Below are positions 1-52,198 of a stretch of DNA of 52,198 nucleotides, in pieces (the first letter of the stretch is position 1; each line of letters starts with the position of its first letter). Source of the stretch: a virus. The DNA lies in the IMG/VR virus record IMGVR_UViG_3300012927_000002, positions 1 to 52,198 of that record, one strand, 5' to 3'. The notes under the pieces are model-generated. The model ran no database searches. It worked only from the letters and a program-made list of their open reading frames with translations, and was not told the origin of the DNA. The translations under genes and the position numbers were made by a program.

Positions 1-123
1 CAGCTGCAGGCCGGTGGTGGCCGTCGAGGTCGCCGCGCCGGTTACGCGCCCGGCGGCGAGCTGGCGCGCCGGCGTCGCCGTCTTCTTGGGCACCCCGACC
101 GCGTTACCCCAGTCGAGGATGGG
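1..123. repeat. Terminal direct overlap, identical to 52076-52198 (circular closure or terminal redundancy)
   Basis: The string cagctgcaggccggtggtgg...ccccagtcgaggatggg is read at both window ends. One ORF crosses the junction in frame. Confidence 0.95.
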
Positions 124-330
124 CTTGCCGTCGCCGGCGGTCAGCGGATGCGCGTCGCGCTGCGCGCTGTCGACGTGGGCGTGGAGCTGCGTGATCGAGC
201 CCGCCAGGTACGTCGCCCGGCGGCCGTGGTAGCTGCGCCTCGAGCCCACGTTGGCCGTCGGAAACAGCGACCTGTACAGCGCGACCAGAAAGTCGCGGGT
301 GTCATCGAGGGATGGGAGCTTGAACGGCAT
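1..330 (-). CDS. Baseplate J-like protein (Mu gp47 type), 5' part; continues across the circular junction into 50891-52075 (about 504 aa in total)
   Basis: ATG at 330-328 lies 1 nt after the stop of the gp25-like gene. Translation MPFKLPSLDDTRDFLVALYRSLFPTANVGS...GVPKKTATPARQL joins the 50891-52198 ORF in frame (207 nt from 330 to 123, divisible by 3). Confidence 0.8.
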   Translation of the reverse strand, partial: MPFKLPSLDDTRDFLVALYRSLFPTANVGSRRSYHGRRATYLAGSITQLHAHVDSAQRDAHPLTAGDGKPILDWGNAVGVPKKTATPARQLAAGRVTGAATSTATTGLQL

Positions 331-333
331 TGC

Positions 334-762
334 TTATCCTGGCTGGTGGATCAGGTCGACCGGCGAGCCCGAGGTCAGATCGCGCCAGCTCGAACGGATG
401 ATCGGGCGCCCCGACTCGTCGCGCAGCGCCCGGCCCTGCTGGTCGCGAACCGCGACGACGAGATCGGTCAGCACCCCGGCCGACTGCAGGATGCTGAGGG
501 CACGGATGGTCTCCGCCTGGACGTCCTCCAGGGTCACCGGATCGCCGGTTCGCATCGCGGCCTTGATGGAGGTCCCATCGCCCGGGTCGAACGGAGAGGC
601 GCCGAGCTCGAGCTCGAGCATCAGGTATGCCGTCGAGCGAGCATCGGAGACCTCGGACCACTCTCCGTTCGTCGTGCGGATGTAGTCCCGCGTGACGGTG
701 TTGATCAGCTGGTCGAGCTGGCCCAGTGCCGAGCCCGGAACGAACGAGAATCCGCTTGCCAC
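334..762 (-). CDS. Baseplate wedge protein, GPW/gp25-like (Mu gp46 position)
   Basis: 142 aa with a GTG start, lying between the V-like and J-like genes. Size and the GFSFVPG...LEDVQAETIRALSILQ pattern fit the gp25-like family from memory. Confidence 0.65.
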   Translation of the reverse strand: MASGFSFVPGSALGQLDQLINTVTRDYIRTTNGEWSEVSDARSTAYLMLELELGASPFDPGDGTSIKAAMRTGDPVTLEDVQAETIRALSILQSAGVLTDLVVAVRDQQGRALRDESGRPIIRSSWRDLTSGSPVDLIHQPG

Positions 763-793
763 GGACCCGTGTTACCAGAGCGGCGCGGCGCGG

Positions 794-1333
794 TCACTGG
801 GCTTTGAGGACGGTGGTTCCGGTCAGAGGCGGGGACGGGGAGATCGCGACAGGCGGGGACGGCGTACCGGTACCCGCGGTCGCGTGCGTGTGGTTCAGGA
901 ACTGGGGCAGCGTGACGAGGGGTACCGCCGTCCCGTTGGCCGTCCGGATCTCCATCGTGCCGATAGCCTTGATCACGGCGATCACGAGGCGGTTGAACAT
1001 CGCGGTTTCGTCCTGCGCCAGCTCGGCGTGCTTCTTCCGGGCGTCCTCGTCCCGCGCCGCGATGATCACCGGGTTCGATGCGCCGCCGGGGAAGGCAACG
1101 ATCGCGTCCGCGTTGGAGCCAGCAGCGGGCCGCGAGTAGAAGCCGATCCCCGAGAACATCTCCGGATCGCGGGTCTCGGTCTCCGACGCGTCGAGCAAGA
1201 GGTGGCCGACCGTGCGCCAGAACGGGACCGAGGTCAGACGGATCGACATGCGCCGGAGCATGCCCAACGCGTTGCGAGCCTCGGGCGATGTCGCGTCCCT
1301 GGTCTCGCGGGTCGTGTCGTCGGTGCGGCTCAT
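794..1333 (-). CDS. Baseplate assembly protein V / spike (Mu gp45-like)
   Basis: 179 aa from ATG 1333, with an ATGA overlap to the upstream stop. The motif GIGFYSRPAAGSNADAIVAFPGGASNPVII...DETAMFN resembles gp45/gpV. The ORF-track N-terminal extension was rejected. Confidence 0.6.
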   Translation of the reverse strand: MSRTDDTTRETRDATSPEARNALGMLRRMSIRLTSVPFWRTVGHLLLDASETETRDPEMFSGIGFYSRPAAGSNADAIVAFPGGASNPVIIAARDEDARKKHAELAQDETAMFNRLVIAVIKAIGTMEIRTANGTAVPLVTLPQFLNHTHATAGTGTPSPPVAISPSPPLTGTTVLKAQ

Positions 1334-2472
1334 AGAACGATCTCCGTCCCGACCGGGACAAGGTGCAGCGTGGTGGTCTCGCCCTGCTCGCGCTCCGAGC
1401 TGTAGGCGCACGAGACGATCAGATAGTTGTCATCGAGCGCAGGCGCGAAGTCCTCGTCGATGACGCGCGCCACGGTGTTCGGGGCGAACAGGGTGGGAGG
1501 ACCGCTGCCGAGGAACTGGCCGTGCAGCGGAGCCGAGATCGAGATCAGGTGGCGCTTGTAGTCGCGCCGGAACTGCTCGGTTTGCGCAACGCGCTGCGCG
1601 TCGCCGTAGCTCTCGAAGTCGCGCTCGGGAAGGTGCAGGCGCTTGGGATGGATGAAGTCACGCCCGGTCCCGTCCAGCTTGTTGAAGGGGTTGTCGAGCG
1701 CGACACCGCGGTTGTCGGTGACGTTGGCCCCGTAGTTGGTGGATCCCTGTCCGCCGACACCGGAGCACAGGATCAGCGAGAACCGATCCTCGTCGTCCTC
1801 GGTGACCTCGAGATCCTTGACCGTGCCCTTGGTCTTCGAGCCCTCGGCTGCGTGCACGAGCAGGAACTGCGGCGCCTGGCCGTGGTTCGGCCGACCGATG
1901 AAGAACTCGCGGCCATCGGCAGACGACCACGCGATCAGGTTGGCGCGCTGCGCGATCTCGTGGATCACCTGCGCGCGCGACTGCCCGGGGTGGACCTGAC
2001 CGCGGCGCGGGACCCGGATGTTGATCGTGACAGCGGGCTCGGTGCCGGACGCCACCCGCCTGCCCTTGCCGCGGCGCAGGTTCCGGTTGCGAGCGTCGGA
2101 GATCGTCAGCGTCTCGAACCACGGATGGATCAGCTCAAGCACGGCCGACTTGATGGTCATCCCGCTGTAGTTGATCCGCGGCGCGCTCTCGTCGGTCAGG
2201 CGACCGGCACGACAGCGCCCGGAGATCTCCATCGTACCGGCCTTCGACGACTTCTTGCGGCGGCCGATGAAGCCTCGCAGGATCGGCGTGCCGTCGATCT
2301 CGATCGTGACGTCCGAGTCGCGGCGGAGGAGGTTCCACGCCTGCGCCGAGAACGGACGGCGCATCTCGAACGCGTCGGCCATCGTGATCATGCTCGACTC
2401 GACGTGGTAGCCGGTCCATCCGTCGATCTGCGCGCCGTTGACGACGACACGGATCTTGTGCGAATTGCCCAT
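1330..2472 (-). CDS. Baseplate hub protein, Mu gpP(gp44)/P2 gpD-like
   Basis: 380 aa from ATG 2472 (TGATG junction with the gp43-like stop), starting MGNSHKIRVVVNGAQIDGWTGYHVESSM. It sits between the DNA-circulation-like and V-like genes. Confidence 0.65.
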   Translation of the reverse strand: MGNSHKIRVVVNGAQIDGWTGYHVESSMITMADAFEMRRPFSAQAWNLLRRDSDVTIEIDGTPILRGFIGRRKKSSKAGTMEISGRCRAGRLTDESAPRINYSGMTIKSAVLELIHPWFETLTISDARNRNLRRGKGRRVASGTEPAVTINIRVPRRGQVHPGQSRAQVIHEIAQRANLIAWSSADGREFFIGRPNHGQAPQFLLVHAAEGSKTKGTVKDLEVTEDDEDRFSLILCSGVGGQGSTNYGANVTDNRGVALDNPFNKLDGTGRDFIHPKRLHLPERDFESYGDAQRVAQTEQFRRDYKRHLISISAPLHGQFLGSGPPTLFAPNTVARVIDEDFAPALDDNYLIVSCAYSSEREQGETTTLHLVPVGTEIVL

Positions 2473-3680
2473 CAGAACGCCAGCTGAGCCGACGTCCGGG
2501 TCGGCAGCAGGTAGTCGCCCGGCACCAGCCATCCCGGCGTGGCGATGTCGTTGAGCGCCTCGATCTGCCGTGTGCGATCGAGAGCGTCGGCGCCGCCGTA
2601 GACCCGGGCGGCGAGCGGCAAGAGCGCGACCGGAGAGAGCACGCGCATCGTGAACGTCGACGGCGTCTCGGAGGTCGCGGCGATCGCGGCGTTGCGCACG
2701 GCATCGCCGAGCATGATCGCCGTACGGAACGCCGGCCACAGCTGCAGATCGCTCTCGAACTCGCCGAGGTCGATCATCGTCGCGATGTTGTCGGAGATGC
2801 GGGAGGCGTCGATCAGGATCTGGCGAGTCGAGACGGCGCCCGACGCCCAGGCGGACACCGAGACGCGGGCGTCGACCGACACGGCCGCGAACAGACCGGC
2901 CGAGGCATCCGCGGTGGCCGCCGCCGACAGCGCTGCCGAGGCATCGACGGAGACGGAAGCCGTCGCGGACACGGTCGCGGACGCGGTGGCCGATGCGGTC
3001 GCGGTCGCGGCTGCCGACGCGTTCGCTGCGACCGACGCGGCTGCCGACACCGCGATGCTCGCCGAGACGTCCACGGAGACATCCACGGAAGCCGTGATCG
3101 CGATCGAAGCGTCGAAGCCGAACGAGAGATTGGTCGGGCTCGACAGCGGCAGCAGCGACGACAGGGTGGCCCCCGACATCTTGAGCTTGCCCATGTTCGA
3201 CAGCTCCGTATCGAGCGAGGTCGCCGCGGCGGACACCGAGCTTTCCCCGGACGTCCCGCTCGAGGCCGCCCCGGTCGGCGTGACCGCCTGGTCGGCGTCC
3301 TCCTGGATGAACTCGGCGTCCGCGGAGATGACACTGTGCTCGTCGATGGTGGAGATGAACTCTCCGATGCTGGCCTCGAATCGGCCGAGCGTGGGGTGCT
3401 GGAACATCGCGGTGGCGCCGCTCGCCACCGCGGCTTCCATGGCGTCCGCGGCTTCGCGCGGGCCCGGGGCGCCCGGGAAGTCGTCGAACTGCAGTTTGCA
3501 CCGGACCCGGCGAGCGCGCCGCCCGCGGTCCTGCACCGGATGCGCGTCACCGGACGAGAGATCGTGAACCACCTGGGTCCGACTTCCGTCGGTGGTGACC
3601 TTCTCGCAGAACAGCCGAATCCTCCCCCAGCTGGCGGATGACAGCGTCGCGGTGCCCTGGAGGAAGTCGACTAGTGGCAT
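2472..3680 (-). CDS. DNA-circulation-like baseplate hub protein (Mu gpN/gp43 type) with a low-complexity Ala/Ser/Val/Thr/Asp insert
   Basis: 402 aa directly downstream of the tape measure gene. The N-terminus SWGRIRLFCEKVTTDGSRTQVVHDLSSGDAHPVQDRGRRARRVRCKLQF resembles the DNA_circ_N signature. Confidence 0.65.
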   Translation of the reverse strand: MPLVDFLQGTATLSSASWGRIRLFCEKVTTDGSRTQVVHDLSSGDAHPVQDRGRRARRVRCKLQFDDFPGAPGPREAADAMEAAVASGATAMFQHPTLGRFEASIGEFISTIDEHSVISADAEFIQEDADQAVTPTGAASSGTSGESSVSAAATSLDTELSNMGKLKMSGATLSSLLPLSSPTNLSFGFDASIAITASVDVSVDVSASIAVSAAASVAANASAAATATASATASATVSATASVSVDASAALSAAATADASAGLFAAVSVDARVSVSAWASGAVSTRQILIDASRISDNIATMIDLGEFESDLQLWPAFRTAIMLGDAVRNAAIAATSETPSTFTMRVLSPVALLPLAARVYGGADALDRTRQIEALNDIATPGWLVPGDYLLPTRTSAQLAF

Positions 3681-3686
3681 CGCCGC

Positions 3687-5456
3687 CTACTTCCGCCTGT
3701 GCGTGGACGCGTTGTCAACCGTCTTGGCGACCGCCGTGGCCCCGCCCTCGCCGAGCTTGAGCTCGGTGATCTTGCCGGCCTCGAGGACCCGGGTCAGCCT
3801 GTCGAGCGATGGCGCGAGGGCATCCCGGATCGCGCCGGCCGCGTCCTGGGATGCGGACTTCTGGGCGAGCGGTCCCGCGCCGTTCCACCCCATGCCCTTG
3901 AGGAACGCGCGCCCCGCCTCCTCGTATTCCTGCTGGTGCACCAGCATGCCGGCGCTGATCGAGCCCTTGACCCCATTGGCCTCGGCCTCGCGACCGAGGC
4001 GCTCCCCGAGATCTCTTACGATCTGCTGGATCGGCGCCTGATCTCCGCCTGTGAGTCCGTACTTGTCCATGTTCAGTCGATAGACAACCTTGCGTAAATC
4101 GTAAAGGCTCATGTCGTCACCGGACTTGTAGTTCTGCATCTCCCTGATCGCTTCGGGCGACGTACCGAATTCCTTTTTTACCTTCTCGTATTCAGAGGCC
4201 TCTAGCTGCTTGTTTCTCGTCGCCCCATCAACTCCAACGTGCGAGTCGATCCAGTTGGCCGCATCCATGAACGCGCCGGCAGCCCGGGTCAGGAGAGCGG
4301 CGAACCCAGCCACGCGCTCGGGCGTGAACGCGACCGCAACGGCGTTCTTCATCTTCTCGACGGCGGTGGCGATCTTCCCCGACGAGGACTCCACGAATGT
4401 GGCGACATCCCTTGGGATCACGCCAAGCTCCCGTCCGGCTTCCTCCAGCTGAGCCATGCGCGAGACCCAGTTCTTGCCGCTGGCATCGAGCTTATCCATG
4501 GCCCGCGATGCCTCGTCTCCGAGGAGCATTCCGCGCCATCCCTCGGTGCGGCCGAACATCTTTTTGATCAGTGCCGGATCCTTCATCGCCTCGCTGTTGA
4601 CAATGTTCTTGAAGATCACCGGAAACGGAAGCAGAACCTTGCGGCCGAGCTTGTCGCGGAACTTCTCGTAGATCTGCACACCCTGCGCCTCGAAGCGGGG
4701 CGCGTACGACTGGATGCCGGCGTACACGCGCTGCAGCATCGTCCCGGCCTCACCAGCGCTATTCGCGCCGTCCCGCATGACCTGGAACATCGCGCCCGCC
4801 TGGATGGTTCCCTCACGGCCGATCATACCGAACCGCTTGAACAGAGGCAGGATGCCGGCGAACTCGGCGGCCATCTGCTTGGCCTCGATCGCGCCGTCCT
4901 TGGCCTGGTTGATCAGTCCGCCCATCGTGTCCTCGAGCTCGTTATCCGGCACCTTCATCGAGGTGGTCAGCTGGTACATCATCCCGGCGAGGTCTTCGGT
5001 CTTGGACCCCGTGGCCTGCGCGGCGCGCGCGAGGATGTTCATCTTCTCGATCGAGAAGTTCTGCGCACCCGCCAGGTCGATGTAGGCGCGGCCGGCGTTG
5101 AGCACCTCGAGCGCGTCGAGGCCGATGTCGGTCGACGTCTTCCGCGCGGCGTTGCCGATCTCGCGCATTTCCATGGGCGTCTTGCGAGCGGCGATACCGA
5201 AGCGAACAAGGGCCTCCTCGAAGCCGAGAACGCCCTTGGCTTGATCAACAAAAAAATCCAGGCCGCGAGTGGCCAGGTTGCCGAGCACGTTGCCGGCGGC
5301 TCGCTTGCCGATGTCGAGCAGCGGACGAGTGGCGGCGCCAACCACATGGCTCACGCCTAGCGCGAAGCCCTGCATCATCTTGCCGGCCTCGTGCAGCGCC
5401 GCCGGAAGCTTCGCCGTGCTGGCGACGATCTCGATCTCGGCTTTGGCGTTGCTCAT
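3687..5456 (-). CDS. Tail tape measure protein
   Basis: 589 aa and helical, immediately after the frameshifted chaperone. The core KTEDLAGMMYQLTTSM...GAIEAKQMAAEFAGILPLF is typical of tape measure proteins. Confidence 0.85.
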   Translation of the reverse strand: MSNAKAEIEIVASTAKLPAALHEAGKMMQGFALGVSHVVGAATRPLLDIGKRAAGNVLGNLATRGLDFFVDQAKGVLGFEEALVRFGIAARKTPMEMREIGNAARKTSTDIGLDALEVLNAGRAYIDLAGAQNFSIEKMNILARAAQATGSKTEDLAGMMYQLTTSMKVPDNELEDTMGGLINQAKDGAIEAKQMAAEFAGILPLFKRFGMIGREGTIQAGAMFQVMRDGANSAGEAGTMLQRVYAGIQSYAPRFEAQGVQIYEKFRDKLGRKVLLPFPVIFKNIVNSEAMKDPALIKKMFGRTEGWRGMLLGDEASRAMDKLDASGKNWVSRMAQLEEAGRELGVIPRDVATFVESSSGKIATAVEKMKNAVAVAFTPERVAGFAALLTRAAGAFMDAANWIDSHVGVDGATRNKQLEASEYEKVKKEFGTSPEAIREMQNYKSGDDMSLYDLRKVVYRLNMDKYGLTGGDQAPIQQIVRDLGERLGREAEANGVKGSISAGMLVHQQEYEEAGRAFLKGMGWNGAGPLAQKSASQDAAGAIRDALAPSLDRLTRVLEAGKITELKLGEGGATAVAKTVDNASTHRRK

Positions 5457-5680
5457 GTGGCCCTCGGATCATGCGCGCTGTTCACGAAGCGGATCGTGCC
5501 GGATGGCGGGGCCGCCGCGCCCCCGGCCTTGCTCTGTTCGACCGTCGGCAGCTCGCCGGCTACGATTCCCCACTCGAGGACGGCGTCGTAGGTGAGCTCG
5601 CAGGCGGCGCGTCCGTAGAAGCAAGATAGAGCGACAGCACACCGAGCCCGAACGACCTCAACAGCATCGGATTTTTTTTT
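5453..5680 (-). CDS. -1 frame extension ORF of the tail assembly chaperone (gpGT-like fusion made by a slip at 5672-5681)
   Basis: The -1 frame is open from the A10 tract (RKKKSDAVEVV...) to a stop at 5453-5455. That stop forms ATGA with the tape measure start codon. Confidence 0.7.
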   Translation of the reverse strand, partial: KKKSDAVEVVRARCAVALSCFYGRAACELTYDAVLEWGIVAGELPTVEQSKAGGAAAPPSGTIRFVNSAHDPRAT

Positions 5681-6126
5681 TCGTGCGCGAGGCGGATCTG
5701 CTCGAACCGCTCGGCGTCCACGGCGAGCGCCTGCACCGGGCTCAGGCGAACCCGCACGTCCTGGTAGACCAGGCCGCACGCGCTGATCAGGTCGATGTCG
5801 AGCGCTATCCATTCGTCCTGCGTGCCGGCGCGGACATCGCGCTTATCCGGGTCGGGGTGCCTCACCGCCCAGGCCAGCGTGAGCGCGAGCCGCCGGCTCT
5901 CGTACGTCATCGCGTTGAGGACGTTCGGCTCGAGCTTGAGCTTGGCCATCGCGGCGTGGACCGCACCCTCGATCTCGTCGACGACCATCTCGCCGGCGAG
6001 CTCGATCCAGACCTGGCCGAACATCGGCATCTCGACGTACTCGCCGCGCGGCGTCTGCGCGCGCTTCTGCGCGAGCAGCGTGGGAGCTGCCGCCGCGGCG
6101 GCCTGTTTGTTCACGAGGATCGCCAT
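5560..6126 (-). CDS. Tail assembly chaperone (frame-0 product)
   Basis: 188 aa between the tube and tape measure genes. It contains GAA AAA AAA AAT in frame 0. Confidence 0.7.
   Translation of the reverse strand: MAILVNKQAAAAAAPTLLAQKRAQTPRGEYVEMPMFGQVWIELAGEMVVDEIEGAVHAAMAKLKLEPNVLNAMTYESRRLALTLAWAVRHPDPDKRDVRAGTQDEWIALDIDLISACGLVYQDVRVRLSPVQALAVDAERFEQIRLAHEKKNPMLLRSFGLGVLSLYLASTDAPPASSPTTPSSSGES
5672..5681 (-). promoter_or_regulatory. Slippery A10 tract (T10 on the plus strand) for a programmed -1 translational frameshift
   Basis: Plus strand reads a-tttttttttt-cg. The minus strand contains an A AAA AAA heptamer in frame 0. The downstream ORF is in the -1 frame (coordinate mod 3 shifts from 0 to 1). 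Confidence 0.65.
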
Positions 6127-6129
6127 GGC

Positions 6130-6525
6130 CTAGAACCGCTGCGTTGCAACGAGATCGACGGTGTCCTCGTGAACGCCCTTGTCGTCCTTGGTCGTGTCGG
6201 TCTTCGAGACCTGACACGTGTACGCCTGGCGCCGGCCGTTGTTCTCGTCCTGGGTGGTGATGGTGAAGATCTTGTCGGTGTCGTTGTAGAAGTCCCAGTC
6301 GACCTCGGGGATCTGCCCGGTCTCGCGGACCAGGGTCAGGGATAGCGTGAACCCGCCCTGTTCCTTGCGCGTGCCGGCGCCGCGGTTGACGCCGATCGTG
6401 GTGATGACCTTGCGGCTCGCCTCGTCCTTGACGTCGAGCTTGGTGGCCGTGAGGAGCTGCTTCGACGCCCCACGCGGCCCGGGGGCGTCGATGAAGATCT
6501 TTGCCTGAGATACGAAGTTGAGCAT
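6130..6525 (-). CDS. Tail tube protein
   Basis: 131 aa directly after the sheath gene. Its size and beta-rich sequence fit a contractile-tail tube protein. Confidence 0.7.
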   Translation of the reverse strand: MLNFVSQAKIFIDAPGPRGASKQLLTATKLDVKDEASRKVITTIGVNRGAGTRKEQGGFTLSLTLVRETGQIPEVDWDFYNDTDKIFTITTQDENNGRRQAYTCQVSKTDTTKDDKGVHEDTVDLVATQRF

Positions 6526-6534
6526 GGGGGCTCC

Positions 6535-8010
6535 TTACTGGCCGACGGTGACGTTGTGCTGCCAGGCGATCTGATGCTGGGAGCCGAGCGGGTGATAGAA
6601 CAGCGCCACGTTACTGCGGCCCAGCGTGGTCTGGTCGTGCTCCACCACGTTCTGGGAGATGTCCGCCTCGATGAACTTCGGATCGAGCACACGATCCTGA
6701 GCCTCGGCGCGCAGGATCGCGGCGACCATATCCAGGATCTGGTTGTCGGTGTCGTCGGTCTGGCGGACGCCGTCGGGGTTGGAGTCGGCGCCGAACCGCT
6801 GCGCGGCGCCGATGTCGATCTGGATCGCGACCGCGACCATCGTGCGCGGGATGGCGATGTCCCGGGCCTTGTCGTCCGGCTGGCTCGAGGTCGTGGTCTT
6901 CGTCGTGACCATGCGCTCGCACTTGGCGAGGTTCTGGGTCACGGCACCGGTCGAGTCCAGGACGGCCGTGTACGGCGTCAGGCCGGCGGCCAGCGCGGTC
7001 TCGACCTCGCCCGCGGTGTAGATGGTCGCCACCGCCGGCGGCACCAGCGGGACCTTGGCTCCGTCGTAGCTGGCGTTCGGCCGCTCGCGCGAGAACACCA
7101 GCATCGCGGTCGCGGTCGCGATCTCGCCGGCGGTGTTGCGGCAGCCCTCAAACGAGGCCACCACGACCGCCATATCGTTCGCGGTGGCCGCCAGCGCGGT
7201 CGCGGTGCCGATCGTGCCCGGCTCCCCGACGAAGTAGAACCCCCAGTTCTTGCTCGCCGCGCCCCACCGGACGGCCCGGTCGGCAAGGATCTCGACCATG
7301 TCCGTGCTCGCGTGGTTCGCGAACACGATCCCGTCGTACCGCAGGGCCGACAGGGCATCGAGCGCCGGCTGGTGGTCGGTCGCCGTCGTACCCACGACGG
7401 TGTTGGCGACCGTGGCGACGCAGCCGGTGACCTGCTGGACCGCCGTGACCAGGATGTCGGTGCCGTTGACGCCCTTGGTCGGGTGGGTCAGCGTGACCAC
7501 GTTCGTCGCGACGGTGACCAGGACCGGAAGATCGGACGCCCGGGTGTTCATCGCCGCCGAGATCTTCGAGGCGATGGTGTTCTGGACGTCACCGAGCGAG
7601 ATGCCGACCGTGATGATCCGGCCGGCGACATCGAAGATCTGGTTGCCGTCCACGGTGGCGGTCCCGACGCACGTGATCGTCTTGACGTTGGCGACGCCGG
7701 CGCTCTCCGCGATCGGGACGGCAACCACCCGCGGCCCCTGACCGAACAGGTTGCTGCAGGCGACCGCCATGCGGCCCATGAGCGCGAGCTCGGAGGACTG
7801 CCCGAACAGGGCGTCCATCTCGGTGGTCGCCAGCGTGGTCAGGTCGTAGACTGTCCCGTTGACGGCCGAGCCGACGCCCGTACGGCGCGCGCCGATGAGG
7901 GCGATCTTGAGCGGCACGTTGGTCAGCGCGCCGCCGGCGCGGAACAGGGTGAACGTGTGGAAGGTCTGCGGGCGGAGCAGGCTGTTCGGAACGCCGGTGT
8001 TGATGGTCAT
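6535..8010 (-). CDS. Contractile tail sheath protein
   Basis: 491 aa upstream of the tube gene. The sequence reads like a sheath protein (MTINTGVPNSLLRPQTFHTFTLF..., C-terminal ...ALFYHPLGSQHQIAWQHNVTV). Confidence 0.85.
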   Translation of the reverse strand: MTINTGVPNSLLRPQTFHTFTLFRAGGALTNVPLKIALIGARRTGVGSAVNGTVYDLTTLATTEMDALFGQSSELALMGRMAVACSNLFGQGPRVVAVPIAESAGVANVKTITCVGTATVDGNQIFDVAGRIITVGISLGDVQNTIASKISAAMNTRASDLPVLVTVATNVVTLTHPTKGVNGTDILVTAVQQVTGCVATVANTVVGTTATDHQPALDALSALRYDGIVFANHASTDMVEILADRAVRWGAASKNWGFYFVGEPGTIGTATALAATANDMAVVVASFEGCRNTAGEIATATAMLVFSRERPNASYDGAKVPLVPPAVATIYTAGEVETALAAGLTPYTAVLDSTGAVTQNLAKCERMVTTKTTTSSQPDDKARDIAIPRTMVAVAIQIDIGAAQRFGADSNPDGVRQTDDTDNQILDMVAAILRAEAQDRVLDPKFIEADISQNVVEHDQTTLGRSNVALFYHPLGSQHQIAWQHNVTVGQ

Positions 8011-8013
8011 GGA

Positions 8014-8304
8014 TCAGGTCCCCTTCTTGGCCGCGGGCAGGCGGGCGGCGATCTTGATGCTGTGCTCGGGGAGCGCGTCCGGCGCCGCGGCCAGCTCGAC
8101 GCCGCACGGGGCGCCGTTCATGTCGCACGGCACGAGATCGCCGCGACCGATCGAGCGGCGAACGTCCTGCGAGTAGCGAACGCGGTGGATGACGCCCGCG
8201 ACCGCTTGGAGCTGCGTGCCGTCGATCGTCACCCCGTCGCGCGTGTGGATCGGGGTGACGCGCCCGCCGGGCGCGGTCACCGTGATGTGGGTTGGATCGG
8301 GCAT
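8014..8304 (-). CDS. Small hypothetical protein (Mu gp38 position)
   Basis: 96 aa from ATG 8304 (MPDPTHITVTAPGG...). It is the only frame that does not overlap its neighbours, and third-position GC is high. Confidence 0.5.
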   Translation of the reverse strand: MPDPTHITVTAPGGRVTPIHTRDGVTIDGTQLQAVAGVIHRVRYSQDVRRSIGRGDLVPCDMNGAPCGVELAAAPDALPEHSIKIAARLPAAKKGT

Positions 8305-8312
8305 CGGTTCTC

Positions 8313-8984
8313 CTACAGGTTGTCCACGTTGACGTCGATGGTTGCGGTTTTGGTCGGCGAGGGCGGCAGCGGGACCTCGTCGGGATCCTGCGCGGCGCGG
8401 AACCGGATCGAGGTCAGGAGCTGCTTCACCGTGCGGAACTCGGAGATGCGGGTGTTGACCGTGACCTTGTAGGTCTGCAGCCACACCGTCATCGCCGCGC
8501 TCGAGAAGACGGGCTCCTCCATGTGCGGGCGAAGCTGCTTGATGTCCGAGCCCACGTCGGGCCACTGGCCGAGCAAGAGCTCCTTGGCGTGGTCGAGCAT
8601 GATGTGGAGCCCCGGGTCAGCTTGGTCGTTGGCCAGGCCGGGTCCGTCGATCTGCTGGCGACCGATCGCCATGTTCCGGGCGTTCGAGCTGGCGAAGTAG
8701 ATCAGGAGATCGATCTCGCCGACCTCGGCGTAGCCGCCCATGCCCTTGACCTCGCTGGTTCGCCCGCCGAGCGCCACCGCGATCGCCGGCATCCGGGTCA
8801 GGATGGAGATCAGCTGTCCGGCGCCTACGTCGTCGTCCCGGCCGTTGATGACCGAGCCGAACGGCTGGAGCTCGAGCAGGTAGCCGCCCTCGGACCTGCG
8901 CAAGCCAGAAAGCAGGGCGAGCGCGCCCTGCTGGATCCTGGTCCGCTGGGGCGCCGCCGCCCCGCTGTCGAACTTGTGGGCCAC
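8313..8984 (-). CDS. Tail-completion-type protein (Mu gp37/DUF1834-like position)
   Basis: 223 aa between the morphogenesis-G-like and sheath genes. The assignment rests on synteny only. Confidence 0.45.
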   Translation of the reverse strand: MAHKFDSGAAAPQRTRIQQGALALLSGLRRSEGGYLLELQPFGSVINGRDDDVGAGQLISILTRMPAIAVALGGRTSEVKGMGGYAEVGEIDLLIYFASSNARNMAIGRQQIDGPGLANDQADPGLHIMLDHAKELLLGQWPDVGSDIKQLRPHMEEPVFSSAAMTVWLQTYKVTVNTRISEFRTVKQLLTSIRFRAAQDPDEVPLPPSPTKTATIDVNVDNL

Positions 8985-8985
8985 G

Positions 8986-9477
8986 TCAGGGCGCCTTGTT
9001 GGCCAGCGCCTGCAGGGCCTCGGTGAACTTCTCCTCCGTCATGCGAAGGAGCCAGCGCGAGATCCACTCGAACTGCCGGCGCGGCAGCCGGGCGCCGTGA
9101 CCCACGATCGCGCCGGCCTGGTGGGCGAGCCCCCATCGAACGCGGTTGCGGACGATCAGCGAGCGACTCGACACGATGTCCTGTAGCGCCTTCGGCACGC
9201 GGCCGAGGAGCTTGTGCTTCGTGCTGCCGCCGAGCCGGATCGTGCGCTTGCCCTTGAGGCCCTTGACCGTCCGGTTGTAGCGGTTGCGGAGGACCGTGCT
9301 AGCCGCGAGCTGCGGCCACGGGCCATCCGGCGCGCGGTTCGCTGTGTCGTGCTGCCGCTGATCGGCGTTGGCGAACTTGCGTAGCGTCTGAAAAACCGGC
9401 CTGGGATCGAAGCGTGCGATGTGGCGCAGCATCGACAGCGGGCCGGTGATCGTGACGCGGGCCTTGACGTCGATCAC
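8986..9477 (-). CDS. Virion morphogenesis protein (Mu gpG / tail-S-like)
   Basis: 163 aa from GTG 9477 (GTGA overlap). The pattern ...GPWPQLAASTVLRNRYNRT...RWGLAHQAGAIVGHGARLPRRQF resembles the family's W..L and HQ.G motifs. Confidence 0.5.
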   Translation of the reverse strand: MIDVKARVTITGPLSMLRHIARFDPRPVFQTLRKFANADQRQHDTANRAPDGPWPQLAASTVLRNRYNRTVKGLKGKRTIRLGGSTKHKLLGRVPKALQDIVSSRSLIVRNRVRWGLAHQAGAIVGHGARLPRRQFEWISRWLLRMTEEKFTEALQALANKAP

Positions 9478-9926
9478 GCGAAGCCTCGCAGGCGACGACG
9501 CGAGACGATGAGGCTCGGGTCGCGCTCGCCCGTCTTGTCGGTGATGGTGGACGCGGGGCCCGGCGTCGGCTCCTGGCCGAGCGAGATCGTGCCGTCGCCC
9601 ACGCCCTTGAGCCAGGTGCGATCGGTCTTCTCCTGGTCGATGTCGTCTTGGAGGGTCATGCCGTTGTTGCCCTGCTGCCAGCGGCGCAGCATGCGAGCGG
9701 CCCACTGCGCCGACATGTCGGCGACCACGGACGGCACCGGGGACATCGGCACACCGAAGCGGTGCCCGGTGTAGGAGTCGATCGCCGAGTCGGCGTGCCT
9801 GATCGCCTTGGCCACCGTGTTGGCGTCGACTGCGCCACCCAGGAGGCCGTCCTGATCGGACAGCTGGGCGAGCTTTGCGAGCCCGCCCACCGCGACCTGA
9901 ACATCATCCTGGGTGCAGTACGCCAT
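9474..9926 (-). CDS. Head-tail connector, DUF1320 / Mu gp36-like
   Basis: 150 aa. MAYCTQDDVQVAVGGLAKLAQLSDQD...AKAIRHADSAIDSYTGHRFGVPM matches the remembered DUF1320 N-terminal pattern. Confidence 0.6.
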   Translation of the reverse strand: MAYCTQDDVQVAVGGLAKLAQLSDQDGLLGGAVDANTVAKAIRHADSAIDSYTGHRFGVPMSPVPSVVADMSAQWAARMLRRWQQGNNGMTLQDDIDQEKTDRTWLKGVGDGTISLGQEPTPGPASTITDKTGERDPSLIVSRRRLRGFA

Positions 9927-9932
9927 GACAGA

Positions 9933-10496
9933 TCAGCTCTTGTCGCCGCCGAAGTCGTCGTCCTTGCCCTTGGGCGGCGTGATGCCGGTCGCGCGGGCGG
10001 CGTTGAGCCGAGCGGGCTTGCCGTCGCCGGTGTCCTTGGCGTTCATCCGCGCATCGCGAAGCTTCGCGCGCATCTCGTTGACCTCGGCCTGGAGGCGATC
10101 GTTCTCGGCGCGCAGCTTCGCGCCATCGACCTCGCCGCCGGACCGCGCCCCGACCGACAGCGCGGTGTCTTCGAGGATCTCCTCAGCCTGCGCGGGCGTC
10201 ACGCAGGCGTCCACGCCGGACTCGGGGCGGCGGTCCTCCGGGGGCGCGTCGGCCTCGACGACCTCGACGACGGTCCGCCTGTTGGCCTGGAACACGACGC
10301 CGGCGCGCGAGCGCTGCGCGATCCCCACCTGCAGCTGCACGTACAGCCGATCGCCGGGCTTGGGCTCGGGGAGTCCGGCCGCGCGGTTGCGATCGGCGCG
10401 CTTGGCGATCTGGATGAGAACATCCTCGGCGCGGGACCTTTCGACCATCTCCTGTTGTTCCTGGGGGGTCGGGATGTGCAGCTGCAGCAGGCTCAT
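9933..10496 (-). CDS. Hypothetical head-associated protein with a C-terminal coiled coil
   Basis: 187 aa from ATG 10496 (MSLLQLHIPTPQEQQEMV...). It lies downstream of the capsid gene. The upstream part of the track ORF is out of context. Confidence 0.5.
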   Translation of the reverse strand: MSLLQLHIPTPQEQQEMVERSRAEDVLIQIAKRADRNRAAGLPEPKPGDRLYVQLQVGIAQRSRAGVVFQANRRTVVEVVEADAPPEDRRPESGVDACVTPAQAEEILEDTALSVGARSGGEVDGAKLRAENDRLQAEVNEMRAKLRDARMNAKDTGDGKPARLNAARATGITPPKGKDDDFGGDKS

Positions 10497-10570
10497 GGGA
10501 TCTCCGTCAGAGGTTGGGGCTCGTGGGCGTCGGGCGAGGACTCGAACCTCGCCTGTACCGCGGTCCTGGC

Positions 10571-11686
10571 TTACGAGCCGGGGCCGCCGACGATCTCTTG
10601 CGGCAGGCCGTATGCCGCGCCGAACTCGGCCTCGATGCCGTAGAAGAACTTGCCGGTCGAGAACGGCGTGTAACCCTCCTCGACCGACAGGAACTCGACG
10701 CCGCGCTTGATCTGGATGATCACGCTCGTCGACTGCGCCGGGATCAGGAACCACTCGAGCCCGGTCAGGGTGACGTTGGTGCCGAGCACCTTCGTCGTGC
10801 GCGCCGAGATCCACGGCGTCATGACCGGGATCGCCGTGCCGGCGTCGAGGTTCTGCACGAGGCCCGCGCCGATGTCCTGCACCAGGACGTTGCGCACCGC
10901 GATGCGGCTGGCGGGACCGTGAAGCAGCATCATGCCGCTCTTGGCCGCCCACTTCGCGTTGATCGGGATCCCGTTCTCGTTCTTGAGCCCGAGGAACTGG
11001 TTGACCGCGCTCTGGAACACGGCCGCCGAGAACGCCCCGGTGACCTTGTTGCTGTACTGCTGCGCGGCGATTCCAGTGTCCGCCGAGCGGAACGTGTGAT
11101 CGGTGTCGATCAGGTTCTGCCCGTCGTACGTCGCGCCGAGCGCGGTGCCCTGGACGCCGGCCGCGAGCATCGTGATCGCGAGATCATCGAGCGCATCGCC
11201 GTAGGCATCCGCGAGGCCCATGATCTTCGGCGCGTAGAGCCCGAGCATGTCGTTGATCAGATCGCCCTTGGGGATCGAGATCGACGCCTCATGCGGGCGC
11301 GTGACGATCGGCAGGTTCTCCGACGAGATCTCGCTGATCACCTTCGGACCCTCCCACATGCGCATCGTAGGGAGGGCGTTGAGCCAGATCTCGCGGTTGA
11401 GCAGCTTGTCGGTCTGCGCGACCGTCGCGATCTTGCTGTAGATGTGCTCGCCGGCGGTCGCGAGCCGGTTGTTGAGCATCGTGCCGAACCCGACGTAGGC
11501 GATCTCGACCTTGGCCGCGTCGGGCGAGCTGCCTCCCTGACGGATCCCGGTGTTGACCGTCGAGTCGGCGAGCGCGTCGTCCAGACCGCGGCGATCGGCG
11601 TTGAGCATCTTGCCGGTGCGCATGTCCCGACGGAACACGACCCGGCCGCGGGACTGCGCCTCACCGAGGGAGACTGGCTGCAGCAT
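10571..11686 (-). CDS. Major capsid protein, Mu gpT-like
   Basis: 371 aa from ATG 11686 (TGATG junction). ...REIWLNALPTMRMWEGPKVISEIS...FYGIEAEFGAAYGLPQ resembles the gpT head subunit family. Confidence 0.8.
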   Translation of the reverse strand: MLQPVSLGEAQSRGRVVFRRDMRTGKMLNADRRGLDDALADSTVNTGIRQGGSSPDAAKVEIAYVGFGTMLNNRLATAGEHIYSKIATVAQTDKLLNREIWLNALPTMRMWEGPKVISEISSENLPIVTRPHEASISIPKGDLINDMLGLYAPKIMGLADAYGDALDDLAITMLAAGVQGTALGATYDGQNLIDTDHTFRSADTGIAAQQYSNKVTGAFSAAVFQSAVNQFLGLKNENGIPINAKWAAKSGMMLLHGPASRIAVRNVLVQDIGAGLVQNLDAGTAIPVMTPWISARTTKVLGTNVTLTGLEWFLIPAQSTSVIIQIKRGVEFLSVEEGYTPFSTGKFFYGIEAEFGAAYGLPQEIVGGPGS

Positions 11687-12111
11687 CAGGTTGCTCCGAT
11701 CTTGCCGCCGAGCATGGCGACGAGGACACCGTCCACGGAATCGACCGCATCGATGAAGCCCGCGATGATGTCGTTGGTGGTGGTGGCGGCCTTCGAGACC
11801 GTCTGGTTGTCGAGGATGGTGCACGAGCCGCCGATGTCGGCCGCCGTGATGGTCCCGTCGTTGGCGAACCAGAACCGGCCCCGCTTCACCGGGCACTTGG
11901 TGTGCCCGAGCAGCGTATCGACCGCCTGCATGGAGACGCCCATGCAGATGCCGTTGGCCGTGTCGGCGCCGTTGAGCGCGGTGCCGGTGCCGGCCACCAC
12001 CATGACGATGACCCCCTTCGGGATCGCGGTCGACGCGGTGAGCGGGATCGGGGGGAGAACCGTCTCGAAGTAGGTCTCCTTGGTGTTGCGGTCGCGTGTG
12101 GTTGCGGTCAT
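11686..12111 (-). CDS. Head decoration/cement-like protein (DUF2190-like)
   Basis: 141 aa between the scaffold and capsid genes. It is Gly/Ala/Thr-rich and beta-type, and its size and position fit DUF2190. Confidence 0.45.
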   Translation of the reverse strand: MTATTRDRNTKETYFETVLPPIPLTASTAIPKGVIVMVVAGTGTALNGADTANGICMGVSMQAVDTLLGHTKCPVKRGRFWFANDGTITAADIGGSCTILDNQTVSKAATTTNDIIAGFIDAVDSVDGVLVAMLGGKIGAT

Positions 12112-12114
12112 GAC

Positions 12115-13470
12115 CTAGACCCCGATCCGTGCCGCGTTCGCGCGGAACTGCTCGACGGTGATGCCCAGCTGGGCGCAGGTGGCGGCGATCTGCGAGTCAT
12201 CGACGCCCTCGAGCGCCGAGACCGGGCCGGTGAGCCGCTTGGGCTCGGTGATGTCGGCCGTCAGCTGGCGCTGACCGACGGGAATCGCGACGCGCATCGC
12301 GGTGATCTTGGCCTTGAGGGCGTCGACGCCGGCGGCCTTGCCGAAGTCGCGCAGCATCGACTCGAGAGCGTCGGGAGTGTTCGCGCCCTTCTCGTCCTTG
12401 CCGTAGCCGAGCTTGCCGGCCGTGTAGGCGTCCGAGATCACCTGGCTGAGCGCGGTCTCGCCGGCCACGGCGGCGATCGCCTTCGCCGCGGCGAGCTCCG
12501 TGGTCAGGCGGGTAACGTCCGCCGTGAGGCGCGTGTTCTCCGTGCGGGCGATGCCCGCATCGGTCTCCGCGGAGAGCGCTCGCGCGCGCAGGCCCTCCGC
12601 AGCAGTGACCGCCGCCGGCTCGTCGGCGTCGGTCAGCGCGGCGAGTCCGAGGACTGCCGCAAGTCGGATGAGGGCCATCTTCTGCTCCTTGATTCGTGTC
12701 GGGTGTAGGTGAAGTTCGGCGGAGAGGGCGGCTCGGTAGTCTTCGATGTGCGTCCCATCCACAGCGGGGACGTTGACAGCGGAAAGCTCCTTGCCCCGGA
12801 TCGATTGGTACTCGTATTGAACGATTTGCGTCTTGCCGTCAATCTCGACCGCATCGAGCGGCCAGCATCGGCAGCTCTCGCTCGAGGTCACGTCGGAGCC
12901 GTGGACCGTGCACAGGACCGGCCCGGTCGAGAACCAGCCGATCGAGAACCGGTCGAGCGTGCCGTCGAGGTACGAGATCACGGCATCGGGCTTCACGAGC
13001 GAGAAGCCCATAAAGATCGCCGCGGCGCCCTTGGCGTCGGTCCCGTGCTCGGCGGTGAGGATCGTCCCCTTGCGGGCTTCCTGCTCGTAGGTGTTGTGAT
13101 CGACCAGGAACGGCCGCCCCTTCCAGCTCGAGGCGCCGTTGGCCAGCGCTTCCGCCGAGAACCGCAGGCCGCGGTGGTTCCGCTTGCCGGCGACCTGGCG
13201 GTAGGCAAGCGCCCGCTTGATGACGATCTCGAGGTGCTTGCCGTCGCGCAGCGCCTGGATCATCTCGAGCCGGTGGGCGTTCGTGTCGGGTCCTCCGCCG
13301 GCCTTGAGCTCGCGGGTCGGCGCGCCGTTGCCGTGGACCTCGACGTCCGACAGCAGCGTGATGGACCCGTCGTTGAGGCGCTCGATCAGCGGCTCGTCGT
13401 CGCCGCGGTGAGCGACGAAGCGAAGATCGCCCTCGAGACGGCGCGGATCGGGTGCGGCTGACAGCTTCAT
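12115..13470 (-). CDS. Prohead protease / scaffold fusion (Mu gpI/Z-like arrangement)
   Basis: 451 aa. The N-terminal half (...GRPFLVDHNTYEQEARKGTIL...) looks like a prohead protease. The C-terminal half is an Ala-rich coiled coil typical of scaffolds. Confidence 0.55.
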   Translation of the reverse strand: MKLSAAPDPRRLEGDLRFVAHRGDDEPLIERLNDGSITLLSDVEVHGNGAPTRELKAGGGPDTNAHRLEMIQALRDGKHLEIVIKRALAYRQVAGKRNHRGLRFSAEALANGASSWKGRPFLVDHNTYEQEARKGTILTAEHGTDAKGAAAIFMGFSLVKPDAVISYLDGTLDRFSIGWFSTGPVLCTVHGSDVTSSESCRCWPLDAVEIDGKTQIVQYEYQSIRGKELSAVNVPAVDGTHIEDYRAALSAELHLHPTRIKEQKMALIRLAAVLGLAALTDADEPAAVTAAEGLRARALSAETDAGIARTENTRLTADVTRLTTELAAAKAIAAVAGETALSQVISDAYTAGKLGYGKDEKGANTPDALESMLRDFGKAAGVDALKAKITAMRVAIPVGQRQLTADITEPKRLTGPVSALEGVDDSQIAATCAQLGITVEQFRANAARIGV

Positions 13471-14795
13471 TTCTTCTTGTCCTCTCGAGCATGGCCCGGG
13501 TCAGGCGGGGGAGTCGGCAGGAACTTGACGCCCTTGCCAGGCATCGGGACGCGCAGCGAAAAGTCTTCGTAGATCTGGTCCGAATCGAGCTCGATGGCCT
13601 GGCCGAGGATCTCGAGGGTCTGCGCCCACTGGAGGGCGTCGCGCTTGATCTTGATCTTGAGCCGCGGCGGCGCCGCGCGGTCGTAGCCGTTCCAGGCCAC
13701 GAACGTCCGGCCGATGTCCCTGACGAACATCTCCTGGACGCATTGCGCATCGAAGCACAGCATCTGGTAGCCGCGGCTCTCGTGCACGCTGGCCGCGTTG
13801 TAGCTGCCCACGTCCGCCACGTCGGAGTTGAGCGTGCCGCCGGTGAGGAGTTTGGCGATCTGGTCCTCGCAGAGCTTGATCATCTGCGGGAATACCGTGC
13901 TCGAGTCTCCGCCGCGCGAGGTCTCCTTGACCACTAGCTCGGTGAGCGACGACAGCACGGCCCAGCCGTCCTGACCGATCGCGCGCACCGCGTCCTCGAG
14001 CGCCTCCTTGGACTTCGGGCCGGCGCCCTCCTCGTAGTAGCCGATGGCCATCGGGATGCCGAACATCGCCGCGAACACCTGCCAGTCGCGGACCGACCAC
14101 CGCTTGAACATCGACCACACCGAGCAGCTCCGCATGAGCCCGCCGGCGTAGGGGTTACGGCTCAGGATGTTGCGGTAGATGCTGGTGCCCCACAGACCCG
14201 GCACCAGCTCGATCAGGGTCGAGCCCCCGGTGGCGCCGTCAACCAGCCAGATCTCGTTGGCGCGCTCGGCGGTGGGCGCCGCGAACCGGCGCGAGGCCGG
14301 GTTCACGAAGTCGATCGGGACGATGACGCCCTCCTCAAAATCCCATACGAAGTTCGTCATCGCCATCCCGTAGTGCACGCACGTCAGCTGGTGCGTCAGG
14401 AACGCGCGAAACTCGATCTGGTTCTGGAGGCGCTCGTTGAGCGCGCCGGCCGCGAGCTCGCTCGGCTTGTCGGAGCGCCCCGGCATCACCACCCAGTCGC
14501 AGCCGGCCACCGATTCGATCCGGCCGTTCACCTTCGAGCGGAGGTCGGGGTCCATCTCGATGACGTCGTGGAAGCAGTCGAACTGGCGCAGCGGCTGGCC
14601 GCGCTCGGCCATCCGGTAGTACGAGAGCAGGTTCTCGAGCGTCAGCTCGAACGCGGGGTGCGTGTTGTAGGTCTCCATCCCGCGCGCGCTGCGATCGGCC
14701 ACGATGCGGCGAGCCGTCGGGATCTCGCGGCCGTGCTCATCGAGCAGCAGGGCGGGGCGGCGCAGGTTCGGCCGGGTCGTGAGAGCGGTGGTCAC
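13467..14795 (-). CDS. Portal protein, DUF935 / Mu gp29-like
   Basis: 442 aa, GTG 14795 with a GTGA overlap to terL. ...FHDVIEMDPDLRSKVNGRIESVAGCDWVVMPG... fits the remembered DUF935 portal pattern. Confidence 0.75.
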   Translation of the reverse strand: MTTALTTRPNLRRPALLLDEHGREIPTARRIVADRSARGMETYNTHPAFELTLENLLSYYRMAERGQPLRQFDCFHDVIEMDPDLRSKVNGRIESVAGCDWVVMPGRSDKPSELAAGALNERLQNQIEFRAFLTHQLTCVHYGMAMTNFVWDFEEGVIVPIDFVNPASRRFAAPTAERANEIWLVDGATGGSTLIELVPGLWGTSIYRNILSRNPYAGGLMRSCSVWSMFKRWSVRDWQVFAAMFGIPMAIGYYEEGAGPKSKEALEDAVRAIGQDGWAVLSSLTELVVKETSRGGDSSTVFPQMIKLCEDQIAKLLTGGTLNSDVADVGSYNAASVHESRGYQMLCFDAQCVQEMFVRDIGRTFVAWNGYDRAAPPRLKIKIKRDALQWAQTLEILGQAIELDSDQIYEDFSLRVPMPGKGVKFLPTPPPDPGHAREDKKK

Positions 14796-16582
14796 AGGCC
14801 CCGGTTCCGACGTGCGGCCCGCGGCCGGCGAACGTCCCGGGCGGCCGACGCGGTCTCCGGATCGGGCCGGTCCACGCGCTGCTTCACGTCTTCCATGGGA
14901 CCCGGGTTATCAGATCGCAGGATTCGCGGGAAGAGGCGGATCAGCGGGTAGGAGATGCCGTCGCCGAGGTGGGCCACGTCCTGCGAGCGGCTCGGCTTGC
15001 CGTTGACCACCTTCCACTCGCGGATCGCGCGGCACGTCTTCGGCGCCCGATCGCGGTCGGCGAACAGCCGGCGCACGCCAAACCGGTTCGAGATCATCGA
15101 CGTGAACGCGCGCACGCGATCCTGGATGCCCGGGTTCTTGCCGGTGTTGCGCGGGTTCGGCGAGACGATCCGCCGGAAGCCGCACCCCATGATGATGTCG
15201 AACGAGCCGAGCCCCTCCCATTCCGGCGGCGGCGCCTCGGCGGAGGTTCGCCGGCTGTGCTGCCACTTGCCCGACGCGTCGCAGACGATCAGCGAGGTCG
15301 CGCGGCTGTGCCCGCCCTGGTCGAGCGTATGGCACCACTCGGCCTCGTCGCCGCCCTCGAGCACGGCCTCGTCAACGATCCACGCGAGCACGTTGTCGCG
15401 GCGCGGAACCTGCTCGGGCTTGGCGAAGAACTTGTAGATCGGCCCGCCGATGTACGGGTGACGCTGGACGTCGAGCCCAATCAGCTGGGTGATGCCCTCG
15501 CCGAGCTCCTCGTTCTCGAGAAACTCGGTCGTGACGTCGACGAGCCCGGTCCGCGGGCACGGGATCTGGCGGTTCGAGTTTCCGTCGACGAAGATCGGGC
15601 TCGGCGTGGCCTTCTCGTTCTCTTTGCGCAGCCAGTTGTACGCCACGGAGTCGATGGCGGGCATGAACATGCCCAGCACTTCGATCTGGAACGTCCGATC
15701 GTCGACCTCGGCGCCGATCGAGAGCAGCGCGCGCCGGTCCACGTGCGGGTTGTTGAGCGGGTTGAAGTTGATGTGCACGCTCGCGCGGCGTTTCGCGTCC
15801 GTGTCGGCGGCGAAGTCCGAGACCCACTGCTGGTCCTTCGCCTCCACCGGCGGGTTCGCGCAGCACAGGACGAGCCCGCTCTTGTCCGAGACGGCGCCGC
15901 GCGCCACCACGTACACGCGCTTGACCATCTTCTGCGCCTCGTTCATCCAGATCAGATCGGCCTGCCCCTCCTTGATCGCGTCCGGATCGGCGCCGACGTG
16001 GGCGCTCTTGAGCATGATCACCGAGCCGTTGACCATCTCCCAGCCGGTGGCCACGGTCTGGCGCTGGATCCACTCGGGCGCGAGGAGATCCTTCATGTAC
16101 CGCCGGATCTCGTCGGCCTTCGTGTCGTCGCGCCCGCGGCTCGGCGACAGCGCCCACGTGATCGCGTTCGGGAACTCCACGGCGTACGCGGCGACCGCGG
16201 CGGCGGCCCACCAGGTCTTGCCGCCGCGGCGCCCGCCGGCCATCAGGGCGGAATAGACGCAGGACGGATCGGTGTCGATCTCGTCCGCCTCGAGATCGGT
16301 CGGCGGTGGTAGCGGCTCGTTGCGGCGGTGCTTGTGGACCGCGAGCCAGCCGGCGTACCAGCGCGTCGCCTCCTCCTGGCCGGGGTGGATCCGAACGACC
16401 ACGCGGCTCTGCGCGGAGTCCGCGTCGCCCTCGTACTCGCGCATGCGCAGGTTCCACCGACCGCCGACCGCCAGCAAGATCTTGCCGTCGAGCTCGAAGT
16501 CGATCCGCATGTCGACGTACGAAGACCCGTCGACGTCCTCGCGCCGGCGGGTCTCGTCGCTATAGGAGGACTTTCTACCCAT
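14792..16582 (-). CDS. terL: Terminase large subunit
   Basis: 596 aa. Walker A-like AGGRRGGKTW, Walker B-like ADLIWMNEA, and a C-terminal nuclease-like region (LIVCDASGKW...). It lies upstream of the portal gene. Confidence 0.85.
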   Translation of the reverse strand: MGRKSSYSDETRRREDVDGSSYVDMRIDFELDGKILLAVGGRWNLRMREYEGDADSAQSRVVVRIHPGQEEATRWYAGWLAVHKHRRNEPLPPPTDLEADEIDTDPSCVYSALMAGGRRGGKTWWAAAAVAAYAVEFPNAITWALSPSRGRDDTKADEIRRYMKDLLAPEWIQRQTVATGWEMVNGSVIMLKSAHVGADPDAIKEGQADLIWMNEAQKMVKRVYVVARGAVSDKSGLVLCCANPPVEAKDQQWVSDFAADTDAKRRASVHINFNPLNNPHVDRRALLSIGAEVDDRTFQIEVLGMFMPAIDSVAYNWLRKENEKATPSPIFVDGNSNRQIPCPRTGLVDVTTEFLENEELGEGITQLIGLDVQRHPYIGGPIYKFFAKPEQVPRRDNVLAWIVDEAVLEGGDEAEWCHTLDQGGHSRATSLIVCDASGKWQHSRRTSAEAPPPEWEGLGSFDIIMGCGFRRIVSPNPRNTGKNPGIQDRVRAFTSMISNRFGVRRLFADRDRAPKTCRAIREWKVVNGKPSRSQDVAHLGDGISYPLIRLFPRILRSDNPGPMEDVKQRVDRPDPETASAARDVRRPRAARRNRGL

Positions 16583-17039
16583 CGCGGCGGATCGGGATCA
16601 CCTTGGCAGATCCCGCGGGCGGCGCGGCCTCGAGCTTGGCGCCCGCCTTGTTCCGCGCCTTCCGCTGATCCCGGTCGGCTCTGTCGGCGTCGATCTTCTT
16701 GCTCAGATCGTAGCGCGCGGCCTCGGGGTAGTGCTTGGCGGCGGCGGTCTGCAGCTTCGCCGCGCGCGCCATGCGTTGTTCCTGGGAGATGGTGCGATCT
16801 TTCATCACCTCCCACGCCATGATGGTCAGGGCCTGGTAGTTCCACTTCTGGATCGCGGCGGCGTCGGCCGGCGGCGGGCCGAGCGCGATGAGCGCCTTCG
16901 GAGGCTTCGAGCCTTGCTTCTCGGGAGCGCCGTCTCCGAAGTCGACCGGCGGGATCTCATCCAACAATGGATCGAGGCCGAAGCTCTCATCCGCCAGCGC
17001 CGCGCGCCGCGCCTTCTCCCTATTCGTGAGCCGAGACAT
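16575..17039 (-). CDS. Putative terminase small subunit
   Basis: 154 aa from ATG 17039 (MSRLTNREKARRAAL...). It is basic and helical and lies immediately upstream, overlapping terL by 8 nt. The call rests on position only. Confidence 0.45.
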   Translation of the reverse strand: MSRLTNREKARRAALADESFGLDPLLDEIPPVDFGDGAPEKQGSKPPKALIALGPPPADAAAIQKWNYQALTIMAWEVMKDRTISQEQRMARAAKLQTAAAKHYPEAARYDLSKKIDADRADRDQRKARNKAGAKLEAAPPAGSAKVIPIRRDG

Positions 17040-17271
17040 CCGGCGATGATGCTTCCGGTGACCCCCACTCGGCAAGCCCCTCCGCATACGCCGCGACCCG
17101 CTTGAGGTCCGCGGGGGACAGAGCTTCGATGATCCGGTTGAGCCGCTGGAGGTCGCGAAGCGAGATCTGGCAGCTCAACCGCCAGAGCTTGCAGCGCTCG
17201 GCGTAGAGGTCGAGCGCCGGCTTCATCGACGCGTCCGCCTTGGCGATCGCTGCCACCTGCATCTCGGTCAT
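17020..17271 (-). CDS. Hypothetical protein
   Basis: 83 aa from ATG 17271 (ATGA overlap), MTEMQVAAIAKADASMKPALDLYAERCKLW... Confidence 0.45.
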   Translation of the reverse strand: MTEMQVAAIAKADASMKPALDLYAERCKLWRLSCQISLRDLQRLNRIIEALSPADLKRVAAYAEGLAEWGSPEASSPDVSAHE

Positions 17272-17429
17272 GCGAGCAACGTCTTCTTGCTCGCGGTCAC
17301 CATGGCCATCGCGATCACCCGAACCGTGTCGCCGGGCCTGGCTGGCGCATCGGAGCCATCGAGCTCGTCGGCGGCTGCGAGCAACTCGACCCCGAATTGC
17401 CGGATGAACGAGATCATGATGCTGATCAT
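17268..17429 (-). CDS. Hypothetical small protein (53 aa; below the track cutoff)
   Basis: Hand-translated as MISIMISFIRQFGVELLAAADELDG.... ATGA overlaps at both ends fit the operon's coupling pattern. Confidence 0.35.
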   Translation of the reverse strand: MISIMISFIRQFGVELLAAADELDGSDAPARPGDTVRVIAMAMVTASKKTLLA

Positions 17430-17722
17430 AGGCCCTTGTTTCTTCGTGGCGAGCGTTTCTGGTTGGCGGTGTAGGCGCGCATCTCGGCGGAGAGCCGCTC
17501 GCGGCGTGCCTGGTTCTGGTAGTCCTCGCAGCGCTCGGCGTGCACGCGGCGGGCGAAATCCGTCTTGCTGGCCATCTCCAGCCGCGGCAGATCACTTCCG
17601 TCTCCTGTCCGCTGGCGAACCCGCACGACGCTGATCAGCTCAGGATCGGTGGCGACGAGCTGGCCTCCGATGTTCGCCATCAAGATAGTCCGGTGACACT
17701 CCTGACAAGTCGACTTAGCCAT
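17426..17722 (-). CDS. Hypothetical protein with Cys/His residues (CQECH ... HAERC)
   Basis: 98 aa ORF in the operon frame. It may bind zinc. Confidence 0.5.
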   Translation of the reverse strand: MAKSTCQECHRTILMANIGGQLVATDPELISVVRVRQRTGDGSDLPRLEMASKTDFARRVHAERCEDYQNQARRERLSAEMRAYTANQKRSPRRNKGL

Positions 17723-17754
17723 CCGGTGACCTCCGATCGCGCCAGCGTACTACG

Positions 17755-18177
17755 TCAGTGCGACCCGGAGCCAAATTCGTCGTCGTCATCCAGATCGATC
17801 GGCTCCTGCATCTCCGCCGTGGTGGCGGTCCGCGTTCCGGGCAAGATCTCGCCCGTGTCGGGCCGGATGGTGACGACCTCATTGGTCTTCGTCAGCCAGT
17901 CCTGAACCGCGACATCGACGCTGGCCTGGCGCGTCTCCGCCGTGTAGTGCGAGACGGCGATCCGGCGGTCGAGCGCGTCTGACTGCCCCTTGATCTCGCT
18001 CTTCACCGCCTTGAGCCGAGCCTTGAGCGCCTCCTTCTGCGACAGCAGCCTGCAGACCTCCGCTCGGGCCTCGGCTACCTCCTGATCGCCCTGCGCAACC
18101 GTCATCGTCTCGATCCGGTCCGACAGCTTGCGCACGTAGTGGGATGTTTTGTCTGACATGTGGTCTCCTGTGGTCAA
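17755..18177 (-). CDS. Hypothetical coiled-coil protein with an acidic C-terminal tail (DLDDDDEFGSGSH)
   Basis: 140 aa. An alternative start is MSDKTSH at 18159. Function unknown. Confidence 0.5.
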   Translation of the reverse strand: MTTGDHMSDKTSHYVRKLSDRIETMTVAQGDQEVAEARAEVCRLLSQKEALKARLKAVKSEIKGQSDALDRRIAVSHYTAETRQASVDVAVQDWLTKTNEVVTIRPDTGEILPGTRTATTAEMQEPIDLDDDDEFGSGSH

Positions 18178-18620
18178 ATCAGCCCGCCGGCGACGGTTCG
18201 GTGGACGGGATCGTTGTAGTCGACGCCGCGCTCGCCGGCGTGAGCGTCGTCATCGGCTCGCGCGCGCGTCACATCCACGGTCAGGACGCCGACGCACGAC
18301 GGATACGGGATCGGGTCGTGGGTCTCGCGATCGGTGAAGTCGTCGAACAGCCCGAGGAACGTGGTGTCCGGGCGTTGCTTCCTGGTCCGCCGCGGCATGT
18401 GCCACAGGATCCGACCGCGATCGCCGTTGCCGAGCGTGACGACCTCGCCGGGATCCCGGTCGGCCAGGGTCGTTGAGCAGTCGAACGCGGGGGCGCCGGC
18501 GGCCCACGTGGTCCCGATGCCATCGCACGCGGCGCAGCGAAGCCACGCGTGCGGAGCGGGAGCTGGGTGGATATAGCAGCCGCCGTGGCAGACCGGGCAT
18601 TGGACGCGGACGGCGGTCAA
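18174..18620 (-). CDS. Hypothetical protein with DnaJ-type CxxCxGxG zinc-finger motifs
   Basis: About 148 aa from TTG 18620 (overlaps the upstream stop). It carries CPVCHGGC and CAACDGIG. Confidence 0.45.
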   Translation of the reverse strand: MTAVRVQCPVCHGGCYIHPAPAPHAWLRCAACDGIGTTWAAGAPAFDCSTTLADRDPGEVVTLGNGDRGRILWHMPRRTRKQRPDTTFLGLFDDFTDRETHDPIPYPSCVGVLTVDVTRARADDDAHAGERGVDYNDPVHRTVAGGLI

Positions 18621-18883
18621 ACCAGCCGCCGGAACCGTTCGAGACCTCCAAGATTTGGAAATCTTCCGATGATGACCCTTGCGTGCAGAAGGCAGACCCG
18701 GATCGGCGGAACCGGTCCCCCGATCAGCTGCATCGTTGAGATCTCCCGGCATTCACCGGGCTGTGCGTCGTTGCCGTATCGCGTGAAATACTCACACCCC
18801 GCTAAGGTAAGCGCGCACGGAGCGCATAGGACGAGCGGCGCCTCCTTCGGACGCGGACCGCAGCGATCGCAGAAGTCAGGCAT
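18617..18883 (-). CDS. Cys-rich small protein (zinc-ribbon-like)
   Basis: 88 aa from ATG 18883: MPDFCDRCGPRPKEAPLVLCAPCALTLAGCEYF... Confidence 0.45.
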   Translation of the reverse strand: MPDFCDRCGPRPKEAPLVLCAPCALTLAGCEYFTRYGNDAQPGECREISTMQLIGGPVPPIRVCLLHARVIIGRFPNLGGLERFRRLV

Positions 18884-19064
18884 CGGCTTTCTTCCTCGCG
18901 CAGTCGGCATCGCGGTGGACCTTGCACATCCGGTAGCGCTTTCCGGTGAACGGGTTGATGCCCGGCTTGCGCTCGCACTGGCGGCAACGACCGCGCCGGC
19001 GCTGCGCTGCGCGCGCATCGGCGACCTTCTGTGCGTGGATCTGTTTCTTCGTTGGCTTCGTCAT
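18876..19064 (-). CDS. Basic Cys-rich small protein
   Basis: 62 aa: MTKPTKKQIHAQK...GRCRQCERKP...CKVHRDADC. ATGA overlap with the upstream gene. Confidence 0.5.
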   Translation of the reverse strand: MTKPTKKQIHAQKVADARAAQRRRGRCRQCERKPGINPFTGKRYRMCKVHRDADCARKKADA

Positions 19065-19261
19065 CGGTCGGCCCTCTCGACCTCCAGGATGATGTCATAG
19101 CCCTTGACTGTGACAGCGCACGAGCGGTCGGCATCAACAAGCGGCTGGCCTTCCTGTACGATCTCGACCTCACCGGAGGACGTCTCGATGATCAGGAAAG
19201 CCACGCGACGCGTCCAACCCAGATCGCTCTCGTACACCATCGTGAACCTGATGGAATTCAC
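19061..19261 (-). CDS. Hypothetical small protein
   Basis: 66 aa from GTG 19261 (GTGA overlap): VNSIRFTMVYESDLGWTRRVAFLIIETSSGEVEIV... Confidence 0.4.
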   Translation of the reverse strand: MNSIRFTMVYESDLGWTRRVAFLIIETSSGEVEIVQEGQPLVDADRSCAVTVKGYDIILEVERADR

Positions 19262-19611
19262 GTCACTCCCAGAAGCTCGGCGCACAGGGCGTCCACGTCG
19301 AGCCGGCGAAGCGCTATCCGGATCAGCTTCGATCGGCTGACATCGCGGATTCCTGACGCTCGCAGTTTCCGCAGCATCGCATCCAGCCGCGCCAGGTCGT
19401 CGGGGTACATCGAGATGCATGTCGTGATGAAGCCCAGCACCCTGGCATCGCGATCCTGCGCTGGCGCGCGGCGACGATCGGGAGCGTTTTTGATCTTCTC
19501 AGCTCTGGCGATCAGATCGATGGCCTCCCGCCTTGGGGCGACCACGCGATCGACCCGGTTGGTCACCGAGCCATGCTCAACGAACGCCGTGCACACCGCG
19601 CGGAAAGTCAC
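19258..19611 (-). CDS. Ribbon-helix-helix-like DNA-binding protein
   Basis: 117 aa from GTG 19611. The C-terminus ITTCISMYPDDLARLDAMLRKLRASGIRDVSRSKLIRIALRRL has a strand-helix-helix pattern. Confidence 0.45.
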   Translation of the reverse strand: MTFRAVCTAFVEHGSVTNRVDRVVAPRREAIDLIARAEKIKNAPDRRRAPAQDRDARVLGFITTCISMYPDDLARLDAMLRKLRASGIRDVSRSKLIRIALRRLDVDALCAELLGVT

Positions 19612-19856
19612 ATGCCCTCGATGTAGATGCCACGATCGACGCACAGCGCGTAGAACAGGCGAGACACCCTGCGGCGCCAGACCTCGAGATGTGCGTTGTA
19701 GCGTGGGGTTCCAGCGATCCTACGCGCCTCGATGTCGAGTAACTCGAGCTCGTCGGGGTACGGGTGGCGCTTACCCGGCGGCGCGGTCCGCGGAGCCTCC
19801 CAGTCGGCATCGCCCATCACGGCCCACGGGCGAGGGGCGTAGGAGCCCTCGATCAC
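19608..19856 (-). CDS. Hypothetical protein
   Basis: 82 aa from GTG 19856 (GTGA overlap): VIEGSYAPRPWAVMGDADWEAP... Confidence 0.4.
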   Translation of the reverse strand: MIEGSYAPRPWAVMGDADWEAPRTAPPGKRHPYPDELELLDIEARRIAGTPRYNAHLEVWRRRVSRLFYALCVDRGIYIEGM

Positions 19857-20044
19857 CAGCCCCTCCGCTTCTTGCGCGCCATGCGAAGACGACGGGCCGT
19901 GCGCTTCTTCGCGCCAGAGGCCCATCGGAAGTACCGAAGGTTGGCCGCGGCGTGATGGGTCGCTGCCTTTATGCGAACATCGGGCGATGCCTCGCTGAGG
20001 CCAAGGCGATCGATGACCGCGCTCCATTCTTCGGGTCGCTTCAT
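19853..20044 (-). CDS. Hypothetical basic protein
   Basis: 63 aa from ATG 20044 (ATGA overlap with the RuvC-like stop): MKRPEEWSAVIDRLGLSEASPD... Confidence 0.4.
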   Translation of the reverse strand: MKRPEEWSAVIDRLGLSEASPDVRIKAATHHAAANLRYFRWASGAKKRTARRLRMARKKRRGW

Positions 20045-20537
20045 CGGAGCAACCCCTTTCCGCTGCCGACCTCCTCGGATCGCTCGCGGTACGTAATAGC
20101 GACCGCCAACGCTGACCACACGTCTCCGGTTACGCCGTGGAGCGGGCCCTTCTCCTTGGCATTTCCGATCGCGGCCCGCTTCCCGCCGTACTTCTCGATC
20201 AGCGCGGCGCGGACGTTCGAGTCGGTCGCCTTGTTCGAGTGGCATAGGTGGGCGCGGACGGTGGAGCGGAACACGCGATCGGTCCGTTTCCCCCAGCGCT
20301 CGATGAAACGGCCGATCCACACGCACGTCTGGAACACCTCGGCGCCCACCGGCATCCCGTAGCCCGCCACCATCTCGATGACGAGGACGCACAGGCTGTC
20401 GCATCCGAGGATGGTCATGAAGTCGAGCTCGCGCAACATCTCGGCATTCGGAAGCTTGCGGAAGCGAACGAGCTCGCGGCCGGACATCGCCACGTACGCG
20501 CTCTCCGTGGTACCGGGGTCGATGGCGACGAGGGTGA

Positions 20538-20541
<4 letters not shown>
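20041..20541 (-). CDS. RuvC-like Holliday junction resolvase
   Basis: 166 aa. MITLVAIDPGTTESAYV (Asp), VLVIEMV (Glu) and GVTGDVWSALAVA (Asp) match the RuvC-fold acidic residues as remembered. Confidence 0.6.
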
Positions 20542-20899
<358 letters not shown>

Positions 20900-20903
<4 letters not shown>

Positions 20904-21184
20904 TTGCGCGCTCGCATGTTGCGGGCCATCCACGACGACCACACCGCGTCATCGCACTCGACTTCACCGCCGGGCAATGCGAGGACGTGGACGCGAACCG
21001 TGCCGTAGAAGTCCAGCACGGTATCGCCGGTGGGGCCATTGAGCGCCAGCTCCCCGAGGCCGCCCGCCGTGCCCCAGCGTCGGATGTTGTAGCAGTCCGT
21101 GATCACGATCAGATCCTGAATCCGAGCGACCTTGCCCACGTAGACCCATCCACGATCCGCGATCACGATTTGGTATTCACTCAT
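20900..21184 (-). CDS. Conserved-looking hypothetical protein
   Basis: 94 aa. MSEYQIVIADRGWVYVGKV...NIRRWGTAGGLGELALNGPTGDT reads like a conserved phage domain, but I cannot name the family with confidence. Confidence 0.55.
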
Positions 21185-21476
21185 GTGTCACCGGAATAGC
21201 GCGATCTTCCGGTGACACGCAAGAAGATTGTTCCGGTGACGCCGCAGGCCTCGGCATGAACGAGGCGATCAGGTCCGCGATCGCCTTGAGCTTGGAGCGC
21301 GGCACCAGCGCGAGCCCGCCTGCGCAGCGGTCGGGGACGTCCATCACAACCTCGAGCGTCGTCACCAGGCCATCGCAGACGGAAGACCTGCATCGCCGGC
21401 GCCGCCGCGCGCCGGAGGGCGAGTCGCGGGTCTCGGTGACCTGGGTGTCGCCGCCGCAGATGGGGCAGGCGATCAT
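21177..21476 (-). CDS. NrdR-like zinc-ribbon protein lacking an ATP-cone
   Basis: 99 aa. MIACPICGGDTQVTETRDSPSGARRRRRCRSSVCDGLVTTLEVV parallels the NrdR N-terminus (CPxC..T.V..R....RRRRxC..C...TT.E). Confidence 0.5.
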   Translation of the reverse strand: MIACPICGGDTQVTETRDSPSGARRRRRCRSSVCDGLVTTLEVVMDVPDRCAGGLALVPRSKLKAIADLIASFMPRPAASPEQSSCVSPEDRAIPVTHE

Positions 21477-21679
21477 CGCGACGTCCGCACGCCGGGGCCG
21501 GGGATCCCGGTCGGAGGGGGGCGATCGGGTTGCCGGGCCGGCGCGGGAAGGGAATCGTTGCCACAGCAGTTAGCGATCCACGCCCCGGCGGTGAGCCTCG
21601 GATGGTGCTCGCGCCGAACGCGCCCAGACAGCCCGCGGACGCACCAGCCGATGACGAAGCCGAGGAACGCGGCGAACAT
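21473..21679 (-). CDS. Small membrane protein (N-terminal TM MFAAFLGFVIGWCV)
   Basis: 68 aa from ATG 21679 (TGATG junction with the regulator gene). Its stop overlaps the next start as ATGA. Confidence 0.45.
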   Translation of the reverse strand: MFAAFLGFVIGWCVRGLSGRVRREHHPRLTAGAWIANCCGNDSLPAPARQPDRPPPTGIPGPGVRTSR

Positions 21680-22224
21680 CACGCCGCCACCTTCGCGGCT
21701 TCGGCCTTCGCGCGCGCGGCGTCGATCTTGTCCTGGAGCTCGGCGAGCTGGGACATGACCGCATCCCCGGTCGTGAAGGCTGGGAGGCCGAGCGCGAACA
21801 GGGCCTCGCACATCTCGCAGCTTCGCGACGGGTCGCCCTCGAGCTTGCCGTCGAGGCCGCACGCGCAGAGCGCCCATCCCGCGGGCTGCTCAGCCGCGGT
21901 GACGGTAAGCGCCACCAGATCCGTCATCGCCTGAAAGATCCGGTCGTAGCCCTTTGACTTGGAGCGGAGAGAGTTGGACTTCTTCCAGTATTCACGCTGC
22001 TTTAGGCTGTACTCACTGAGCGGAGTACGCTCCCAGGCCGACAGGAACTCGGCTCGCTTCTCGCCCTCCAGCTGAAATGTGGCCGCCAGCCGCTGGGCGC
22101 GCTCCGCGCTGATCACGCGATGGGAGGCGGACTCGACGTTTCCGTAGGTCGAGAGCTTCACGCCGATTGCCTGCGCAACCTCGCGTTGTTTCATGGCTTT
22201 TTCGATCCTGTACGATCGAGACAT
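21679..22224 (-). CDS. XRE-family helix-turn-helix transcriptional regulator (repressor/Cro-like) with a C-terminal Cys cluster
   Basis: YRIEKAMKQREVAQAIGVKLSTYGNVESASHRVISAERAQRLA is a classic HTH_3 pattern. It is the first gene of the minus-strand operon and faces the AT-rich control region. The start is uncertain (22224, 22257 or 22194). Confidence 0.75.
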   Translation of the reverse strand: MSRSYRIEKAMKQREVAQAIGVKLSTYGNVESASHRVISAERAQRLAATFQLEGEKRAEFLSAWERTPLSEYSLKQREYWKKSNSLRSKSKGYDRIFQAMTDLVALTVTAAEQPAGWALCACGLDGKLEGDPSRSCEMCEALFALGLPAFTTGDAVMSQLAELQDKIDAARAKAEAAKVAA

Positions 22225-22415
22225 TATACCAAAGTCGGACTTTTGGGATGAATTCATAATGTCATGTTGAACGCAACATGAGGGGTTAGTCAAGGTCTTC
22301 GAGTAATGAGCTAACTAACCCGTTGGATAAGTTGAAGTATATAGTAATTTTACCCGGCCATTCAATCCTGGTTGGTTACACTTTCTATCGAATGTTAGTT
22401 GTGATCTCTATATTA

Positions 22416-22459
22416 CTCTCCTTCTCCCCGGTCCTAAAGAGGACCGGTGGAGAAGAGAG
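22416..22459. other. Long imperfect stem-loop (about 19 bp, loop aaag)
   Basis: ctctccttctccccggtcct-aaag-aggaccggtggagaagagag. There are two single-nt bulges and no flanking U-tract on either strand. Confidence 0.7.
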
Positions 22460-22726
22460 AGGGGTGAGGGGACAAGAGTAAGGGGGAAACGACTCCCGGA
22501 CCCCGGTCGACCTGGAATCCGGGTGCTGACGTACCCACCTAGCACAAGCCGACGACGATTCGCATTAAACTGCTGGAATCGTTCACATGTCGCGGTTTTT
22601 TGCTGGCCTATGACAAAAAAGTCATGATGACTGTATGCACCAAGACATTTCTGTCGCACTTAGTGTACTTTGAACACGATTTTTGGTGAGAGGTAGCCGA
22701 GCTGTCGCACCCCCACCCCACGCGAC

Positions 22727-22984
22727 GATATCCTTAGGCCCTGCACCTGGTTACACCCCACGTCCTGCTCCCACGTCCTGCTCATGGCCCTGCACCAGCG
22801 GCCCGAACCGAGCTCGATGCGGTCACCGGGCGCCGATGCCACATGCCCAAAATCGCGCCAGAACAGGGCTAGGCTGCACGTTCGATGCACCGGCCGCATA
22901 ACCACCGGACCCACGCACTGAACGCGCCTCCGGTCATCCTATCGGAGCACTGCCGGAGCAGTAGGGCCTAAGGCTTAGGATATC
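22727..22984. repeat. 16-nt inverted repeat pair flanking about 220 nt
   Basis: gatatccttaggccct (22727-22742) versus agggcctaagg[cttagg]atatc (22963-22984). The interior contains the tandem cacgtcctgctc x2. Confidence 0.7.
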
Positions 22985-23196
22985 AACGCGTGATCATGCG
23001 TTACAGATCGCCAAGTGATTGAAATCGTTGGTGTGACAGGTCGTCACGTCGACCGTTGCTTTTCGCCACGATCGCTCCCATATCCTAACGCTAGCTACTG
23101 TAGCGCCGCCTAAGCATATGGGATTTTGAGGTTGGCACGAAGATCGCAGATGGATTTCTCGTCGCTAGATTCCCCCCACCGTAGGAGACACGCACC

Positions 23197-23337
23197 ATGC
23201 ACACCCTTCCCACCACGTCGCCGTACGCCACCATGACCGCCGCCGAGGTACTGGCTACCGTGGCCGCCCGGCTCGAGCAGTACGCCGCGGAGGACGCCGA
23301 GCGCGCCGCCCGGTTCGCCGCCCTGATGTCCGCCTAA
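23197..23337 (+). CDS. Hypothetical small early protein (46 aa)
   Basis: Hand-translated as MHTLPTTSPYATMTAAEVLATVAARLEQYAAEDAERAARFAALMSA. It is preceded by taGGAGacacgcaccATG, the same SD context as the other early genes. Confidence 0.5.
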   Translation: MHTLPTTSPYATMTAAEVLATVAARLEQYAAEDAERAARFAALMSA

Positions 23338-23370
23338 CCCTAACCCTAACCCACGTCACACACAGGAGAT

Positions 23371-23664
23371 ATGCACATGTCGAACACCGCCATCACGACC
23401 CGCCCCACCACGTACCCCGCCATCGACCGCCTCGTGAAGCACGTCCGGGACGCCTGCCGCGAGGAGCTCGTGCACTATGCCGGGGCCGCGCACCGCGACG
23501 CCTTCGCCTGGCTCGTGGTGCAGGCGTTCCTGTCGCACCCCGAGCTGTGCGAGGCGGACCTCCGGGTCAAGGCCCACACGGCTCGGGGGCAGACCGTGGA
23601 CGCGGCGTACATGCGCCGCCACTACTCGACCACGACCGGCCAGCACTGGGCACCCCAGGGCTGA
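23371..23664 (+). CDS. Hypothetical early protein
   Basis: 97 aa. SD acAGGAGatatgcacATG. The start is 23371 or 23377. Confidence 0.55.
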   Translation: MHMSNTAITTRPTTYPAIDRLVKHVRDACREELVHYAGAAHRDAFAWLVVQAFLSHPELCEADLRVKAHTARGQTVDAAYMRRHYSTTTGQHWAPQG

Positions 23665-23730
23665 GGGACTGGTAGGGCCCGCGACCCCAGGGTCGTGCGG
23701 CTGTGCCGGTCGCCTCAACGAGCACCCACT

Positions 23731-23779
23731 CCGTCAAGCGTCGTACTCGACGCACCACGTCAAACCAGGAGCACGCACC
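23731..23779 (+). promoter_or_regulatory. Early intergenic element copy 1 (RTCAAAC-N3-GTACTCG-N9-RTCAAAC-CAGGAG)
   Basis: ccGTCAAGCgtcGTACTCGacgcaccacGTCAAACCAGGAGcacgcaccATG. The half-sites lie 26 nt apart. Confidence 0.6.
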
Positions 23780-24139
23780 ATGCGCAACCTCGCCCCGTCC
23801 AGCCGCGCCACCCTCGCAGACATCATCTCGGACCGCCGAGCGGCAGCTACCGCGTGGCTTCGCGACACCATCGCCCCGTCCAGCCTCACCGCCCTGCCTC
23901 ACCCGACGCACAACCTCGCCGAGCTCGAGTCCGCGTTCAACGCGCGGCGCCTCGAGCTGGCCCACCACGAGCGGGTCACGGCCTGGATCGCCAGCATCGC
24001 GCCCCAGGTCCGCACCGTGGCACCCCATAGGGCGCCGCGCGATGGCCGGGGCCGCTTCCTGAGCAAGGCGTGGCTGCAGCGCGCCGAGACGTTCACCGCC
24101 GCCGACCTCGCGTTCTTCCGCTCGCCGCTCAACGGCTAG
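23780..24139 (+). CDS. Hypothetical early protein
   Basis: 119 aa from the ATG after element 1 (MRNLAPSSRATLADIISDRRAAATAWLRD...). The longer track ORF start was rejected. Confidence 0.55.
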   Translation: MRNLAPSSRATLADIISDRRAAATAWLRDTIAPSSLTALPHPTHNLAELESAFNARRLELAHHERVTAWIASIAPQVRTVAPHRAPRDGRGRFLSKAWLQRAETFTAADLAFFRSPLNG

Positions 24140-24184
24140 CGCTTGACAGCACAGCTACCCAACGCTACACAGGAGACACGCACC

Positions 24185-24592
24185 ATGCGCCGAACCATCG
24201 CCGCCATCGTCCTGGCCATCACGACCACTGCCCACGCTGCACCTCGCCACAAGGCGCACAAGCCCCGCGCCGAGTCGAAGTGGGTGCGCGACTGCATCCA
24301 CGAGCGGACCGGCCCCACCGAGGGCATCACGGTCGCCGAAGCCCGCCGCATCTGCGTCGCCGAGGAGCCGGAGGACGAGGTCGGCGCGGCGCGGCGCGGC
24401 CTCACCCTGGCCCGGCTCAACGCCAAGGTGGCCAAGGCCAAGGCGCGGGTCGCCAAGGCCATCGAGACGTGCGAGCAGGCGGTCACGGACCGCTGCGTCG
24501 AGCTCGCGAAGCCCGACGGCAGCACCGACTGCGAGGACACCGGGCTGCGCGCCGAGTTCAACCTGGTGTGCCTCGCCGCGGAGGGCAAGTAG
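24185..24592 (+). CDS. Secreted Cys-containing early protein (signal peptide MRRTIAAIVLAITTTAHA/AP)
   Basis: 135 aa from the ATG after ACAGGAGacacgcaccATG. It has a typical n-h-c signal peptide with AHA-A, and 6 Cys in the mature part. Confidence 0.6.
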   Translation: MRRTIAAIVLAITTTAHAAPRHKAHKPRAESKWVRDCIHERTGPTEGITVAEARRICVAEEPEDEVGAARRGLTLARLNAKVAKAKARVAKAIETCEQAVTDRCVELAKPDGSTDCEDTGLRAEFNLVCLAAEGK

Positions 24593-24594
24593 CC

Positions 24595-24801
24595 ATGGAC
24601 CCGACCGCCTGTCTGCGCCGCATCGACCTCCCCGTGCGCATCAACGCTGACACCCAGTACGCCATGCTGGACCTGCACACGTGGCTCCTGGGCAAGGGCT
24701 TCTCGCCGGACTGGGCGCGCTACCCCCGCGGCACGCGCCGCTTCCGGCGCAAGTTCGGGACGTGGCCGGGCATGACCAGCCGCGGCGCGGTCGCCAAGTA
24801 G
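24595..24801 (+). CDS. Hypothetical early protein
   Basis: 68 aa: MDPTACLRRIDLPVRINADTQYAMLDLHTWLLGKGFSPDW.... It starts 3 nt after the upstream stop. Confidence 0.5.
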   Translation: MDPTACLRRIDLPVRINADTQYAMLDLHTWLLGKGFSPDWARYPRGTRRFRRKFGTWPGMTSRGAVAK

Positions 24802-24850
24802 CACCCCGGATCCAGCGCGCGACCCTCGCCCACCGGCGACTCACCCCATC

Positions 24851-24897
24851 CCGTCAAACATCGTACTCGTGATGCCAAGTCACATCCAGGAGACACC
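24851..24897 (+). promoter_or_regulatory. Early intergenic element copy 2
   Basis: ccGTCAAACatcGTACTCGtgatgccaaGTCACATCCAGGAGacaccATG. Half-site spacing is 26 nt. Confidence 0.6.
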
Positions 24898-25308
24898 ATG
24901 TCGACCGACCCCAACCGCTGCTTTCAGCTCCGCGTTCGCATCCCCGGTAACGGCGCGACCCAGCCGGCCCCGGTGTGCACCATCACCGCCTACGACCACA
25001 ACTGGTCGCTGGCCGACAGCCACGGCCGCATCGACGTCGAGGTGCGCCACGACGGCGCGGTCGTGTTCCCGCTCGGTCAGCTGTACTGCGCCGTCAGCAA
25101 GGCGTGCGGCCACAGCTCCGATGGCAAGGCGGCCCGCGAGCTCGTGATGTCGCTGGTCGCGATGCGGCCCTCGGCGCGCGGCGGTGAGGGCGAGGACTAC
25201 TACGCCGGATACACCCCCGAGCAGCTTGCGTGGGTCGAGGCGCACGGCGAGGACATCGACATGGAGCGCGAGCGCCGCTACTGCGACGAGAACGGGGAGG
25301 TCAAGTAG
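24898..25308 (+). CDS. Hypothetical early protein
   Basis: 136 aa ORF directly after element 2. Confidence 0.6.
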   Translation: MSTDPNRCFQLRVRIPGNGATQPAPVCTITAYDHNWSLADSHGRIDVEVRHDGAVVFPLGQLYCAVSKACGHSSDGKAARELVMSLVAMRPSARGGEGEDYYAGYTPEQLAWVEAHGEDIDMERERRYCDENGEVK

Positions 25309-25310
25309 CC

Positions 25311-25556
25311 ATGGCGGACGTGGCCATCGCCTACCTCGACGACAAGCGCGTGACCGCCAAGCGCGCGACCACGCCGCCGATTCACCGGAGCGCCTCGGGC
25401 TACGGCAGTAAGATCCCGACCCAGTGGCTCCTGCAGATCGACGGCAAGCGCTGGCATCGCGTCTACGTGGTGCAGTGGTCCAACGCGGGATCCTGCTACG
25501 TCCTCGTCGGCGGTGAGCGGCTCTTTCTCGGCAGCTATGACCCTGGTTTGGACTGA
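25311..25556 (+). CDS. Hypothetical early protein
   Basis: 81 aa: MADVAIAYLDDKRV...SGYGSKIPTQWLLQIDGKRWHRVYVVQWSNAGSCYV. It looks conserved, but the family is not named. Confidence 0.55.
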   Translation: MADVAIAYLDDKRVTAKRATTPPIHRSASGYGSKIPTQWLLQIDGKRWHRVYVVQWSNAGSCYVLVGGERLFLGSYDPGLD

Positions 25557-25638
25557 GCACCCCGGGCCCGCGGCGCCCATCGGCTGCACCACGCGTTGTG
25601 GTGGGCTGACCGACGCCACGCCTCACCAGGAGCGCACC

Positions 25639-25914
25639 ATGCACCACGCCACCCACACCATCGAGCTCGACGCGATCGCCGCGACCCAGGATCTCGCCAA
25701 GGCGCTGCGCAGCTACCACCTCGCCACGCGGCGGCCCCGCAAGCGCTCGTGCTGGGCGTTCGTCGTCACGTGGCTGTGGTCGGCGCGCCGCGATGCGATC
25801 TGCGAGGGCGCACTGCGCCGCTTCACCCCCGAGTACGACGCGGTGAGCGATTGCCTCCGCGACGCCTCGGCCCGGCTTCACCGCTGCCAGGCGGACGCCG
25901 ACCTCCGCGTGTAG
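25639..25914 (+). CDS. Hypothetical early protein
   Basis: 91 aa from the ATG after ACCAGGAGcgcaccATG. The hairpin caccacgcgttgtggtg lies upstream. Confidence 0.5.
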   Translation: MHHATHTIELDAIAATQDLAKALRSYHLATRRPRKRSCWAFVVTWLWSARRDAICEGALRRFTPEYDAVSDCLRDASARLHRCQADADLRV

Positions 25915-25926
25915 CGAGACGCCACT

Positions 25927-25972
25927 CCATCAAACTTAGTGCTCGTAACCCCAAGTCAAACCAGAGGACTCC
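25927..25972 (+). promoter_or_regulatory. Early intergenic element copy 3
   Basis: ccATCAAACttaGTGCTCGtaaccccaaGTCAAACCAGAGGactccATG. Half-site spacing is 26 nt. Confidence 0.6.
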
Positions 25973-26617
25973 ATGCCCAAGATCATCCGTAATCGTTACA
26001 CGTCTGCCATCATCCACTCGAGTGAGCTTCCGACGTGGCGTGAAGCTGTCGAGGAGGCGATCGAAGCCCGCGCCGACCTGACCGACGCCAACCTGACCCG
26101 CGCCGACCTGACCGGCGCCAACCTGACCGACGCCGACCTGACCGGCGCCAACCTGACCGACGCCGACCTGACCGACGCCAACCTGACCCGCGCCGACCTG
26201 ACCGGCGCCAACCTGACCCGCGCCGACCTGACCGGCGCCAACCTGACCGACGCCGACCTGACCGGCGCCAACCTGACCGACGCCGACCTGACCGACGCCA
26301 AGGAAGATTTCCTCGCCGTCCTCGACGCGGCCCCGAACGAGGTTGCTGGCCTCCTCCTGGCGCTGCGCGAGGGCCGCATCGACGGCTCGCACTACGAAGG
26401 AGCGTGCTCCTGCCTAAAAGGCACGATCGCCAACGTTCGGGGCTGTCGCTATACCGAACTCGGCGACGCCGATGCGTTGCAACCAAACAGCGATCGCCCC
26501 AGCGAGCGGCTGTTCATGGGTATCTCGCCTGGCCACCTACCGAGCATCAACCCCGTCGCAAAAATCGTTGAGGGGTGGATCCTGGAGTGGCAGTCCGCGA
26601 ACGGCGGGGCGGCGTGA
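25973..26617 (+). CDS. Pentapeptide-repeat protein with a Cys-containing C-terminal domain
   Basis: 214 aa. About 15 consecutive A(D/N)LT(D/G/R) pentapeptides ([25 protein letters not shown]...) are flanked by unique N- and C-terminal regions. Confidence 0.9.
26071..26300 (+). repeat. Near-perfect 30-nt tandem repeat (about 7.7 units) encoding the pentapeptide array
   Basis: cgccgacctgaccg(a/g)cgccaacctgacc(c/g)(g/a) is repeated head to tail. The array is in frame and has no spacers. Confidence 0.95.
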
Positions 26618-26784
26618 TGTTCGTCCTCGACCGTCTGTTCTCGCTCCTCACCGCGCTGCACGTTGCGCCCCACCCCATCGCGGCCATCGCCCGCGAATTC
26701 CCCGAGTGTGTCGAAGAGTACGGCACCGATGGGCTGTCGGGGCTCGACGCCGACGAGCTCGAAGAGGCTTGCACCGAATGGTGA
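26617..26784 (+). CDS. Hypothetical acidic small protein (55 aa)
   Basis: TGATG junction with the pentapeptide gene. [55 protein letters not shown]. Confidence 0.45.
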   Translation: MFVLDRLFSLLTALHVAPHPIAAIAREFPECVEEYGTDGLSGLDADELEEACTEW

Positions 26785-26841
26785 GCTAGCTCCCCGCTCG
26801 GCTTCGCGACCCCGGTCGCGCGGCCCTGGCGAGACCCTAGC

Positions 26842-26887
26842 CCATCAAACTTAGTACTCTTTTCGCCACATCAACCCAGGAGGCACC
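26842..26887 (+). promoter_or_regulatory. Early intergenic element copy 4
   Basis: ccATCAAACttaGTACTCTtttcgccacATCAACCCAGGAGgcaccATG. Half-site spacing is 26 nt. Confidence 0.6.
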
Positions 26888-28444
26888 ATGTCTGACACCG
26901 ACACCGCTCTCGAGATCGAAATGGACTGCACCGTCTGCGGTCGCTACAGCACCAGCGCCGTTTGCCCGGCGTGCGCCCCGGCCGCCGGCCGCACGTTCCA
27001 TGACGCCGCGGCAGAGCGAGCTGTCGCCGACCAGGGCTCGGTGACTCAGCCGACCACGCCCGCCGATGAGCTGATCGACCGCGGGATCGCTGCAGACGTC
27101 GCCGCCCTCCGCATTGTCACAGCCGAGGCGAGCGCCAACGCGGCCGTCCAGGGCGCCGGCTCACTCGCCGGCGGCCAGCTGCGCGGCGTGGGCTACTCGA
27201 CGGTGGCCGGCTACATCACGGCCATCCGCAATGGCGTCGTGCCGCGGACCCACGCGCTCTACCTCGAGACGCTGCGCGGGCGCTTCGGGATGACCTCGGG
27301 CGAGGTCGAGGCGCTCAACCTGCCCGGACCCGCGACGATGGCGGACATGCCTACGAGCGCCAACCCCACTGTCCACACGCCGACCGGGCCCAGCATTTTC
27401 GACCGCCCGCGTGCGGAGCGCGCGTTCGTGGTCGGCCCGAAGGTGGACTCGAGCGAAGCCGCCCCGGTCGTCAAGCTCGAGCACGGCACGCTGATCGCCG
27501 GCGCGGTCGCCGAAGGATGCGGCGTGCTGGTCGGCTGGTCGGGCAAGGGCAAGCTGACCCGCGGCGCGCTCGTGGCGGCGATCGCCGAGCACGACGTCAA
27601 GCCCCCGGCGGCGACCTCGGCTCGAGCTCAGGCTGGCCGCGTCATGTCGGCGCTGACCGGCTCGGGCTACGTGGTGCGCATCGCCCGCGGCGGCGGCGCG
27701 GTGACGCAGTGGACGGTGGGTGTCGTCAACCACAAGTCGGCCGTGGGCTCGGAGCTCGGGTCGGTCGAGATGCGCGCCTCGCTGTCGGCGGATGGCACGC
27801 TCACGACCGAAGGCAGCGAAGGACTCGGGGCCAAGGTGCGCGCGGAGTTCGCGGCCCTGGTCGGCGAGGAGATCTACCAGGCGGGTGACGTCACCAGCTG
27901 GCTCGGCGGCGTCCTGGCGTCGCGCTTCGACGCGGTCCGCTTCGGGGTCGGCTGGTATGTCCCGGCGCGCCACGCCGAAGCGGCCGGCAAGCTGTGCGCG
28001 ACCATGAGTAAGATCTTCGGGGTGGACTGGATCGTGCCGGCGCTGCCGGTGGCGACCAGCGATCAGCTCCGCGATGGCATCGTCCGCGGCCTGACGTCCG
28101 AGGTCGACGCGCTCATGGCCCGGCTGGCGACCGAGCGCGCCACGGCCAAGATCAACGCAGACGCGGCGCCGCTTCGCCAGCCGGGAAAGATCCCGAGCGG
28201 CGACATCGGCCCGAAGCGCGCCGGGACGTTTCTGGTCGACCTGCGCGGCATCGGGGCCCGAATCGTGGCCTACGGCCAGGTTCTCGGCGAGGAGCGCCTG
28301 GCCTGCGCCAGGGAGCAAGTCCGCCAGGCCGTGATCGAGCTGGAGTCCGTGCTCGGCGACGACTACAGCGGGATATCGGCGCGGTTCTCGGCCGTGTGGG
28401 ACGAGATCGAGCTGGACCGCAAGCGCGCCGGGGGCGTGCTGTGA
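26888..28444 (+). CDS. Large hypothetical early protein with an N-terminal CxxC...CxxC zinc ribbon
   Basis: 518 aa. MSDTDTALEIEMDCTVCGRYSTSAVCPACAP.... I can name no family for the rest. Confidence 0.65.
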   Translation: MSDTDTALEIEMDCTVCGRYSTSAVCPACAPAAGRTFHDAAAERAVADQGSVTQPTTPADELIDRGIAADVAALRIVTAEASANAAVQGAGSLAGGQLRGVGYSTVAGYITAIRNGVVPRTHALYLETLRGRFGMTSGEVEALNLPGPATMADMPTSANPTVHTPTGPSIFDRPRAERAFVVGPKVDSSEAAPVVKLEHGTLIAGAVAEGCGVLVGWSGKGKLTRGALVAAIAEHDVKPPAATSARAQAGRVMSALTGSGYVVRIARGGGAVTQWTVGVVNHKSAVGSELGSVEMRASLSADGTLTTEGSEGLGAKVRAEFAALVGEEIYQAGDVTSWLGGVLASRFDAVRFGVGWYVPARHAEAAGKLCATMSKIFGVDWIVPALPVATSDQLRDGIVRGLTSEVDALMARLATERATAKINADAAPLRQPGKIPSGDIGPKRAGTFLVDLRGIGARIVAYGQVLGEERLACAREQVRQAVIELESVLGDDYSGISARFSAVWDEIELDRKRAGGVL

Positions 28445-28647
28445 CCGTCGACTGGGCGAAGCTCCGCCACGTCATCGAAGCCGGCACCATCGAGGCTTGC
28501 GTGGACGCCGGGCTCACGCGGGTTGCGGTCCGCGTGGTTCTCACGCCGCTGCCGAGCGGGACCCCGGCGATCACCGTGGAAGTGCTCGAGGTCTCCGAGG
28601 AGCTCGCCGCCATGGTCCGCGCCGAGAGCAAGATCAGCGGCAACTAG
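28441..28647 (+). CDS. Hypothetical protein
   Basis: 68 aa from GTG 28441 (GTGA overlap). Confidence 0.45.
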   Translation: MTVDWAKLRHVIEAGTIEACVDAGLTRVAVRVVLTPLPSGTPAITVEVLEVSEELAAMVRAESKISGN

Positions 28648-28727
28648 TAGCAGGGCCGCCGTGCCCGTTGAGCGCCCACCTCGTGGACGTTCACCGGACG
28701 CTACGTCCAACCACCAAGGAGTCAGCA

Positions 28728-29171
28728 GTGAACAAGAAACAGAACATTCCCGTGATGCGAGATCCCACCTGCGCCGGGTGCGGCGAGCCCGTCGACTACG
28801 CCGACCGCGAGCCGGTCAGCGACGGCCGCACGCTGTGGCACTTCCAGTGCTACCTGGTCCACCCGGACCCGCAACGCCCGACCACCAACTACACGCTCGT
28901 CAGCGGTCGTCCGGTGATGGCGCGGGGCGTTGGGATGCCGCTCGAGTACAACGAGAGCGAGGTCCGCGATCGCATCGTCCGCAACCTGACCGCGCCGCCC
29001 GCCACCATGGATCCCGCGCGCATGATCCGGTGGCTCGAGGGCAAGATCACCGGATGGGAGAAGCTCGAGGCGCGCGCGACCGCGAATCGCATCCGCAAGC
29101 AATACGCCTGGCAGCTCCTCCACGCGCGCGCCGTGCTTGCGCTGCTGCGGAGCCTCGGGGGCGGGGCGTGA
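28728..29171 (+). CDS. Hypothetical protein (CAGC...FQC Cys/His motif)
   Basis: 147 aa from GTG 28728, preceded by ccAAGGAGtcagcaGTG. Confidence 0.55.
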   Translation: MNKKQNIPVMRDPTCAGCGEPVDYADREPVSDGRTLWHFQCYLVHPDPQRPTTNYTLVSGRPVMARGVGMPLEYNESEVRDRIVRNLTAPPATMDPARMIRWLEGKITGWEKLEARATANRIRKQYAWQLLHARAVLALLRSLGGGA

Positions 29172-29455
29172 TGTACGACTTCACCGACGACGACCAGACC
29201 ACAATCGTCGACCCGGAAGACCTCCTGTTCGATCCGCCGCGGCGCGAGATCCCCGTCTGGTCTGCCGACGACCCCGCGCCGGCGCGCGGCGACAGCGGCC
29301 CGATCATTCTCATGCTGCGCTCGACCGACCACGCGCGCCGGGCGCTTCGGCGGTGCGCGCTTCGCTACGCCGCCAGGATCCTGCGCCGGCTGGGCTACAT
29401 CGGCGCAGCGCTGGCGCTCGAGATCCACGTGTGGTCCGAGCTGGAGGCGCCGTGA
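29171..29455 (+). CDS. Hypothetical protein
   Basis: 94 aa. TGATG junction. MYDFTDDDQTTIVDPEDLLFDPP... Confidence 0.5.
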   Translation: MYDFTDDDQTTIVDPEDLLFDPPRREIPVWSADDPAPARGDSGPIILMLRSTDHARRALRRCALRYAARILRRLGYIGAALALEIHVWSELEAP

Positions 29456-29595
29456 TGGAGCCCGAGGAGCGCACCCTGGATCGGATGGTGGAGAACGCGT
29501 TCGGCGTCGCCATCCTACTGGCGTGCGCTGCGCTGCTGGGCTGCGGGCTCGGGTGGATCGCTTCGGAGATCGCGATCCGCCTGTTCTACGGCTAG
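29455..29595 (+). CDS. Small membrane protein (46 aa)
   Basis: TGATG junction. One TM segment, AFGVAILLACAALLGCGLGWIASEIAI. Confidence 0.4.
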   Translation: MEPEERTLDRMVENAFGVAILLACAALLGCGLGWIASEIAIRLFYG

Positions 29596-29640
29596 CGCAG
29601 CTGGCTGCGGCAGCGCGCGGTCACAGTGAGAGTTTCTTCT

Positions 29641-29757
29641 TCATCGGGTAACTCCATAGTACGCGTCGGGGTTGCACTGCCCCTGGATGCTACCCGTATT
29701 GAACGGGATGCACTGGGTCAGCAGGTACACGAAAATCACGGCAACAAGCTTCGACAT
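29641..29757 (-). CDS. Very small putative lipoprotein (38 aa)
   Basis: MSKLVAVIFVYLLTQCIPFNTGSIQGQCNPDAYYGVTR. The consensus SD aAAGGAGactcgacATG precedes it. GC is locally low and the lipobox is LLTQC-like. Confidence 0.5.
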   Translation of the reverse strand: MSKLVAVIFVYLLTQCIPFNTGSIQGQCNPDAYYGVTR

Positions 29758-29770
29758 GTCGAGTCTCCTT

Positions 29771-29956
29771 TTAGCGGAACGGGTGAAAGCGTAGCCCGCG
29801 GGGATCTGGCCCACATACCACGCACCGATTATCGTCGTCTGGATCGGTCTCGCACCCACAGGGTCTAACGCTCCCCTCTCGGTACGTCACCGACCAGCAG
29901 CAGCCGCAGACGAGAGTTTTCGCCGTCAGCCACTTCCAGATCGCAGCAAGTCTCAC
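29771..29956 (-). CDS. Cys-rich small protein (8 Cys in 61 aa)
   Basis: GTG 29956 forms GTGA with the nuclease stop. ...LVCGCCWSV...PCGCETDPDDDNRCVVCGP. Confidence 0.45.
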   Translation of the reverse strand: MRLAAIWKWLTAKTLVCGCCWSVTYREGSVRPCGCETDPDDDNRCVVCGPDPRGLRFHPFR

Positions 29957-31200
29957 GGCGCCAGCTTCTTGCGCTTCGGCACGTGGGGCCTGATCGATTC
30001 GGTGACCTTGACCTCGAGTCCGCCCTTGGCGTCGATCTCCTTGAGCACCAGGTCAAGCACGCCGGTCCCCTTCGCGGTCTGGATCTTCTCGCCGGCCTTG
30101 ATATGCCTGACCACGGCCTGATGCACGGCGTCGAGCGTGATCGAGATCTTGACCGCGGCGTCTCGCGTCTCGCGGCCGTAGCGCTTCTCGAGCACCTCGG
30201 CGGCGATCCCGGCCGCGAGCCCGCGCTTCTCGGTGACCTGCCGACCGATCACGCGGCCGTCGGGCAGCGGCACATCCTCGAAGCTCGCGATCCCGATGAC
30301 CTGCTCTTTGGCCTTGCCGATGACGTCGGAGATCCGCTCCAGCATCATCCACACGTCGGCCGCGTTGCGCACCGAGATCACGCCCTGGCGGAGCTCGAGG
30401 GCGTGGGTCTCCGGGTTCGGCGCGACGCCCATCGCCATGAGTTCGGCCGGGATCGAGCGCACGAGCGCGACCTTGGCCGGGCAGGCCATGTACGCCGGGC
30501 AGTAGTCGCACCAGCTGCCCTCATTGGCGGCGACCGCGCGGCCTGCCGCGTACTCGGCCTCCCAGTACACCGTGGCCTCCATCGATACCTGAAACTCGCG
30601 CTCGAACGCGTCGAGGTCCCAGCCGTCGACGATGCGGCGGCTCTTGTGGTTGTCGCCGTCCGCGTGGATGTAGATCAGCTCGAGGACGCAGTCGTCCAGG
30701 CCGTAGACTGCACGCAGACACGCGCCACCAAGCAAGGTCTGCCCGAACATGTCCGGCGCCGGGTACTTGCTGTGCCCGCTCTTGTAGTCGCCGACGTAGC
30801 CGCGCGTGGTGGCGGCCCCGGTCAGGTCGAGCGTGATGGCAACCTCGCAATCCGGGTCGACCGGGGGATCTGCCAGCTCGTAGCACCGGTTCATGTTCCG
30901 CCCGAGCTCGCGCGCGGTGCGGCGCTTCCAGTTCCACGCGAACGCCACCTCGGTCGAGAGCCCCACCGGCAGGTCTTCGAGGTCGAGCGCCTTGACCAGC
31001 GTCCGGATCTCGTCTGGCGCCTCCGCCTGCGCGGCGATCGGCCCGATCAGGCCCACGCGCTCGAGGTACGCGTGGATCGCCTTGCCGCGGTTGCGGGCCG
31101 GCTCGTGCTTCGTCTCGTCCTCGGCTACTTGCGGCAGCACGGCGGACGGCGGGCACTTCCACACGCGGTGCGCCTTGGAGCCGGTGATCTCGATCCTCAC
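29953..31200 (-). CDS. PD-(D/E)XK nuclease, Cas4/RecB-like, with a 4-Cys cluster and a C-terminal extension
   Basis: 415 aa. An N-terminal Cys (WKCPPS), the motif DLTG...GYVGDYKSG (D...D-x-K) and CDYCPAYMACP resemble Cas4/AddB-type Fe-S nucleases. It shares an operon with RecT. Confidence 0.6.
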   Translation of the reverse strand: MRIEITGSKAHRVWKCPPSAVLPQVAEDETKHEPARNRGKAIHAYLERVGLIGPIAAQAEAPDEIRTLVKALDLEDLPVGLSTEVAFAWNWKRRTARELGRNMNRCYELADPPVDPDCEVAITLDLTGAATTRGYVGDYKSGHSKYPAPDMFGQTLLGGACLRAVYGLDDCVLELIYIHADGDNHKSRRIVDGWDLDAFEREFQVSMEATVYWEAEYAAGRAVAANEGSWCDYCPAYMACPAKVALVRSIPAELMAMGVAPNPETHALELRQGVISVRNAADVWMMLERISDVIGKAKEQVIGIASFEDVPLPDGRVIGRQVTEKRGLAAGIAAEVLEKRYGRETRDAAVKISITLDAVHQAVVRHIKAGEKIQTAKGTGVLDLVLKEIDAKGGLEVKVTESIRPHVPKRKKLAP

Positions 31201-31754
31201 GGCTTCGACCTTTGGATGTTTCGCTTCGCTACGAGTTCACGCATCAAACACCCACACGATTTAGACTTACCGATTCTAAGATGTCGACCACGTACGACGC
31301 GCTCTACGCCACAGGAACATCGACAGTTCCATGTTCGGTCGGCGCCGCGGCGGCCGGCGCAAAGGCACTCACTTAGCACGGTCCATCTGGTGAATGTGTC
31401 GCCTGGTCCGACGTCTCCTCGTCGATGGATTCGATGCTTGTCGGCCATGTCGCGCAGATTTGCGCTCTGCGATCCGACGCTGAGATGCTGCAGGGACACG
31501 CACAGAGGTGTGTCGCACGAATGCATAACAACTCGTCCTGCAGGAATACGACCAAAAATCAGCTGATAAATCCAGCGATGCGCGTACTGCATGGTTCGCC
31601 TACCGGGTCCATGCTCATAGAACGTTGGGTATCTGGCGCCAGCGGTGTGTGATGTCCACAGCAAACAGCTACCAACAGACTTGGTCGACGCCCAGAATCG
31701 ATCGACGTTGATGCGGGCAAGATCCCCCTTGGGGGTGTTCGCATGGCGCCTCAC
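31197..31754 (-). CDS. HNH homing endonuclease (atypical codon usage)
   Basis: 185 aa from GTG 31754. ...YAHRWIYQLIFGRIPAGRVVMHSCDTPLCVSLQHLSVGSQSANLRD is the HNH_3 pattern. The C-terminus has W.C.CSCG...SCGC. Many A/T-ending codons (ATT, TAT, TTT, AGA, AAA) stand out in a GC-rich genome. Confidence 0.7.
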   Translation of the reverse strand: MRRHANTPKGDLARINVDRFWASTKSVGSCLLWTSHTAGARYPTFYEHGPGRRTMQYAHRWIYQLIFGRIPAGRVVMHSCDTPLCVSLQHLSVGSQSANLRDMADKHRIHRRGDVGPGDTFTRWTVLSECLCAGRRGADRTWNCRCSCGVERVVRGRHLRIGKSKSCGCLMRELVAKRNIQRSKP

Positions 31755-31969
31755 TTCGGCCTCCGCGACACACGCGCGTCGATCTCCGCGAGCCTCGCCG
31801 AGACGAACGCGTGCCGGTCGTCGTAGCGGTCCGGCACGTTCTTGAGCGCCGAGCACGCCATCGCGACGGTCATGCGCTCCTGGTGGAGGAGCCAGGCGAG
31901 TTTGCGGCTCCGTTGATTGTCGATGACCGCCCACACCACGAGCGCGGCAAACCAGATCACCTCGATCAC
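31751..31969 (-). CDS. Small membrane protein
   Basis: 72 aa from GTG 31969 (GTGA overlap). TM segment VIEVIWFAALVVWAVI. Confidence 0.45.
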   Translation of the reverse strand: MIEVIWFAALVVWAVIDNQRSRKLAWLLHQERMTVAMACSALKNVPDRYDDRHAFVSARLAEIDARVSRRPK

Positions 31970-32157
31970 TTCCTCAGCTCCTTCTCGACGAGATCCCAGA
32001 ATTCCGCCTCGCCGCCAGCGAGCTTCGCCGATAGGATCTCGCGGATCACCTTGAGCTGCGCGGCGGTCGATGCAGCCGCGGCGAGGTTGCGCTGGTTCAT
32101 GCTGAGCGCCATCGCTGCCCTCCATGCGGCGTTCTTCGCCGCTTCGATGTCGCTCAC
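31966..32157 (-). CDS. Hypothetical helical protein
   Basis: 63 aa from GTG 32157 (GTGA overlap): VSDIEAAKNAAWRAAMALSMNQRNL... Confidence 0.4.
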   Translation of the reverse strand: MSDIEAAKNAAWRAAMALSMNQRNLAAAASTAAQLKVIREILSAKLAGGEAEFWDLVEKELRK

Positions 32158-32327
32158 CGCCCGACCTCGGCGCATGCGCGCTCGATGACCTGCGCCTGCG
32201 TGATGCTGCGCTCCTTGGCGGCCTTGGCGATGCGCTCGTAGACCGGTATAGGCAGACCGATCGCGGCCCAGCGCTTCTTGTAGTTGATGGTGTACTCGCG
32301 CCGCTTGGCGCTTTGCTCGGGCGTCAC
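32154..32327 (-). CDS. Arc/RHH-like small protein (57 aa; below the track cutoff)
   Basis: Hand-translated as VTPEQSAKRREYTINYKKRWAAIGLPIPVYERIAKAAKERSITQAQVIERACAEVGR. GTGA overlaps at both ends. Confidence 0.4.
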   Translation of the reverse strand: MTPEQSAKRREYTINYKKRWAAIGLPIPVYERIAKAAKERSITQAQVIERACAEVGR

Positions 32328-32530
32328 TCGCTGTCCTTGTTCTGCGACGCGTCGAGGAGCAACGCATCGCTGTCGGTGTGACCCGGGTCAACGAGGGCTT
32401 CGTGCAGCCATCCGCAGAGCATGTCGCCGTCCTCGTCCTCGAGGCGAACGATCACCGGCATGTCAAGATCGCCGTCCTCGCGCGACTTGGCGTCTGCCTC
32501 GAGAAACAGCAACAACTTTCTGTAGGTCAT
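32324..32530 (-). CDS. Hypothetical acidic protein
   Basis: 68 aa from ATG 32530 (TGATG junction with the RecT stop). Confidence 0.45.
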   Translation of the reverse strand: MTYRKLLLFLEADAKSREDGDLDMPVIVRLEDEDGDMLCGWLHEALVDPGHTDSDALLLDASQNKDSE

Positions 32531-33855
32531 CACTCGCCCACCTCGCCCTTGCGCTTCGCGTAGGCGGTCGACATCTCGACCGTACCCTTGCCCTCGGGCA
32601 CGCCCGGCGCGGCCTTGAGGAAGTCGTTGTTGCCGGCCTTGGCGAGCTCGATGCTCCACGCCTTCCACTTCTGGAGGCCCGCGGAGAGCTCGCGGCGGTT
32701 CTTGCACTCCGCCAGCCACTCATGGAATTCCTTGAGGAGCTGGTTCAGCGGCGTCGCGGCGGGCCCGTCACCGCCCCCGAAGCCGTCGTCCTCGGGCTCC
32801 TGGTCGCCAGACGCACCAGAGGGCGTCGAGGTCGGGCTCGACGCCGATGCGGTCGACGTAGAAGTGGCCGGCTCCGCAGACGCGCCGCCACCACCCGGCG
32901 CCGGGGTAGGGTCGCGCTTGGCCTCAACCTTGGCCACCGCGGCGTCGAGCTTGCTGGCCGACGACTCGGATGAAGTCGAGGCGGGCGTGGTGCTGGCGGA
33001 GGACGGCGCGGAGGTCGAAGCCTCGGATGATCCCCCCGAGGAACCAGCGCTTGATGCGGGGGGCGTCGTAGGGCGCTCCGTCGACTTCGCCTCGATCGGC
33101 TTGGCCTTCGCCCTTCGCTTGGCCTCGTCGATGTTGGCCTGCGGACCAACGAGCTTCGGGTCCTCGGCGATGTTGCTACCCTGGACCACGGGCTCCGATT
33201 TTTGCGCGGGGAGCGGCGCGAACGCCGGCGACCGGCTCTCCGTGCTCGATGCGTCGATGAAGTCGCCGTCCATCGCCTCCTCGCGCGACACCATGCCGGC
33301 GACGACATCGGGCCAGACGATCCGGCCGAGCTGCATGCTGCAGCGCGCGTTGAGCATGTCCTGCTGGTAGTTCTGCCACACCGGCTTGGTGGTGAGCCCG
33401 GCCTTCTGGGCGCGGGCCATGGTCCAGGTGACGGACTTCTCCGGTCGCCCGCGCCGCTTCGTGACCCAGGTCGACTGATTGTCGTCGCAGGTCTGGACCT
33501 CGAAGTACTCGCAATCGGGATGCGAGACGATCACCGCGCGGATGCCCTCTGCCATCAGGCGAGGGACGCCGTCCCACGTGGTGTAGAGGCGCAGCGCGGC
33601 CATCGGCGGAATGCCGACCTCGGCGCCGCACATGATCACGATCGACATGTCGGCGGGCCGGTCCTTGAACGCCTTCGGCACGATGCCGGCGCCGGCGAGC
33701 GCCTGACACATCTGCTGCACCTCCAAGAAGTTGCGCGGCACGATCGCGCTGGGTCTGGCGCCGGGCGCCATCTCGTCACGGGCGGCGAGTTGCCTTTCCT
33801 GGCGCGGCGTCATCGGCGCGAGGGCGGTTCCGGTGTTGTCGTTCTGGGTGGTCAC
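32530..33855 (-). CDS. recT: RecT-family single-strand annealing protein with a long Ser/Thr/Ala/Pro linker and an extra C-terminal helical domain
   Basis: 441 aa. ...IVIMCGAEVGIPPMAALRLYTTWDGVPRLMAEG...ARAQKAGLTTKPVWQNYQQDMLNARCSMQLGRIVWPDVVAGMVSREE follows the RecT pattern as remembered. Confidence 0.7.
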   Translation of the reverse strand: MTTQNDNTGTALAPMTPRQERQLAARDEMAPGARPSAIVPRNFLEVQQMCQALAGAGIVPKAFKDRPADMSIVIMCGAEVGIPPMAALRLYTTWDGVPRLMAEGIRAVIVSHPDCEYFEVQTCDDNQSTWVTKRRGRPEKSVTWTMARAQKAGLTTKPVWQNYQQDMLNARCSMQLGRIVWPDVVAGMVSREEAMDGDFIDASSTESRSPAFAPLPAQKSEPVVQGSNIAEDPKLVGPQANIDEAKRRAKAKPIEAKSTERPTTPPASSAGSSGGSSEASTSAPSSASTTPASTSSESSASKLDAAVAKVEAKRDPTPAPGGGGASAEPATSTSTASASSPTSTPSGASGDQEPEDDGFGGGDGPAATPLNQLLKEFHEWLAECKNRRELSAGLQKWKAWSIELAKAGNNDFLKAAPGVPEGKGTVEMSTAYAKRKGEVGE

Positions 33856-33880
33856 GTTGGGGTAGCTCCGGTGAGGGGTG

Positions 33881-33909
33881 TTGACGGCATCGAACTAGTT
33901 GTGTACTAC
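33881..33909 (+). promoter_or_regulatory. Candidate sigma70-type promoter for a near-leaderless transcript of the replication operon
   Basis: TTGACG-17 nt-TACTAC, then 9 nt to ATG 33919. No SD lies between them. Confidence 0.4.
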
Positions 33910-33918
33910 TTTCCTAGC

Positions 33919-34212
33919 ATGTCACGCAAGCCCGCCGTTACACCTCAGCGGATCCCGGCGGTGCCCGGCCAGTCCGCCATCCCCCAGGTCCCCAAACCGC
34001 CGCGCGAACCGATGACCCGGATGGAGGCGATGTACTTCGCCGTCCTGGTCCACTGGTACAAGCATCGGTCCTACGCGCCCACGCTGCACGAGCTGGGCAA
34101 CCTGTGTCGGCCGCGCCGAAGCCCGACCGCGGTCCGCACGTGCCTGCTGGCGTGCGAGAGCAAGGGCTACGTCACGCGCGATGACGGCGGCCACTTCGTG
34201 GTGATCCGGTGA
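33919..34212 (+). CDS. Winged-helix DNA-binding protein (LexA N-terminal-domain-like)
   Basis: 97 aa. ...MTRMEAMYFAVLVHWYKHRSYAPTLHELGNLCRPRRSPTAVRTCLLACESKGYVTRDDGGHFVVI fits the wHTH layout. Confidence 0.5.
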   Translation: MSRKPAVTPQRIPAVPGQSAIPQVPKPPREPMTRMEAMYFAVLVHWYKHRSYAPTLHELGNLCRPRRSPTAVRTCLLACESKGYVTRDDGGHFVVIR

Positions 34213-34415
34213 GCGACCGTAGCGATCCACCGGGGATAGAGGTCGACATCGGGACCTCGTTCACCGCGGCCCGCCAAGCGCTGACGCCGAGCGTTGCCCC
34301 GCACGAGCGGACGAGCACGACGACGCTCCTGGCAGTATCCGTGCTCGCGGCCGGCGCGATGATCACCGGGGCCCTACTCCGCATCAACCTCACGATCTGG
34401 CGGAGCTACCAGTGA
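34209..34415 (+). CDS. Small membrane protein
   Basis: 68 aa, GTGA overlap. TM segment TTLLAVSVLAAGAMITGALL. Confidence 0.45.
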   Translation: MSDRSDPPGIEVDIGTSFTAARQALTPSVAPHERTSTTTLLAVSVLAAGAMITGALLRINLTIWRSYQ

Positions 34416-34693
34416 CGCCCGCCGGACGCCTACGTCTCGCAGGCCTGGCGTGGCGTGCATCGCGGGGCGGTATGACCCTGATCGAGCCGGGACAGATCCC
34501 GGAGGGGCTCTACACCGCCGCCGGGTTCTACGTCGACATCTGCCCCAAGTTGCCCGATGAGGTCGACGTCCACGACGACGACGCGATCGATGCGTACATG
34601 GACTTCGCGCTCGACAGCGAAAGCCTGATGCTCGATGCGGTCGAGCGGCAGATCGCGTGGACGGAGTCCGGTCGCCGGGGGAACTGCTCATGA
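34412..34693 (+). CDS. Hypothetical acidic protein
   Basis: 93 aa, GTGA overlap. An alternative internal start is MTLIEPG. Confidence 0.45.
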   Translation: MTPAGRLRLAGLAWRASRGGMTLIEPGQIPEGLYTAAGFYVDICPKLPDEVDVHDDDAIDAYMDFALDSESLMLDAVERQIAWTESGRRGNCS

Positions 34694-34869
34694 TCCGGCG
34701 CGGGAGGATCGAAAGCATTCCGCACATCACCGACGCCTCGGACCGCTTCGAGGTCGAGATCTTCTTTCTCGGGTGGGCGGCCGAGGTTGTCGATCGGCTG
34801 CACCGCGTCATCTACCGCGCAGAGCGCGAAGCATCGGAATGGTTTGACATCGGAGGAGAGAGCGCATGA
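34690..34869 (+). CDS. Hypothetical small protein
   Basis: 59 aa from ATG 34690 (ATGA overlap): MIRRGRIESIPHITDASDRFEVEIFFLGW... Confidence 0.4.
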   Translation: MIRRGRIESIPHITDASDRFEVEIFFLGWAAEVVDRLHRVIYRAEREASEWFDIGGESA

Positions 34870-35771
34870 AGACCAAGGAAAAGAAGAAGCCGAGCGGCTC
34901 GCAGGCTGACGTTGGTGTCCGCGGTACACTATGGCGATTCGATCCGTTCGAGCTGACCATCGTTGGGCACGACACCGACGAGAAAGACCACGAGCTCTGC
35001 GACCACGAGAGCAACGCGTTCCGGTCCGAGGAGTACACCGAGTACATCAACTATATGCGGCTGAACGGCATCGACAAGCCGATCATCTTCCGCCGCGACG
35101 GCAGCCGCGTGCTCGTGGTCGAGGGCCGCACCACGACGCGCGTAGCTCGGCTGGTCGCCCCGCTGTGGGAACAAGACCGCAAGGCCGAGGGGCTCAAGGG
35201 CGACGACTGCAAGCTCATGGTCCCCGGTGTGGTGCGCCGCGGTACGGCGGACGAGATGTTCTGCGTGTCGCGCGCCGCGAACCGCCGGCGGCCCGGCTCC
35301 GACTCCGCGATGGTGGACGCCAAGTCGATGGCCCGCCTGGTCAACAACGGCGCCACCGACGAGCAGGCCGCGGTCAGGTTGGGCCTGGCGCCGAGCCGGG
35401 GTAAGCAGCTCCTCCAGCTCCTCCAGCTCCACCCGAAGATCCAGCGTCGCGTGGGCGTTGACGTCTCGCTTGACGCTGCGGTGAAGCTCGCCAAGCTGCC
35501 GGCCGCCGAGCAGGTGGCCAGGCTGACGGAAATCTCGGCCGCCGGTCAGAGGCCCACCGCGCGGGCGCTCAAGGACAAGGCCCGCGAGGCCACCGGCAAG
35601 CCCCCGGTCGAGACGGCGAGCGCGAAGCTCAAGCGCATGCAGCTGGACGAGGTCGAGCTGATCGCGCTCAAGGAGACACGTGACGAGCTGGCCGCGAACC
35701 ACAGCTCATGGGAGGGCGGCACCGAGGACATCACCGCCGTGCTCGATAAGATCTTGGGGTGGTTCGCGTGA
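34866..35771 (+). CDS. ParB-like nuclease-domain protein
   Basis: 301 aa. ...NGIDKPIIFRRDGSRVLVVEGRTTTRVARLV... resembles the ParB/Srx motif, followed by an HTH-like region (ATDEQAAVRLGLAPSRGKQLL). No ParA partner was seen. Confidence 0.55.
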   Translation: MKTKEKKKPSGSQADVGVRGTLWRFDPFELTIVGHDTDEKDHELCDHESNAFRSEEYTEYINYMRLNGIDKPIIFRRDGSRVLVVEGRTTTRVARLVAPLWEQDRKAEGLKGDDCKLMVPGVVRRGTADEMFCVSRAANRRRPGSDSAMVDAKSMARLVNNGATDEQAAVRLGLAPSRGKQLLQLLQLHPKIQRRVGVDVSLDAAVKLAKLPAAEQVARLTEISAAGQRPTARALKDKAREATGKPPVETASAKLKRMQLDEVELIALKETRDELAANHSSWEGGTEDITAVLDKILGWFA

Positions 35772-35965
35772 AGCGCAAGCCCGCCAAGTCGAAGCCGCTG
35801 CCGGTGGTCACCGTCACGGGTCCCGGCGATCGCGACCACGCCGAGATGATGGCCTTGCTCCGCCGCGCGGTCCGACTCAAGGGATCGATCGTGCGCTCAT
35901 GGTCAGTGTTTGACCGCATGGTCACGATCGATATCTACGACGATCGCCCGCGGAGGTCTCGATGA
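35768..35965 (+). CDS. Hypothetical basic protein
   Basis: 65 aa from GTG 35768 (GTGA overlap). Confidence 0.4.
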   Translation: MKRKPAKSKPLPVVTVTGPGDRDHAEMMALLRRAVRLKGSIVRSWSVFDRMVTIDIYDDRPRRSR

Positions 35966-36471
35966 GCCGCGGCGAGCGCATCAAGGGGCCCGGCCCGCTG
36001 GAAGCCATCATCGCCGACCCGGACAAGTACACGCTCAAGCGCGCAGCGTGGGCCTACGGCTGCGCGGCGAAGGGCTCGGAGATCGAGGCGGCGCTGCTCG
36101 CGGTCCTGATCGAGAAGACCAGGATCGCGAGGCTGCAGGGTCCACCCCGCATCACGGAGACGAAGTTCGCACGGGAATACATGGGCACGTGGAAGGAGAC
36201 GCCACCTGTCCCGCCCCCGACGATCAAGTTCGCCCCGGTTGAGCCGGGTACTGGCATCAACGGCAGCGACTTTCACCCGACGCCATTCTTTCCGCCGTTC
36301 TCGGTCCCGATCGGCAAGCCCATCCTGCGCGAGGACCCGATGGAGGCGTTCGGATCCCGCAAGCCCTGGTGGTACGGCACACCGGCTTCCTCGCGCCCGT
36401 CATCCCACTGCCACCCCGGCGACAGGTGCGAGAACCCCACGTGCGAGACCTGCGGGCCGGCGCGCCGATGA
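35962..36471 (+). CDS. Hypothetical protein (C-terminal HCHPGDRCENPTCETC)
   Basis: 169 aa, with ATGA overlaps at both ends. Confidence 0.55.
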   Translation: MSRGERIKGPGPLEAIIADPDKYTLKRAAWAYGCAAKGSEIEAALLAVLIEKTRIARLQGPPRITETKFAREYMGTWKETPPVPPPTIKFAPVEPGTGINGSDFHPTPFFPPFSVPIGKPILREDPMEAFGSRKPWWYGTPASSRPSSHCHPGDRCENPTCETCGPARR

Positions 36472-36725
36472 GCACCCAGCACGTCGAATCGTGCCCATGC
36501 ATTGCGTGCGCATCCGAACGTTCTTCGAGAGATCGCAGGCTGCATCGGGGCGACGGAAGATGGATCGATCTCGACGATCTGCGCAGGGATATTGCCGCCG
36601 AGGTGAAGGCGAAGGCCATCGCCGCGGGACTCGAGGGCGTCAGGGTCAGCGTAAGGATCGAGAATCCAGACAAGCGCGGAGGTCGGGTCGTCGACGTCTC
36701 GCTCGCGCTCGTGAGGAAGCGATGA
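36468..36725 (+). CDS. Hypothetical protein
   Basis: 85 aa from ATG 36468: MSTQHVESCPCIACASE... Confidence 0.45.
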   Translation: MSTQHVESCPCIACASERSSRDRRLHRGDGRWIDLDDLRRDIAAEVKAKAIAAGLEGVRVSVRIENPDKRGGRVVDVSLALVRKR

Positions 36726-37948
36726 CCCTCGACAAAGCCACGGTGCTCGCGCAACTCCGCGCCGAGGACGTCGCCGCGCACTACGGCATCACCGGAAGAT
36801 GGCAGAGGCGCTGGATGCGCTCGACGCGCTGCGGGACCACAGACCACGGTGCCGAGGCATTCGGGATCTCGCGCGATGGCAAATGGAGCTGCCACGCTTG
36901 TGACCAAGGCGGCGACCTCCTCAAGCTGATCGCGGTCGCCGAGAAGCTCGACATGCGCTCGGACTTCCCCGCGATCATCGCGCTCGCCGCGTCCATCGCG
37001 GGCGTCGAGGACGACGAGGGCTTCGGCATGGCCGCGAAGCCAGCGCCGAAGCCGCGCGAGCCGCTGCCCCCGGTCGTACCACTGGCCCAGCGCATCTCGA
37101 TCGCATCACGCCGTGCGTCATGGGCCTGGGGGCGCCTGCATACGTACGAGGAGGCGCTATCGGTGCGCCCGGACGGTTCGGTGAGATCGCTCAGCGACAT
37201 GTACCTACGCGATCGCGGCGTCGATCCTGCTGTGGTTCGGGCACACGAGGAGTTTCGCGAGACGCCGCTCCGGTGCACGATGGCGGAGGTGTGCGCGAAG
37301 CCCGAGCTCAAGTCGCTGTCCTACCTGTTCGCAGCCCCCGGCATCGCGTTTCCGGTGCGCGAGGTCGTGACCGGTGCGCTCGTCGACATCAGAGTGCGCC
37401 GCCTCGAGCCGCGCCCCGACCAGCCGAAGATCATCGGCATGCTCGGCGGCGTGACCTCGGGGCCCGCGGAGGCCGGACGCCCGCGCCAGCTCGTGGGGTG
37501 CTACGGAAAGCCCCACCTGGTTGACAGCGACCTGGTGGTAGTCGGCGAGGGCCTGATGGACTACGCAACCGGGCTCTGCGTGTGGCCCAACGCCTGCGTA
37601 CTCGGCGCGGTGTCCGCCGGCGAGCTCGGGATCGTGGCGGCGCACGCGGCGCGCCAGCTGGCGGCGCGGGGCAGCGGCCGGATGATCATCGTCGAGCAGG
37701 ACGACCCGCCCGGCGTGCACCGCGACGGCCGAGCGCGGCTCGGCGCGGCGGACGCGGCGATCAACGAGGACCCGAACGCGGCGGCGAAGGTCGCGGCTCG
37801 CGTGCTCGGACCGGCCCGGGTCGGCTGGTTGTTCTGCGGCGGTCATACGTGGGTCGATCCGACCGACGGGAAGACGAAGCCGACCAAGGATCTCAACGAC
37901 CTCGTGCGCGCCGGCGTGGCGCCGCAAGAGCTGGTGAGGTGGACTTGA
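36722..37948 (+). CDS. DnaG-like DNA primase (CHC2 zinc finger plus Toprim-like region)
   Basis: 408 aa from ATG 36722. RCGTTDHGAEAFGISRDGKWSCHACDQGGDLLKLIA fits zf-CHC2. LVVVGEGLMDYAT ... IIVEQDDPPG fit the Toprim acidic motifs. Confidence 0.65.
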   Translation: MTLDKATVLAQLRAEDVAAHYGITGRWQRRWMRSTRCGTTDHGAEAFGISRDGKWSCHACDQGGDLLKLIAVAEKLDMRSDFPAIIALAASIAGVEDDEGFGMAAKPAPKPREPLPPVVPLAQRISIASRRASWAWGRLHTYEEALSVRPDGSVRSLSDMYLRDRGVDPAVVRAHEEFRETPLRCTMAEVCAKPELKSLSYLFAAPGIAFPVREVVTGALVDIRVRRLEPRPDQPKIIGMLGGVTSGPAEAGRPRQLVGCYGKPHLVDSDLVVVGEGLMDYATGLCVWPNACVLGAVSAGELGIVAAHAARQLAARGSGRMIIVEQDDPPGVHRDGRARLGAADAAINEDPNAAAKVAARVLGPARVGWLFCGGHTWVDPTDGKTKPTKDLNDLVRAGVAPQELVRWT

Positions 37949-38415
37949 TCACTCGAATCATCTCGGGCGCTCAGACCGGAGCCGATCGCGGCGCGCTACT
38001 GGCGGCTCACGATCTTGGCATCCGGCGTGGTGGATGCGCTCCACTTGGGTGGCGCGCGGAGGACAGCCTCATCCCGGAGTGGTTCCGGTCGGGCATGAAC
38101 CAGAGCCCGTCGGGATCGTACCGCGTGCGCACGCAGAACAACGTGGAGCACAGCGACGGAACCCTGATCCTGTCGCTTGGCCCGCTCACGATGGACAGCG
38201 GCAGCATGCTCACAGCCCAGCTTGCCCGGCGATTCCGCAAACCAGTGCTCCACCTGCTAGTTCCGCTCGGCGTCGTTGGCATGCAGCGCGCCAACGAGTG
38301 GATCGATCGGTGGAGTATCTACGTGCTCAACGTCGCCGGTCCGCGCGAGAGCCGGGAGCCCGGACTTCAGGATCTCGTGCACGCCGCCCTGATCGGTCTA
38401 CTGGGTAACCGATGA
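37945..38415 (+). CDS. SLOG-superfamily protein (YpsA-related / so-called molybdenum-carrier family)
   Basis: 156 aa from TTG 37945 (TTGA overlap). IISGAQTGADRGALLAAHDLGI..GGCAPLGWRAED...YRVRTQNNVEHSDGTLIL...LNVAGPRESREPG matches the remembered family signature. Confidence 0.6.
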   Translation: MITRIISGAQTGADRGALLAAHDLGIRRGGCAPLGWRAEDSLIPEWFRSGMNQSPSGSYRVRTQNNVEHSDGTLILSLGPLTMDSGSMLTAQLARRFRKPVLHLLVPLGVVGMQRANEWIDRWSIYVLNVAGPRESREPGLQDLVHAALIGLLGNR

Positions 38416-38624
38416 AGTGCGCCTGCGACGGCCCACTGATCTGCCTCGAATGCCGCGCGGAGATCGCGCGGCGCGTAGCCGGCGAGGGCGGCGGGTGGAC
38501 GTGGACCATCGCGGGCATCAAGGCCATGTGGGCGGCGACTGACGCGGCGAAAAAACGGAGGGCGGCGGTGGCCGTAGTAGCGACGGCCGACGAAGACGAC
38601 AGCTTCGGATGGAGCCCGACGTGA
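38412..38624 (+). CDS. Hypothetical small Cys-containing protein
   Basis: 70 aa, ATGA overlap: MKCACDGPLICLECRAEIARR... Confidence 0.45.
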   Translation: MKCACDGPLICLECRAEIARRVAGEGGGWTWTIAGIKAMWAATDAAKKRRAAVAVVATADEDDSFGWSPT

Positions 38625-39913
38625 TGCCCGACGCAGAAGACGATGAGCCCACGAACGTGATCCCGTTCCCCGCGGTTCGCGTGAACGAGAAGCTCAAGGA
38701 GATGTGGCTGTCGGAGACGGCGCTGCAGAACGAGAAGCTGTCGCAGCGGGACCGCTTCAGGTCGCCGCTGCAGTGCCTAGACGACATCATGCGGCGCCGC
38801 GGGCTTCCGGTGTTCCTGTGGCCGGCGGCGTGGCCGCAGCTCGCCGAGCGCTGCCGCTGCTACCCGGGTGACGTGGTGATCGTCACCGGGCCGACCGGGG
38901 CCGGCAAGACGAGCTTTGCGATCCAGGTCGGCCTGAGCTTCACCGGCGGCGGCATCCCCGTGCTGTGGTGCGCGCTCGAGCTCGACCCGACGCAGATCAC
39001 GGAGCGCATCGTCGCCAACATGCACGGCGTGCACACGATGGCGATCAAGGAACACTGGGAGCGCGACCGGATCGCCCACAGCCTCGCGATGGTCGACGAC
39101 ATGTGGCGGTTCGTCGACCGCATCATGGACCCGGAGCAACAGTTCGCCGCGGTGCGCCGCGCGATCGCGCTGGTCTGGCGTATCTACCGCATCAAGCCGC
39201 TCGTGATCGTCGACTACCTCGGCAAGCTGTCGTCGATGGCGCGCGACATCCGCCAGGCCACGATCCAGGCGGCCGAGTCGATCCGCGCGCTGGCCGTCGA
39301 CGAGGAGTGCTTCGTGCTCCTGCTGGCGCAGCCGAGCCGTGCGAAGAACCAGGCGCTCACCGGCAAGGTCGAGCACGAGAGCGCGACCGACACGTCCGGG
39401 TCGGCGGCTGAATCAGGCGAGGCCGAGAACGCGGCGGCGATCGAGATCAACCTGGAGGTGTTCAAGGCCGACGACCAGATGGAGCTCGATGCCCGCTGGA
39501 ACATCGCCAAGAGCCGGCACGTCGGCCGCGAGGGCAAGGTGGGCTCCATCTTCTCGAAGCCCGGCGGCGTGTGGCGCGAGCTGGACTACATCACCGCGCA
39601 TCCGATGGCGATCAAGGCCGAGGAAGACAAGCAAAAGAAGGACGTCAAAAACCGGACCGAGAAGCCGCAGAGCCGCGAGGAGATCCGGAGGGATCTGAAC
39701 CTGTCCGCTTCGTCGGACGCCGACCGCGTGCGGCGCCTGGCGCTCCTCGACGCGATCCAGCGGTCCGGGTCGGACGGGATGGAGCAGGGCCCTATGCGCG
39801 CCGTGCGCGGCCTCGGCCGGCTACCCCAGGTCACACGTGCGCTGCAGGAGCTCGAGCACGGCGGCGCGATCATGCGGCTGCCCACGGGACGCTGGCGCGT
39901 GGTGCCGCGCTAG
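38624..39913 (+). CDS. DnaB-like / RecA-fold replicative helicase
   Basis: 429 aa. Walker A VIVTGPTGAGKTSFA and Walker B LVIVDYLGKL, then LLLAQPSR...NIAKSRHVGREG, typical of the DnaB C-terminal domain. Confidence 0.7.
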   Translation: MPDAEDDEPTNVIPFPAVRVNEKLKEMWLSETALQNEKLSQRDRFRSPLQCLDDIMRRRGLPVFLWPAAWPQLAERCRCYPGDVVIVTGPTGAGKTSFAIQVGLSFTGGGIPVLWCALELDPTQITERIVANMHGVHTMAIKEHWERDRIAHSLAMVDDMWRFVDRIMDPEQQFAAVRRAIALVWRIYRIKPLVIVDYLGKLSSMARDIRQATIQAAESIRALAVDEECFVLLLAQPSRAKNQALTGKVEHESATDTSGSAAESGEAENAAAIEINLEVFKADDQMELDARWNIAKSRHVGREGKVGSIFSKPGGVWRELDYITAHPMAIKAEEDKQKKDVKNRTEKPQSREEIRRDLNLSASSDADRVRRLALLDAIQRSGSDGMEQGPMRAVRGLGRLPQVTRALQELEHGGAIMRLPTGRWRVVPR

Positions 39914-39923
39914 GCGCAAAAGA

Positions 39924-39951
39924 AAACACCCCAAAGACATCTGGGGTGTTT
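39924..39951. terminator. Bidirectional intrinsic terminator between convergent operons
   Basis: aaacacccca-aagacatc-tggggtgttt: a 10-bp perfect stem with an 8-nt loop. A T-run follows on the plus strand, and ttttcttttgcg follows on the minus strand. Confidence 0.75.
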
Positions 39952-40008
39952 GCCTGGCTGCCTTCGATCCAGGAGGTGAGTCTAGATCCGGGCGACCTCA
40001 GGGATAGG

Positions 40009-40212
40009 CTAACCGATCGTGGGCGGCGTGGGAACCGGATTGGCCGGGTCCTGGCCGAGCTCCTTGAGGTGCGTGCTGAGCGCGGTCATCTCGGCGATCT
40101 GTTCGTCGGTCGCGTTGTTGCCCAGGGCGGCGATCAGGCGGTCGATGCGAGCGGCCACGGCGTTGGTGCCATCGTTGAAGGCGGCGATGAGGTCGGTGAA
40201 CTTGTCGGCCAT
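40009..40212 (-). CDS. Small helical protein downstream of the fibre gene (possible fibre chaperone/assembly factor)
   Basis: 67 aa from ATG 40212 (gaAGGAttccagctcATG): MADKFTDLIAAFNDGTNAVAARIDRLIAALGNN.... A longer start at 40281 is possible. Confidence 0.45.
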   Translation of the reverse strand: MADKFTDLIAAFNDGTNAVAARIDRLIAALGNNATDEQIAEMTALSTHLKELGQDPANPVPTPPTIG

Positions 40213-40328
40213 GAGCTGGAATCCTTCGGTGATCGCGTGAGCGATGATGCGGTGGCCGCGGGTTGAAGTGAAAGGCCACATGCCGGCGACCCTACCGCTC
40301 CGGGGTGACAGCGTCCAGTTCCGGTGAC

Positions 40329-43300
40329 CTAGAGCTGGTTGACGACGCCGCGCATCGCCAGGCCGGACGGCTCGATCAGGTAGACCCGGGCCCCGCTGGT
40401 GAACGTGGCCACCAGGTCGTGCGAGTAGACGTTCGCCGCGAGCCCGGCGTTGTCGGCCGGAAGCACGGTGATCGCGACCTGGGGCGTGACCGCGCCCGCC
40501 GTGATGACGATGCCCGCGCCGAGCGACTTGCCAACCAGTGCCGGATCCGGGTCGCCGCGGTTGAGCTTGACCTGCCACTCGAGCGTGACCACCTGCCACT
40601 TTCCCGTGGTGAGGTCAACTGGTAGTCCGGTGTCGGGGTCAAGTACACCAACTGTGATCACACGGCTCTCGCCGCGGAGCATCTGGAGGTAGAGCTGCAT
40701 CGTCCTGCCTTCGCGGGTGAGAAGACGTGGCGCCCGCGCGACCACGATCGGTCGAAGGTCGACCAGCGGCGGGGTGAAGTTGAGGGCGGCCGAGAACGGC
40801 GACGCCTCCCCGCCCTGCTGCGCCGTCCGCACACGGAGCAGGAAGTCGGGGAAGTACGGCGCCCACAGCGGCGGCGCGGGGGCCTGTGGGATGACCAGGA
40901 CCGGGCCGACCGCCTCGCCTGGCGCCGTCCGGCGAGCTCGCAGCGGGACCATGACCGGCTGCGCCAGCCAGCTGTTGACCGCGGGCACCACCGGCGGCGG
41001 CACGATCGCCACGGGCGCGACCTCGCCGGCGGTCTGCCGCGAAATCGTGCGGGCGAGCGCGTGCGGGAAGCTCGGCGACCAGGAGGTGACGAGCGGGACC
41101 GCCGCCGGCGCGGGCGTCGTGACCGGCGCCGTCTCGCCGCCCTGGAGGCGCACCAGGGCGCGAGGCGCGGCGTCCGGGAAGCTGGGCGCCCAGCTCGAGA
41201 TCGACGGCACCGAGGCCGCGACCACGACGACCGGGGGCGCCGTCTCGCCGGCCGTGATCCGGATCGGCGACCGGGGGATCAGGTCAGGCGCGCTCGACCA
41301 CCACGGCGCCGGGGCGAAGTTCAACGCCGGCGCGGTCTCGCCGGATGGCTGCCGACGTGAGGCGCGACCGATCAAGTCGGGGAACGCGGGGGCCCAGCTC
41401 AGCAGCGGCGCAGCCGGCGCCGGAAGCCGCGGAGGCGCAGTCTCGCCGCCCTCGAGAACCCGGCGCGCGCGCCGCGGGATCTCGTCCTGCCGATACAGCC
41501 AGTCAAACGGCTGCAGGTCGGTCGTCACCGCCTGGAACGCGAGGTGCCAGAGGATCGCGCCCTCGGGGCCGTCGCCGCTGACCGTGCCCTGCGTGCTGTA
41601 CTTGTAGGTCCCGGCGATGTCGACCAGGCGGGTGAACACCTCGATCTGGATATAGCCAGCCGGGTCGCAGTCGCCCTCGGCGCAGACCCGCGCGATCCGC
41701 GTGTAGCCTGCCGGCGTGGTGAAGATGTGGCCCTGGTTGACGTTGCCGTTGCCGCCAACGATCGCGACGAGGAGGGCCTTGGCGGTGGTGGTGACCGCCG
41801 CGCTCGTGATCGTCGCCGAGGTCCCGTTGGCGACCTCGAGCACGCTCGACGACTGCAGGATCGGCGTGTTGAACAGCTCGAGGCCGGCGATCACCACCTC
41901 GTCTTGCTGGCCGCCGATGTTGCCGATCGCCGCCGACCAGGTGTGCCCCGCGCCGCCAGCCCCTCGCGCGATCGAGACCGAGAACGAGGAGCTGGGGAAC
42001 GCGTCGTAGTTGCGCGGCGCGCTCGGGATGTAGCTGTACGTATTGCCGAACGAGTCGGTCGCCTGGTTCGGCGCGGTGGCCTGGGTGCCGCGCGCGAAGA
42101 TCGCCAGGAACGTCGAGTACAACGGCTGCGTGTTGACCGTGCGGACGAGCGTGTGTGTGCCGGTCCCGGCGTCCGTGAGGTCGACCGCGGTGCCGGCCTT
42201 GGCGAGCGCCGGCGACAGCGCGAGCTTCACGGTCGTCGTGCTCGGCACGATCATGTAGTAGAGCGTCGTCGAGTCGGACCCCGCCGGCAGCGTCCCGGTC
42301 GTCGAGAGCCGGAACGGGCCGGCCGTCACGATCATCCCGTGCGTGCCGGTGGTGAGCGTGTCGGTCGCCGCGACCGCGGTGAACGTGAGGTCCGTGCCGA
42401 ACGTGGTGAGCGGCGTGGCGAAGGCCAGCTGGTTGAGGATGTTCTGCCGGACCGCGCCGTCTCCGACGGTCAGCGACCTGCCGCCGGACGGCGGCGGCGA
42501 GACCGCCCCGGCCGCAGCGTGGAGCGGATGGCGGGCCCGGTTGATGATGTCGGGGAACGTCGGCGCCCACGACAGCGGCGAGACGGGAACGGTCAGGACG
42601 ATCGCGACAGGCCCCATCATCCCGCCGACGTTGAGCGGGCTCCGGGCTCGCGGAACCAGATCCGGAAAGACCGGCGTCCAGCTGAGGGGCGGCGCCGGGA
42701 TGTTCGTGATGACCGTGACCGGGCCGGTGACGCCGCCGACGTTGAGCGGGCTCCGGGCTCGCGGCACCAGATCGGGGAACTGCGGCGTCCAGGACATCGC
42801 TGGCGCCGCGGCGGCGAGCGTGATCTTCTCGGGCGCGCACTGGCCGCCGACGTTGAGCGGCGCGCGCGCCCGAGGGATCTGATCCGGGAACGTCGGCGCC
42901 CACGACAGCGGCGGGACGGGCGCGCTCGGCAGGACGGGAGGCGCGACCAGGGCGGCGACCAGGAGGGCGGCGCTGGCGACGCGGCGCACCGGCATCTCGT
43001 GGATGCACGGAGACCACGACATGTCGGGCGTCAGGTCGTCGACGTTGCTCAGCGTTCCGACGAAATCGAACGTCGGCCCCGGCGTGAAGCTGCCCAGGTA
43101 GAGCGTGTCCGTGACGTCGTGGTACGGCCCGGCCAGCGTGTACGAGAACGTGCCGTTTCCGGTCAGCGCGCCCGAGATCGTGACGGTCTTCGCGCGCGCA
43201 TCGTCGATGACCGTGATCGGCGTACCACCGAGCCAGGTCAGCGCCTGGTCGAAGACCGTGGCGTCCCCGGGGGCGGTGAACTTCTGGAGGTGGGTATCGA

Positions 43301-43487
43301 CCAGCCAGATCCCGCCGTGCGCGCCCGAGAACAGGATGTGGAAGTTGCCGCCGGTGTACGTCGCGCTCGCCGCGGTCGGCGTGAACACGAACCGGGTCAC
43401 CCCGAAGTTGAACGCCCTGGCGTACCCGTTGTACGTGCCCGGCGCGAACGAGCGCGGGATCGACGGTACCGGCAGGACCACCGTCAT
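40329..43487 (-). CDS. Giant tail-fibre/receptor-binding-type protein with two arrays of SWxPxFPDxxPR modules
   Basis: 1052-aa single ORF. Layout: N-terminal about 160 aa, hydrophobic segment (167-190), 4 repeats, about 320-aa central beta-rich region, about 7 degenerate repeats, and a C-terminal about 120-aa Ig/BppU-N-like domain. Confidence 0.65.
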   Translation of the reverse strand: MTVVLPVPSIPRSFAPGTYNGYARAFNFGVTRFVFTPTAASATYTGGNFHILFSGAHGGIWLVDTHLQKFTAPGDATVFDQALTWLGGTPITVIDDARAKTVTISGALTGNGTFSYTLAGPYHDVTDTLYLGSFTPGPTFDFVGTLSNVDDLTPDMSWSPCIHEMPVRRVASAALLVAALVAPPVLPSAPVPPLSWAPTFPDQIPRARAPLNVGGQCAPEKITLAAAAPAMSWTPQFPDLVPRARSPLNVGGVTGPVTVITNIPAPPLSWTPVFPDLVPRARSPLNVGGMMGPVAIVLTVPVSPLSWAPTFPDIINRARHPLHAAAGAVSPPPSGGRSLTVGDGAVRQNILNQLAFATPLTTFGTDLTFTAVAATDTLTTGTHGMIVTAGPFRLSTTGTLPAGSDSTTLYYMIVPSTTTVKLALSPALAKAGTAVDLTDAGTGTHTLVRTVNTQPLYSTFLAIFARGTQATAPNQATDSFGNTYSYIPSAPRNYDAFPSSSFSVSIARGAGGAGHTWSAAIGNIGGQQDEVVIAGLELFNTPILQSSSVLEVANGTSATITSAAVTTTAKALLVAIVGGNGNVNQGHIFTTPAGYTRIARVCAEGDCDPAGYIQIEVFTRLVDIAGTYKYSTQGTVSGDGPEGAILWHLAFQAVTTDLQPFDWLYRQDEIPRRARRVLEGGETAPPRLPAPAAPLLSWAPAFPDLIGRASRRQPSGETAPALNFAPAPWWSSAPDLIPRSPIRITAGETAPPVVVVAASVPSISSWAPSFPDAAPRALVRLQGGETAPVTTPAPAAVPLVTSWSPSFPHALARTISRQTAGEVAPVAIVPPPVVPAVNSWLAQPVMVPLRARRTAPGEAVGPVLVIPQAPAPPLWAPYFPDFLLRVRTAQQGGEASPFSAALNFTPPLVDLRPIVVARAPRLLTREGRTMQLYLQMLRGESRVITVGVLDPDTGLPVDLTTGKWQVVTLEWQVKLNRGDPDPALVGKSLGAGIVITAGAVTPQVAITVLPADNAGLAANVYSHDLVATFTSGARVYLIEPSGLAMRGVVNQL
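40773..41507 (-). repeat. Degenerate coding repeat array 2 (about 7 units of about 35 aa: SW(A/S)P(A/S)FPD..PR.....GGE(T/A)AP)
   Basis: Read from translation residues 661-905. Confidence 0.7.
42482..42917 (-). repeat. Coding tandem repeat array 1 (4 units of about 112 nt: PLSW(A/T)P.FPD..PRAR.PLNVGG)
   Basis: Near-identical DNA segments, e.g. gggaacgtcggcgcccacgacagcggcg at about 42553 and about 42887, and ccgccgacgttgagcgggctccgggctcgcgg twice. Confidence 0.8.
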
Positions 43488-43493
43488 CGGTGG

Positions 43494-43772
43494 CTACCCT
43501 ACAAGCTCGACGCCGCGAAGGAAGACCCTACGGCCCTCCATCTTCTCGAGCTTGGCCTCGAACGGGACACAGGTTCCGGCGTCCGAGCACGGGCCGCAGG
43601 TCGCGCGCATGCACAGCCGGCAGAACCCGCCGATGTCCGCCTCGCTCTGCCCGGCCTGGAAGTGCACCACGCGCGAGCAGTGGCAGCACGTCAGCGTGTG
43701 CATCTCGACCGTCGGGGCATCCGGGTCGACGATGATGGCCGCGCCGCGAAAGCTGGCCTGCGACCGCGACAT
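43494..43772 (-). CDS. Cys-rich small protein (10 Cys; probable zinc binding)
   Basis: 92 aa from ATG 43772: ...MHTLTCCHCSRVVHFQAGQSEADIGGFCRLCMRATCGPCSDAGTCVPFEAKLEKME.... Confidence 0.5.
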   Translation of the reverse strand: MSRSQASFRGAAIIVDPDAPTVEMHTLTCCHCSRVVHFQAGQSEADIGGFCRLCMRATCGPCSDAGTCVPFEAKLEKMEGRRVFLRGVELVG

Positions 43773-43773
43773 G

Positions 43774-44223
43774 CTAGAGCTCGAACACCGTGGCGTTGGC
43801 CCGGCACGACACCAGGGCGCCGGCGGTCGGCGTCCGCACGGCGAGCCCGTTCGCGCTGGTCGCCGGGGTGTACAGCTCACTGCCCGGAGGGGCGACCCAC
43901 CGGTAGGTGGAGCGCTGGTTGAGGCCGATCGACAGCCTGACCTGGTTGGCCGTCAGCGTCGGGTCGGCGGAGTGGTTCTGGCCGGCCGTGATCGTCGGCG
44001 TGCCGTCCGCGGGATTCGCCGCCGTCAGCGTGATCGACGTGTTGGTACCCTGGGTGGTGCACGCCTGGACCTCCCACACGAAGCCGAAGTCACCCGGGGT
44101 GGCCTCGGCGGCCCCGAACATGATGTCCGACATCATGCTCCGCCGGGTGGTCGCCGGGGACCCCCAGCTGCCAACCGACAGTGTGGCGGATGCCGTCCGG
44201 GCCATGACGATTTGGATCTGCAT
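43774..44223 (-). CDS. Hypothetical beta-rich protein
   Basis: 149 aa: ...DFGFVWEVQACTTQGTNTSITLTAANPADGTPTITAG...RSTYRWVAPPGSELY.... No family named. Confidence 0.5.
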   Translation of the reverse strand: MQIQIVMARTASATLSVGSWGSPATTRRSMMSDIMFGAAEATPGDFGFVWEVQACTTQGTNTSITLTAANPADGTPTITAGQNHSADPTLTANQVRLSIGLNQRSTYRWVAPPGSELYTPATSANGLAVRTPTAGALVSCRANATVFEL

Positions 44224-44261
44224 GACCCCGGGTTACACGAGCGGGACCCCTGGGTCCACAG

Positions 44262-44441
44262 CTACCGGCGCGCGCGGCCGTTGCCCCAGCCGCGGACCGG
44301 GCCGTTGCCCTCCTTCATCGTGTTGATGTCCCGGTTCTGCAGCTCGATGTCGACCTCCGAGATCGAGCGCCGTGCGTCTTCGGTCTCGTTCTGGCTCAGG
44401 AGCTTCGCGATCGCGTTGTTGGGCGGCAGCACGTAGGACAT
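44262..44441 (-). CDS. Hypothetical small protein (59 aa; below the track cutoff)
   Basis: Hand-translated as MSYVLPPNNAIAKLLSQNETEDARRSISEVDIELQNRDINTMKEGNGPVRGWGNGRARR. Third-position GC is high, and it is the first ORF after the divergent intergenic region. Confidence 0.35.
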   Translation of the reverse strand: MSYVLPPNNAIAKLLSQNETEDARRSISEVDIELQNRDINTMKEGNGPVRGWGNGRARR

Positions 44442-44460
44442 GAGGCCAGGCTACCACGCC

Positions 44461-44489
44461 TTGACACCGGTAGCTTTGTGTTGCATTGA
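44461..44489 (+). promoter_or_regulatory. Candidate promoter for a leaderless RHH-cassette transcript
   Basis: TTGACA-17 nt-CATTGA, then 7 nt to ATG 44497. The -10 is weak and no SD is present. Confidence 0.3.
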
Positions 44490-44496
44490 TTAGCTA

Positions 44497-44778
44497 ATGC
44501 CGCCAAAGAAACCACCACTCCCATCGGCCATCAACATCCGCCTCAAGCGCGATGAGGCCGCCGCCGTCATCGCCGACGTCCAATCGATCAGGGAGAGTGC
44601 CGACGTTCCGCTCACCGTAAGCGGATACGCCAAGCACGCGCTCCTGTCGTACGGCAAACTCCGCCGGATGGAGATCAAGCTCCACATCATGCTCGAGGAG
44701 TACAGCAAGGAAGAATCCGGGCTGCCCAACAGGGACTTCGTCGCCCGCTGTCTCACCATCGTAAAGGAGGCGTCATGA
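44497..44778 (+). CDS. Ribbon-helix-helix (MobC/CopG-like) protein
   Basis: 93 aa. PSAINIRLKRDEAAAVIADVQSIRESADVPLTVSGYAKHALLSYG has a strand-helix-helix pattern. GC is lower than in the flanking DNA. Confidence 0.55.
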   Translation: MPPKKPPLPSAINIRLKRDEAAAVIADVQSIRESADVPLTVSGYAKHALLSYGKLRRMEIKLHIMLEEYSKEESGLPNRDFVARCLTIVKEAS

Positions 44779-46022
44779 TCCCGCTCGTCTGCCTTACCGA
44801 TCCCACCGGCAGCTGGCGCTTTGCCGCCTACAAGTCCTCGCTCAAAGTGATCTCGCTGCAGCGCGAGGAGGTATCCAACGCCCACGGCCCTCACTCGACC
44901 TGGATCACCGTCCGCGGGATGACGACCAGCGGGCCGGGCACGCTCGGCATCATGGTCACCGGCGTGAACATCGCCGGTGCCAGGGATCCCGTGTTCCATG
45001 TCGCCAACCTGACCGAGGCCGAAGAGATCCTCCGAGTCGCGGTGCGCCACCACCTGGCCGAGGAGAAGCGCCGCGCTGAATCTGATGCACAGGAGATCGC
45101 CGAGGAGGTCACCCAGGATCGAATCGTCGACCAGCTCGAGAAGCTGGGCAAGGAGAACGAGCCCCCGCCCGGCTGGCAGGGGCGGGTACTCGCCGCGGTG
45201 GATCCGGATGCGCAGGCCGCCTGCCTTCGGAAGCAGGCCGCCAAGCTCGACGAGGCGAACCAGCTGATCACGGACATGATGCGGGTCATTAACGGCAAAG
45301 TCGGGCCGATGCATTGCCCCGCGTACAGCGCCGCGCAGCAGAGTATCGCGGCAAGGGTCAACGTCTACTTCGGCGCGCCGGCGGCGCCCGGCCCGACGCC
45401 TCAGGAGATCCGGAATGCTGAAATCGAGGCTGGACTCCGCGAACTTCTCACAAAGTTCGCAGCCGGCTATGTCGATGCCGGATGCCTGATCAGGTTGCGT
45501 GGCCTGGTCGGTCCTTCGTCCAGCACGGAGCCCACGCCGACCGAGATCGCCCGGCGACTGCTGGACGCGTGGCAGGCCGCGTGCGAGGCGCCGGCCGGCT
45601 CTCTGCGTGTATCACCCGAGGAGTTCTCCGCGTGGTCTGGGGCCACGAAGGACATCCTCATCGCCAACGGCCTGGAGTGGAGCGTGGCCCGGGATTGCTA
45701 CGGAATTCCCGACCCCATCGGGGGTGAACGTCGGGTAGGCAATCGGGTCGACGCACGGACCGCGGCGTCCGTGGCCACCGACCAGATCGTGAAACTCTAC
45801 GACAGCCTCTTGTCCATGACCGAGAAGCGCGACCGCATCGCTGGGGAGAAGGCCGACCTCAAGGCGAAGGTGGCTGCGCTCGAGGTCAAGCTGGAGCGCT
45901 TCACCCTGTGGATTATCACGCACTCCAAGCATGGCCCGAACGGCAGCGGTACAAGAGGACCGTGCGAGCCCGACTGCACCAAGTGCGCGGCCGAGAAGGA
46001 CTACTACCGCCTCAGGGCTTGA
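44775..46022 (+). CDS. Large hypothetical protein coupled to the RHH gene (coiled-coil segments, C-terminal CEPDCTKC)
   Basis: 415 aa. ATGA overlap, preceded by AAAGGAGG. I recognise no domain. The 3' end overlaps the endolysin 3' end by 11 nt. Confidence 0.65.
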   Translation: MIPLVCLTDPTGSWRFAAYKSSLKVISLQREEVSNAHGPHSTWITVRGMTTSGPGTLGIMVTGVNIAGARDPVFHVANLTEAEEILRVAVRHHLAEEKRRAESDAQEIAEEVTQDRIVDQLEKLGKENEPPPGWQGRVLAAVDPDAQAACLRKQAAKLDEANQLITDMMRVINGKVGPMHCPAYSAAQQSIAARVNVYFGAPAAPGPTPQEIRNAEIEAGLRELLTKFAAGYVDAGCLIRLRGLVGPSSSTEPTPTEIARRLLDAWQAACEAPAGSLRVSPEEFSAWSGATKDILIANGLEWSVARDCYGIPDPIGGERRVGNRVDARTAASVATDQIVKLYDSLLSMTEKRDRIAGEKADLKAKVAALEVKLERFTLWIITHSKHGPNGSGTRGPCEPDCTKCAAEKDYYRLRA

Positions 46023-46596
46023 CGCGAAGCAGGTAGCCGCGGTGCTGCGCCTTCGGCCACGTCACGTTGTGCGCGTCGACGACGGCCCCGGTCGTGGACC
46101 GAATCGCGTTGATGCGGCCGTCCGGCCCGTGGCACTCGACGACATCGAGGAGCGAGAACTTCGGCCTCGCCGGATCCCACTGGCGCACGCGGTTCACGCC
46201 CGTGCAGATCTGGACGTGGCCCACCCAGGGCTCGGGGTGACCGGACAAGTGGATGGTCGGGTACGCCAGGAGGTCGCCGGGCCGCGGGTCGTCCCTCACC
46301 AGCTCGAACAGCTCCGCGGCGTGGAATGCGTCCTCGATCGCGCTGTTCGAGTTGAGGTCGTCGACCACGGAGGCGCCGCCGGGGAAGTTGGCGTCCGCGC
46401 GCCAGCCGCGGTTGAACATCGGGCGGTGGCCTGGGAGCCCGTAGCAGTGGCGGACCGCGAACGAGAAGCAGTCGTAGACGCCACGCTCCGCGTCCTCGTC
46501 TCGCGCACCGAGCAGGTAGATCCCCGACCCGACCAGGACCAGGGCCTCGGCGACAGCGCGCGCGGCGGTGCGTGCCGGCCGCGGTCCGGTGTTCAC
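46012..46596 (-). CDS. Endolysin candidate: NlpC/P60- or CHAP-like cysteine peptidase with a SAR-like N-terminal segment
   Basis: 194 aa from GTG 46596 (GTGA overlap with the holin-like gene). AVAEALVLVGSGIYLLGA is a weak TM segment. Candidate Cys is in GVYDCFSFAVRHCYG and candidate His in WVGHVQIC. Confidence 0.5.
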   Translation of the reverse strand: MNTGPRPARTAARAVAEALVLVGSGIYLLGARDEDAERGVYDCFSFAVRHCYGLPGHRPMFNRGWRADANFPGGASVVDDLNSNSAIEDAFHAAELFELVRDDPRPGDLLAYPTIHLSGHPEPWVGHVQICTGVNRVRQWDPARPKFSLLDVVECHGPDGRINAIRSTTGAVVDAHNVTWPKAQHRGYLLRVKP

Positions 46597-47042
46597 GGCG
46601 CGACAGCCTTCTGCGCCGCGGACTCCATGCCCGGGATGTGGGCCTTGAGCCACTCCCAGACGCCGGCCGCCGTGGCTGCCGTGGTGAGCGCGGTGACGAC
46701 CAGGCCGAGCGACACGCCGGCGCCAGCCGCGAGCGCGATACCCAGCGTGCCGGCGAGCGACATCAGGAACGCCAGGACGAGCCCGCCGAACGGCGTCTTG
46801 AGCACCTCCGGCCCGAAGCGGCGCAGCGGGTAGACCACGCCGATCAGCACGACGCCAACGACGATGCCCCACTGCTTGCCGGTCACCGCCGCGTACAGCG
46901 CCTTGAGCCAGCCTGCCGCGTCGACGTCCGGCGCCGGCGGCGCGTCCGCGGCGGCCCACGCGTTACGGGTGAGGACGAGGAGCGTCAGGAACGACGCCAG
47001 GAGAAGGAACCCGGACCGAAGGAGTCGTGACAGGAGTTGCAT
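46593..47042 (-). CDS. Holin-like multi-pass membrane protein
   Basis: 149 aa with 3-4 hydrophobic segments (FLLLASFLTLLVL, WGIVVGVVLIGVV, LVLAFLMSLAGTLGIALAAGA, LGLVVTALTTAATAAGV). It lies directly upstream of the endolysin gene. Confidence 0.55.
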   Translation of the reverse strand: MQLLSRLLRSGFLLLASFLTLLVLTRNAWAAADAPPAPDVDAAGWLKALYAAVTGKQWGIVVGVVLIGVVYPLRRFGPEVLKTPFGGLVLAFLMSLAGTLGIALAAGAGVSLGLVVTALTTAATAAGVWEWLKAHIPGMESAAQKAVAP

Positions 47043-47361
47043 GGCTTCCGGTGTCGCATGCCGCCCTGTCAGCGTACAAGCCGGAAAGGGCGTCCAGAAG
47101 CCCCGCTAGTCGCGTGGCGTTGCCCGGGTCGAAGCACAGGGCACCCGGGCCGAACGCCGCGGCACATCGCGCGCTGTCAATTCGTTCGGGTCTTACCGGG
47201 AGCGGAGGGAGGGTTGCCGGGCACAGCTGGCGGATCTCCACCGGCACCGGAACCCTGACCTCCACCGGATGATCCACGGTCACGGTTCGCGTACAGCCGA
47301 TTGGTGATGCTGTCGTACATGTCGTCAGCAACAGGAACACCAGCCTTTGCGAGCTTTTCAA
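46963..47361 (-). CDS. o-spanin candidate (Pro-rich lipoprotein-like ORF overlapping the i-spanin gene out of frame)
   Basis: TTG start preceded by aAAGGAGatctccTTG. The signal-like N-terminus is KSSQRLVFLLLTTC, and the mature part is Pro-rich and Cys-containing. The lipobox is atypical (T at -1). Confidence 0.45.
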   Translation of the reverse strand: MKSSQRLVFLLLTTCTTASPIGCTRTVTVDHPVEVRVPVPVEIRQLCPATLPPLPVRPERIDSARCAAAFGPGALCFDPGNATRLAGLLDALSGLYADRAACDTGSHATPVTTPSVRVPSPGVVPDAPRPHP

Positions 47362-47623
47362 GGAGATCTCCTTTGTCCGCGTACGCTTTGTCCAGGTTCA
47401 TCTTGAGGCTCGAGGCGGTCGCCACGGCCTCCTTGAGCTGCATCACGGCCGTGGCCTGCGCGGACGCCGCGAGGTCGGCGGCGCGCTGCGCCGACTCCGT
47501 CTTGACCTCCGCGATCCGGGCGCGGTCCGCCGCGTCATTCGCGTCGCCGCGGGCGCGCCAGGCGAAGAACCACCCGGTAGCAGCGACCAGGCCGCCGGCG
47601 ATCCCGAGGATGACGGTCAGCAC
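47177..47623 (-). CDS. i-spanin candidate (N-terminal TM plus periplasmic coiled coil)
   Basis: 148 aa. MLTVILGIAGGLVAATGWFFAW is followed by a helical Ala/Asp/Lys-rich region and a Gly/Pro tail. Confidence 0.55.
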   Translation of the reverse strand: MLTVILGIAGGLVAATGWFFAWRARGDANDAADRARIAEVKTESAQRAADLAASAQATAVMQLKEAVATASSLKMNLDKAYADKGDLLEKLAKAGVPVADDMYDSITNRLYANRDRGSSGGGQGSGAGGDPPAVPGNPPSAPGKTRTN

Positions 47624-48148
47624 CTAGCACCCCTTCGCGAGCAGCATCGTGGAGATCAGTACCCAGACCGCGCTCACCCCGCCCACGACCTTGAGCGCGA
47701 TCAGGCGCCAGTGGTCTCGGCGCTTCTTGGCCTCCTCGATCGCCGACAGCTCTCGGGCCTCGTGGATCTTCAGCTCGGTGGTGACCGTAGCGGTCCGGGT
47801 CGTCGAGGTCTCGGTCATCTCGATCGCGCGGTCGGCCACCAGGATCTCGAGCTGGCCGCCCATCTTCGCGGTGTCCGCCGACAGCTCCGACAGGTGGCCA
47901 GCGAACCCATCCATCTTGGCGTCCATCGCCCGGAGATCGCTGCGCAGCTCGGCGCGGACGGCGGAGACCTGCCCCGCGAGCTCGGAGGTGGCGGACTTCA
48001 CGCGGCCGTCGACCTTCGAGATCGCCGCCCGCGTGCTCTGCGGCAGCGGGGTCAGCTCGTTGTCCCAGTCCATCTCGGGCGGCGCGGTCTGCGCGCGAAC
48101 GCCGGCCGGCGGCGTCTTGACCCGGTAGCGGTCGCGTTCGTCGGTCAT
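47624..48148 (-). CDS. Tail-anchored coiled-coil membrane protein (lysis-associated? function unknown)
   Basis: 174 aa. C-terminal TM WRLIALKVVGGVSAVWVLISTMLLA. The stop lies immediately before the i-spanin GTG. Confidence 0.5.
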   Translation of the reverse strand: MTDERDRYRVKTPPAGVRAQTAPPEMDWDNELTPLPQSTRAAISKVDGRVKSATSELAGQVSAVRAELRSDLRAMDAKMDGFAGHLSELSADTAKMGGQLEILVADRAIEMTETSTTRTATVTTELKIHEARELSAIEEAKKRRDHWRLIALKVVGGVSAVWVLISTMLLAKGC

Positions 48149-48218
48149 CCTACCGAGTTACACGCCCCGGGAATGGATCGCAATCAGCACGTGGTGCAGC
48201 GAAAAGCTACATGCCGTC

Positions 48219-48917
48219 TCAGCGCCGGAAGATCGGAGTGAGATACCCGACATGCAGGAAGGTCCCGCCGCTCACGCTGATATTGAGCGCGAGCGCCATT
48301 CCGCTGACCAGTCCGCCGACGATGCCAACCGACGTGAAAGTCACCGTGGTCCATGTCGCGGGGACGTTGGTCGCGGTCACGCTTCCGGCCCCCGAGAATC
48401 CTGCGGCGTTGTAGCTGGACCGGAAGGCGAGCCCTGTGCCGACTGCGGCACCATCTGCGATGTCCACCGCCCCGTCGCCGAACACCTCCATCGAGAATCC
48501 CACGATGTTGTCCCCGACATCGAACGGGATCATCGTCTTGTAGACGCTTCCGGTTGTCAGCTTCCAGGCCAGGAAGTCGTTGACGCCGTTGGGGTTTACT
48601 ACGCAAACCGCGGTGCCGCCGAGCCACGTGGACGGGAAGATCCGTCGGGCGATCGGAGGGCGGTTGCTGCCCACAACCATGTCCTGCAGCTCGTCGAGCA
48701 GGGCCGCGGTGACGGGGTCGCCCGCGACGACGTTCAGGGTTCTGGCATCAGGAAGATTTCCCATGGCGGCGCATCCTTGTGGCGATGACGGCGCGTCGGC
48801 CGTCGGACTATCGAGCGAAGCGTCGAGCATCGGCTCGTACGAATCGCCGTCGTAGAACGAGCATGAACAGAGGAGTAAGGCGAGCGCGAGATGCTTCATG
48901 ATTGCATTTGTAGTCAT
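48219..48917 (-). CDS. Lipoprotein-signal-bearing beta-rich protein in the tail-fibre slot
   Basis: 232 aa. The N-terminus (MTTNAI)MKHLALALLLCSCSF looks like a signal/lipobox. The remainder is Gly/Val/Thr-rich and beta-type. It lies downstream of the gp48-like gene. Confidence 0.55.
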   Translation of the reverse strand: MTTNAIMKHLALALLLCSCSFYDGDSYEPMLDASLDSPTADAPSSPQGCAAMGNLPDARTLNVVAGDPVTAALLDELQDMVVGSNRPPIARRIFPSTWLGGTAVCVVNPNGVNDFLAWKLTTGSVYKTMIPFDVGDNIVGFSMEVFGDGAVDIADGAAVGTGLAFRSSYNAAGFSGAGSVTATNVPATWTTVTFTSVGIVGGLVSGMALALNISVSGGTFLHVGYLTPIFRR

Positions 48918-48941
48918 TGCTATCTAAAAGCGCAAGGCGTG

Positions 48942-50894
48942 CTAGTATCCGCCGAGCGGGCCGAGGTCGGTCCCGGTCGCGGGGTCGTCGGTCAGCATCG
49001 CGCGCTTGGTGATGAACGCGACGTGCGTGTACGCGTGCTTGATGCTCTCGAGCACTGACTGGGCGCCCCGGACATCGGGAGAGAAGCCAAGCGCTGAGTC
49101 CAGGAAGACGTAGGCGTTGAACGGTCGGGTGCCGAAGGTGTCGCGCACCTTGAAGTTGTCGACGTCGACCTGCGACGCCCCAGCCGTCGCTCCGCCAGCG
49201 GTGCGCATGTACACGCCAGTCCAGTGCGCCACCGTCGGGTGCGTGATGTTCGGCGAGAGCGTGAACGGTCCGGCCTCGGCGGTGACAGACCAAGCCGCCG
49301 CCCAAAGCCCGTCGGTGGTCTGCTGGAAGACGTGCAGCCAGAGCGCCGCTGGGTTGCCGCCAAGCGTGGCCTGGTCGACCGCGCCCTGCGACACGCCGGC
49401 GATGAACGACTCGGTGAAGATATGGAACGCGCCGGCGACATCACGCAGACCGACGAGCAGGAAGTTGCCGTGGGCCCGCTCCGCGAAGAACACGCCGACC
49501 TCGAGATTCGCCTGGGGCGTGGTCATGGCCAGCTTCGCGATCGCGTGGGCCTGCTTGCCACCACCGGACAGGGCGAGCTGCATGTAGCGCCATCCGCCCG
49601 TGGTGTCGGCGGCGAACGCGAACGTGCCGGCAGCGCGAGAGCTTCGTGCCCCAACCCCCGCCGCCGTCCAGGTCGCGGCCGGTGTCACATCCCAGCGGAG
49701 CGGGTCGATGGTCGCGAACTCGTCGACGATCGTATTGGAGAACGCGATGAACTCGAGGTCATCGATGCTGGCTCCGCCGAGCAGTCCGACGAGAGCATCG
49801 CCGATCCCCGGGATCGAGATGCCGCGGCGCTGCCGCAGGCGGGCGACCACGCGCGCCCGGCGCGTGTCGATGTCGTGGTTCGGAAAGGGCGTGGGCCTGG
49901 TCACCGTCTCCCAGTCGTCAAGCACCGAGCCGTAGGCCCGGCCCGGCAGCGCGTTGGCGCGGAAGTTCTCGATCTGGGCGGCGGCGTAGCCGAGCGCGTG
50001 ACCGATCATCCGGGTCTCGAGCGCCTGGTCAGACGACGGGTCGAGCGACAGCGGGAAGCCCTGGTCGTGCATGTCGACGAACAGGCTGTGGCCGAGTGGC
50101 TGGTAGAGCGTGAGCCGCAGCCAGGTTGCCTCCACCTCCTCGTGCGTCAGCTCGCGCGGCACGATCATGATCTCGTCGATGATCCCATCGAAGAACAGCG
50201 CGTCGGTGCTGTCCCATCGCGTGCCGACCTGGAACGTTCCGGTGGTGCCTCCGCCGATCGATCCGAACACGTTGACGTTCTCGCCGAGTAGTAGATCGCC
50301 GATGTAGTAGCGGACCACCACGCTGGTGGGTGACACCCACCGCCGGGTCGCGGTGAGCAGCGTGAACGTGTTGGGCGGACACGTGATCGAAACGCCGGCG
50401 TCGGTTCGGATCACGCTGCCAACGTCCTCCCAGAACATCCGCATCGTGCCGGTGAACGTCGATGTGCTGGTGACGACCAGCTCGAGCCCGTAGCAGATCT
50501 GATCCGCGGCCGGACCGTTGTTGAGGCCCCGGGAGACCACGTTGGCGATGTCGGTCTGCACCGCGGCGTTCCACGACAGAATCGTCTGGATCGTGACATC
50601 GCGCGTAAGGAGTGACGCGCCCGGCGTGGCGTCCTTCGCGCCAAGGCCCGTGTGCGACAGCGCGACGAACCTCCGCCCGCGCCCCGTGAAGGCATCCACC
50701 ACGGCGGGCACGGTGAGGAACGTGGTGATCTGGCTGAGCTTGGTCAGGTCGTTGAGCGAGCCCGCATCGTCCTTCGGGTGGATCGCGGTCGCCGTCTCGT
50801 TGAACCGCAGGAGCACCACCGCGTCCTCGTCGAACAGCCCGATGGTGCCGGGCGGCGAGAGGTTCATCGTCTTGTCAGCGCCCGGCGCCATCAC
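48942..50894 (-). CDS. Baseplate protein: N-terminal LamG/ConA-like domain fused to a Mu gp48 / P2 gpI-like (DUF2313) module with an inserted domain
   Basis: 650 aa. ...ALFFDGIIDEIMIVPRELTHEEVEATWLRL is a LamG-type ending. YGSVLDDWETVTRPTPFPNHDIDTRRARVVARLRQRRG and the C-terminal ...LESIKHAYTHVAFI fit the gp48/gpI type. Confidence 0.6.
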   Translation of the reverse strand: MMAPGADKTMNLSPPGTIGLFDEDAVVLLRFNETATAIHPKDDAGSLNDLTKLSQITTFLTVPAVVDAFTGRGRRFVALSHTGLGAKDATPGASLLTRDVTIQTILSWNAAVQTDIANVVSRGLNNGPAADQICYGLELVVTSTSTFTGTMRMFWEDVGSVIRTDAGVSITCPPNTFTLLTATRRWVSPTSVVVRYYIGDLLLGENVNVFGSIGGGTTGTFQVGTRWDSTDALFFDGIIDEIMIVPRELTHEEVEATWLRLTLYQPLGHSLFVDMHDQGFPLSLDPSSDQALETRMIGHALGYAAAQIENFRANALPGRAYGSVLDDWETVTRPTPFPNHDIDTRRARVVARLRQRRGISIPGIGDALVGLLGGASIDDLEFIAFSNTIVDEFATIDPLRWDVTPAATWTAAGVGARSSRAAGTFAFAADTTGGWRYMQLALSGGGKQAHAIAKLAMTTPQANLEVGVFFAERAHGNFLLVGLRDVAGAFHIFTESFIAGVSQGAVDQATLGGNPAALWLHVFQQTTDGLWAAAWSVTAEAGPFTLSPNITHPTVAHWTGVYMRTAGGATAGASQVDVDNFKVRDTFGTRPFNAYVFLDSALGFSPDVRGAQSVLESIKHAYTHVAFITKRAMLTDDPATGTDLGPLGGY

Positions 50895-52198
50895 GCCCTC
50901 CGGATCAGGACGGAGCCCGGGGTGACGTAGTGGATCTGCGCGTCGAGCGGAAAGGCATCATCGACGGCCTCGTAGTCGGCGGCCGGCGTGGTGATCACCG
51001 CGTTGCCAACCCCGGCCTTGAACATCGCGATCTTGAACAAGGTCGCGCGCACGACGCCGCCCGACCAACTCAGGCTGTCGTTGTAGATCCCGCCCGGGTT
51101 CGCAGAGCCGAGCCCGTCGGCCAGGACGTCGAGCCCAACCACCGACTGCACGGCGCCGGCGCGCAGCGGCGTGAGACCGCGGCCGGCGTAGACGATCTCG
51201 CCGGCGAGGTGGCCGACGATGGCATCACGGACCGGCGTGACCAGCGGGCCGCCCGAGAAGATCTTGTCGGTCCCCAGCGGCGCGACCGGGGGGAGCTTCT
51301 CGAGGATGACCTTGTTGCTCGCCGACAGCGACTCGATGCGGAACTCGGTTCCGTCCTGCGCGCTCGCGACGCCCTGGAACGACAAGCGGTGGCCGGCGTG
51401 GAGCGAGGCGGGCAACGTCGCCGAGAACGTGAGCTCGCGCGTGGTCGAGTTGAACGCCGAGACGGTGAATCCGGCGCTGTCGTCCCAGTCGAACGCGAAC
51501 GCGGCCTGACCGTTGGACGTCAGGCGGATCTCGATGTTCCGGGGATCCGGGATCGTGGTCAGCATGCGGAGCCCGCCGCCGGTCCCGGTGACCTGGAACG
51601 GGGCCAGGGTCTGGATGTACGCCTTGACGGTGGCCAGGTCGGTCGGGGTCATGGTCCGCGCCGCGCCGACGCCGGCGTAGAACGCCACCACGTCGATCGT
51701 GCCGCGGCCCGCGCGCTCGGGGTAGGCGTAGGCCGTGGCCACCGTGTTGAGCGAGGCGAGCGCCCACTTCACGAAGTCCGCCTGGTTGCCGCCGCTCGGC
51801 GTCTGCGAGAACGTCGACAGCACGCGACCGCGATAGCTGCCGAACTGCTCGGCGTCGAAGCCGTCGAGGTCGAGATCCTTCTGCAGAACCACGGCGGTCT
51901 GGATGCCCGCCGGCGGCGCCAGGAAGTTGAGCACCTCGCCGGCGAGGAGCCGGGTCTGGGAGCCGGTGTCGATGCCCACGATGTCGGCGTCGGCGAAGCT
52001 GTCGGGATCCGTGATGATGCCGGGGATCGTGACATTGGAGTTGAGCTTGAACAGGAGCCCGGTGTTGGCGTGCTGCAGCTGCAGGCCGGTGGTGGCCGTC
52101 GAGGTCGCCGCGCCGGTTACGCGCCCGGCGGCGAGCTGGCGCGCCGGCGTCGCCGTCTTCTTGGGCACCCCGACCGCGTTACCCCAGTCGAGGATGGG
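50891..52198 (-). CDS. Baseplate J-like protein (Mu gp47 type), 3' part; the 5' end lies at 1-330 across the circular junction
   Basis: The reading frame is open to the window end. 52076-52198 duplicates 1-123. The position between the gp25-like and gp48-like genes fits baseplate J. Confidence 0.8.
   Translation of the reverse strand, partial: PILDWGNAVGVPKKTATPARQLAAGRVTGAATSTATTGLQLQHANTGLLFKLNSNVTIPGIITDPDSFADADIVGIDTGSQTRLLAGEVLNFLAPPAGIQTAVVLQKDLDLDGFDAEQFGSYRGRVLSTFSQTPSGGNQADFVKWALASLNTVATAYAYPERAGRGTIDVVAFYAGVGAARTMTPTDLATVKAYIQTLAPFQVTGTGGGLRMLTTIPDPRNIEIRLTSNGQAAFAFDWDDSAGFTVSAFNSTTRELTFSATLPASLHAGHRLSFQGVASAQDGTEFRIESLSASNKVILEKLPPVAPLGTDKIFSGGPLVTPVRDAIVGHLAGEIVYAGRGLTPLRAGAVQSVVGLDVLADGLGSANPGGIYNDSLSWSGGVVRATLFKIAMFKAGVGNAVITTPAADYEAVDDAFPLDAQIHYVTPGSVLIRRA
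52076..52198. repeat. Terminal direct overlap, identical to 1-123
   Basis: See the first feature. Confidence 0.95.

Follow-up and report, generated by a model that had tools for sequence, protein, structure and literature searches.

Four genes in the early arm of the phage genome IMGVR_UViG_3300012927_000002 are each preceded by a copy of the same intergenic element of ~45 nt, which looks most like a clade-specific promoter-plus-leader cassette, a familiar phage feature with some unusual details. To judge from the sequence, each copy would be a compact, -35-independent promoter for host RNA polymerase joined to a leader, a reading that we hold with somewhat better than even confidence. The window (the whole stretch of DNA analysed, 52,198 nt) is a complete ~52 kb myovirus genome of 68% GC with Mu-type head genes; the phage is uncultured and has no cultured relative, and an INPHARED search returned no DNA near-identical to the window. 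The hosts of its clade are possibly Methylomirabilota (Rokubacteria-like). Within this complete genome the element is confined to an arm at 23.7-26.9 kb, which adjoins an AT-rich switch region and an XRE gene at 21682-22194 on the minus strand, is rich in ORFans, and is mosaic in gene content among relatives.

The four copies (Table 1) are intergenic, lie on the + strand 33-36 nt upstream of an ATG, and are identical in internal spacing. An earlier note on this DNA had described four intergenic segments sharing one pattern, with two half-sites exactly 26 nt apart; reading of the sequence bore this out, the start-to-start distance being 26 nt in 4/4 window copies. Each element is the A/T-rich peak of its spacer, and half-site 2 is followed by an SD-like AGGAG or GAGGA. 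Positions 23731, 24851, 25927 and 26842, under which the copies had been listed, are those of the "cc" immediately before half-site 1.

Table 1. Coordinates of the element copies, their parts and the neighbouring stem-loops in the window.
Feature	Coordinates	Strand	Sequence	Context
Copy 1	23730..23779	+	tcc-GTCAAGC-gtc-GTACTCG-acgcaccac-GTCAAAC-cAGGAGcacgcacc	abuts ATG 23780 (119-aa ORF 23780-24139)
Copy 2	24850..24897	+	ccc-GTCAAAC-atc-GTACTCG-tgatgccaa-GTCACAT-ccAGGAGacacc	before ATG 24898 (136-aa ORF)
Copy 3	25926..25972	+	tcc-ATCAAAC-tta-GTGCTCG-taaccccaa-GTCAAAC-caGAGGActcc	before ATG 25973 (pentapeptide-repeat protein)
Copy 4	26841..26887	+	ccc-ATCAAAC-tta-GTACTCT-tttcgccac-ATCAACC-cAGGAGGcacc	before ATG 26888 (conserved 518-aa protein)
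Half-site 1	23733-23739, 24853-24859, 25929-25935, 26844-26850	+	RTCAARC	
GTRCTCK block	23743-23749, 24863-24869, 25939-25945, 26854-26860	+	GTRCTCK	
Half-site 2	23759-23765, 24879-24885, 25955-25961, 26870-26876	+		
GC-rich stem-loop region	23663..23716	+	core CGCGACCCCAGGGTCGTG (23680-23697)	between the stop of ORF 23371-23664 and copy 1
Small hairpin	26805..26820	+	CGCGAC-CCCG-GTCGCG (CGCGACCCCGGTCGCG)	upstream of copy 4

The 17-nt pattern RTCAAAC-N3-GTRCTCK, with <=2 mismatches allowed, gave 5 matches in the window (the 4 copies and the downstream part of copy 1) compared to 1.19 expected, and 0/100 shuffles reached 5; an HMM built from the four copies found no further match in the 52 kb. 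Pairwise identity among the copies was 0.70 in the element, compared to 0.38 in the 57 nt upstream and 0.33 over the opening 60 nt of the genes that follow (baseline for random 36-mers, 0.28). With identity so far above that of the flanks, the copies are not a recent duplication of one gene's 5' region, the alternative that the earlier note had raised. Conservation in related genomes, on which that note had made its proposal depend, was found: 17 more copies are present in eight related metagenomic phages, each before genes of the same mosaic early arm, and an HMM prepared from these 17 copies only ranked the window copies as matches 1-4 (E = 0.003-0.02), the next match having E = 3.7. Roughly 77 relatives were recovered, and samples containing phages of this clade include JGI 3300049259, 3300036852, 3300072490 and 3300064804 and the SMAG soil sets. 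A metagenome scan added 6 loci and no new copies, and a scan of genome contigs with 3 sequences found nothing. An exact-pattern scan of IMG/VR for ACAATTCGATACTT-N11-TCAA gave 2 matches, L015 and L016; the L015 match looks fortuitous, lying in what seems to be coding sequence on a contig of 55% GC.

Conservation was counted over 21 aligned copies from 9 genomes, i.e., the window and relatives L003, L004, L006, L007, L009, L012, L013 and L014. All 21 copies are intergenic and co-directional with the gene downstream, with a distance from TACT to the start codon of 30-48 nt (median 35), and the clade consensus reads ATGACAATTyGATACTyG-N9-RTCAAMC-CAGGAG-ATG. The T and C of TACT are invariant (21/21), position 7 of the N9 is C in 20/21 copies, and the bases of TCAA in site 2 are kept in 19, 21, 21 and 18 of 21 copies, respectively. 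An A precedes TACT in 14/14 copies of the relatives other than L004; the core in the window and L004 copies is without the A of GATACT (cGTACT, aGTACT, aGTGCT). Conservation of the GATACT/TACT core and of the second half-site is as high between genomes as within them, and the identity of the upstream box is 0.72 within a genome vs 0.45 between genomes. This box, the first half-site, is lineage-specific: it resembles site 2 only in the window, L004 and L012, and is ATGACAA, TTGACAA, GCTTTAT or similar in L003, L006, L007, L009, L013 and 2/3 of the L014 copies; one of the three named sequences stands there in most relatives. The 518-aa gene behind copy 4 has orthologs in L012, L003, L006, L009 and L014 that carry the element at the same place; the box stands upstream of this gene in six genomes, and the gene is preceded by TGACGA-N17-TATATA in L008 and by a sigma-54-like TGGCACG-N4-TCGCA in L011. 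These sites would appear to be functional equivalents, and we count them toward the promoter reading. Copy 2 and its gene correspond to L009 3109 and a homolog, i.e., the element-plus-gene unit travels together.

We examined if the element fits a known promoter class. The earlier remark that it does not fit TTGACA-17-TATAAT held, since a consensus scan called no such site at any of the 4 copies. No -35 hexamer lies 16-18 bp before the -10, no column upstream of the box is informative among the 21 copies, and GAC motifs show just a loose clustering at -30 to -22 relative to TACT. The 14 copies of relatives other than L004 have GATACT, with A2 and T6 of a -10 hexamer; the lambda PL -10 has this hexamer too. 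The window hexamers (cGTACT, cGTACT, aGTGCT, aGTACT) are without A2, and in the shifted register TACTYG a T6 is found only in copy 4 (TACTCT), which fits TAnnnT; the window and L004 copies lack the A that would be the critical -11 base, and the window copies would therefore be poor as plain sigma-70 promoters. Reading the first box as a -35 places hexamers without A2 (ACACTT, TCCCAT, CCGCAT and others) 17 nt downstream. On the reverse strand GTTTGAC offers TTGAC(g/t), with a spacer of just 15-16 nt to poor TAAGTT, GATGTT and GACGCT; such an antisense promoter is also not kept in relatives, and it would read against the genes. We rejected both readings. The sigma-54, sigma-28 and ECF readings fail in spacing or core bases. 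The element holds no GG/GC pair of the sigma-54 type GG-N10-GC (TGGCAC-N5-TTGC), and the sole sigma-54 match in the window (23133-23148) is outside it. Site 2 (GTCAAA) resembles the RpoE -10 and an AAC is present in site 1 of the window copies, but the AAC-to-GTC distance is 19 nt in both the window and L004 and 20 nt in L012 vs about 16-17 for the ECF (RpoE-type) class; most relatives are without the AAC, and the best-conserved block would fall in the ECF spacer.

Among the three options put forward in the earlier note (a reiterated phage-specific early promoter, an operator array, or terminator-promoter cassettes), the first fits best, and the operator array is not supported. The anatomy, conservation, orientation and position of the copies are observed, and we infer promoter activity, a start site, the polymerase and sigma factor used, and early timing as follows. 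Host RNA polymerase would begin transcribing rightward a few bases before the second half-site. The lineage-specific A/T-rich box, ATCAAAC in the window and ATGACAAT in most relatives, would be followed directly by a -10-like core, GATACT in relatives and the one-base-shorter G-TACT in the window. There is no fixed -35 element, so that the promoter would be -35-independent and of the extended -10 kind, and transcripts would open with a conserved stretch (purine, CC, n, n, RTCAAMC) that leads straight into CAGGAG and the ATG. Where an upstream GC hairpin is present, it may stop or attenuate read-through, and the gene or pair of genes that follows would then form a separate unit. Since the same ~45 nt recurs in an ORFan-rich, mosaic arm, the copies probably have a second role as recombination linkers. 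Conservation at about +2 to +12 is atypical of host promoters and calls for an extra explanation, and the likeness of the upstream box within each genome could mean that a phage factor co-evolves with it, rather than host polymerase acting alone.

The small GC hairpins noted earlier before copies 1 and 4 do exist; only the copy 1 region folds much better than shuffles (23640-23732, including the stem-loop: MFE -55.5 vs -39.1 for shuffles, z = -4.1), and the copy 4 hairpin is local only, the whole region being no more stable than shuffles. Folding against shuffles revealed no significant hairpin upstream of copies 2 and 3. The stem-loop before copy 1 is a candidate terminator or attenuator, without the T-run that is absent in all window hairpins. 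With a stem-loop upstream of 2/4 window copies and of most copies in relatives, a terminator-promoter cassette would suit copies 1 and 4 and most of the relatives' copies. RNAalifold on the 21-copy alignment returned an open chain with no pairs and energy 0, and Rfam (22000-29000, E <= 1) gave only a chance miRNA match inside a CDS. An RNA hairpin across GTACTCG can be drawn for copy 1 (CGTCG-TACT-CGACG); its pairing is lost in the other copies. The dyad symmetry CAA-N8-TTG is limited to copies with TACTTG and is not general.

The promoter-early stem-loop (PeSL) cassettes of the T4-type phages RB49 and phi1 have strong canonical sigma-70 promoters (-35/-10) preceded by an AT-rich region, and experiments have demonstrated that these promoters are active (Arbiol et al. 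2010, PMC2839356). Like these, the copies studied here are short conserved intergenic cassettes that are repeated in an ORFan-rich early region with mosaic gene content among relatives, that end in an SD and the next gene's start codon, and that are often paired with a GC stem-loop; unlike these, they are without a -35, have the core GATACT/GTACT and a conserved initially transcribed sequence, show the hairpin at some copies only, and share no sequence homology with PeSLs, and their promoter is a predicted one. GATACT is a proven -10 hexamer, and extended -10 or -35-independent sigma-70 promoters need no -35. The element resembles this class in the G-A before TACT in relatives (14/14 copies outside L004, TG-A in 3 of those) and in the purine 7 nt after GATACT (15/21 copies); it differs in that TG occurs in a minority of copies, the window copies lack the -11 A, a 12-14 nt box lies directly upstream, and the +2 to +12 stretch is conserved. 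The SAS/ESAS of Cluster K mycobacteriophages (SAS being a 13-bp motif that includes the ribosome-binding site) and the stoperators of Cluster A (13-bp repressor sites in dozens of copies across the whole genome) are likewise reiterated, orientation-linked short motifs just upstream of gene starts; whereas, the element is a ~45-nt composite with a -10-like core, present in 1-4 copies in the early arm only. Factor-dependent promoters (T4 MotA/AsiA middle, T4 gp55 late, Mu Mor/C) similarly combine a -10-type element without a usable -35 with a phage-specific box, located at about -30 for MotA and about -43 for Mor, whereas the box of the element directly adjoins the -10; homologs of these factors were not found among the ORFs scanned.

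It is possible, though in our estimate unlikely, that the copies have the same promoter position and role and require a phage-encoded specificity factor (a small sigma-like protein, appropriator or activator). Such a factor would be made from the first transcripts, driven by the arm's sigma-54-like or sigma-70-like promoters, and would bind the lineage-specific upstream box, which would make the cassettes delayed-early or "middle" promoters. The missing -35, the absence of the -11 A from every copy in a genome with the window-type core, and a box that is genome-specific next to a core and site 2 that are not, are all consistent with this, as is the finding that some relatives without the element carry other upstream signals instead. 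The 97-aa ORF 23371-23664 also points this way, having homologs only in L004 and L012, the relatives with the TCAAAC/CCAAAC-type box. This co-occurrence, however, comes from three closely related genomes with partial loci; the within-genome likeness of the box would follow equally well from gene conversion between copies of the kind seen in PeSLs, and the early ORFs scanned contained no sigma, RNA polymerase or DNA-binding domain. As to promoters for a single-subunit (T7-like) phage enzyme, the large ORFs had no RNA polymerase domain by Pfam, PHROGs and PDB sequence search, and a phage RNA polymerase or sigma factor was not found among the ORFs scanned, which we count toward the main reading; the 1052-aa ORF has only a ~90-aa domain in common with tail proteins, and PDB sequence searches with the 1052-aa and 518-aa proteins gave nothing usable. 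We regard as doubtful a new phage-specific promoter class, wherein a small early protein would guide the host polymerase to a box immediately next to a degenerate -10 (G-TACT without the -11 adenine) and the conserved +2 to +12 RNA or DNA segment would provide a second recognition or regulatory step. If true, this class and the conserved sigma-54/IHF-like first promoter would make up a two-stage early transcription programme in uncultured soil phages.

An operator array seems improbable to us. Here, a phage or host DNA-binding protein would bind the two RTCAAAC direct repeats, 26 bp apart, to repress or activate each unit, and the core would be incidental. In the window, L004 and L012 the sites resemble each other and keep an exact phase, and site 2 is universal at a fixed distance from the core; at about +7, it could be a roadblock operator. 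Nevertheless, site 1 is no repeat of site 2 in 5/8 element-bearing relatives and 2/3 of the L014 copies, the asymmetric GATACT between the sites is the best-conserved block, dyad symmetry is absent, and a 26-bp phase would put the sites on opposite helix faces. The two equivalent half-sites that the earlier note had envisaged gave way, over the 21 copies, to a universal site 2 plus TACT and a lineage-specific site 1. A stoperator-like distribution was not seen, as the element is found neither in the switch region nor anywhere else outside the early arm, and the switch-region repeats by the XRE gene are of the ATATCCTTAGGC-type, unrelated to the element. We likewise give little credence to a role at the RNA level only. 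The copies would then be conserved 5' leaders within one long polycistronic early message, with no initiation at them, and would enhance translation, offer ribosomes a standby site, direct processing or stabilise the RNA. Site 2 does adjoin the SD in most copies, the leaders of the early arm are C/A-rich and G-poor and therefore unstructured, and a TCACAC+AGGAG leader also precedes ORF 23371, which is without the box. Yet the L003 copies keep the 9 nt between site 2 and TACTYG though their SD is 9-20 nt further off; conservation is strongest in the upstream A/T-rich GATACT block, which has no obvious RNA role; neither conserved pairing nor an Rfam family was found; and the site 2 plus SD pattern is missing from late genes.

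If the copies are promoters, they would provide a ready transcription map for a clade of ~52 kb high-GC phages seen only in metagenomes, and the motif would show where exchangeable early-gene cassettes begin and end, a role that PeSLs have in the T4-type phages. An architecture without a -35, a -11 A that is missing genome-wide in this lineage and a conserved transcript start would make the copies well suited to testing -35-independent or factor-dependent initiation, in a host phylum with uncharacterised promoters. A private reiterated promoter on phage early genes is to be expected and would not surprise a specialist, nor does it open a long-standing question.

The suggestion that each early gene would be separately controlled holds in part. 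The element occupies 4/8 upstream regions in the early arm of the window; the other 4/8 have a sigma-54-like site, a TTGACA-N17-TACACA site, a two-hairpin cassette, or a short leader only, and several early-arm genes are translationally coupled. The sites TTGACA-17-TACACA and TTGACG-17-TACTAC in the window each pair a canonical -35 with a TAC-starting hexamer and are promoter-like, a point in favour of the promoter reading of the element, and the former is kept in L012.

All four copies of the intergenic element that the earlier note had described before early genes were recovered in the window, with identical spacing in each (7 + 3 + 7 + 9 + 7 nt) and 11-14 nt between the element end and the ATG. 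Pairwise identity was 0.70 inside the element, against 0.33-0.38 for its flanks and 0.28 for random sequence, and the element is the peak of A/T richness in each spacer; an HMM of the copies detected no fifth copy on either strand of the window. The hairpins reported before copies 1 and 4 are likewise present, none precedes copies 2 and 3, and significant structure was limited to the copy-1 region (z = -4.1).

The window (52,198 bp, 67.7% GC) encodes a Mu-type portal, a gpT-like capsid protein, a terminase, tail sheath, baseplate J and Gp48-like proteins, RecT, a PD-(D/E)XK nuclease, a DnaB-like helicase, a ParB-like protein and an XRE-type HTH protein. No close DNA match was found among 50,697 phage records, and portal identity to cultured phages is ≤28%. 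Its relatives, contigs from metagenomes, measure 50.5-52.3 kb, so the window probably represents an entire, circularly permuted genome. Several of these contigs start or end just upstream of the rightward, element-bearing arm; the equivalent place in the window is AT-rich and mostly non-coding, beside the leftward XRE gene, and from this layout (contig ends, AT-rich stretch, XRE gene) we infer the label "early" for the arm. Public data contain 77 homologs of the 518-aa protein encoded after copy 4. Two hints as to the host are weak, one depending on binning and the other on a 12% alignment: the sole relative among 185,579 species genomes was a 29-kb contig (L014, DATEMW010000326.1) assigned by binning to a Candidatus Methylomirabilota MAG, and a 1052-aa ORF has a short domain in common with "Virus Rctr41k", which comes from a DAMO enrichment culture.

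Fourteen distinct related loci (designated L plus a number) were read, and eight carry the element: three copies each in L003 (= L001), L004 (= L002) and L014, two each in L009 and L013, two plus a degenerate one in L007, and one each in L006 and L012. It was searched for and not found in L005, L008, L010/L019, L011, L018 and L020-22. Every copy in the relatives is on the gene strand, in a spacer, immediately 5' of a start codon. The earlier note had allowed that recent duplication might explain the similarity; an HMM built from the relatives only returns the window's four copies as its best four matches there (E = 0.003-0.02; next match E = 3.7), and the element is therefore conserved and not a local duplication.

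The consensus over 21 copies is (c)tAtGACAATTyGA-TACT-yG-N9-RTCAAMC-(0-3 nt)-CAGGAG-N5-8-ATG. Within TACT, T, A, C and the last T are kept in 21, 18, 21 and 20 of 21 copies, N9 position 7 is C in 20/21, and T, C, A and A of the second half-site (site 2) are kept in 19, 21, 21 and 18 of 21. The gap from TACTYG to site 2 is invariably 9 nt; that from site 2 to the SD varies, reaching 20 nt in L003. G-A precedes TACT in 14/14 copies from relatives other than L004, and copies of the window and L004 are one base shorter (G-TACT vs GATACT), with the L012 copy intermediate (ATCAAAC-ttt-GATACTCG). Identity within and between genomes was 0.72 and 0.45 for the upstream box, 0.80 and 0.76 for TACTYG, and 0.71 and 0.71 for site 2; the core and site 2 are under clade-wide constraint, and the first half-site is lineage-specific.

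Judged from sequence, the best-supported reading of the element is a putative promoter or terminator-promoter unit. The strongly conserved GATACT block, asymmetric and A/T-rich, is followed 7 nt downstream by a purine in 15/21 copies and, at a constant short distance, by the gene start. GATACT is also the -10 hexamer of lambda PL; taken together, these features would make the element a -35-independent promoter with its transcript starting just before site 2. Support for the promoter role also comes from the spacer at the orthologous position, ahead of the 518-aa gene: six genomes have the box there, whereas L008 has TGACGA-N17-TATATA and L011 a sigma-54-like TGGCACG-N4-TCGCA. Two canonical-looking sites of the window, TTGAC(A/G)-17 with TAC-starting hexamers, lend further support (L012 keeps both hexamers of TTGACA-N17-TACACA, with a varied spacer), as do the hairpins ahead of copies 1 and 4 and of most of the relatives' copies, which fit terminator-promoter units.

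The operator array that the earlier note had considered is unsupported, the first half-site resembling the second in the window, L004 and L012 only. Its statement that the copies do not fit a canonical sigma-70 promoter held: a promoter scan calls none there, and they have no -35 column, GAC motifs being just loosely enriched at -30 to -22. Site 2 is RpoE -10-like, but an ECF-type promoter was rejected on the AAC-to-GTC spacing of 19-20 nt and because the best-conserved block would fall within the spacer. Also ruled out were a sigma-54 site, a leftward promoter, kinship with the switch-region repeats (ATATCCTTAGGC x4) and a structured RNA (empty consensus fold, no Rfam family). A general ribosome-binding-site feature was rejected as well: the TCAMMY + SD pattern is confined to the four copies and ORF 23371, with 0 of the other 38 listed SD/ORF sites and no minus-strand occurrence. 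A promoter dependent on a phage factor seems unlikely, though it would accommodate three oddities, namely the would-be -11 adenine missing from all window and L004 copies, an upstream box that differs by lineage yet is uniform within a genome, and conservation of about +2 to +12; the early ORFs that were scanned yielded no domain of the sigma, polymerase or HTH type, but the small ones are ORFans. The same oddities suggest that site 2 also has a function at the level of RNA or DNA.

The arm holds eight upstream regions (table), and ORFs 24595, 25311 and 26617 are coupled to their preceding genes. It is a mosaic in which few ORFs recur in relatives and gene order varies. Copy 2 and its gene recur as one unit in L009. 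A parallel exists in the PeSL cassettes of RB49/phi1, which have been characterised by experiment (PMC2839356). The element is a new sequence version of an already familiar phage feature.

Coordinates of the element copies and other features in the window and related loci
Feature	Locus	Position	Context
AT-rich switch region	window	22200-23190	
TTGAAT-N18-TATACT, leftward	window	22365-22336	facing XRE gene
ATATCCTTAGGC-like repeats	window	22719-22742, 22963-22992, 23073-23091, 23108-23123	both orientations
Sigma-54-type site	window	23133-23148	arm region 1; ~50 nt before ORF 23197-23337
Sigma-54-type site	L004, L007, L009, L010, L012, L013, L014	542, 436, 736, 299, 534, 357, 305	
Sigma-54-type site	L011	6973, 8597, 9844	
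(TAACCC)3 + GTCACAC leader	window	23335-23352 (repeat)	arm region 2; before ORF 23371
Copy 1	window	23730-23779	arm region 3
TTGACA-N17-TACACA	window	24143-24171	arm region 4; before ORF 24185
Copy 2	window	24850-24897	arm region 5
Two-hairpin spacer	window		arm region 6; before ORF 25639
Copy 3	window	25926-25972	arm region 7
Copy 4	window	26841-26887	arm region 8
GGAGG(G/T)CAAGTAGCCATG junction	window	24580-24597, 25296-25313	
Same junction (examples)	L001	3645-3662, 3915-3932	
Same junction (examples)	L002	2603-2620, 2775-2792	
Second spacer type	window	25557-25638	
Second spacer type	L012	2284-2364	
Similar spacers	L007	before 912 and 6699	
Similar spacers	L008	before 8679	
Similar spacers	L010	before 4692 and 6043	
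Pentapeptide-repeat gene	window	25973-26617	tandem DNA repeats, about 26070-26300
TTGACG-N17-TACTAC	window	33882-33910	9 nt before ATG at 33919
1052-aa ORF	window	40332-43487	
T-arm-like sequences	L005, L010, L013	about 2650-2700, 3300-3350, 1950-1985	
ACTGCGG-type repeats	L002	1-320	contig end
TACCCCA-type repeats	L008	6910-6940, 12040-12100	
GATCCCCGCAA-type repeats	L010	6870-6910	before 518-aa gene

Eight relatives keep, in the equivalent position, the sigma-54-type site (TGGCACG-N4-TCGCA, GG-N10-GC) that precedes the arm's first small ORF; it is usually preceded at about 10 nt by an IHF-like TTTCAAGGACTTG and followed by a conserved GAG...TTCTCGT, and in L011 it is just 12-13 nt from the ATG, a poor fit. 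For a phage, a first promoter dependent on sigma-54 would be uncommon, and it would imply a host with RpoN, therefore not an actinobacterium. The four ATATCCTTAGGC-like copies of the AT-rich switch region, two of which form an inverted pair (TCCCATATCCTAACGC / GCCTAAGCATATGGGA) just upstream of the sigma-54-type site, are candidates for operators or for sites bound by an enhancer-binding protein. The sigma-70-like TTGACA-N17-TACACA and TTGACG-N17-TACTAC sites have unusual -10 hexamers. The TTGACG-N17-TACTAC site is so close to its ATG that it suggests a leaderless transcript.

The telomere-like (TAACCC)3 repeat runs from the stop codon of ORF 23197-23337 into the GTCACAC leader of ORF 23371 and is not kept in L012 or L013. 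At the GGAGG(G/T)CAAGTAGCCATG junction, frequent in L001/L002, the final codons of the upstream protein (-EGK* or -EVK*) double as the SD for the following gene, whose ATG lies 2 nt past the stop; it is a second type of reusable linker, since it joins unrelated ORFs in relatives. The second conserved spacer type, which lacks the A/T box, reads stop, GGGCC-N4-6-GCCC(A)TCGG, variable perfect hairpin (CACCAC-gcgtt-GTGGTG in the window), TGACCGACGCC, C/A-rich leader and SD; in L001 and L014 its hairpins and CGACGCC box are found upstream of element copies.

The arm's regulatory motifs vary widely among relatives. Near early genes, relatives have several other short direct repeats (table). Some relatives also have tRNA-like T-arm sequences (GGTTCGATTCC / GGGTCGAGTCC) just ahead of spacers of early genes, in L013 directly 5' of an element copy; the window has no tRNA gene. 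The arm also encodes a pentapeptide-repeat protein (Pfam PF00805, E = 3e-28), with no homolog in the relatives read, whose gene contains near-perfect tandem repeats. Since proteins of this kind can act as DNA mimics, it may conceivably counter the host or its defences.

What the first reader, a model, noticed from the sequence alone, without database searches (positions are those of the whole stretch)
40329..43487. 1052-aa fibre-like protein built around about 11 copies of an SWxPxFPDxxPR module
Seen in sequence: four well-conserved units (PLSW(A/T)P.FPD(L/Q)(V/I)PRAR(S/A)PLNVGG, about 112-nt DNA period, 42482-42917) and about seven degenerate units (SW(A/S)P(A/S)FPD..PR.....GGE(T/A)AP, 40773-41507) flank a central region of about 320 aa.

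I do not recognise this module as a described fibre repeat. It is not collagen-like, not a T4 gp37 type and not a pyocin knob type.

Inference: this may be a modular shaft or a repeated docking motif. The near-identical DNA copies would allow recombinational length variation.
Basis: seen in the sequence. Interest (0 to 1): 0.62.

Follow-up and report, generated by a model that had tools for sequence, protein, structure and literature searches.

The report
Rare Trp-Pro repeat in phage fibre-like protein
A soil phage encodes a 1052-residue, probably host-binding appendage protein in which sugar-binding-type domains are strung on two arrays of a rare, undescribed 33-37-residue tryptophan/proline repeat, and this repeat always travels with the same two small partner genes, so how it is built and attached is an open structural question.

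Summary
ORF 40329-43487 (-) is a real gene with 12 repeat units, not 11: unit 0 plus four good units, then seven looser ones. They flank a 317-aa two-domain core.

The strict motif W.P.[FY]P[DH] occurs 8 times against 0.0006 in shuffles. The repeat has no match in Pfam, PHROGs, NCBIfam or the PDB, and only 36 of 1.84 billion protein clusters carry it.

Across 54 proteins (602 units) W-to-W spacing stays at 31-39 aa. Orthologous units, linkers included, evolve about as slowly as the N-terminal domain. This argues for a structured unit, not a floppy linker.

The globular parts are swappable: a LamG-like or another N-domain, a jelly-roll or GH140 glycosidase core, and an Ig-like C-domain that is fused or separate. 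The constants are the repeats, a hydrophobic segment after unit 0, and two upstream genes, A (149-aa jelly-roll) and B (92-aa Cys-rich).

The claim of near-identical DNA copies is wrong. Units are at most 71% identical and the longest exact repeat is 32 nt. Whole-unit gain or loss between relatives is real.

Best reading, at about 50%: a modular glycan-targeting virion fibre whose repeats form an oligomeric or partner-dependent stalk. Shaft versus docking motif could not be resolved, because no multimer prediction, virion data or reads were available.

The parts
44262..44441 (-). 59-aa ORF, first gene of the operon (unknown function)
   Evidence: GC3 0.97. Called as a gene on the JGI contig. 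It lies directly upstream of A and faces the divergent RHH cassette.
43774..44223 (-). Gene A: 149-aa jelly-roll protein, constant partner of the repeat proteins
   Evidence: The AF2 model has pLDDT 88.6 and is all-beta. Foldseek gives only weak hits to single-jelly-roll capsid proteins, with TM about 0.4. There is no Pfam, PHROG, NCBIfam or PDB match. Homologues of 46-85% identity stand directly upstream of repeat proteins in L001, L003, L005, L008, L009 and L011.
43494..43772 (-). Gene B: 92-aa Cys-rich (CCHC...CxxC...CxxC...C) protein, probably zinc-binding; second constant partner
   Evidence: Its start follows the A stop by one base, and its stop lies 6 nt before the ATG of the target. 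Homologues of 46-72% identity always stand between A and the repeat protein. No family match was found.
40329..43487 (-). Gene C: the 1052-aa repeat protein (the finding)
   Evidence: About 20 full-length homologues exist, and none of them is named.
43038..43487 (-). C aa 1-150: N-terminal beta-sandwich, LamG/galectin/CBM40-like
   Evidence: AF2 pLDDT is 74-92 here. Foldseek hits agrin and laminin LG domains, galectins and CBM40 at E about 1e-3. P0011, P0015, P0017 and P0020 carry a different N-domain in its place.
42918..43022 (-). C aa 156-190: degenerate unit 0 (MSWSPCIHEMPVRR) followed by a hydrophobic Ala/Leu/Val segment
   Evidence: This is the most hydrophobic 19-mer of the protein (Kyte-Doolittle 1.92), and it is conserved at the same place in most family members. 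AF2 draws a low-confidence helix at aa 171-180.
42474..42932 (-). C aa 186-338: repeat block 1, four 37-aa units (W196, 233, 270, 307)
   Evidence: Family consensus: LSWaPxFPDxapRARxaxnvGGxaxPEAtlPNpPAPp. AF2 pLDDT is about 25.
41523..42473 (-). C aa 339-655: central core, made of an ~85-aa small beta domain (aa ~366-450) plus a ~200-aa jelly-roll-like domain
   Evidence: AF2 block-mean pLDDT is mostly 50-80 here. The small domain is shared at 36-57% identity with proteins of Sphingomonas and Rhizobium phages and with J-like proteins. This is the most conserved part of the subfamily, at 48-80% identity. P0021-P0025 carry a GH140 apiosidase-like domain instead.
40713..41522 (-). C aa 656-925: repeat block 2, seven looser 32-37-aa units (W663 to W875) of the '...R..R...GGETAPP' type
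   Evidence: The window protein lacks exactly one unit that P0002-P0005 have at about aa 753.
40329..40700 (-). C aa 930-1052: Ig-like C-terminal domain 'D' (ends VVNQL), with its own in-frame ATG and an SD-like GAAGGCAGGA
   Evidence: One search shows the junction sequence. D is a separate 126-aa ORF overlapping the stop of C in L001 and is missing from the shorter proteins P0003, P0005, P0008 and P0009, while P0002, P0004 and P0006 have it fused. A related C-terminal domain in P0020 gives a sub-threshold BppU_N hit at E 0.015.
40009..40281 (-). Small downstream ORF (66-90 aa, helical, unknown function), last gene of the operon
39924..39951 (-). Terminator-like hairpin (12-bp stem plus T tract) closing the operon

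Best explanation
Gene C most likely encodes a modular, glycan-targeting virion appendage: a side fibre or whisker type of host-recognition protein. The phage is an uncultured soil phage with a contractile tail and a Mu-like baseplate.

The globular modules are the working heads. They are a LamG-like N-domain, a small 'tail-fibre' beta domain plus a jelly-roll core, and an Ig-like C-domain. All of them can be exchanged between relatives. The two arrays of the 33-37-residue unit (consensus LSWxPxFPDxxPRARxxxNVGGxxxPEATLPNPPAP) form the stalk. The stalk spaces the heads and needs either oligomerisation or a partner to fold.

The protein is made from a compact late operon: 59-aa ORF, A, B, C(+D), small ORF. 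The jelly-roll protein A and the Cys-rich protein B are its constant companions, presumably as anchor or adaptor and as assembly factor.

Shown: the gene, the repeat and its significance, its rarity, the constraint on unit length, the slow evolution of whole units, the domain swaps, the A-B-C linkage, and the lectin-type folds.

Inferred: virion location, oligomeric stalk, glycan binding, and the roles of A and B.
For: Phage context. The contig is a complete phage with terminase, portal, capsid, sheath, tape measure, hub, Baseplate_J and a Mu Gp48-like protein on the same strand as the target, and with lysis genes between the baseplate and this operon.

Location in relatives. In L008 and L009 the cassette lies between the major head protein and the tail sheath/tube genes. 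In L009 it is followed by a protein that hits PHROG 863 ('tail fiber assembly') and shares its body domain with the N-domain of P0020.

Domain folds. The N-domain and core give LamG, galectin and CBM40 folds, and viral 'tail fiber' and ConA-like models match. P0021-P0025 carry a GH140 apiosidase-like domain plus a Collagen_bind_2 domain between the same repeats. Other carriers look LamG-like or discoidin-like by eye; this was not tested.

Unit geometry. W-to-W spacing is 31-39 aa across 602 units in 54 proteins, with modes at 37 and 33.

Evolutionary rate. Among close relatives the repeat blocks are about as conserved as the N-domain. The inter-motif parts (79, 73, 61 and 62% identity) are as conserved as the motif core (81, 83, 59 and 67%). 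Disordered linkers would be expected to drift faster.

Structure prediction. The AF2 monomer leaves the arrays at pLDDT about 25 while folding the four globular parts. From my general experience with AlphaFold, this is the usual behaviour for obligate-oligomer fibre shafts.

Operon layout. The genes are tightly coupled and the operon ends at a terminator-like hairpin.
Against: - There is no virion evidence. No cultured phage carries C or B, and A matches only one uncultured virus record.
- No known baseplate-attachment or fibre N-terminal domain is present, and neither the N-terminal nor the C-terminal domain is constant across the family. This is unlike classical fibres, which keep a conserved anchoring end.
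- The core is the most conserved part of the subfamily. In typical receptor-binding proteins the receptor-binding part varies most.
- The arrays are 18-19% proline and are predicted unstructured, so a true disordered spacer cannot be excluded.
- A conserved TM-like hydrophobic segment (Kyte-Doolittle 1.8-2.3) follows unit 0. This is unusual for a fibre.
- In the window phage the operon is separated from the baseplate genes by the lysis and RHH cassettes. In L001 it is on the strand opposite to the baseplate genes.
Confidence: 0.5

Rival explanations
1. Repeated docking motif. Each SWxPxFPDxxPR core is a short linear peptide that binds a copy or oligomer of the cassette's jelly-roll protein A, or a periodic virion lattice such as capsid or sheath. 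The arrays then act as multivalent attachment straps, or form a beads-on-a-string filament, rather than a self-folding shaft.
For: The only features common to all C-type proteins are the repeats and unit 0 with its hydrophobic segment. The N-domain, core and C-domain are all exchangeable. A and B are conserved at 46-85% identity and always sit directly upstream, whatever the payload and whatever the phage backbone. A-B pairs in more distant phages are again followed by other 31-40-aa Pro/Trp/Arg repeat proteins. Some members (P0028, P0037, P0038) are almost pure repeat arrays. The information content of the unit is concentrated in a 13-residue core. The arrays are unstructured in the monomer model. 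From memory and not tested here: the adenovirus fibre tail docks on its jelly-roll-containing penton base through a short aromatic/proline peptide, which would be a precedent.
Against: Among close relatives the inter-motif segments are as conserved as the core. Positions outside the core are also conserved: GG at +18/19 and prolines at +23, +28, +31 and +33. A and B also occur in an uncultured myovirus (MW202566) where the profile finds no repeat protein next to them. The family-wide unit HMM does not reach the repeats of the distant A-B loci. The fold of A has only weak, generic jelly-roll matches. No interaction was tested.
Confidence: 0.22
2. Semi-rigid disordered spacer. The arrays are proline-rich, PPII-like entropic tethers with no discrete fold, like TonB or PT linkers. 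They simply hold the lectin-type domains away from the particle, and the conserved motif only tunes stiffness.
For: The blocks are 18-19% Pro and 14-16% Ala. pLDDT is about 25 over both blocks. Unit number is freely variable, from 6 to 28.
Against: The Trp is invariant, and P, F/Y, P, D and R are 72-88% conserved at fixed offsets. Spacing is tightly held at 31-39 aa. Orthologous units evolve as slowly as the N-terminal domain. The family is very rare, unlike generic low-complexity linkers.
Confidence: 0.13
3. Not a virion part. C is an envelope-anchored protein of the infected cell. The aa 165-190 segment acts as a membrane anchor, with the proline-rich arrays spanning the periplasm. It would act in superinfection exclusion, surface-glycan remodelling or release.
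For: The hydrophobic 19-mer after unit 0 is the most hydrophobic stretch in most members (Kyte-Doolittle 1.8-2.3) and is preceded by Arg-Arg. In P0028, P0031 and P0032 it lies near the N-terminus. In the window the operon lies next to the lysis and accessory cassettes, not within the baseplate genes.
Against: In the window protein 164 residues of a LamG-like domain precede the segment, with no signal peptide. A and B have no export signals that I could see in their sequences. The segment is Ala/Pro-rich and short. In L008 and L009 the cassette lies inside the head-to-tail morphogenetic block. L009 pairs it with a fibre-type protein.
Confidence: 0.1
4. Degenerate Kelch-type beta-propeller blades.
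For: The only PDB profile hit is a designed Kelch propeller, 8pjs 'SAKe', at E 1.7e-5. It shares the pattern W-x-P-x-x-P-x-x-x-P-R with the same W-to-R spacing.
Against: Each of the six matches scores only about 4 bits, and the total is inflated by six nearly identical designed blades. Units of 33-37 aa with 7-9 prolines are too short and too proline-rich for a four-stranded blade. Unit numbers vary freely from 3 to 14 per array. AF2 builds no propeller. There is no Pfam Kelch hit.
Confidence: 0.02

Closest known systems
Modular phage tail fibres and side fibres with repeated shaft units and exchangeable receptor-binding or depolymerase domains (for example the T4 gp34-37 fibres, lambda Stf, and Mu S / P2 H fibres downstream of the baseplate genes). 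This comparison rests on general knowledge.
   Same: It is a late-operon gene near the baseplate and lysis genes of a phage with a Mu-like baseplate. It is long and all-beta/coil, with tandem units whose number varies between relatives. It carries lectin-type or glycosidase domains that are swapped between relatives, and it has small accessory genes beside it.
   Different: The repeat unit has no sequence relation to any described fibre repeat. The arrays flank a central payload instead of leading to a C-terminal tip. There is no conserved N-terminal anchoring domain. The accessory genes lie upstream and are a jelly-roll protein and a Cys-rich protein, not a Tfa/gp38/U-type chaperone. A hydrophobic segment opens the first array.
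Adenovirus fibre-tail / penton-base docking and the PRD1 P5/P31 vertex. In these, a short aromatic/proline peptide or a fibre N-terminus sits on a small jelly-roll protein. Recalled from memory; a lead, not a test.
   Same: The core motif is short and rich in aromatic residues and proline, and it ends in an acidic residue. It is genetically linked to a small jelly-roll protein, A.
   Different: Here the motif is repeated 6-28 times inside the protein rather than once at the N-terminus. The PDB profile search at E<=10 returned only a designed Kelch protein and no fibre or penton chain. A gives only generic jelly-roll matches at TM about 0.4. This is a tailed phage, and no interaction has been shown.
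Carbohydrate-binding decorations of virions (neck passage structures, and CBM-bearing accessory proteins of lactococcal siphophages such as BppU/BppA-type baseplate proteins). This comparison rests on general knowledge.
   Same: These are accessory, exchangeable proteins that bear lectin-type modules. The C-terminal domain is Ig-like and BppU_N-like. The cassette sits in the head-to-tail region in some relatives.
   Different: The BppU_N match is sub-threshold and was obtained only for a relative (E 0.015 at 15.4 bits, against a cut-off of 23.1). The phages here have contractile tails and high GC content, and spanin candidates noted earlier suggest a Gram-negative host. The repeat and the A-B partners are not known from those systems.

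Membership tests
Described fibre/shaft repeat families in Pfam (e.g. Phage_fiber_2, Collagen, tail-collar and T4 gp37-type repeats) | Significant match of the unit or the protein to the family HMM | tested here: not met
   hmmscan of the whole protein against Pfam-A at E<=1 gave 0 families. PHROGs gave 0 and NCBIfam gave 0.
Any repeat or fold with a solved structure | Sequence or profile match to a PDB chain | tested here: not met
   phmmer with the whole protein at E<=1 found nothing. The 12-unit profile found only the designed Kelch protein 8pjs, at about 4 bits per unit.
Kelch beta-propeller repeat | Blades of 44-56 aa with four strands, a closed set of blades, and a significant per-blade score | tested here: not met
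   Units are 31-39 aa and carry 7-9 prolines. Unit numbers per array vary from 3 to 14. AF2 builds no propeller. Per-unit scores are about 4 bits.
Phage tail fibre / receptor-binding protein (functional class) | Encoded in the late structural gene region of a tailed phage | tested here: met
   The operon lies on the structural strand, downstream of the Baseplate_J and Mu Gp48-like genes and the lysis genes. In L008 and L009 it lies between the major head protein and the sheath/tube genes.
Phage tail fibre / receptor-binding protein (functional class) | Recognisable virion-attachment domain at one end, conserved among related phages | tested here: not met
   No PHROG or Pfam anchor domain was found. 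The N-domain is exchanged in P0011, P0015, P0017 and P0020. The C-domain is fused, separate or replaced.
Phage tail fibre / receptor-binding protein (functional class) | Ligand-binding or depolymerase domain | tested here: inconclusive
   Foldseek gives LamG, galectin and CBM40 hits at E about 1e-3, with target-normalised TM of 0.37-0.5. Relatives carry PF13204 and PF12904 at E 1e-30 and 4e-10. No binding data exist.
Phage tail fibre / receptor-binding protein (functional class) | Homotrimeric shaft and presence in the virion | not testable with these tools
   Only monomer AF2 was available. No isolate and no proteomics exist. No cultured phage carries C or B, and A matches only one uncultured virus record.
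LamG / ConA-like lectin fold (N-domain aa 1-150) | Beta-sandwich superposable on LG, galectin or CBM40 domains | tested here: inconclusive
   AF2 pLDDT is 74-92. The Foldseek best E is 7e-4, with probability 1.0 but TM 0.37-0.5 and rmsd 5-8 A. There is no Pfam Laminin_G_3 hit.
BppU_N (PF10651) for the C-terminal domain D | Score above the Pfam gathering threshold | tested here: not met
   The window protein has no hit. The C-terminal domain of P0020 scores 15.4 bits against a cut-off of 23.1.
Single-jelly-roll capsid or penton proteins (for partner protein A) | Confident structural superposition on a specific family | tested here: inconclusive
   The A model has pLDDT 88.6. The best Foldseek hits are picornavirus VP2, STNV and PCV2 at E 1e-3, TM about 0.4 and rmsd 8-12 A. 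This shows a generic jelly-roll only.

The most novel reading that the evidence does not exclude
A, B and the Trp-Pro repeat arrays form a previously unrecognised, self-contained 'plug-in appendage' system of tailed phages. In it, the SWxPxFPDxxPR unit is a docking peptide for the jelly-roll protein A, with B as a zinc-dependent assembly factor. Arbitrary payload domains such as lectins or glycosidases could then be mounted on unrelated virions. Alternatively, the unit defines a new trimeric fibre fold. The same A-B pair followed by other 31-40-aa Pro/Trp/Arg repeat proteins in distant phages would make this a broad, undescribed module class.
Probability: 0.2. Interest if true: 0.7.

Novelty: new variant of a known kind. 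Interest (0 to 1): 0.48.

Why it matters
Receptor-binding appendages decide phage host range, yet those of uncultured soil phages are almost entirely unannotated. This work defines a rare repeat family with a clear consensus. It has tight geometry, exchangeable lectin or glycosidase payloads, and two invariant partner genes.

If the arrays are a new fibre fold, or a docking system for the jelly-roll partner, they would supply a new building block for understanding and engineering how payload domains are mounted on virions. They would also give an annotation handle for a set of currently nameless proteins in metagenomes.

If the arrays turn out to be only a proline-rich spacer, the finding is an ordinary, if unusual-looking, fibre protein.

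Tried and rejected
- Pfam, PHROGs, NCBIfam and PDB sequence or profile searches of the protein, the unit profile, A, B and D found no family.
- The Kelch relation suggested by the single PDB profile hit was rejected.
- A prolyl or Asp/Asn hydroxylase acting on the repeats was considered, because PF05118 genes lie near the cassette in L011 and L013. The window phage has no PF05118 or PF13640 gene, so this was dropped.
- The scan of 185,579 species genomes with the C alignment found no prophage copy. A second scan with the A alignment found A-B pairs only on MAG contigs binned to many phyla, which says nothing reliable about the host.
- tblastn against 50,697 phage records found no cultured phage with C or B. 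Only the ~85-aa small domain is shared, and A matches one uncultured virus record.
- A family-wide unit HMM built from 467 aligned units failed to reach the Pro/Trp repeat proteins next to distant A-B pairs, so their relation to this repeat rests on visual similarity only.
- BLAST found no relative of the C-terminal domain of P0026 among the neighbouring proteins of L008-L011 or the other repeat proteins tested.
- Two literature searches found no description of such a repeat.
- An early notebook statement that P0021-P0025 share the small domain was wrong and was corrected. They share the repeats.

Full report
**1. The observation**

The window is a complete 52,198-bp IMG/VR virus record with direct terminal repeats. 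ORF 40329..43487 on the minus strand encodes 1052 aa. Its third-position GC is 0.93, like the other genes of this 68% GC phage.

Anchoring on tryptophan gives twelve units. They lie at W158, 196, 233, 270 and 307 (37 aa, 111 nt apart) and at W663, 698, 730, 766, 803, 840 and 875 (32-37 aa apart).

The strict motif W.P.[FY]P[DH] occurs 8 times. In 5000 shuffles of the protein its mean count is 0.0006 and its maximum is 1.

At the DNA level the copies are not near-identical:
- Pairwise unit identity is at most 71%.
- The longest exact direct repeat in the ORF is 32 nt.
- Tandem Repeats Finder sees no array.

Homologues that are 62-76% identical, from other samples, are collinear over the full length. 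Misassembly across repeats is therefore unlikely. The identical protein on a 52,032-bp JGI contig is probably the same assembly.

**2. Anatomy of the protein**

AlphaFold2 with a 19-sequence alignment gives five regions:
- aa 1-150: a beta-sandwich, pLDDT 74-92.
- aa 154-338: unstructured, pLDDT about 25.
- aa 366-652: two beta domains, block-mean pLDDT mostly 50-80.
- aa 654-937: unstructured again.
- aa 938-1040: a beta domain, pLDDT 55-65.

Foldseek relates the model to LamG domains, galectins and CBM40 in the PDB. The tool does not report which residues of the model matched. Against predicted viral structures it relates the model to ConA-like and 'tail fiber' models. These include matches of about 85 aa at 25-38% identity, which correspond to the small domain at aa ~366-450. 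The same small domain is the only part found in cultured phages. It occurs in Sphingomonas and Rhizobium phage proteins and in J-like proteins such as P0027 and P0029.

The last 123 aa form an Ig-like domain, D. It has its own in-frame ATG preceded by GAAGGCAGGA. D is a separate 126-aa ORF overlapping the stop of C in L001, and it is missing from the shorter proteins P0003, P0005 and P0009. It is fused in the window and in P0002, P0004 and P0006.

**3. The repeat as a family**

No Pfam, PHROG, NCBIfam or PDB family matches the protein or a profile of its 12 units. The only PDB hit is a designed Kelch protein, at about 4 bits per unit, which I reject as a relative.

The 12-unit profile was scored against 1.84 billion cluster representatives. 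It finds only 36 proteins at E<=1e-3, with up to 28 units in one protein.

Across 54 carriers and 602 units, W-to-W spacing is confined to 31-39 aa, with modes at 37 and 33. The 37-residue class has the consensus LSWaPxFPDxapRARxaxnvGGxaxPEAtlPNpPAPp. In it W is found in 100% of units, P+2 in 86%, F/Y+4 in 92%, P+5 in 88%, D+6 in 83%, R+10 in 80% and G+18 in 75%. Prolines recur at +23, +28, +31 and +33.

Among close relatives the repeat blocks are roughly as conserved as the N-domain. Against P0002, block 1 is 86% identical, block 2 is 74% and the N-domain is 88%. The inter-motif parts are as conserved as the motif core: 79, 73, 61 and 62% against 81, 83, 59 and 67%. This argues against freely drifting linkers.

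Unit number does change. The window protein lacks exactly one unit that P0002-P0005 have at about aa 753.

**4. What is constant and what is swapped**

Swapped parts:
- The N-domain is replaced by an unrelated ~230-aa domain in P0011, P0015, P0017 and P0020. In L009 that domain occurs as the body of a separate protein that hits PHROG 863 ('tail fiber assembly').
- The core is replaced by a GH140 apiosidase-like domain plus a Collagen_bind_2 domain in P0021-P0025. These proteins share only the repeats with the target, including unit 0 and its hydrophobic segment.
- Other carriers have domains that look LamG-like or discoidin-like by eye (not tested), or are almost pure arrays, such as P0028, P0037 and P0038.

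Constant parts:
- The repeat arrays.
- The hydrophobic 19-mer after unit 0. It is the most hydrophobic stretch in most members, with Kyte-Doolittle 1.8-2.3.
- Two upstream genes, A and B.

A (149 aa; 43774-44223) models confidently at pLDDT 88.6 as a jelly-roll. It has only generic matches to single-jelly-roll capsid proteins, at TM about 0.4. B (92 aa; 43494-43772) carries a CCHC...CxxC...CxxC...C pattern.

A and B homologues of 46-85% identity stand immediately upstream of repeat proteins in L001, L003, L005, L008, L009 and L011. This holds whatever the payload and whatever the phage backbone. The backbones are a ~52-kb Mu-like-baseplate type, a 121-kb type with a Phi812-like tail tube, and a 135-kb contig.

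A-B pairs also occur on MAG contigs binned to many phyla and in the uncultured myovirus MW202566. In several of these, B is followed within a few genes by other proteins built of 31-40-aa Pro/Trp/Arg repeats. Examples are DWQQPQS.P...RR.P.GDTFAPV in L018 and KWKPQYPDIVPTR in L023. A family-wide unit HMM does not reach these repeats, so that wider link is visual only.

**5. Genomic setting**

All structural genes are on the minus strand and wrap around the contig end: terminase, portal, protease, capsid, sheath, tape measure, hub, Baseplate_J and a Mu Gp48-like protein with a LamG insert. Earlier notes of this scan placed a lysis cassette and a reverse-strand RHH cassette between the baseplate genes and this operon.

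The operon runs from 44441 to 39924. Its order is the 59-aa ORF, A, B, C with fused D, and a 66-90-aa ORF. The gene junctions are tight, and the operon ends at a 12-bp hairpin with a T tract.

In L001 the same cassette is on the strand opposite to the baseplate genes. In L008 and L009 it lies between the major head protein and the sheath/tube genes. The cassette is therefore a mobile, self-contained unit within morphogenetic regions.

**6. Mechanism**

My best reading, at about 0.5, is a modular glycan-targeting virion appendage. In it the arrays form a stalk that needs oligomerisation or a partner to fold. The context, the lectin and glycosidase payloads, the fixed unit length and the slow evolution of whole units support this.

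The strongest argument for it is that no globular part of C is constant, whereas A and B are. The argument against is that the whole unit is constrained, not just the core.

Weaker alternatives are a purely disordered PPII spacer (about 0.13) and an envelope-anchored, non-virion protein using the hydrophobic segment (about 0.1).

Points against the simple fibre reading:
- There is no conserved anchoring end.
- The core is the most conserved part.
- A TM-like segment opens the first array.
- There is no virion evidence at all.

**7. Comparison and novelty**

Functionally the protein most resembles modular phage fibres with exchangeable receptor-binding or depolymerase domains. It fails membership of every described repeat family that could be tested.

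The aromatic/proline motif next to a jelly-roll partner recalls adenovirus fibre-tail docking on the penton base. That is a recollection, not a test, and the PDB profile search returned no such chain.

I class the finding as a new variant of a known kind. It is a rare, undescribed stalk or docking repeat with a conserved two-gene partner set.

The limits are plain. All homologues are metagenomic, the host is unknown, and shaft versus docking remains open.

Noticed in passing
window 40329-40700 (aa 930-1052 of C); L001 12886-13266: The Ig-like C-terminal domain D is fused in frame in the window, where it has its own ATG and an SD-like GAAGGCAGGA. In L001 it is a separate 126-aa ORF overlapping the stop of C, and it is missing from the shorter proteins P0003, P0005, P0008 and P0009. 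D may therefore be made both as a fusion and as a free protein.
   Followed up: partly
window 42918-43022 (aa 156-190 of C): A conserved Arg-Arg plus 17-19-residue Ala/Leu/Val segment follows unit 0 in most family members (Kyte-Doolittle 1.8-2.3). It is TM-like or SAR-like, or it could be a trimerisation helix. Its role is unexplained.
   Followed up: partly
L013 6179-8257; L016 10979-11740; L017 10520-12997; L018 10876-13167; L019 11338-12780; L023 2758-3348: Distant A-B gene pairs are followed by other proteins made of 31-40-aa Pro/Trp/Arg repeats, for example DWQQPQS.P...RR.P.GDTFAPV, FYPDRIVRPAPQQP and EWWQPWSEPV. The unit HMM does not detect them. This may be a wider module class.
   Followed up: partly
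window 42137-42391 (aa ~366-450 of C): An ~85-aa beta domain is shared at 36-57% identity with proteins annotated 'tail tube' or 'tail sheath' in Sphingomonas and Rhizobium phages, and with lambda-J-like proteins (P0027, P0029). It is a mobile tail-protein domain with no Pfam entry.
   Followed up: partly
window 48219-48917 (-): The 232-aa protein directly after the Mu Gp48-like baseplate gene starts with a lipoprotein-like signal (MKHLALALLLCSC). It has a fibre-tip-like motif (VTAALLDELQDMV) and no family match. L001 has an ORF of the same size at the same place.
   Followed up: no
L011 12913-13434; L013 1746-2210: Small Asp_Arg_Hydrox (PF05118) genes lie near the A-B-repeat cassette in two related loci. 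The window phage has none.
   Followed up: yes
L001 9272-13266 compared with window 40329-44223: The whole A-B-C-D cassette lies on the strand opposite to the baseplate operon in L001 but on the same strand in the window. In L008 and L009 it lies between the head and sheath genes. The cassette moves as a unit.
   Followed up: partly
window 48942-50894 (-): The Mu Gp48-like baseplate protein carries an N-terminal Laminin_G_3-like insert (aa 91-254), so the baseplate itself also displays a lectin-type domain.
   Followed up: no

Follow-up and report, generated by a model that had tools for sequence, protein, structure and literature searches.

Comparative analysis of the complete, circular genome (~52 kb) of an uncultivated soil phage whose head and tail genes are Mu-like (the window, i.e. 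the whole 52,198-nucleotide stretch of DNA that was analysed) points to a diversity and recombination hot spot among its late genes, at which a ribbon-helix-helix (RHH) gene appears to be a conserved regulator anchoring variable cargo rather than a sporadic insert. We propose that the two genes at this locus, an RHH gene (gene 1; 44497..44778, plus strand; 93 aa) and a gene for an orphan protein (gene 2; 44775..46022, plus strand; 415 aa), constitute a self-contained bicistronic operon that combines an RHH autorepressor with exchangeable conflict-related cargo, an explanation to which we give about an even chance of being correct.

Genomic setting of the locus

The two genes are the sole plus-strand calls in the 40-52 kb interval, where they are flanked by minus-strand late genes, and the accompanying GC dip is modest (0.61-0.63 at 44200-44950, with 0.609 for gene 1, versus 0.677 for the genome). 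The divergent neighbor (44262..44441, minus strand) encodes a 59-aa protein that is kept throughout the phage family and heads a minus-strand operon running from 44441 to 40009, whose products are 59, 149, 92 and 1052 aa in length. The interval 40329-44441 had been labelled a fibre operon; profile searches of its proteins recovered no family match. The convergent neighbor (46012..46596, minus strand), which is the final gene of a long late operon, codes for a putative 194-aa CHAP/NlpC-like endolysin. Its match to CHAP is weak (E 0.04), and the same slot in relatives is occupied by Amidase_2 or Peptidase_M23 genes; the label of lysis cassette for the region beyond gene 2 is reasonably supported. 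Gene 2 and the endolysin gene overlap tail to tail by 11 nt (46012..46022), which leaves no space for a terminator, and none was found between them; in the relatives the cargo and the convergent gene likewise abut or overlap.

No integrase or transposase was detected in the phage genome, which encodes an HTH_3 regulator (21682-22293) and a ParB-like protein. Expression from a lysogen, which the first-pass annotation had proposed to look for, thus has no basis as yet. Nor did a clear prophage copy emerge among 185,579 species genomes: the scan for gene 1 was empty and a Gp48 scan returned two MAG contigs only. These two contigs (Methylomirabilota-binned and Kofleriaceae), the only ones with a related baseplate gene, are not decisive for the host. 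Searches for Rfam families, tRNAs and tandem repeats found none. The possibility of an invertible or mobile segment was rejected, there being no meaningful direct or inverted repeats flanking the locus, and a 12-nt repeat pair around the gene for the 59-aa protein does not exceed chance and has no conserved counterpart in the relative L001.

A conserved promoter-like element with a leaderless-type start

Examination of the 55-nt intergenic region ahead of gene 1 (44442-44496) reveals a -35-like TTGACA hexamer (44461..44466, plus strand), a 17-nt spacer, a CATTGA hexamer at the -10 position (44484..44489, plus strand) and a further 7 nt up to the ATG. A single match to TTGACA-N16-18-CATNNN-N5-8-ATG exists in the window, as against 0.03 expected, and the arrangement TTGACA-N17-CATnnn-N6-12-ATG is present in 10 of 11 related lineages, with an invariant TTGACA 17 nt from the CATnnn (L026 has a looser variant). 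At equal spacing the relatives display CATTGA, CATTAG, CATAAA, CATGAT or CATCTT at the -10 position, and the layout persists down to ~25-35% identity between the RHH proteins, even beside unrelated upstream DNA. CATTGA itself is non-canonical, being a poor match to TATAAT, and a scan with the sigma-70 consensus called no promoter in 44442-44496. Gene 1 has an in-frame stop 3 nt upstream of its ATG, and a Shine-Dalgarno sequence is absent ahead of it here and in every relative; other genes of the phage have AGGAGA. Given the perfect TTGACA and the conserved CATnnn 17 nt downstream, the mRNA of gene 1 would be leaderless in translation, with transcription most likely starting at, or a few bases from, the initial A of its start codon. 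The first-pass annotation had regarded the pair as an autonomous, oppositely oriented unit, and the presence of a conserved promoter-like element of its own agrees with this. Likewise, all the elements that it had described, namely the two-gene cassette, TTGACA-17-CATTGA-7-ATG with no Shine-Dalgarno, ATGA coupling, the 11-nt overlap and a CEPDCTKC motif, are in place.

Two sets of repeats in this region could serve as sites for the RHH protein. The inverted repeat GCTAC-N15-GTAGC (44450..44474), which brackets the -35 hexamer at a distance of 9 nt from the start codon of the gene for the 59-aa protein, is a candidate operator, and its pattern has 3 matches in the window versus 0.22 expected. 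It is kept in the sister phage L007, reduced to its left arm in L013 and absent from L001, L012 and L016. The perfect 10-bp palindrome ATTAGCTAAT (44489..44498) overlaps the start codon of gene 1 and, together with GGTAGCT at 44468-74, forms two (G/A)(G/T)TAGCT boxes 21 bp apart that might be functional; it is imperfect in L001, L012 and L016. A wider regulon based on GCTAC was considered and dropped: GCTACC has 28 sites versus 12 expected, but these are mostly co-oriented with coding, and genome-wide GCTAC pairs are no commoner than chance.

Gene 1 very probably encodes a NikA/Mnt-like ribbon-helix-helix protein

The product of gene 1 has a Lys-rich N-terminal arm followed by a predicted strand (residues ~11-16), helix A (18-34), helix B (43-51) and C-terminal helices (53-92), and it is very probably a NikA/Mnt-like RHH protein. 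Alignment with hhalign of the 14-sequence gene 1 family (A7) against residues 1-51 of NikA (PDB 2BA3) gave a score of 21.5, as against 9.0 +/- 1.9 (maximum 16.3) for 300 shuffled NikA sequences, with the strand and helix B of the family lined up in register with those of NikA (INIRLK/RTLRFS; LTVSGYAKHALLS/LTVSAYIRNAALN). The RHH pattern noticed in the first-pass annotation is consistent with this result. In Pfam searches the protein from the window itself had no match, and the best family member (P0021) reached the NikA-like family PF21983 with an E-value of 0.0042 and 17.6 bits, short of the curated cut-off of 27. An AF2 monomer model (pLDDT 71) has an extended segment at residues 1-17, a helix at 18-34, a loop, a helix at 43-51 and C-terminal helices, i.e. 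helices placed as in RHH proteins plus a Mnt-like C-terminal helical extension. This C-terminus is helical at the highest confidence of the model, rather than disordered. The RHH strand pairs only in the dimer and cannot form in an AF2 monomer; a Foldseek search of the model against PDB and BFVD gave no significant RHH match.

The gene 1 protein would most likely bind repeats within and near its own promoter, thereby repressing it. Such autorepression would also prevent head-on transcription into the convergent lysis genes, which this negative feedback would spare because no terminator separates the convergent genes.

Gene 2 encodes an orphan mosaic protein

Gene 2 is linked to gene 1 by a 4-nt ATGA overlap, and its Shine-Dalgarno sequence AAAGGAGG (44763..44770, plus strand) lies within the 3' end of gene 1, four nt ahead of the gene 2 ATG. 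An ATGA or GTGA overlap is seen in all six complete pairs and GGAGG in five of them (none in L013), suggesting that gene 2 would be translated by coupling via GGAGG and the overlapping codons. Both ORFs are real genes. Their codon substitutions give a dN/dS of 0.15-0.26 in gene 1 and of 0.35-0.56 in gene 2; the latter is below 1 over 63-172 aligned codons, though relaxed relative to the neighbors. The in-frame GC3 of gene 2 is 0.84.

Helices predominate in the gene 2 protein, a long one spanning residues 327-383, and the protein belongs to a tiny family: an exhaustive HMM search recovered 14 matches among 1.84 billion representatives, one of which, a trichohyalin-like fish protein, is spurious. 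Six short modules (A-F) can be recognized in it, which are shuffled, deleted or replaced from phage to phage. Module A (44775..45065, plus strand), an N-terminal strand-rich domain with a helix, is missing from the 190-aa version in L007. Module B (LGxEHxPPxGWQxRVLAA; 45120..45200, plus strand) also occurs in the unrelated proteins P0013 and P0014. Module C (LIxDMxRVINGxMG...ARVN; 45243..45371, plus strand) is the sole module common to all seven family members. Segments in the cargo of two distant relatives (L025_337 and L021_191) match module C weakly, and these hint, against free exchange of cargo, at a more conserved part of gene 2. Module D (FxAWSGATKDxLI; 45546..45710, plus strand) is found within the family only in the protein from the window and outside it in the Cys-rich orphan proteins P0012, P0015 and P0016. 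Module E (45816..45884, plus strand), a coiled-coil segment with the sequence KRDRIAGEKADLKAKV, coincides with an island of 58 nt in which DNA identity to L007 reaches 93%, the DNA around it being otherwise unalignable to that phage. Finally, module F (45930..45998, plus strand) is a His/Cys knuckle of the form HGPNGxGxxGPCxxDCxKC, which is common to P0009 and P0010 and internal in P0008; the CEPDCTKC motif lies at residues 395-402.

Sequence and profile searches with gene 2 against Pfam, NCBIfam, PADLOC, PHROGs and PDB were empty or gave coiled-coil noise, as did a tblastn search of gene 2 against 50,697 phage records, in keeping with the earlier impression that the protein has no recognizable domain. 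No toxin, defence, structural or relaxase family was matched by gene 2; searches of PADLOC-DB 2.0 with both genes and four homologues were empty at E <= 1, and none of the ANT/KilAC or P22_AR_N/C domains of Pfam was found in gene 2 or six homologues. The suggestion of a toxin-antitoxin or defence module in the first-pass annotation accordingly found no identifying match in Pfam, NCBIfam, PADLOC, PHROGs or PDB. The same annotation had set a known structural or fibre family for gene 2 against its own reading, and no structural match was found. AF2, run on a two-sequence alignment, yielded an unusable model of gene 2 (pLDDT 40.6).

An anchored RHH gene with variable cargo

Comparison with L007 brings out how sharply the variation is confined to this locus: the flanking proteins are 91-98% identical, while gene 1 is 59% and gene 2 only 18% identical. 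DNA identity of ~92% ends at 44653, at codon 52 of gene 1, and returns at 46016, at the stop codon of the endolysin gene. In this otherwise ~92% identical phage gene 2 is a mere 190 aa long, with more than half of it missing, and among close relatives it measures 415, 315 or 190 aa. Together these observations mark the locus as a hot spot for recombination and diversity.

In every relative found, the RHH gene and its promoter fill the slot beside the gene for the 59-aa protein, convergent on the endolysin gene. Thus, the RHH gene is a conserved anchor and not a sporadic insert, and the picture of a sporadic moron wedged into the late region has to be given up in favor of one in which only the cargo varies. 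RHH homologues at the equivalent slot in L013, L021-L027 and L029 head 1-7 unrelated orphan genes (at least 8 lineages), and the cargo in relatives includes small single-pass membrane proteins and a lipoprotein. All gene 2 homologues with known context follow an RHH gene with a 4-nt overlap, in six complete contexts and additionally in L012, a partial contig that displays the start of gene 2 only; the pair is therefore conserved together, as the first-pass annotation had expected. It had also asked for co-occurrence outside phage tail regions, and here scanning IMG/VR and GTDB genomes for the gene 1 pattern turned up no pair outside the phage family and none in the 185,579 species genomes. A metagenome scan added one further locus of the same RHH-led kind.

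Functional proposals and alternatives

As gene 2 is effectively unmodelled (pLDDT 40), its role is argued from context. We envision it as exchangeable cargo, a fast-evolving and mostly helical mosaic with no enzymatic signature, which would not be a virion or lysis component and most likely acts as an accessory factor versus the host or competing phages, through counter-defence, exclusion or host takeover. Besides the start site and autorepression, we infer the timing of expression and this conflict role of gene 2. A bolder extension, which we raise as a tentative and rather doubtful possibility, is that an undescribed family of soil phages exchanges cassettes at a fixed landing pad, made up of the RHH gene together with its leaderless promoter. 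Here, the gene 2 proteins would be new modular effectors in counter-defence or superinfection exclusion, with modules (A-F) of ~25-55 residues shuffled between phages, and the RHH protein an Aca-like brake that spares the convergent lysis genes transcriptional collision.

The arrangement of the pair is also that of a type II toxin-antitoxin or abortive-infection-like module, with the RHH protein as antitoxin and autorepressor whose C-terminal tail neutralizes a toxic protein made from gene 2: in each of the six complete pairs the gene for the RHH protein leads and shares 4 nt with the one behind it, and it invariably accompanies the gene 2 homologues. Moreover, since the left breakpoint lies beyond the DNA-binding domain, the C-terminal third of the RHH protein and gene 2 are swapped as a unit. 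However, searches of Pfam, NCBIfam and PADLOC place gene 2 and its homologues in no family of toxins or defence proteins, their 190-415 aa are made up of shuffled helical modules in which no catalytic core is conserved, the RHH genes of relatives are followed by unrelated tiny membrane proteins, the gene 1 pattern scan did not find the pair in bacterial genomes, and for the C-terminus of the RHH protein the model predicts helix, not disorder. Furthermore, an antitoxin-like signature of co-variation between the RHH C-terminal tail and the gene 2 N-terminus was not seen, in that L007 and L013 share a tail type and differ in module A. Taken together, these points leave a toxin-antitoxin or abortive-infection-like module quite unlikely. 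A switch analogous to the Arc/Mnt-Ant system of immunity I, in which gene 2 would be an antirepressor or regulator-binding protein gated by the RHH protein and controlling lysis-lysogeny or superinfection immunity, would account for a niche shared with the P22-like ant moron, with its RHH repressors, high flux and position beside tail-spike or fibre genes (PMC2629481), and could draw on the HTH_3 regulator and the ParB-like protein encoded by the phage. We regard it as very unlikely, considering that gene 2 has no ANT, KilAC or P22_AR domain, no integrase or transposase was detected in the phage and no clear prophage copy among the 185,579 species genomes, and the orientation opposes the late genes, unlike that of arc-ant.

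The constancy of the RHH gene beside the gene for the 59-aa protein, convergent on the endolysin gene, raises instead the prospect of a core regulator of adjacent late functions. The RHH protein would then control the 59-aa/149-aa/92-aa/1052-aa operon, or the timing of lysis, through occlusion of a promoter or transcription running antisense into the endolysin gene, and gene 2 would be a coiled-coil assembly or scaffolding factor. The candidate operator 9 nt from the ATG of the 59-aa gene, the convergent genes with no intervening terminator and the possible persistence of a module-C-like segment in distant relatives are in line with this. Nevertheless, an assembly factor would hardly shed more than half its length while its structural neighbors stay 91-98% identical, the cargo of other lineages is unrelated and no structural family is matched, so that this, too, appears unlikely. 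Lastly, the large indels in close relatives (415, 315 and 190 aa) and the relaxed dN/dS of gene 2 relative to its neighbors might be taken to mean that gene 2 is an ORF in decay, or filler with no function, held open by high GC, with the RHH gene alone functional. The dN/dS that still stays below 1, the conserved coupling signals, the conservation of modules C and E across lineages and the GC3 in frame render this extremely unlikely. We accordingly return to the autorepressor with exchangeable conflict-related cargo as our preferred explanation.

If it is correct, the combination of TTGACA-N17-CATnnn with an ATG and MPxKK within 6-12 nt would offer a simple handle for harvesting accessory genes from an uncultivated lineage of soil phages. 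A parallel approach is known from the aca genes, which served in the discovery of anti-CRISPRs. The locus would also exemplify, for a bacterial virus, a regulatory design that is leaderless and RHH-first, and would clearly illustrate mosaicism at the scale of domains within a single phage gene. If it is wrong, this would be one more orphan gene pair, which opens no long-standing question yet.

Relationship to known systems

The definition of a moron, with its own promoter, its own terminator and patchy presence, fits the locus in part: the promoter-like element is conserved, but there is no terminator and the slot is filled in every relative. To judge from the sequence comparisons, the cargo alone behaves in a moron-like fashion, and the regulator belongs to the core.

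The RHH-type II toxin-antitoxin systems (CopG/RelE, ParD/ParE and CcdA/CcdB) resemble it in the RHH-first order, the 4-nt overlap and the presumed autoregulation, but differ in that the second gene here is long, mosaic and partly dispensable, with no toxin fold or family found for it, and the pair is confined to this phage family. The relaxosome RHH proteins NikA (R64) and MobC provide the best sequence-level match of gene 1, and nikA-nikB likewise joins a small RHH gene to a larger downstream gene by an overlap; however, the match is under the curated Pfam threshold, gene 2 has no relaxase family and the setting is a phage genome rather than a transfer origin.

The acr-aca operons described so far usually end with the regulator gene. 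By contrast, it comes first here, the 415-aa cargo is large for an Acr, and PADLOC and family searches recovered no known Acr or anti-defence homologue. The likeness lies in a conserved small presumed autoregulator joined to diverse, mostly unannotated small cargo, and in candidate repeats in and around the promoter, Aca14 being compared by description: it is an RHH regulator of anti-defence operons whose conserved inverted repeat overlaps the predicted -10 (PMC13551039), and the task proposed for the repressor is to curb an early promoter of high strength (PMC13551039).

The P22-like ant moron or immunity I region (mnt, arc, ant and sieA) is a small, independently promoted unit among late genes beside the tail-spike or fibre gene, under RHH repressors of which Arc is encoded by the first gene of its own operon and autoregulates (PMC2629481). 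It occurs in ten types in sixteen genomes, a turnover far above that of the syntenic morphogenetic genes, and is thought to affect late transcription crossing it (PMC2629481). The present locus is also hypervariable and carries its own promoter-like element in the late region of syntenic phages. Unlike that unit, it shares with Arc, Mnt and Ant no homology other than membership of the RHH fold class, is transcribed against the direction of the late genes and towards the endolysin gene, has a leaderless-type start and a single RHH gene conserved in all relatives, and belongs to a phage in which no sign of lysogeny was detected. The P22-like ant moron (immI) and the RHH (Aca14)-regulated anti-defence operons are its closest counterparts.

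Organization and predicted promoter of the two-gene unit

Every feature that the first-pass annotation had listed for this cassette was found where it had been placed. The gene for a predicted RHH protein (gene 1, 93 aa; 44497-44778, plus strand) and that for a 415-aa protein (gene 2; 44775-46022, plus strand) are joined by an ATGA overlap, with AAAGGAGG 4 nt upstream of the gene 2 ATG, and the 3' end of gene 2 overlaps the convergent gene for a 194-aa protein (46012-46596, minus strand) by 11 nt. The 55-nt divergent intergenic region contains TTGACA-17-CATTGA-7-ATG and lacks a Shine-Dalgarno sequence; 3 nt ahead of the gene 1 ATG there is a stop codon in frame, and the composite promoter pattern occurs once in the window, against 0.03 occurrences expected. 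The reported GC dip is present, but modest in size. The dN/dS values (0.15-0.26 for gene 1, 0.35-0.56 for gene 2) indicate that purifying selection acts on both genes.

The stretch from TTGACA to ATG is kept in six close phage lineages, even with unrelated upstream DNA: in L001 a 200-nt insertion lies upstream of it, and in L012 and L016 the gene upstream is a DUF6948 gene. When the start codon in distant lineages is set at the methionine of a conserved MPKKK or MxKxSRK, the same layout appears, namely TTGACA-N17-CATGAT-N7-ATG in L021 and L022, TTGACA-N17-CATCTT-N9-ATG in L025, TTGACA-N17-CACCAT-N12-ATG in L027, and a looser version with only a TTG-type -35 in L026. A Shine-Dalgarno sequence before the RHH gene is absent from all close and distant lineages compared; GGAGG lies ahead of gene 2 in five of six pairs (all except L013), and AGGAGA precedes other early genes of the window phage. 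The RHH gene has the hallmarks of a first cistron that is leaderless or nearly so, with a transcription start predicted from this layout. Candidate operators are an inverted repeat, GCTAC-N15-GTAGC, that brackets the -35, a pair of TAGCT boxes set 21 bp apart, and an AGC that 8 of 11 lineages have at positions 6-8 of the spacer; GCTAC pairs showed no genome-wide enrichment. A promoter-like element at 24134-24186 (plus strand), which precedes an AGGAGA-led gene, resembles the GCTAC repeats of the RHH promoter: GCTAGC closely precedes its TTGACA, the spacer contains GCTACC, and GCTACA occupies the -10 position.

The probable RHH protein and the orphan protein

Profile searches assembled a gene 1 family of 14 members with the core I-x-I-R-L-K-x-x-E ... 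P-x-T-V-S-A-Y-A-K-H-A-L-L-S, which reached no curated family threshold; one member matches Pfam NikA-like (E 0.0042). Alignment of the family by hhalign with NikA(1-51), the solved RHH domain 2BA3, scored 21.5, against 9.0 +/- 1.9 (maximum 16.3) for 300 shuffles, and placed the strand and helix B in register. The AF2 model (pLDDT 71) has an extended N-terminus followed by helices 18-34 and 43-51, and adds two confident C-terminal helices, in an arrangement that we take to resemble Mnt; Foldseek found nothing with this model. Together these observations make it likely that gene 1 encodes an RHH protein. A second small ORF with an RHH-like pattern (57 aa, ...IGLPIPVYERIAKAAKERSITQAQVIERA...; 32154-32327, minus strand) sits between the RecT and nuclease genes, with a TTGACA about 134 nt upstream.

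Gene 2 matched no entry in any family or profile library searched, and its AF2 model (pLDDT 40) is unusable. When 1.84 billion representatives were searched exhaustively by HMM, 14 hits came back, among which six (P0002, P0007-P0011) are true homologues besides the query. Their alignment resolves into six modules, A-F, whose combinations differ between proteins. Module C (about residues 157-199) is the only universal one; the 190-aa version in the sister phage L007 lacks module A; module D occurs outside the window protein only in unrelated Cys-rich orphan proteins; and module F, a His/Cys knuckle including CEPDCTKC, lies at the C-terminus of three proteins and in the interior of another.

A conserved anchor with exchangeable cargo

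We regard the comparative context as the decisive result. Relative to L007, flanking proteins show 91-98% identity, gene 1 59% and gene 2 18%. DNA identity of about 92% ends at 44653, at codon 52 of gene 1, where the RHH core also ends, and picks up again at 46016, at the endolysin stop codon (46012-46014); the gap holds two islands, module C (78%) and a 58-nt stretch of module E (93%). Gene 2 homologues with known context (six complete, plus L012, whose contig has only the gene 2 start) all directly follow an RHH gene, overlapping it by 4 nt. Gene 2 is less widely distributed than the RHH gene, which occupies the same slot in L021-L027 and L029, where it is preceded by the DnaB early operon and then a few small genes on the minus strand, among them the conserved 59-aa gene. 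There it is convergent on the endolysin and leads one to seven unrelated orphan genes. This cargo includes one lipoprotein and several tiny single-pass membrane proteins. Across relatives, RHH-led operons repeatedly carry such membrane proteins, of 36-69 aa (L013 10702-10893; L021 11404-11613; L022 9407-9616; L025 9439-9612; L026 8291-8401), three of them mutually homologous; the window operon lacks one. Proteins with a weak module-C-like segment are found in the cargo of L025 and L021.

Neighboring operons and the phage genome

The label of lysis cassette given to the convergent genes (46012-48148, minus strand) is reasonable: the CHAP match of the 194-aa protein is weak and accompanied by a Cys/His pair, and the enzymes of relatives agree with it, the endolysin slot being CHAP-like in the window, Amidase_2 in L021-L024 and Peptidase_M23 in L025. 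Upstream of the 194-aa gene are genes for a membrane protein and for an N-terminally anchored coiled-coil protein (47177-47623, minus strand), the latter overlapped by a lipoprotein ORF (46963-47361, minus strand) in an Rz/Rz1-like arrangement, which also agrees.

The divergent operon (40329-44441) bears the first-pass label of fibre operon only provisionally; its 1052-aa protein (40329-43487, minus strand), previously called a fibre, matched no family. A ~25-aa motif, P-L-S-W-A-P-x-F-P-D-x-x-P-R-A-R-x-P-L-x-x-G-G, recurs about nine times in this protein, grouped into two clusters (residues ~196-330 and ~698-900) on either side of a central domain; the protein is 70-76% identical in relatives. 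The operon begins with the 59-aa gene (44262-44441, minus strand; MSYVLPPNNAIAKLL...GPVRGWGNGRARR), whose product belongs to no known family and is conserved across all related phages, with identities of 30-98%, always near the RHH gene. Between them lie a 92-aa protein with about 10 Cys (43494-43772, minus strand), which probably binds zinc, and a 149-aa strand-rich protein (43774-44223, minus strand); conservation among close relatives is 91-95% for each, and neither protein matched a family.

With an exact 123-nt direct repeat at both ends (1-123 and 52076-52198), the window represents a whole phage genome of about 52.1 kb (67.7% GC) that assembled as a circle; other data sets yielded the same genome as 52,032-bp and 51,975-bp contigs. 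On the minus strand, a long unit extends from an HTH_3 regulator (21682-22293) through the large terminase, Mu-type portal, gpT-type head protein, tape measure and DNA-circulation protein, and past the window ends through baseplate J and a Gp48-like protein to the lysis block. Early genes on the plus strand include those for a ParB-like protein, a primase-like protein, cpYpsA and DnaB, with RecT and PD-(D/E)XK nuclease genes on the minus strand; no integrase or transposase was found in the genome. Relationships to isolated phages are very remote: the portal shares at most 28% identity with Mu-like phages, and tblastn of the Gp48-like protein against isolated phages gave no match. Related Gp48-like baseplate genes occur in only two genome-collection contigs: L027 (DATEMW010000326.1, binned to Candidatus Methylomirabilota; 50% identity), which also has an RHH homologue, and L028 (JBQCJR010000034.1, binned to Kofleriaceae; 31%).

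The HTH_3 regulator is separated from the first early gene of the plus strand by a ~1-kb non-coding region of lower GC (22294-23370; 0.52-0.55), which contains the palindrome GCTAGCTACTGTAGC (23091-23105) and a telomere-like (CCTAAC)3 repeat (23333-23350), and may be a control or origin region. The product of one early gene (25973-26617, plus strand) is a pentapeptide-repeat protein (Pfam E 4e-28); since such proteins can serve as DNA mimics, it may be a candidate for counter-defence or gyrase protection. A low-complexity protein of Gly-Tyr/Gly-Phe/Gly-Asp repeats (GYGFGYGDG...) is encoded at 20538-20942 (minus strand).

Interpretation and comparison with known systems

The most fitting description of the unit is a variable accessory operon anchored by the RHH gene, in which regulator and promoter are the core and the regulator's C-terminal third and all cargo are exchangeable. 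The first gene would be expected to repress its own operon; as the convergent genes abut with no terminator between gene 2 and the endolysin gene, autorepression would also restrain head-on transcription into the lysis genes. The first-pass proposal of an accessory or defence module is supported in part, its observation being confirmed. By family matches the unit fits neither toxin-antitoxin nor known defence systems, and the libraries searched revealed no cargo homology to the P22-like immunity I or Aca14 operons; these readings are therefore analogies or minority rivals to the accessory operon. The closest described analogues are the 'ant moron' or immunity I region of P22-like phages, a high-flux region with RHH repressors that adjoins the tail-spike gene (PMC2629481), and the anti-defence operons that Aca14, itself an RHH protein, controls (PMC13551039). 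Beside these, the unit is a variant not described before of a known type of phage locus, and the cargo protein it carries is an orphan of mosaic build.
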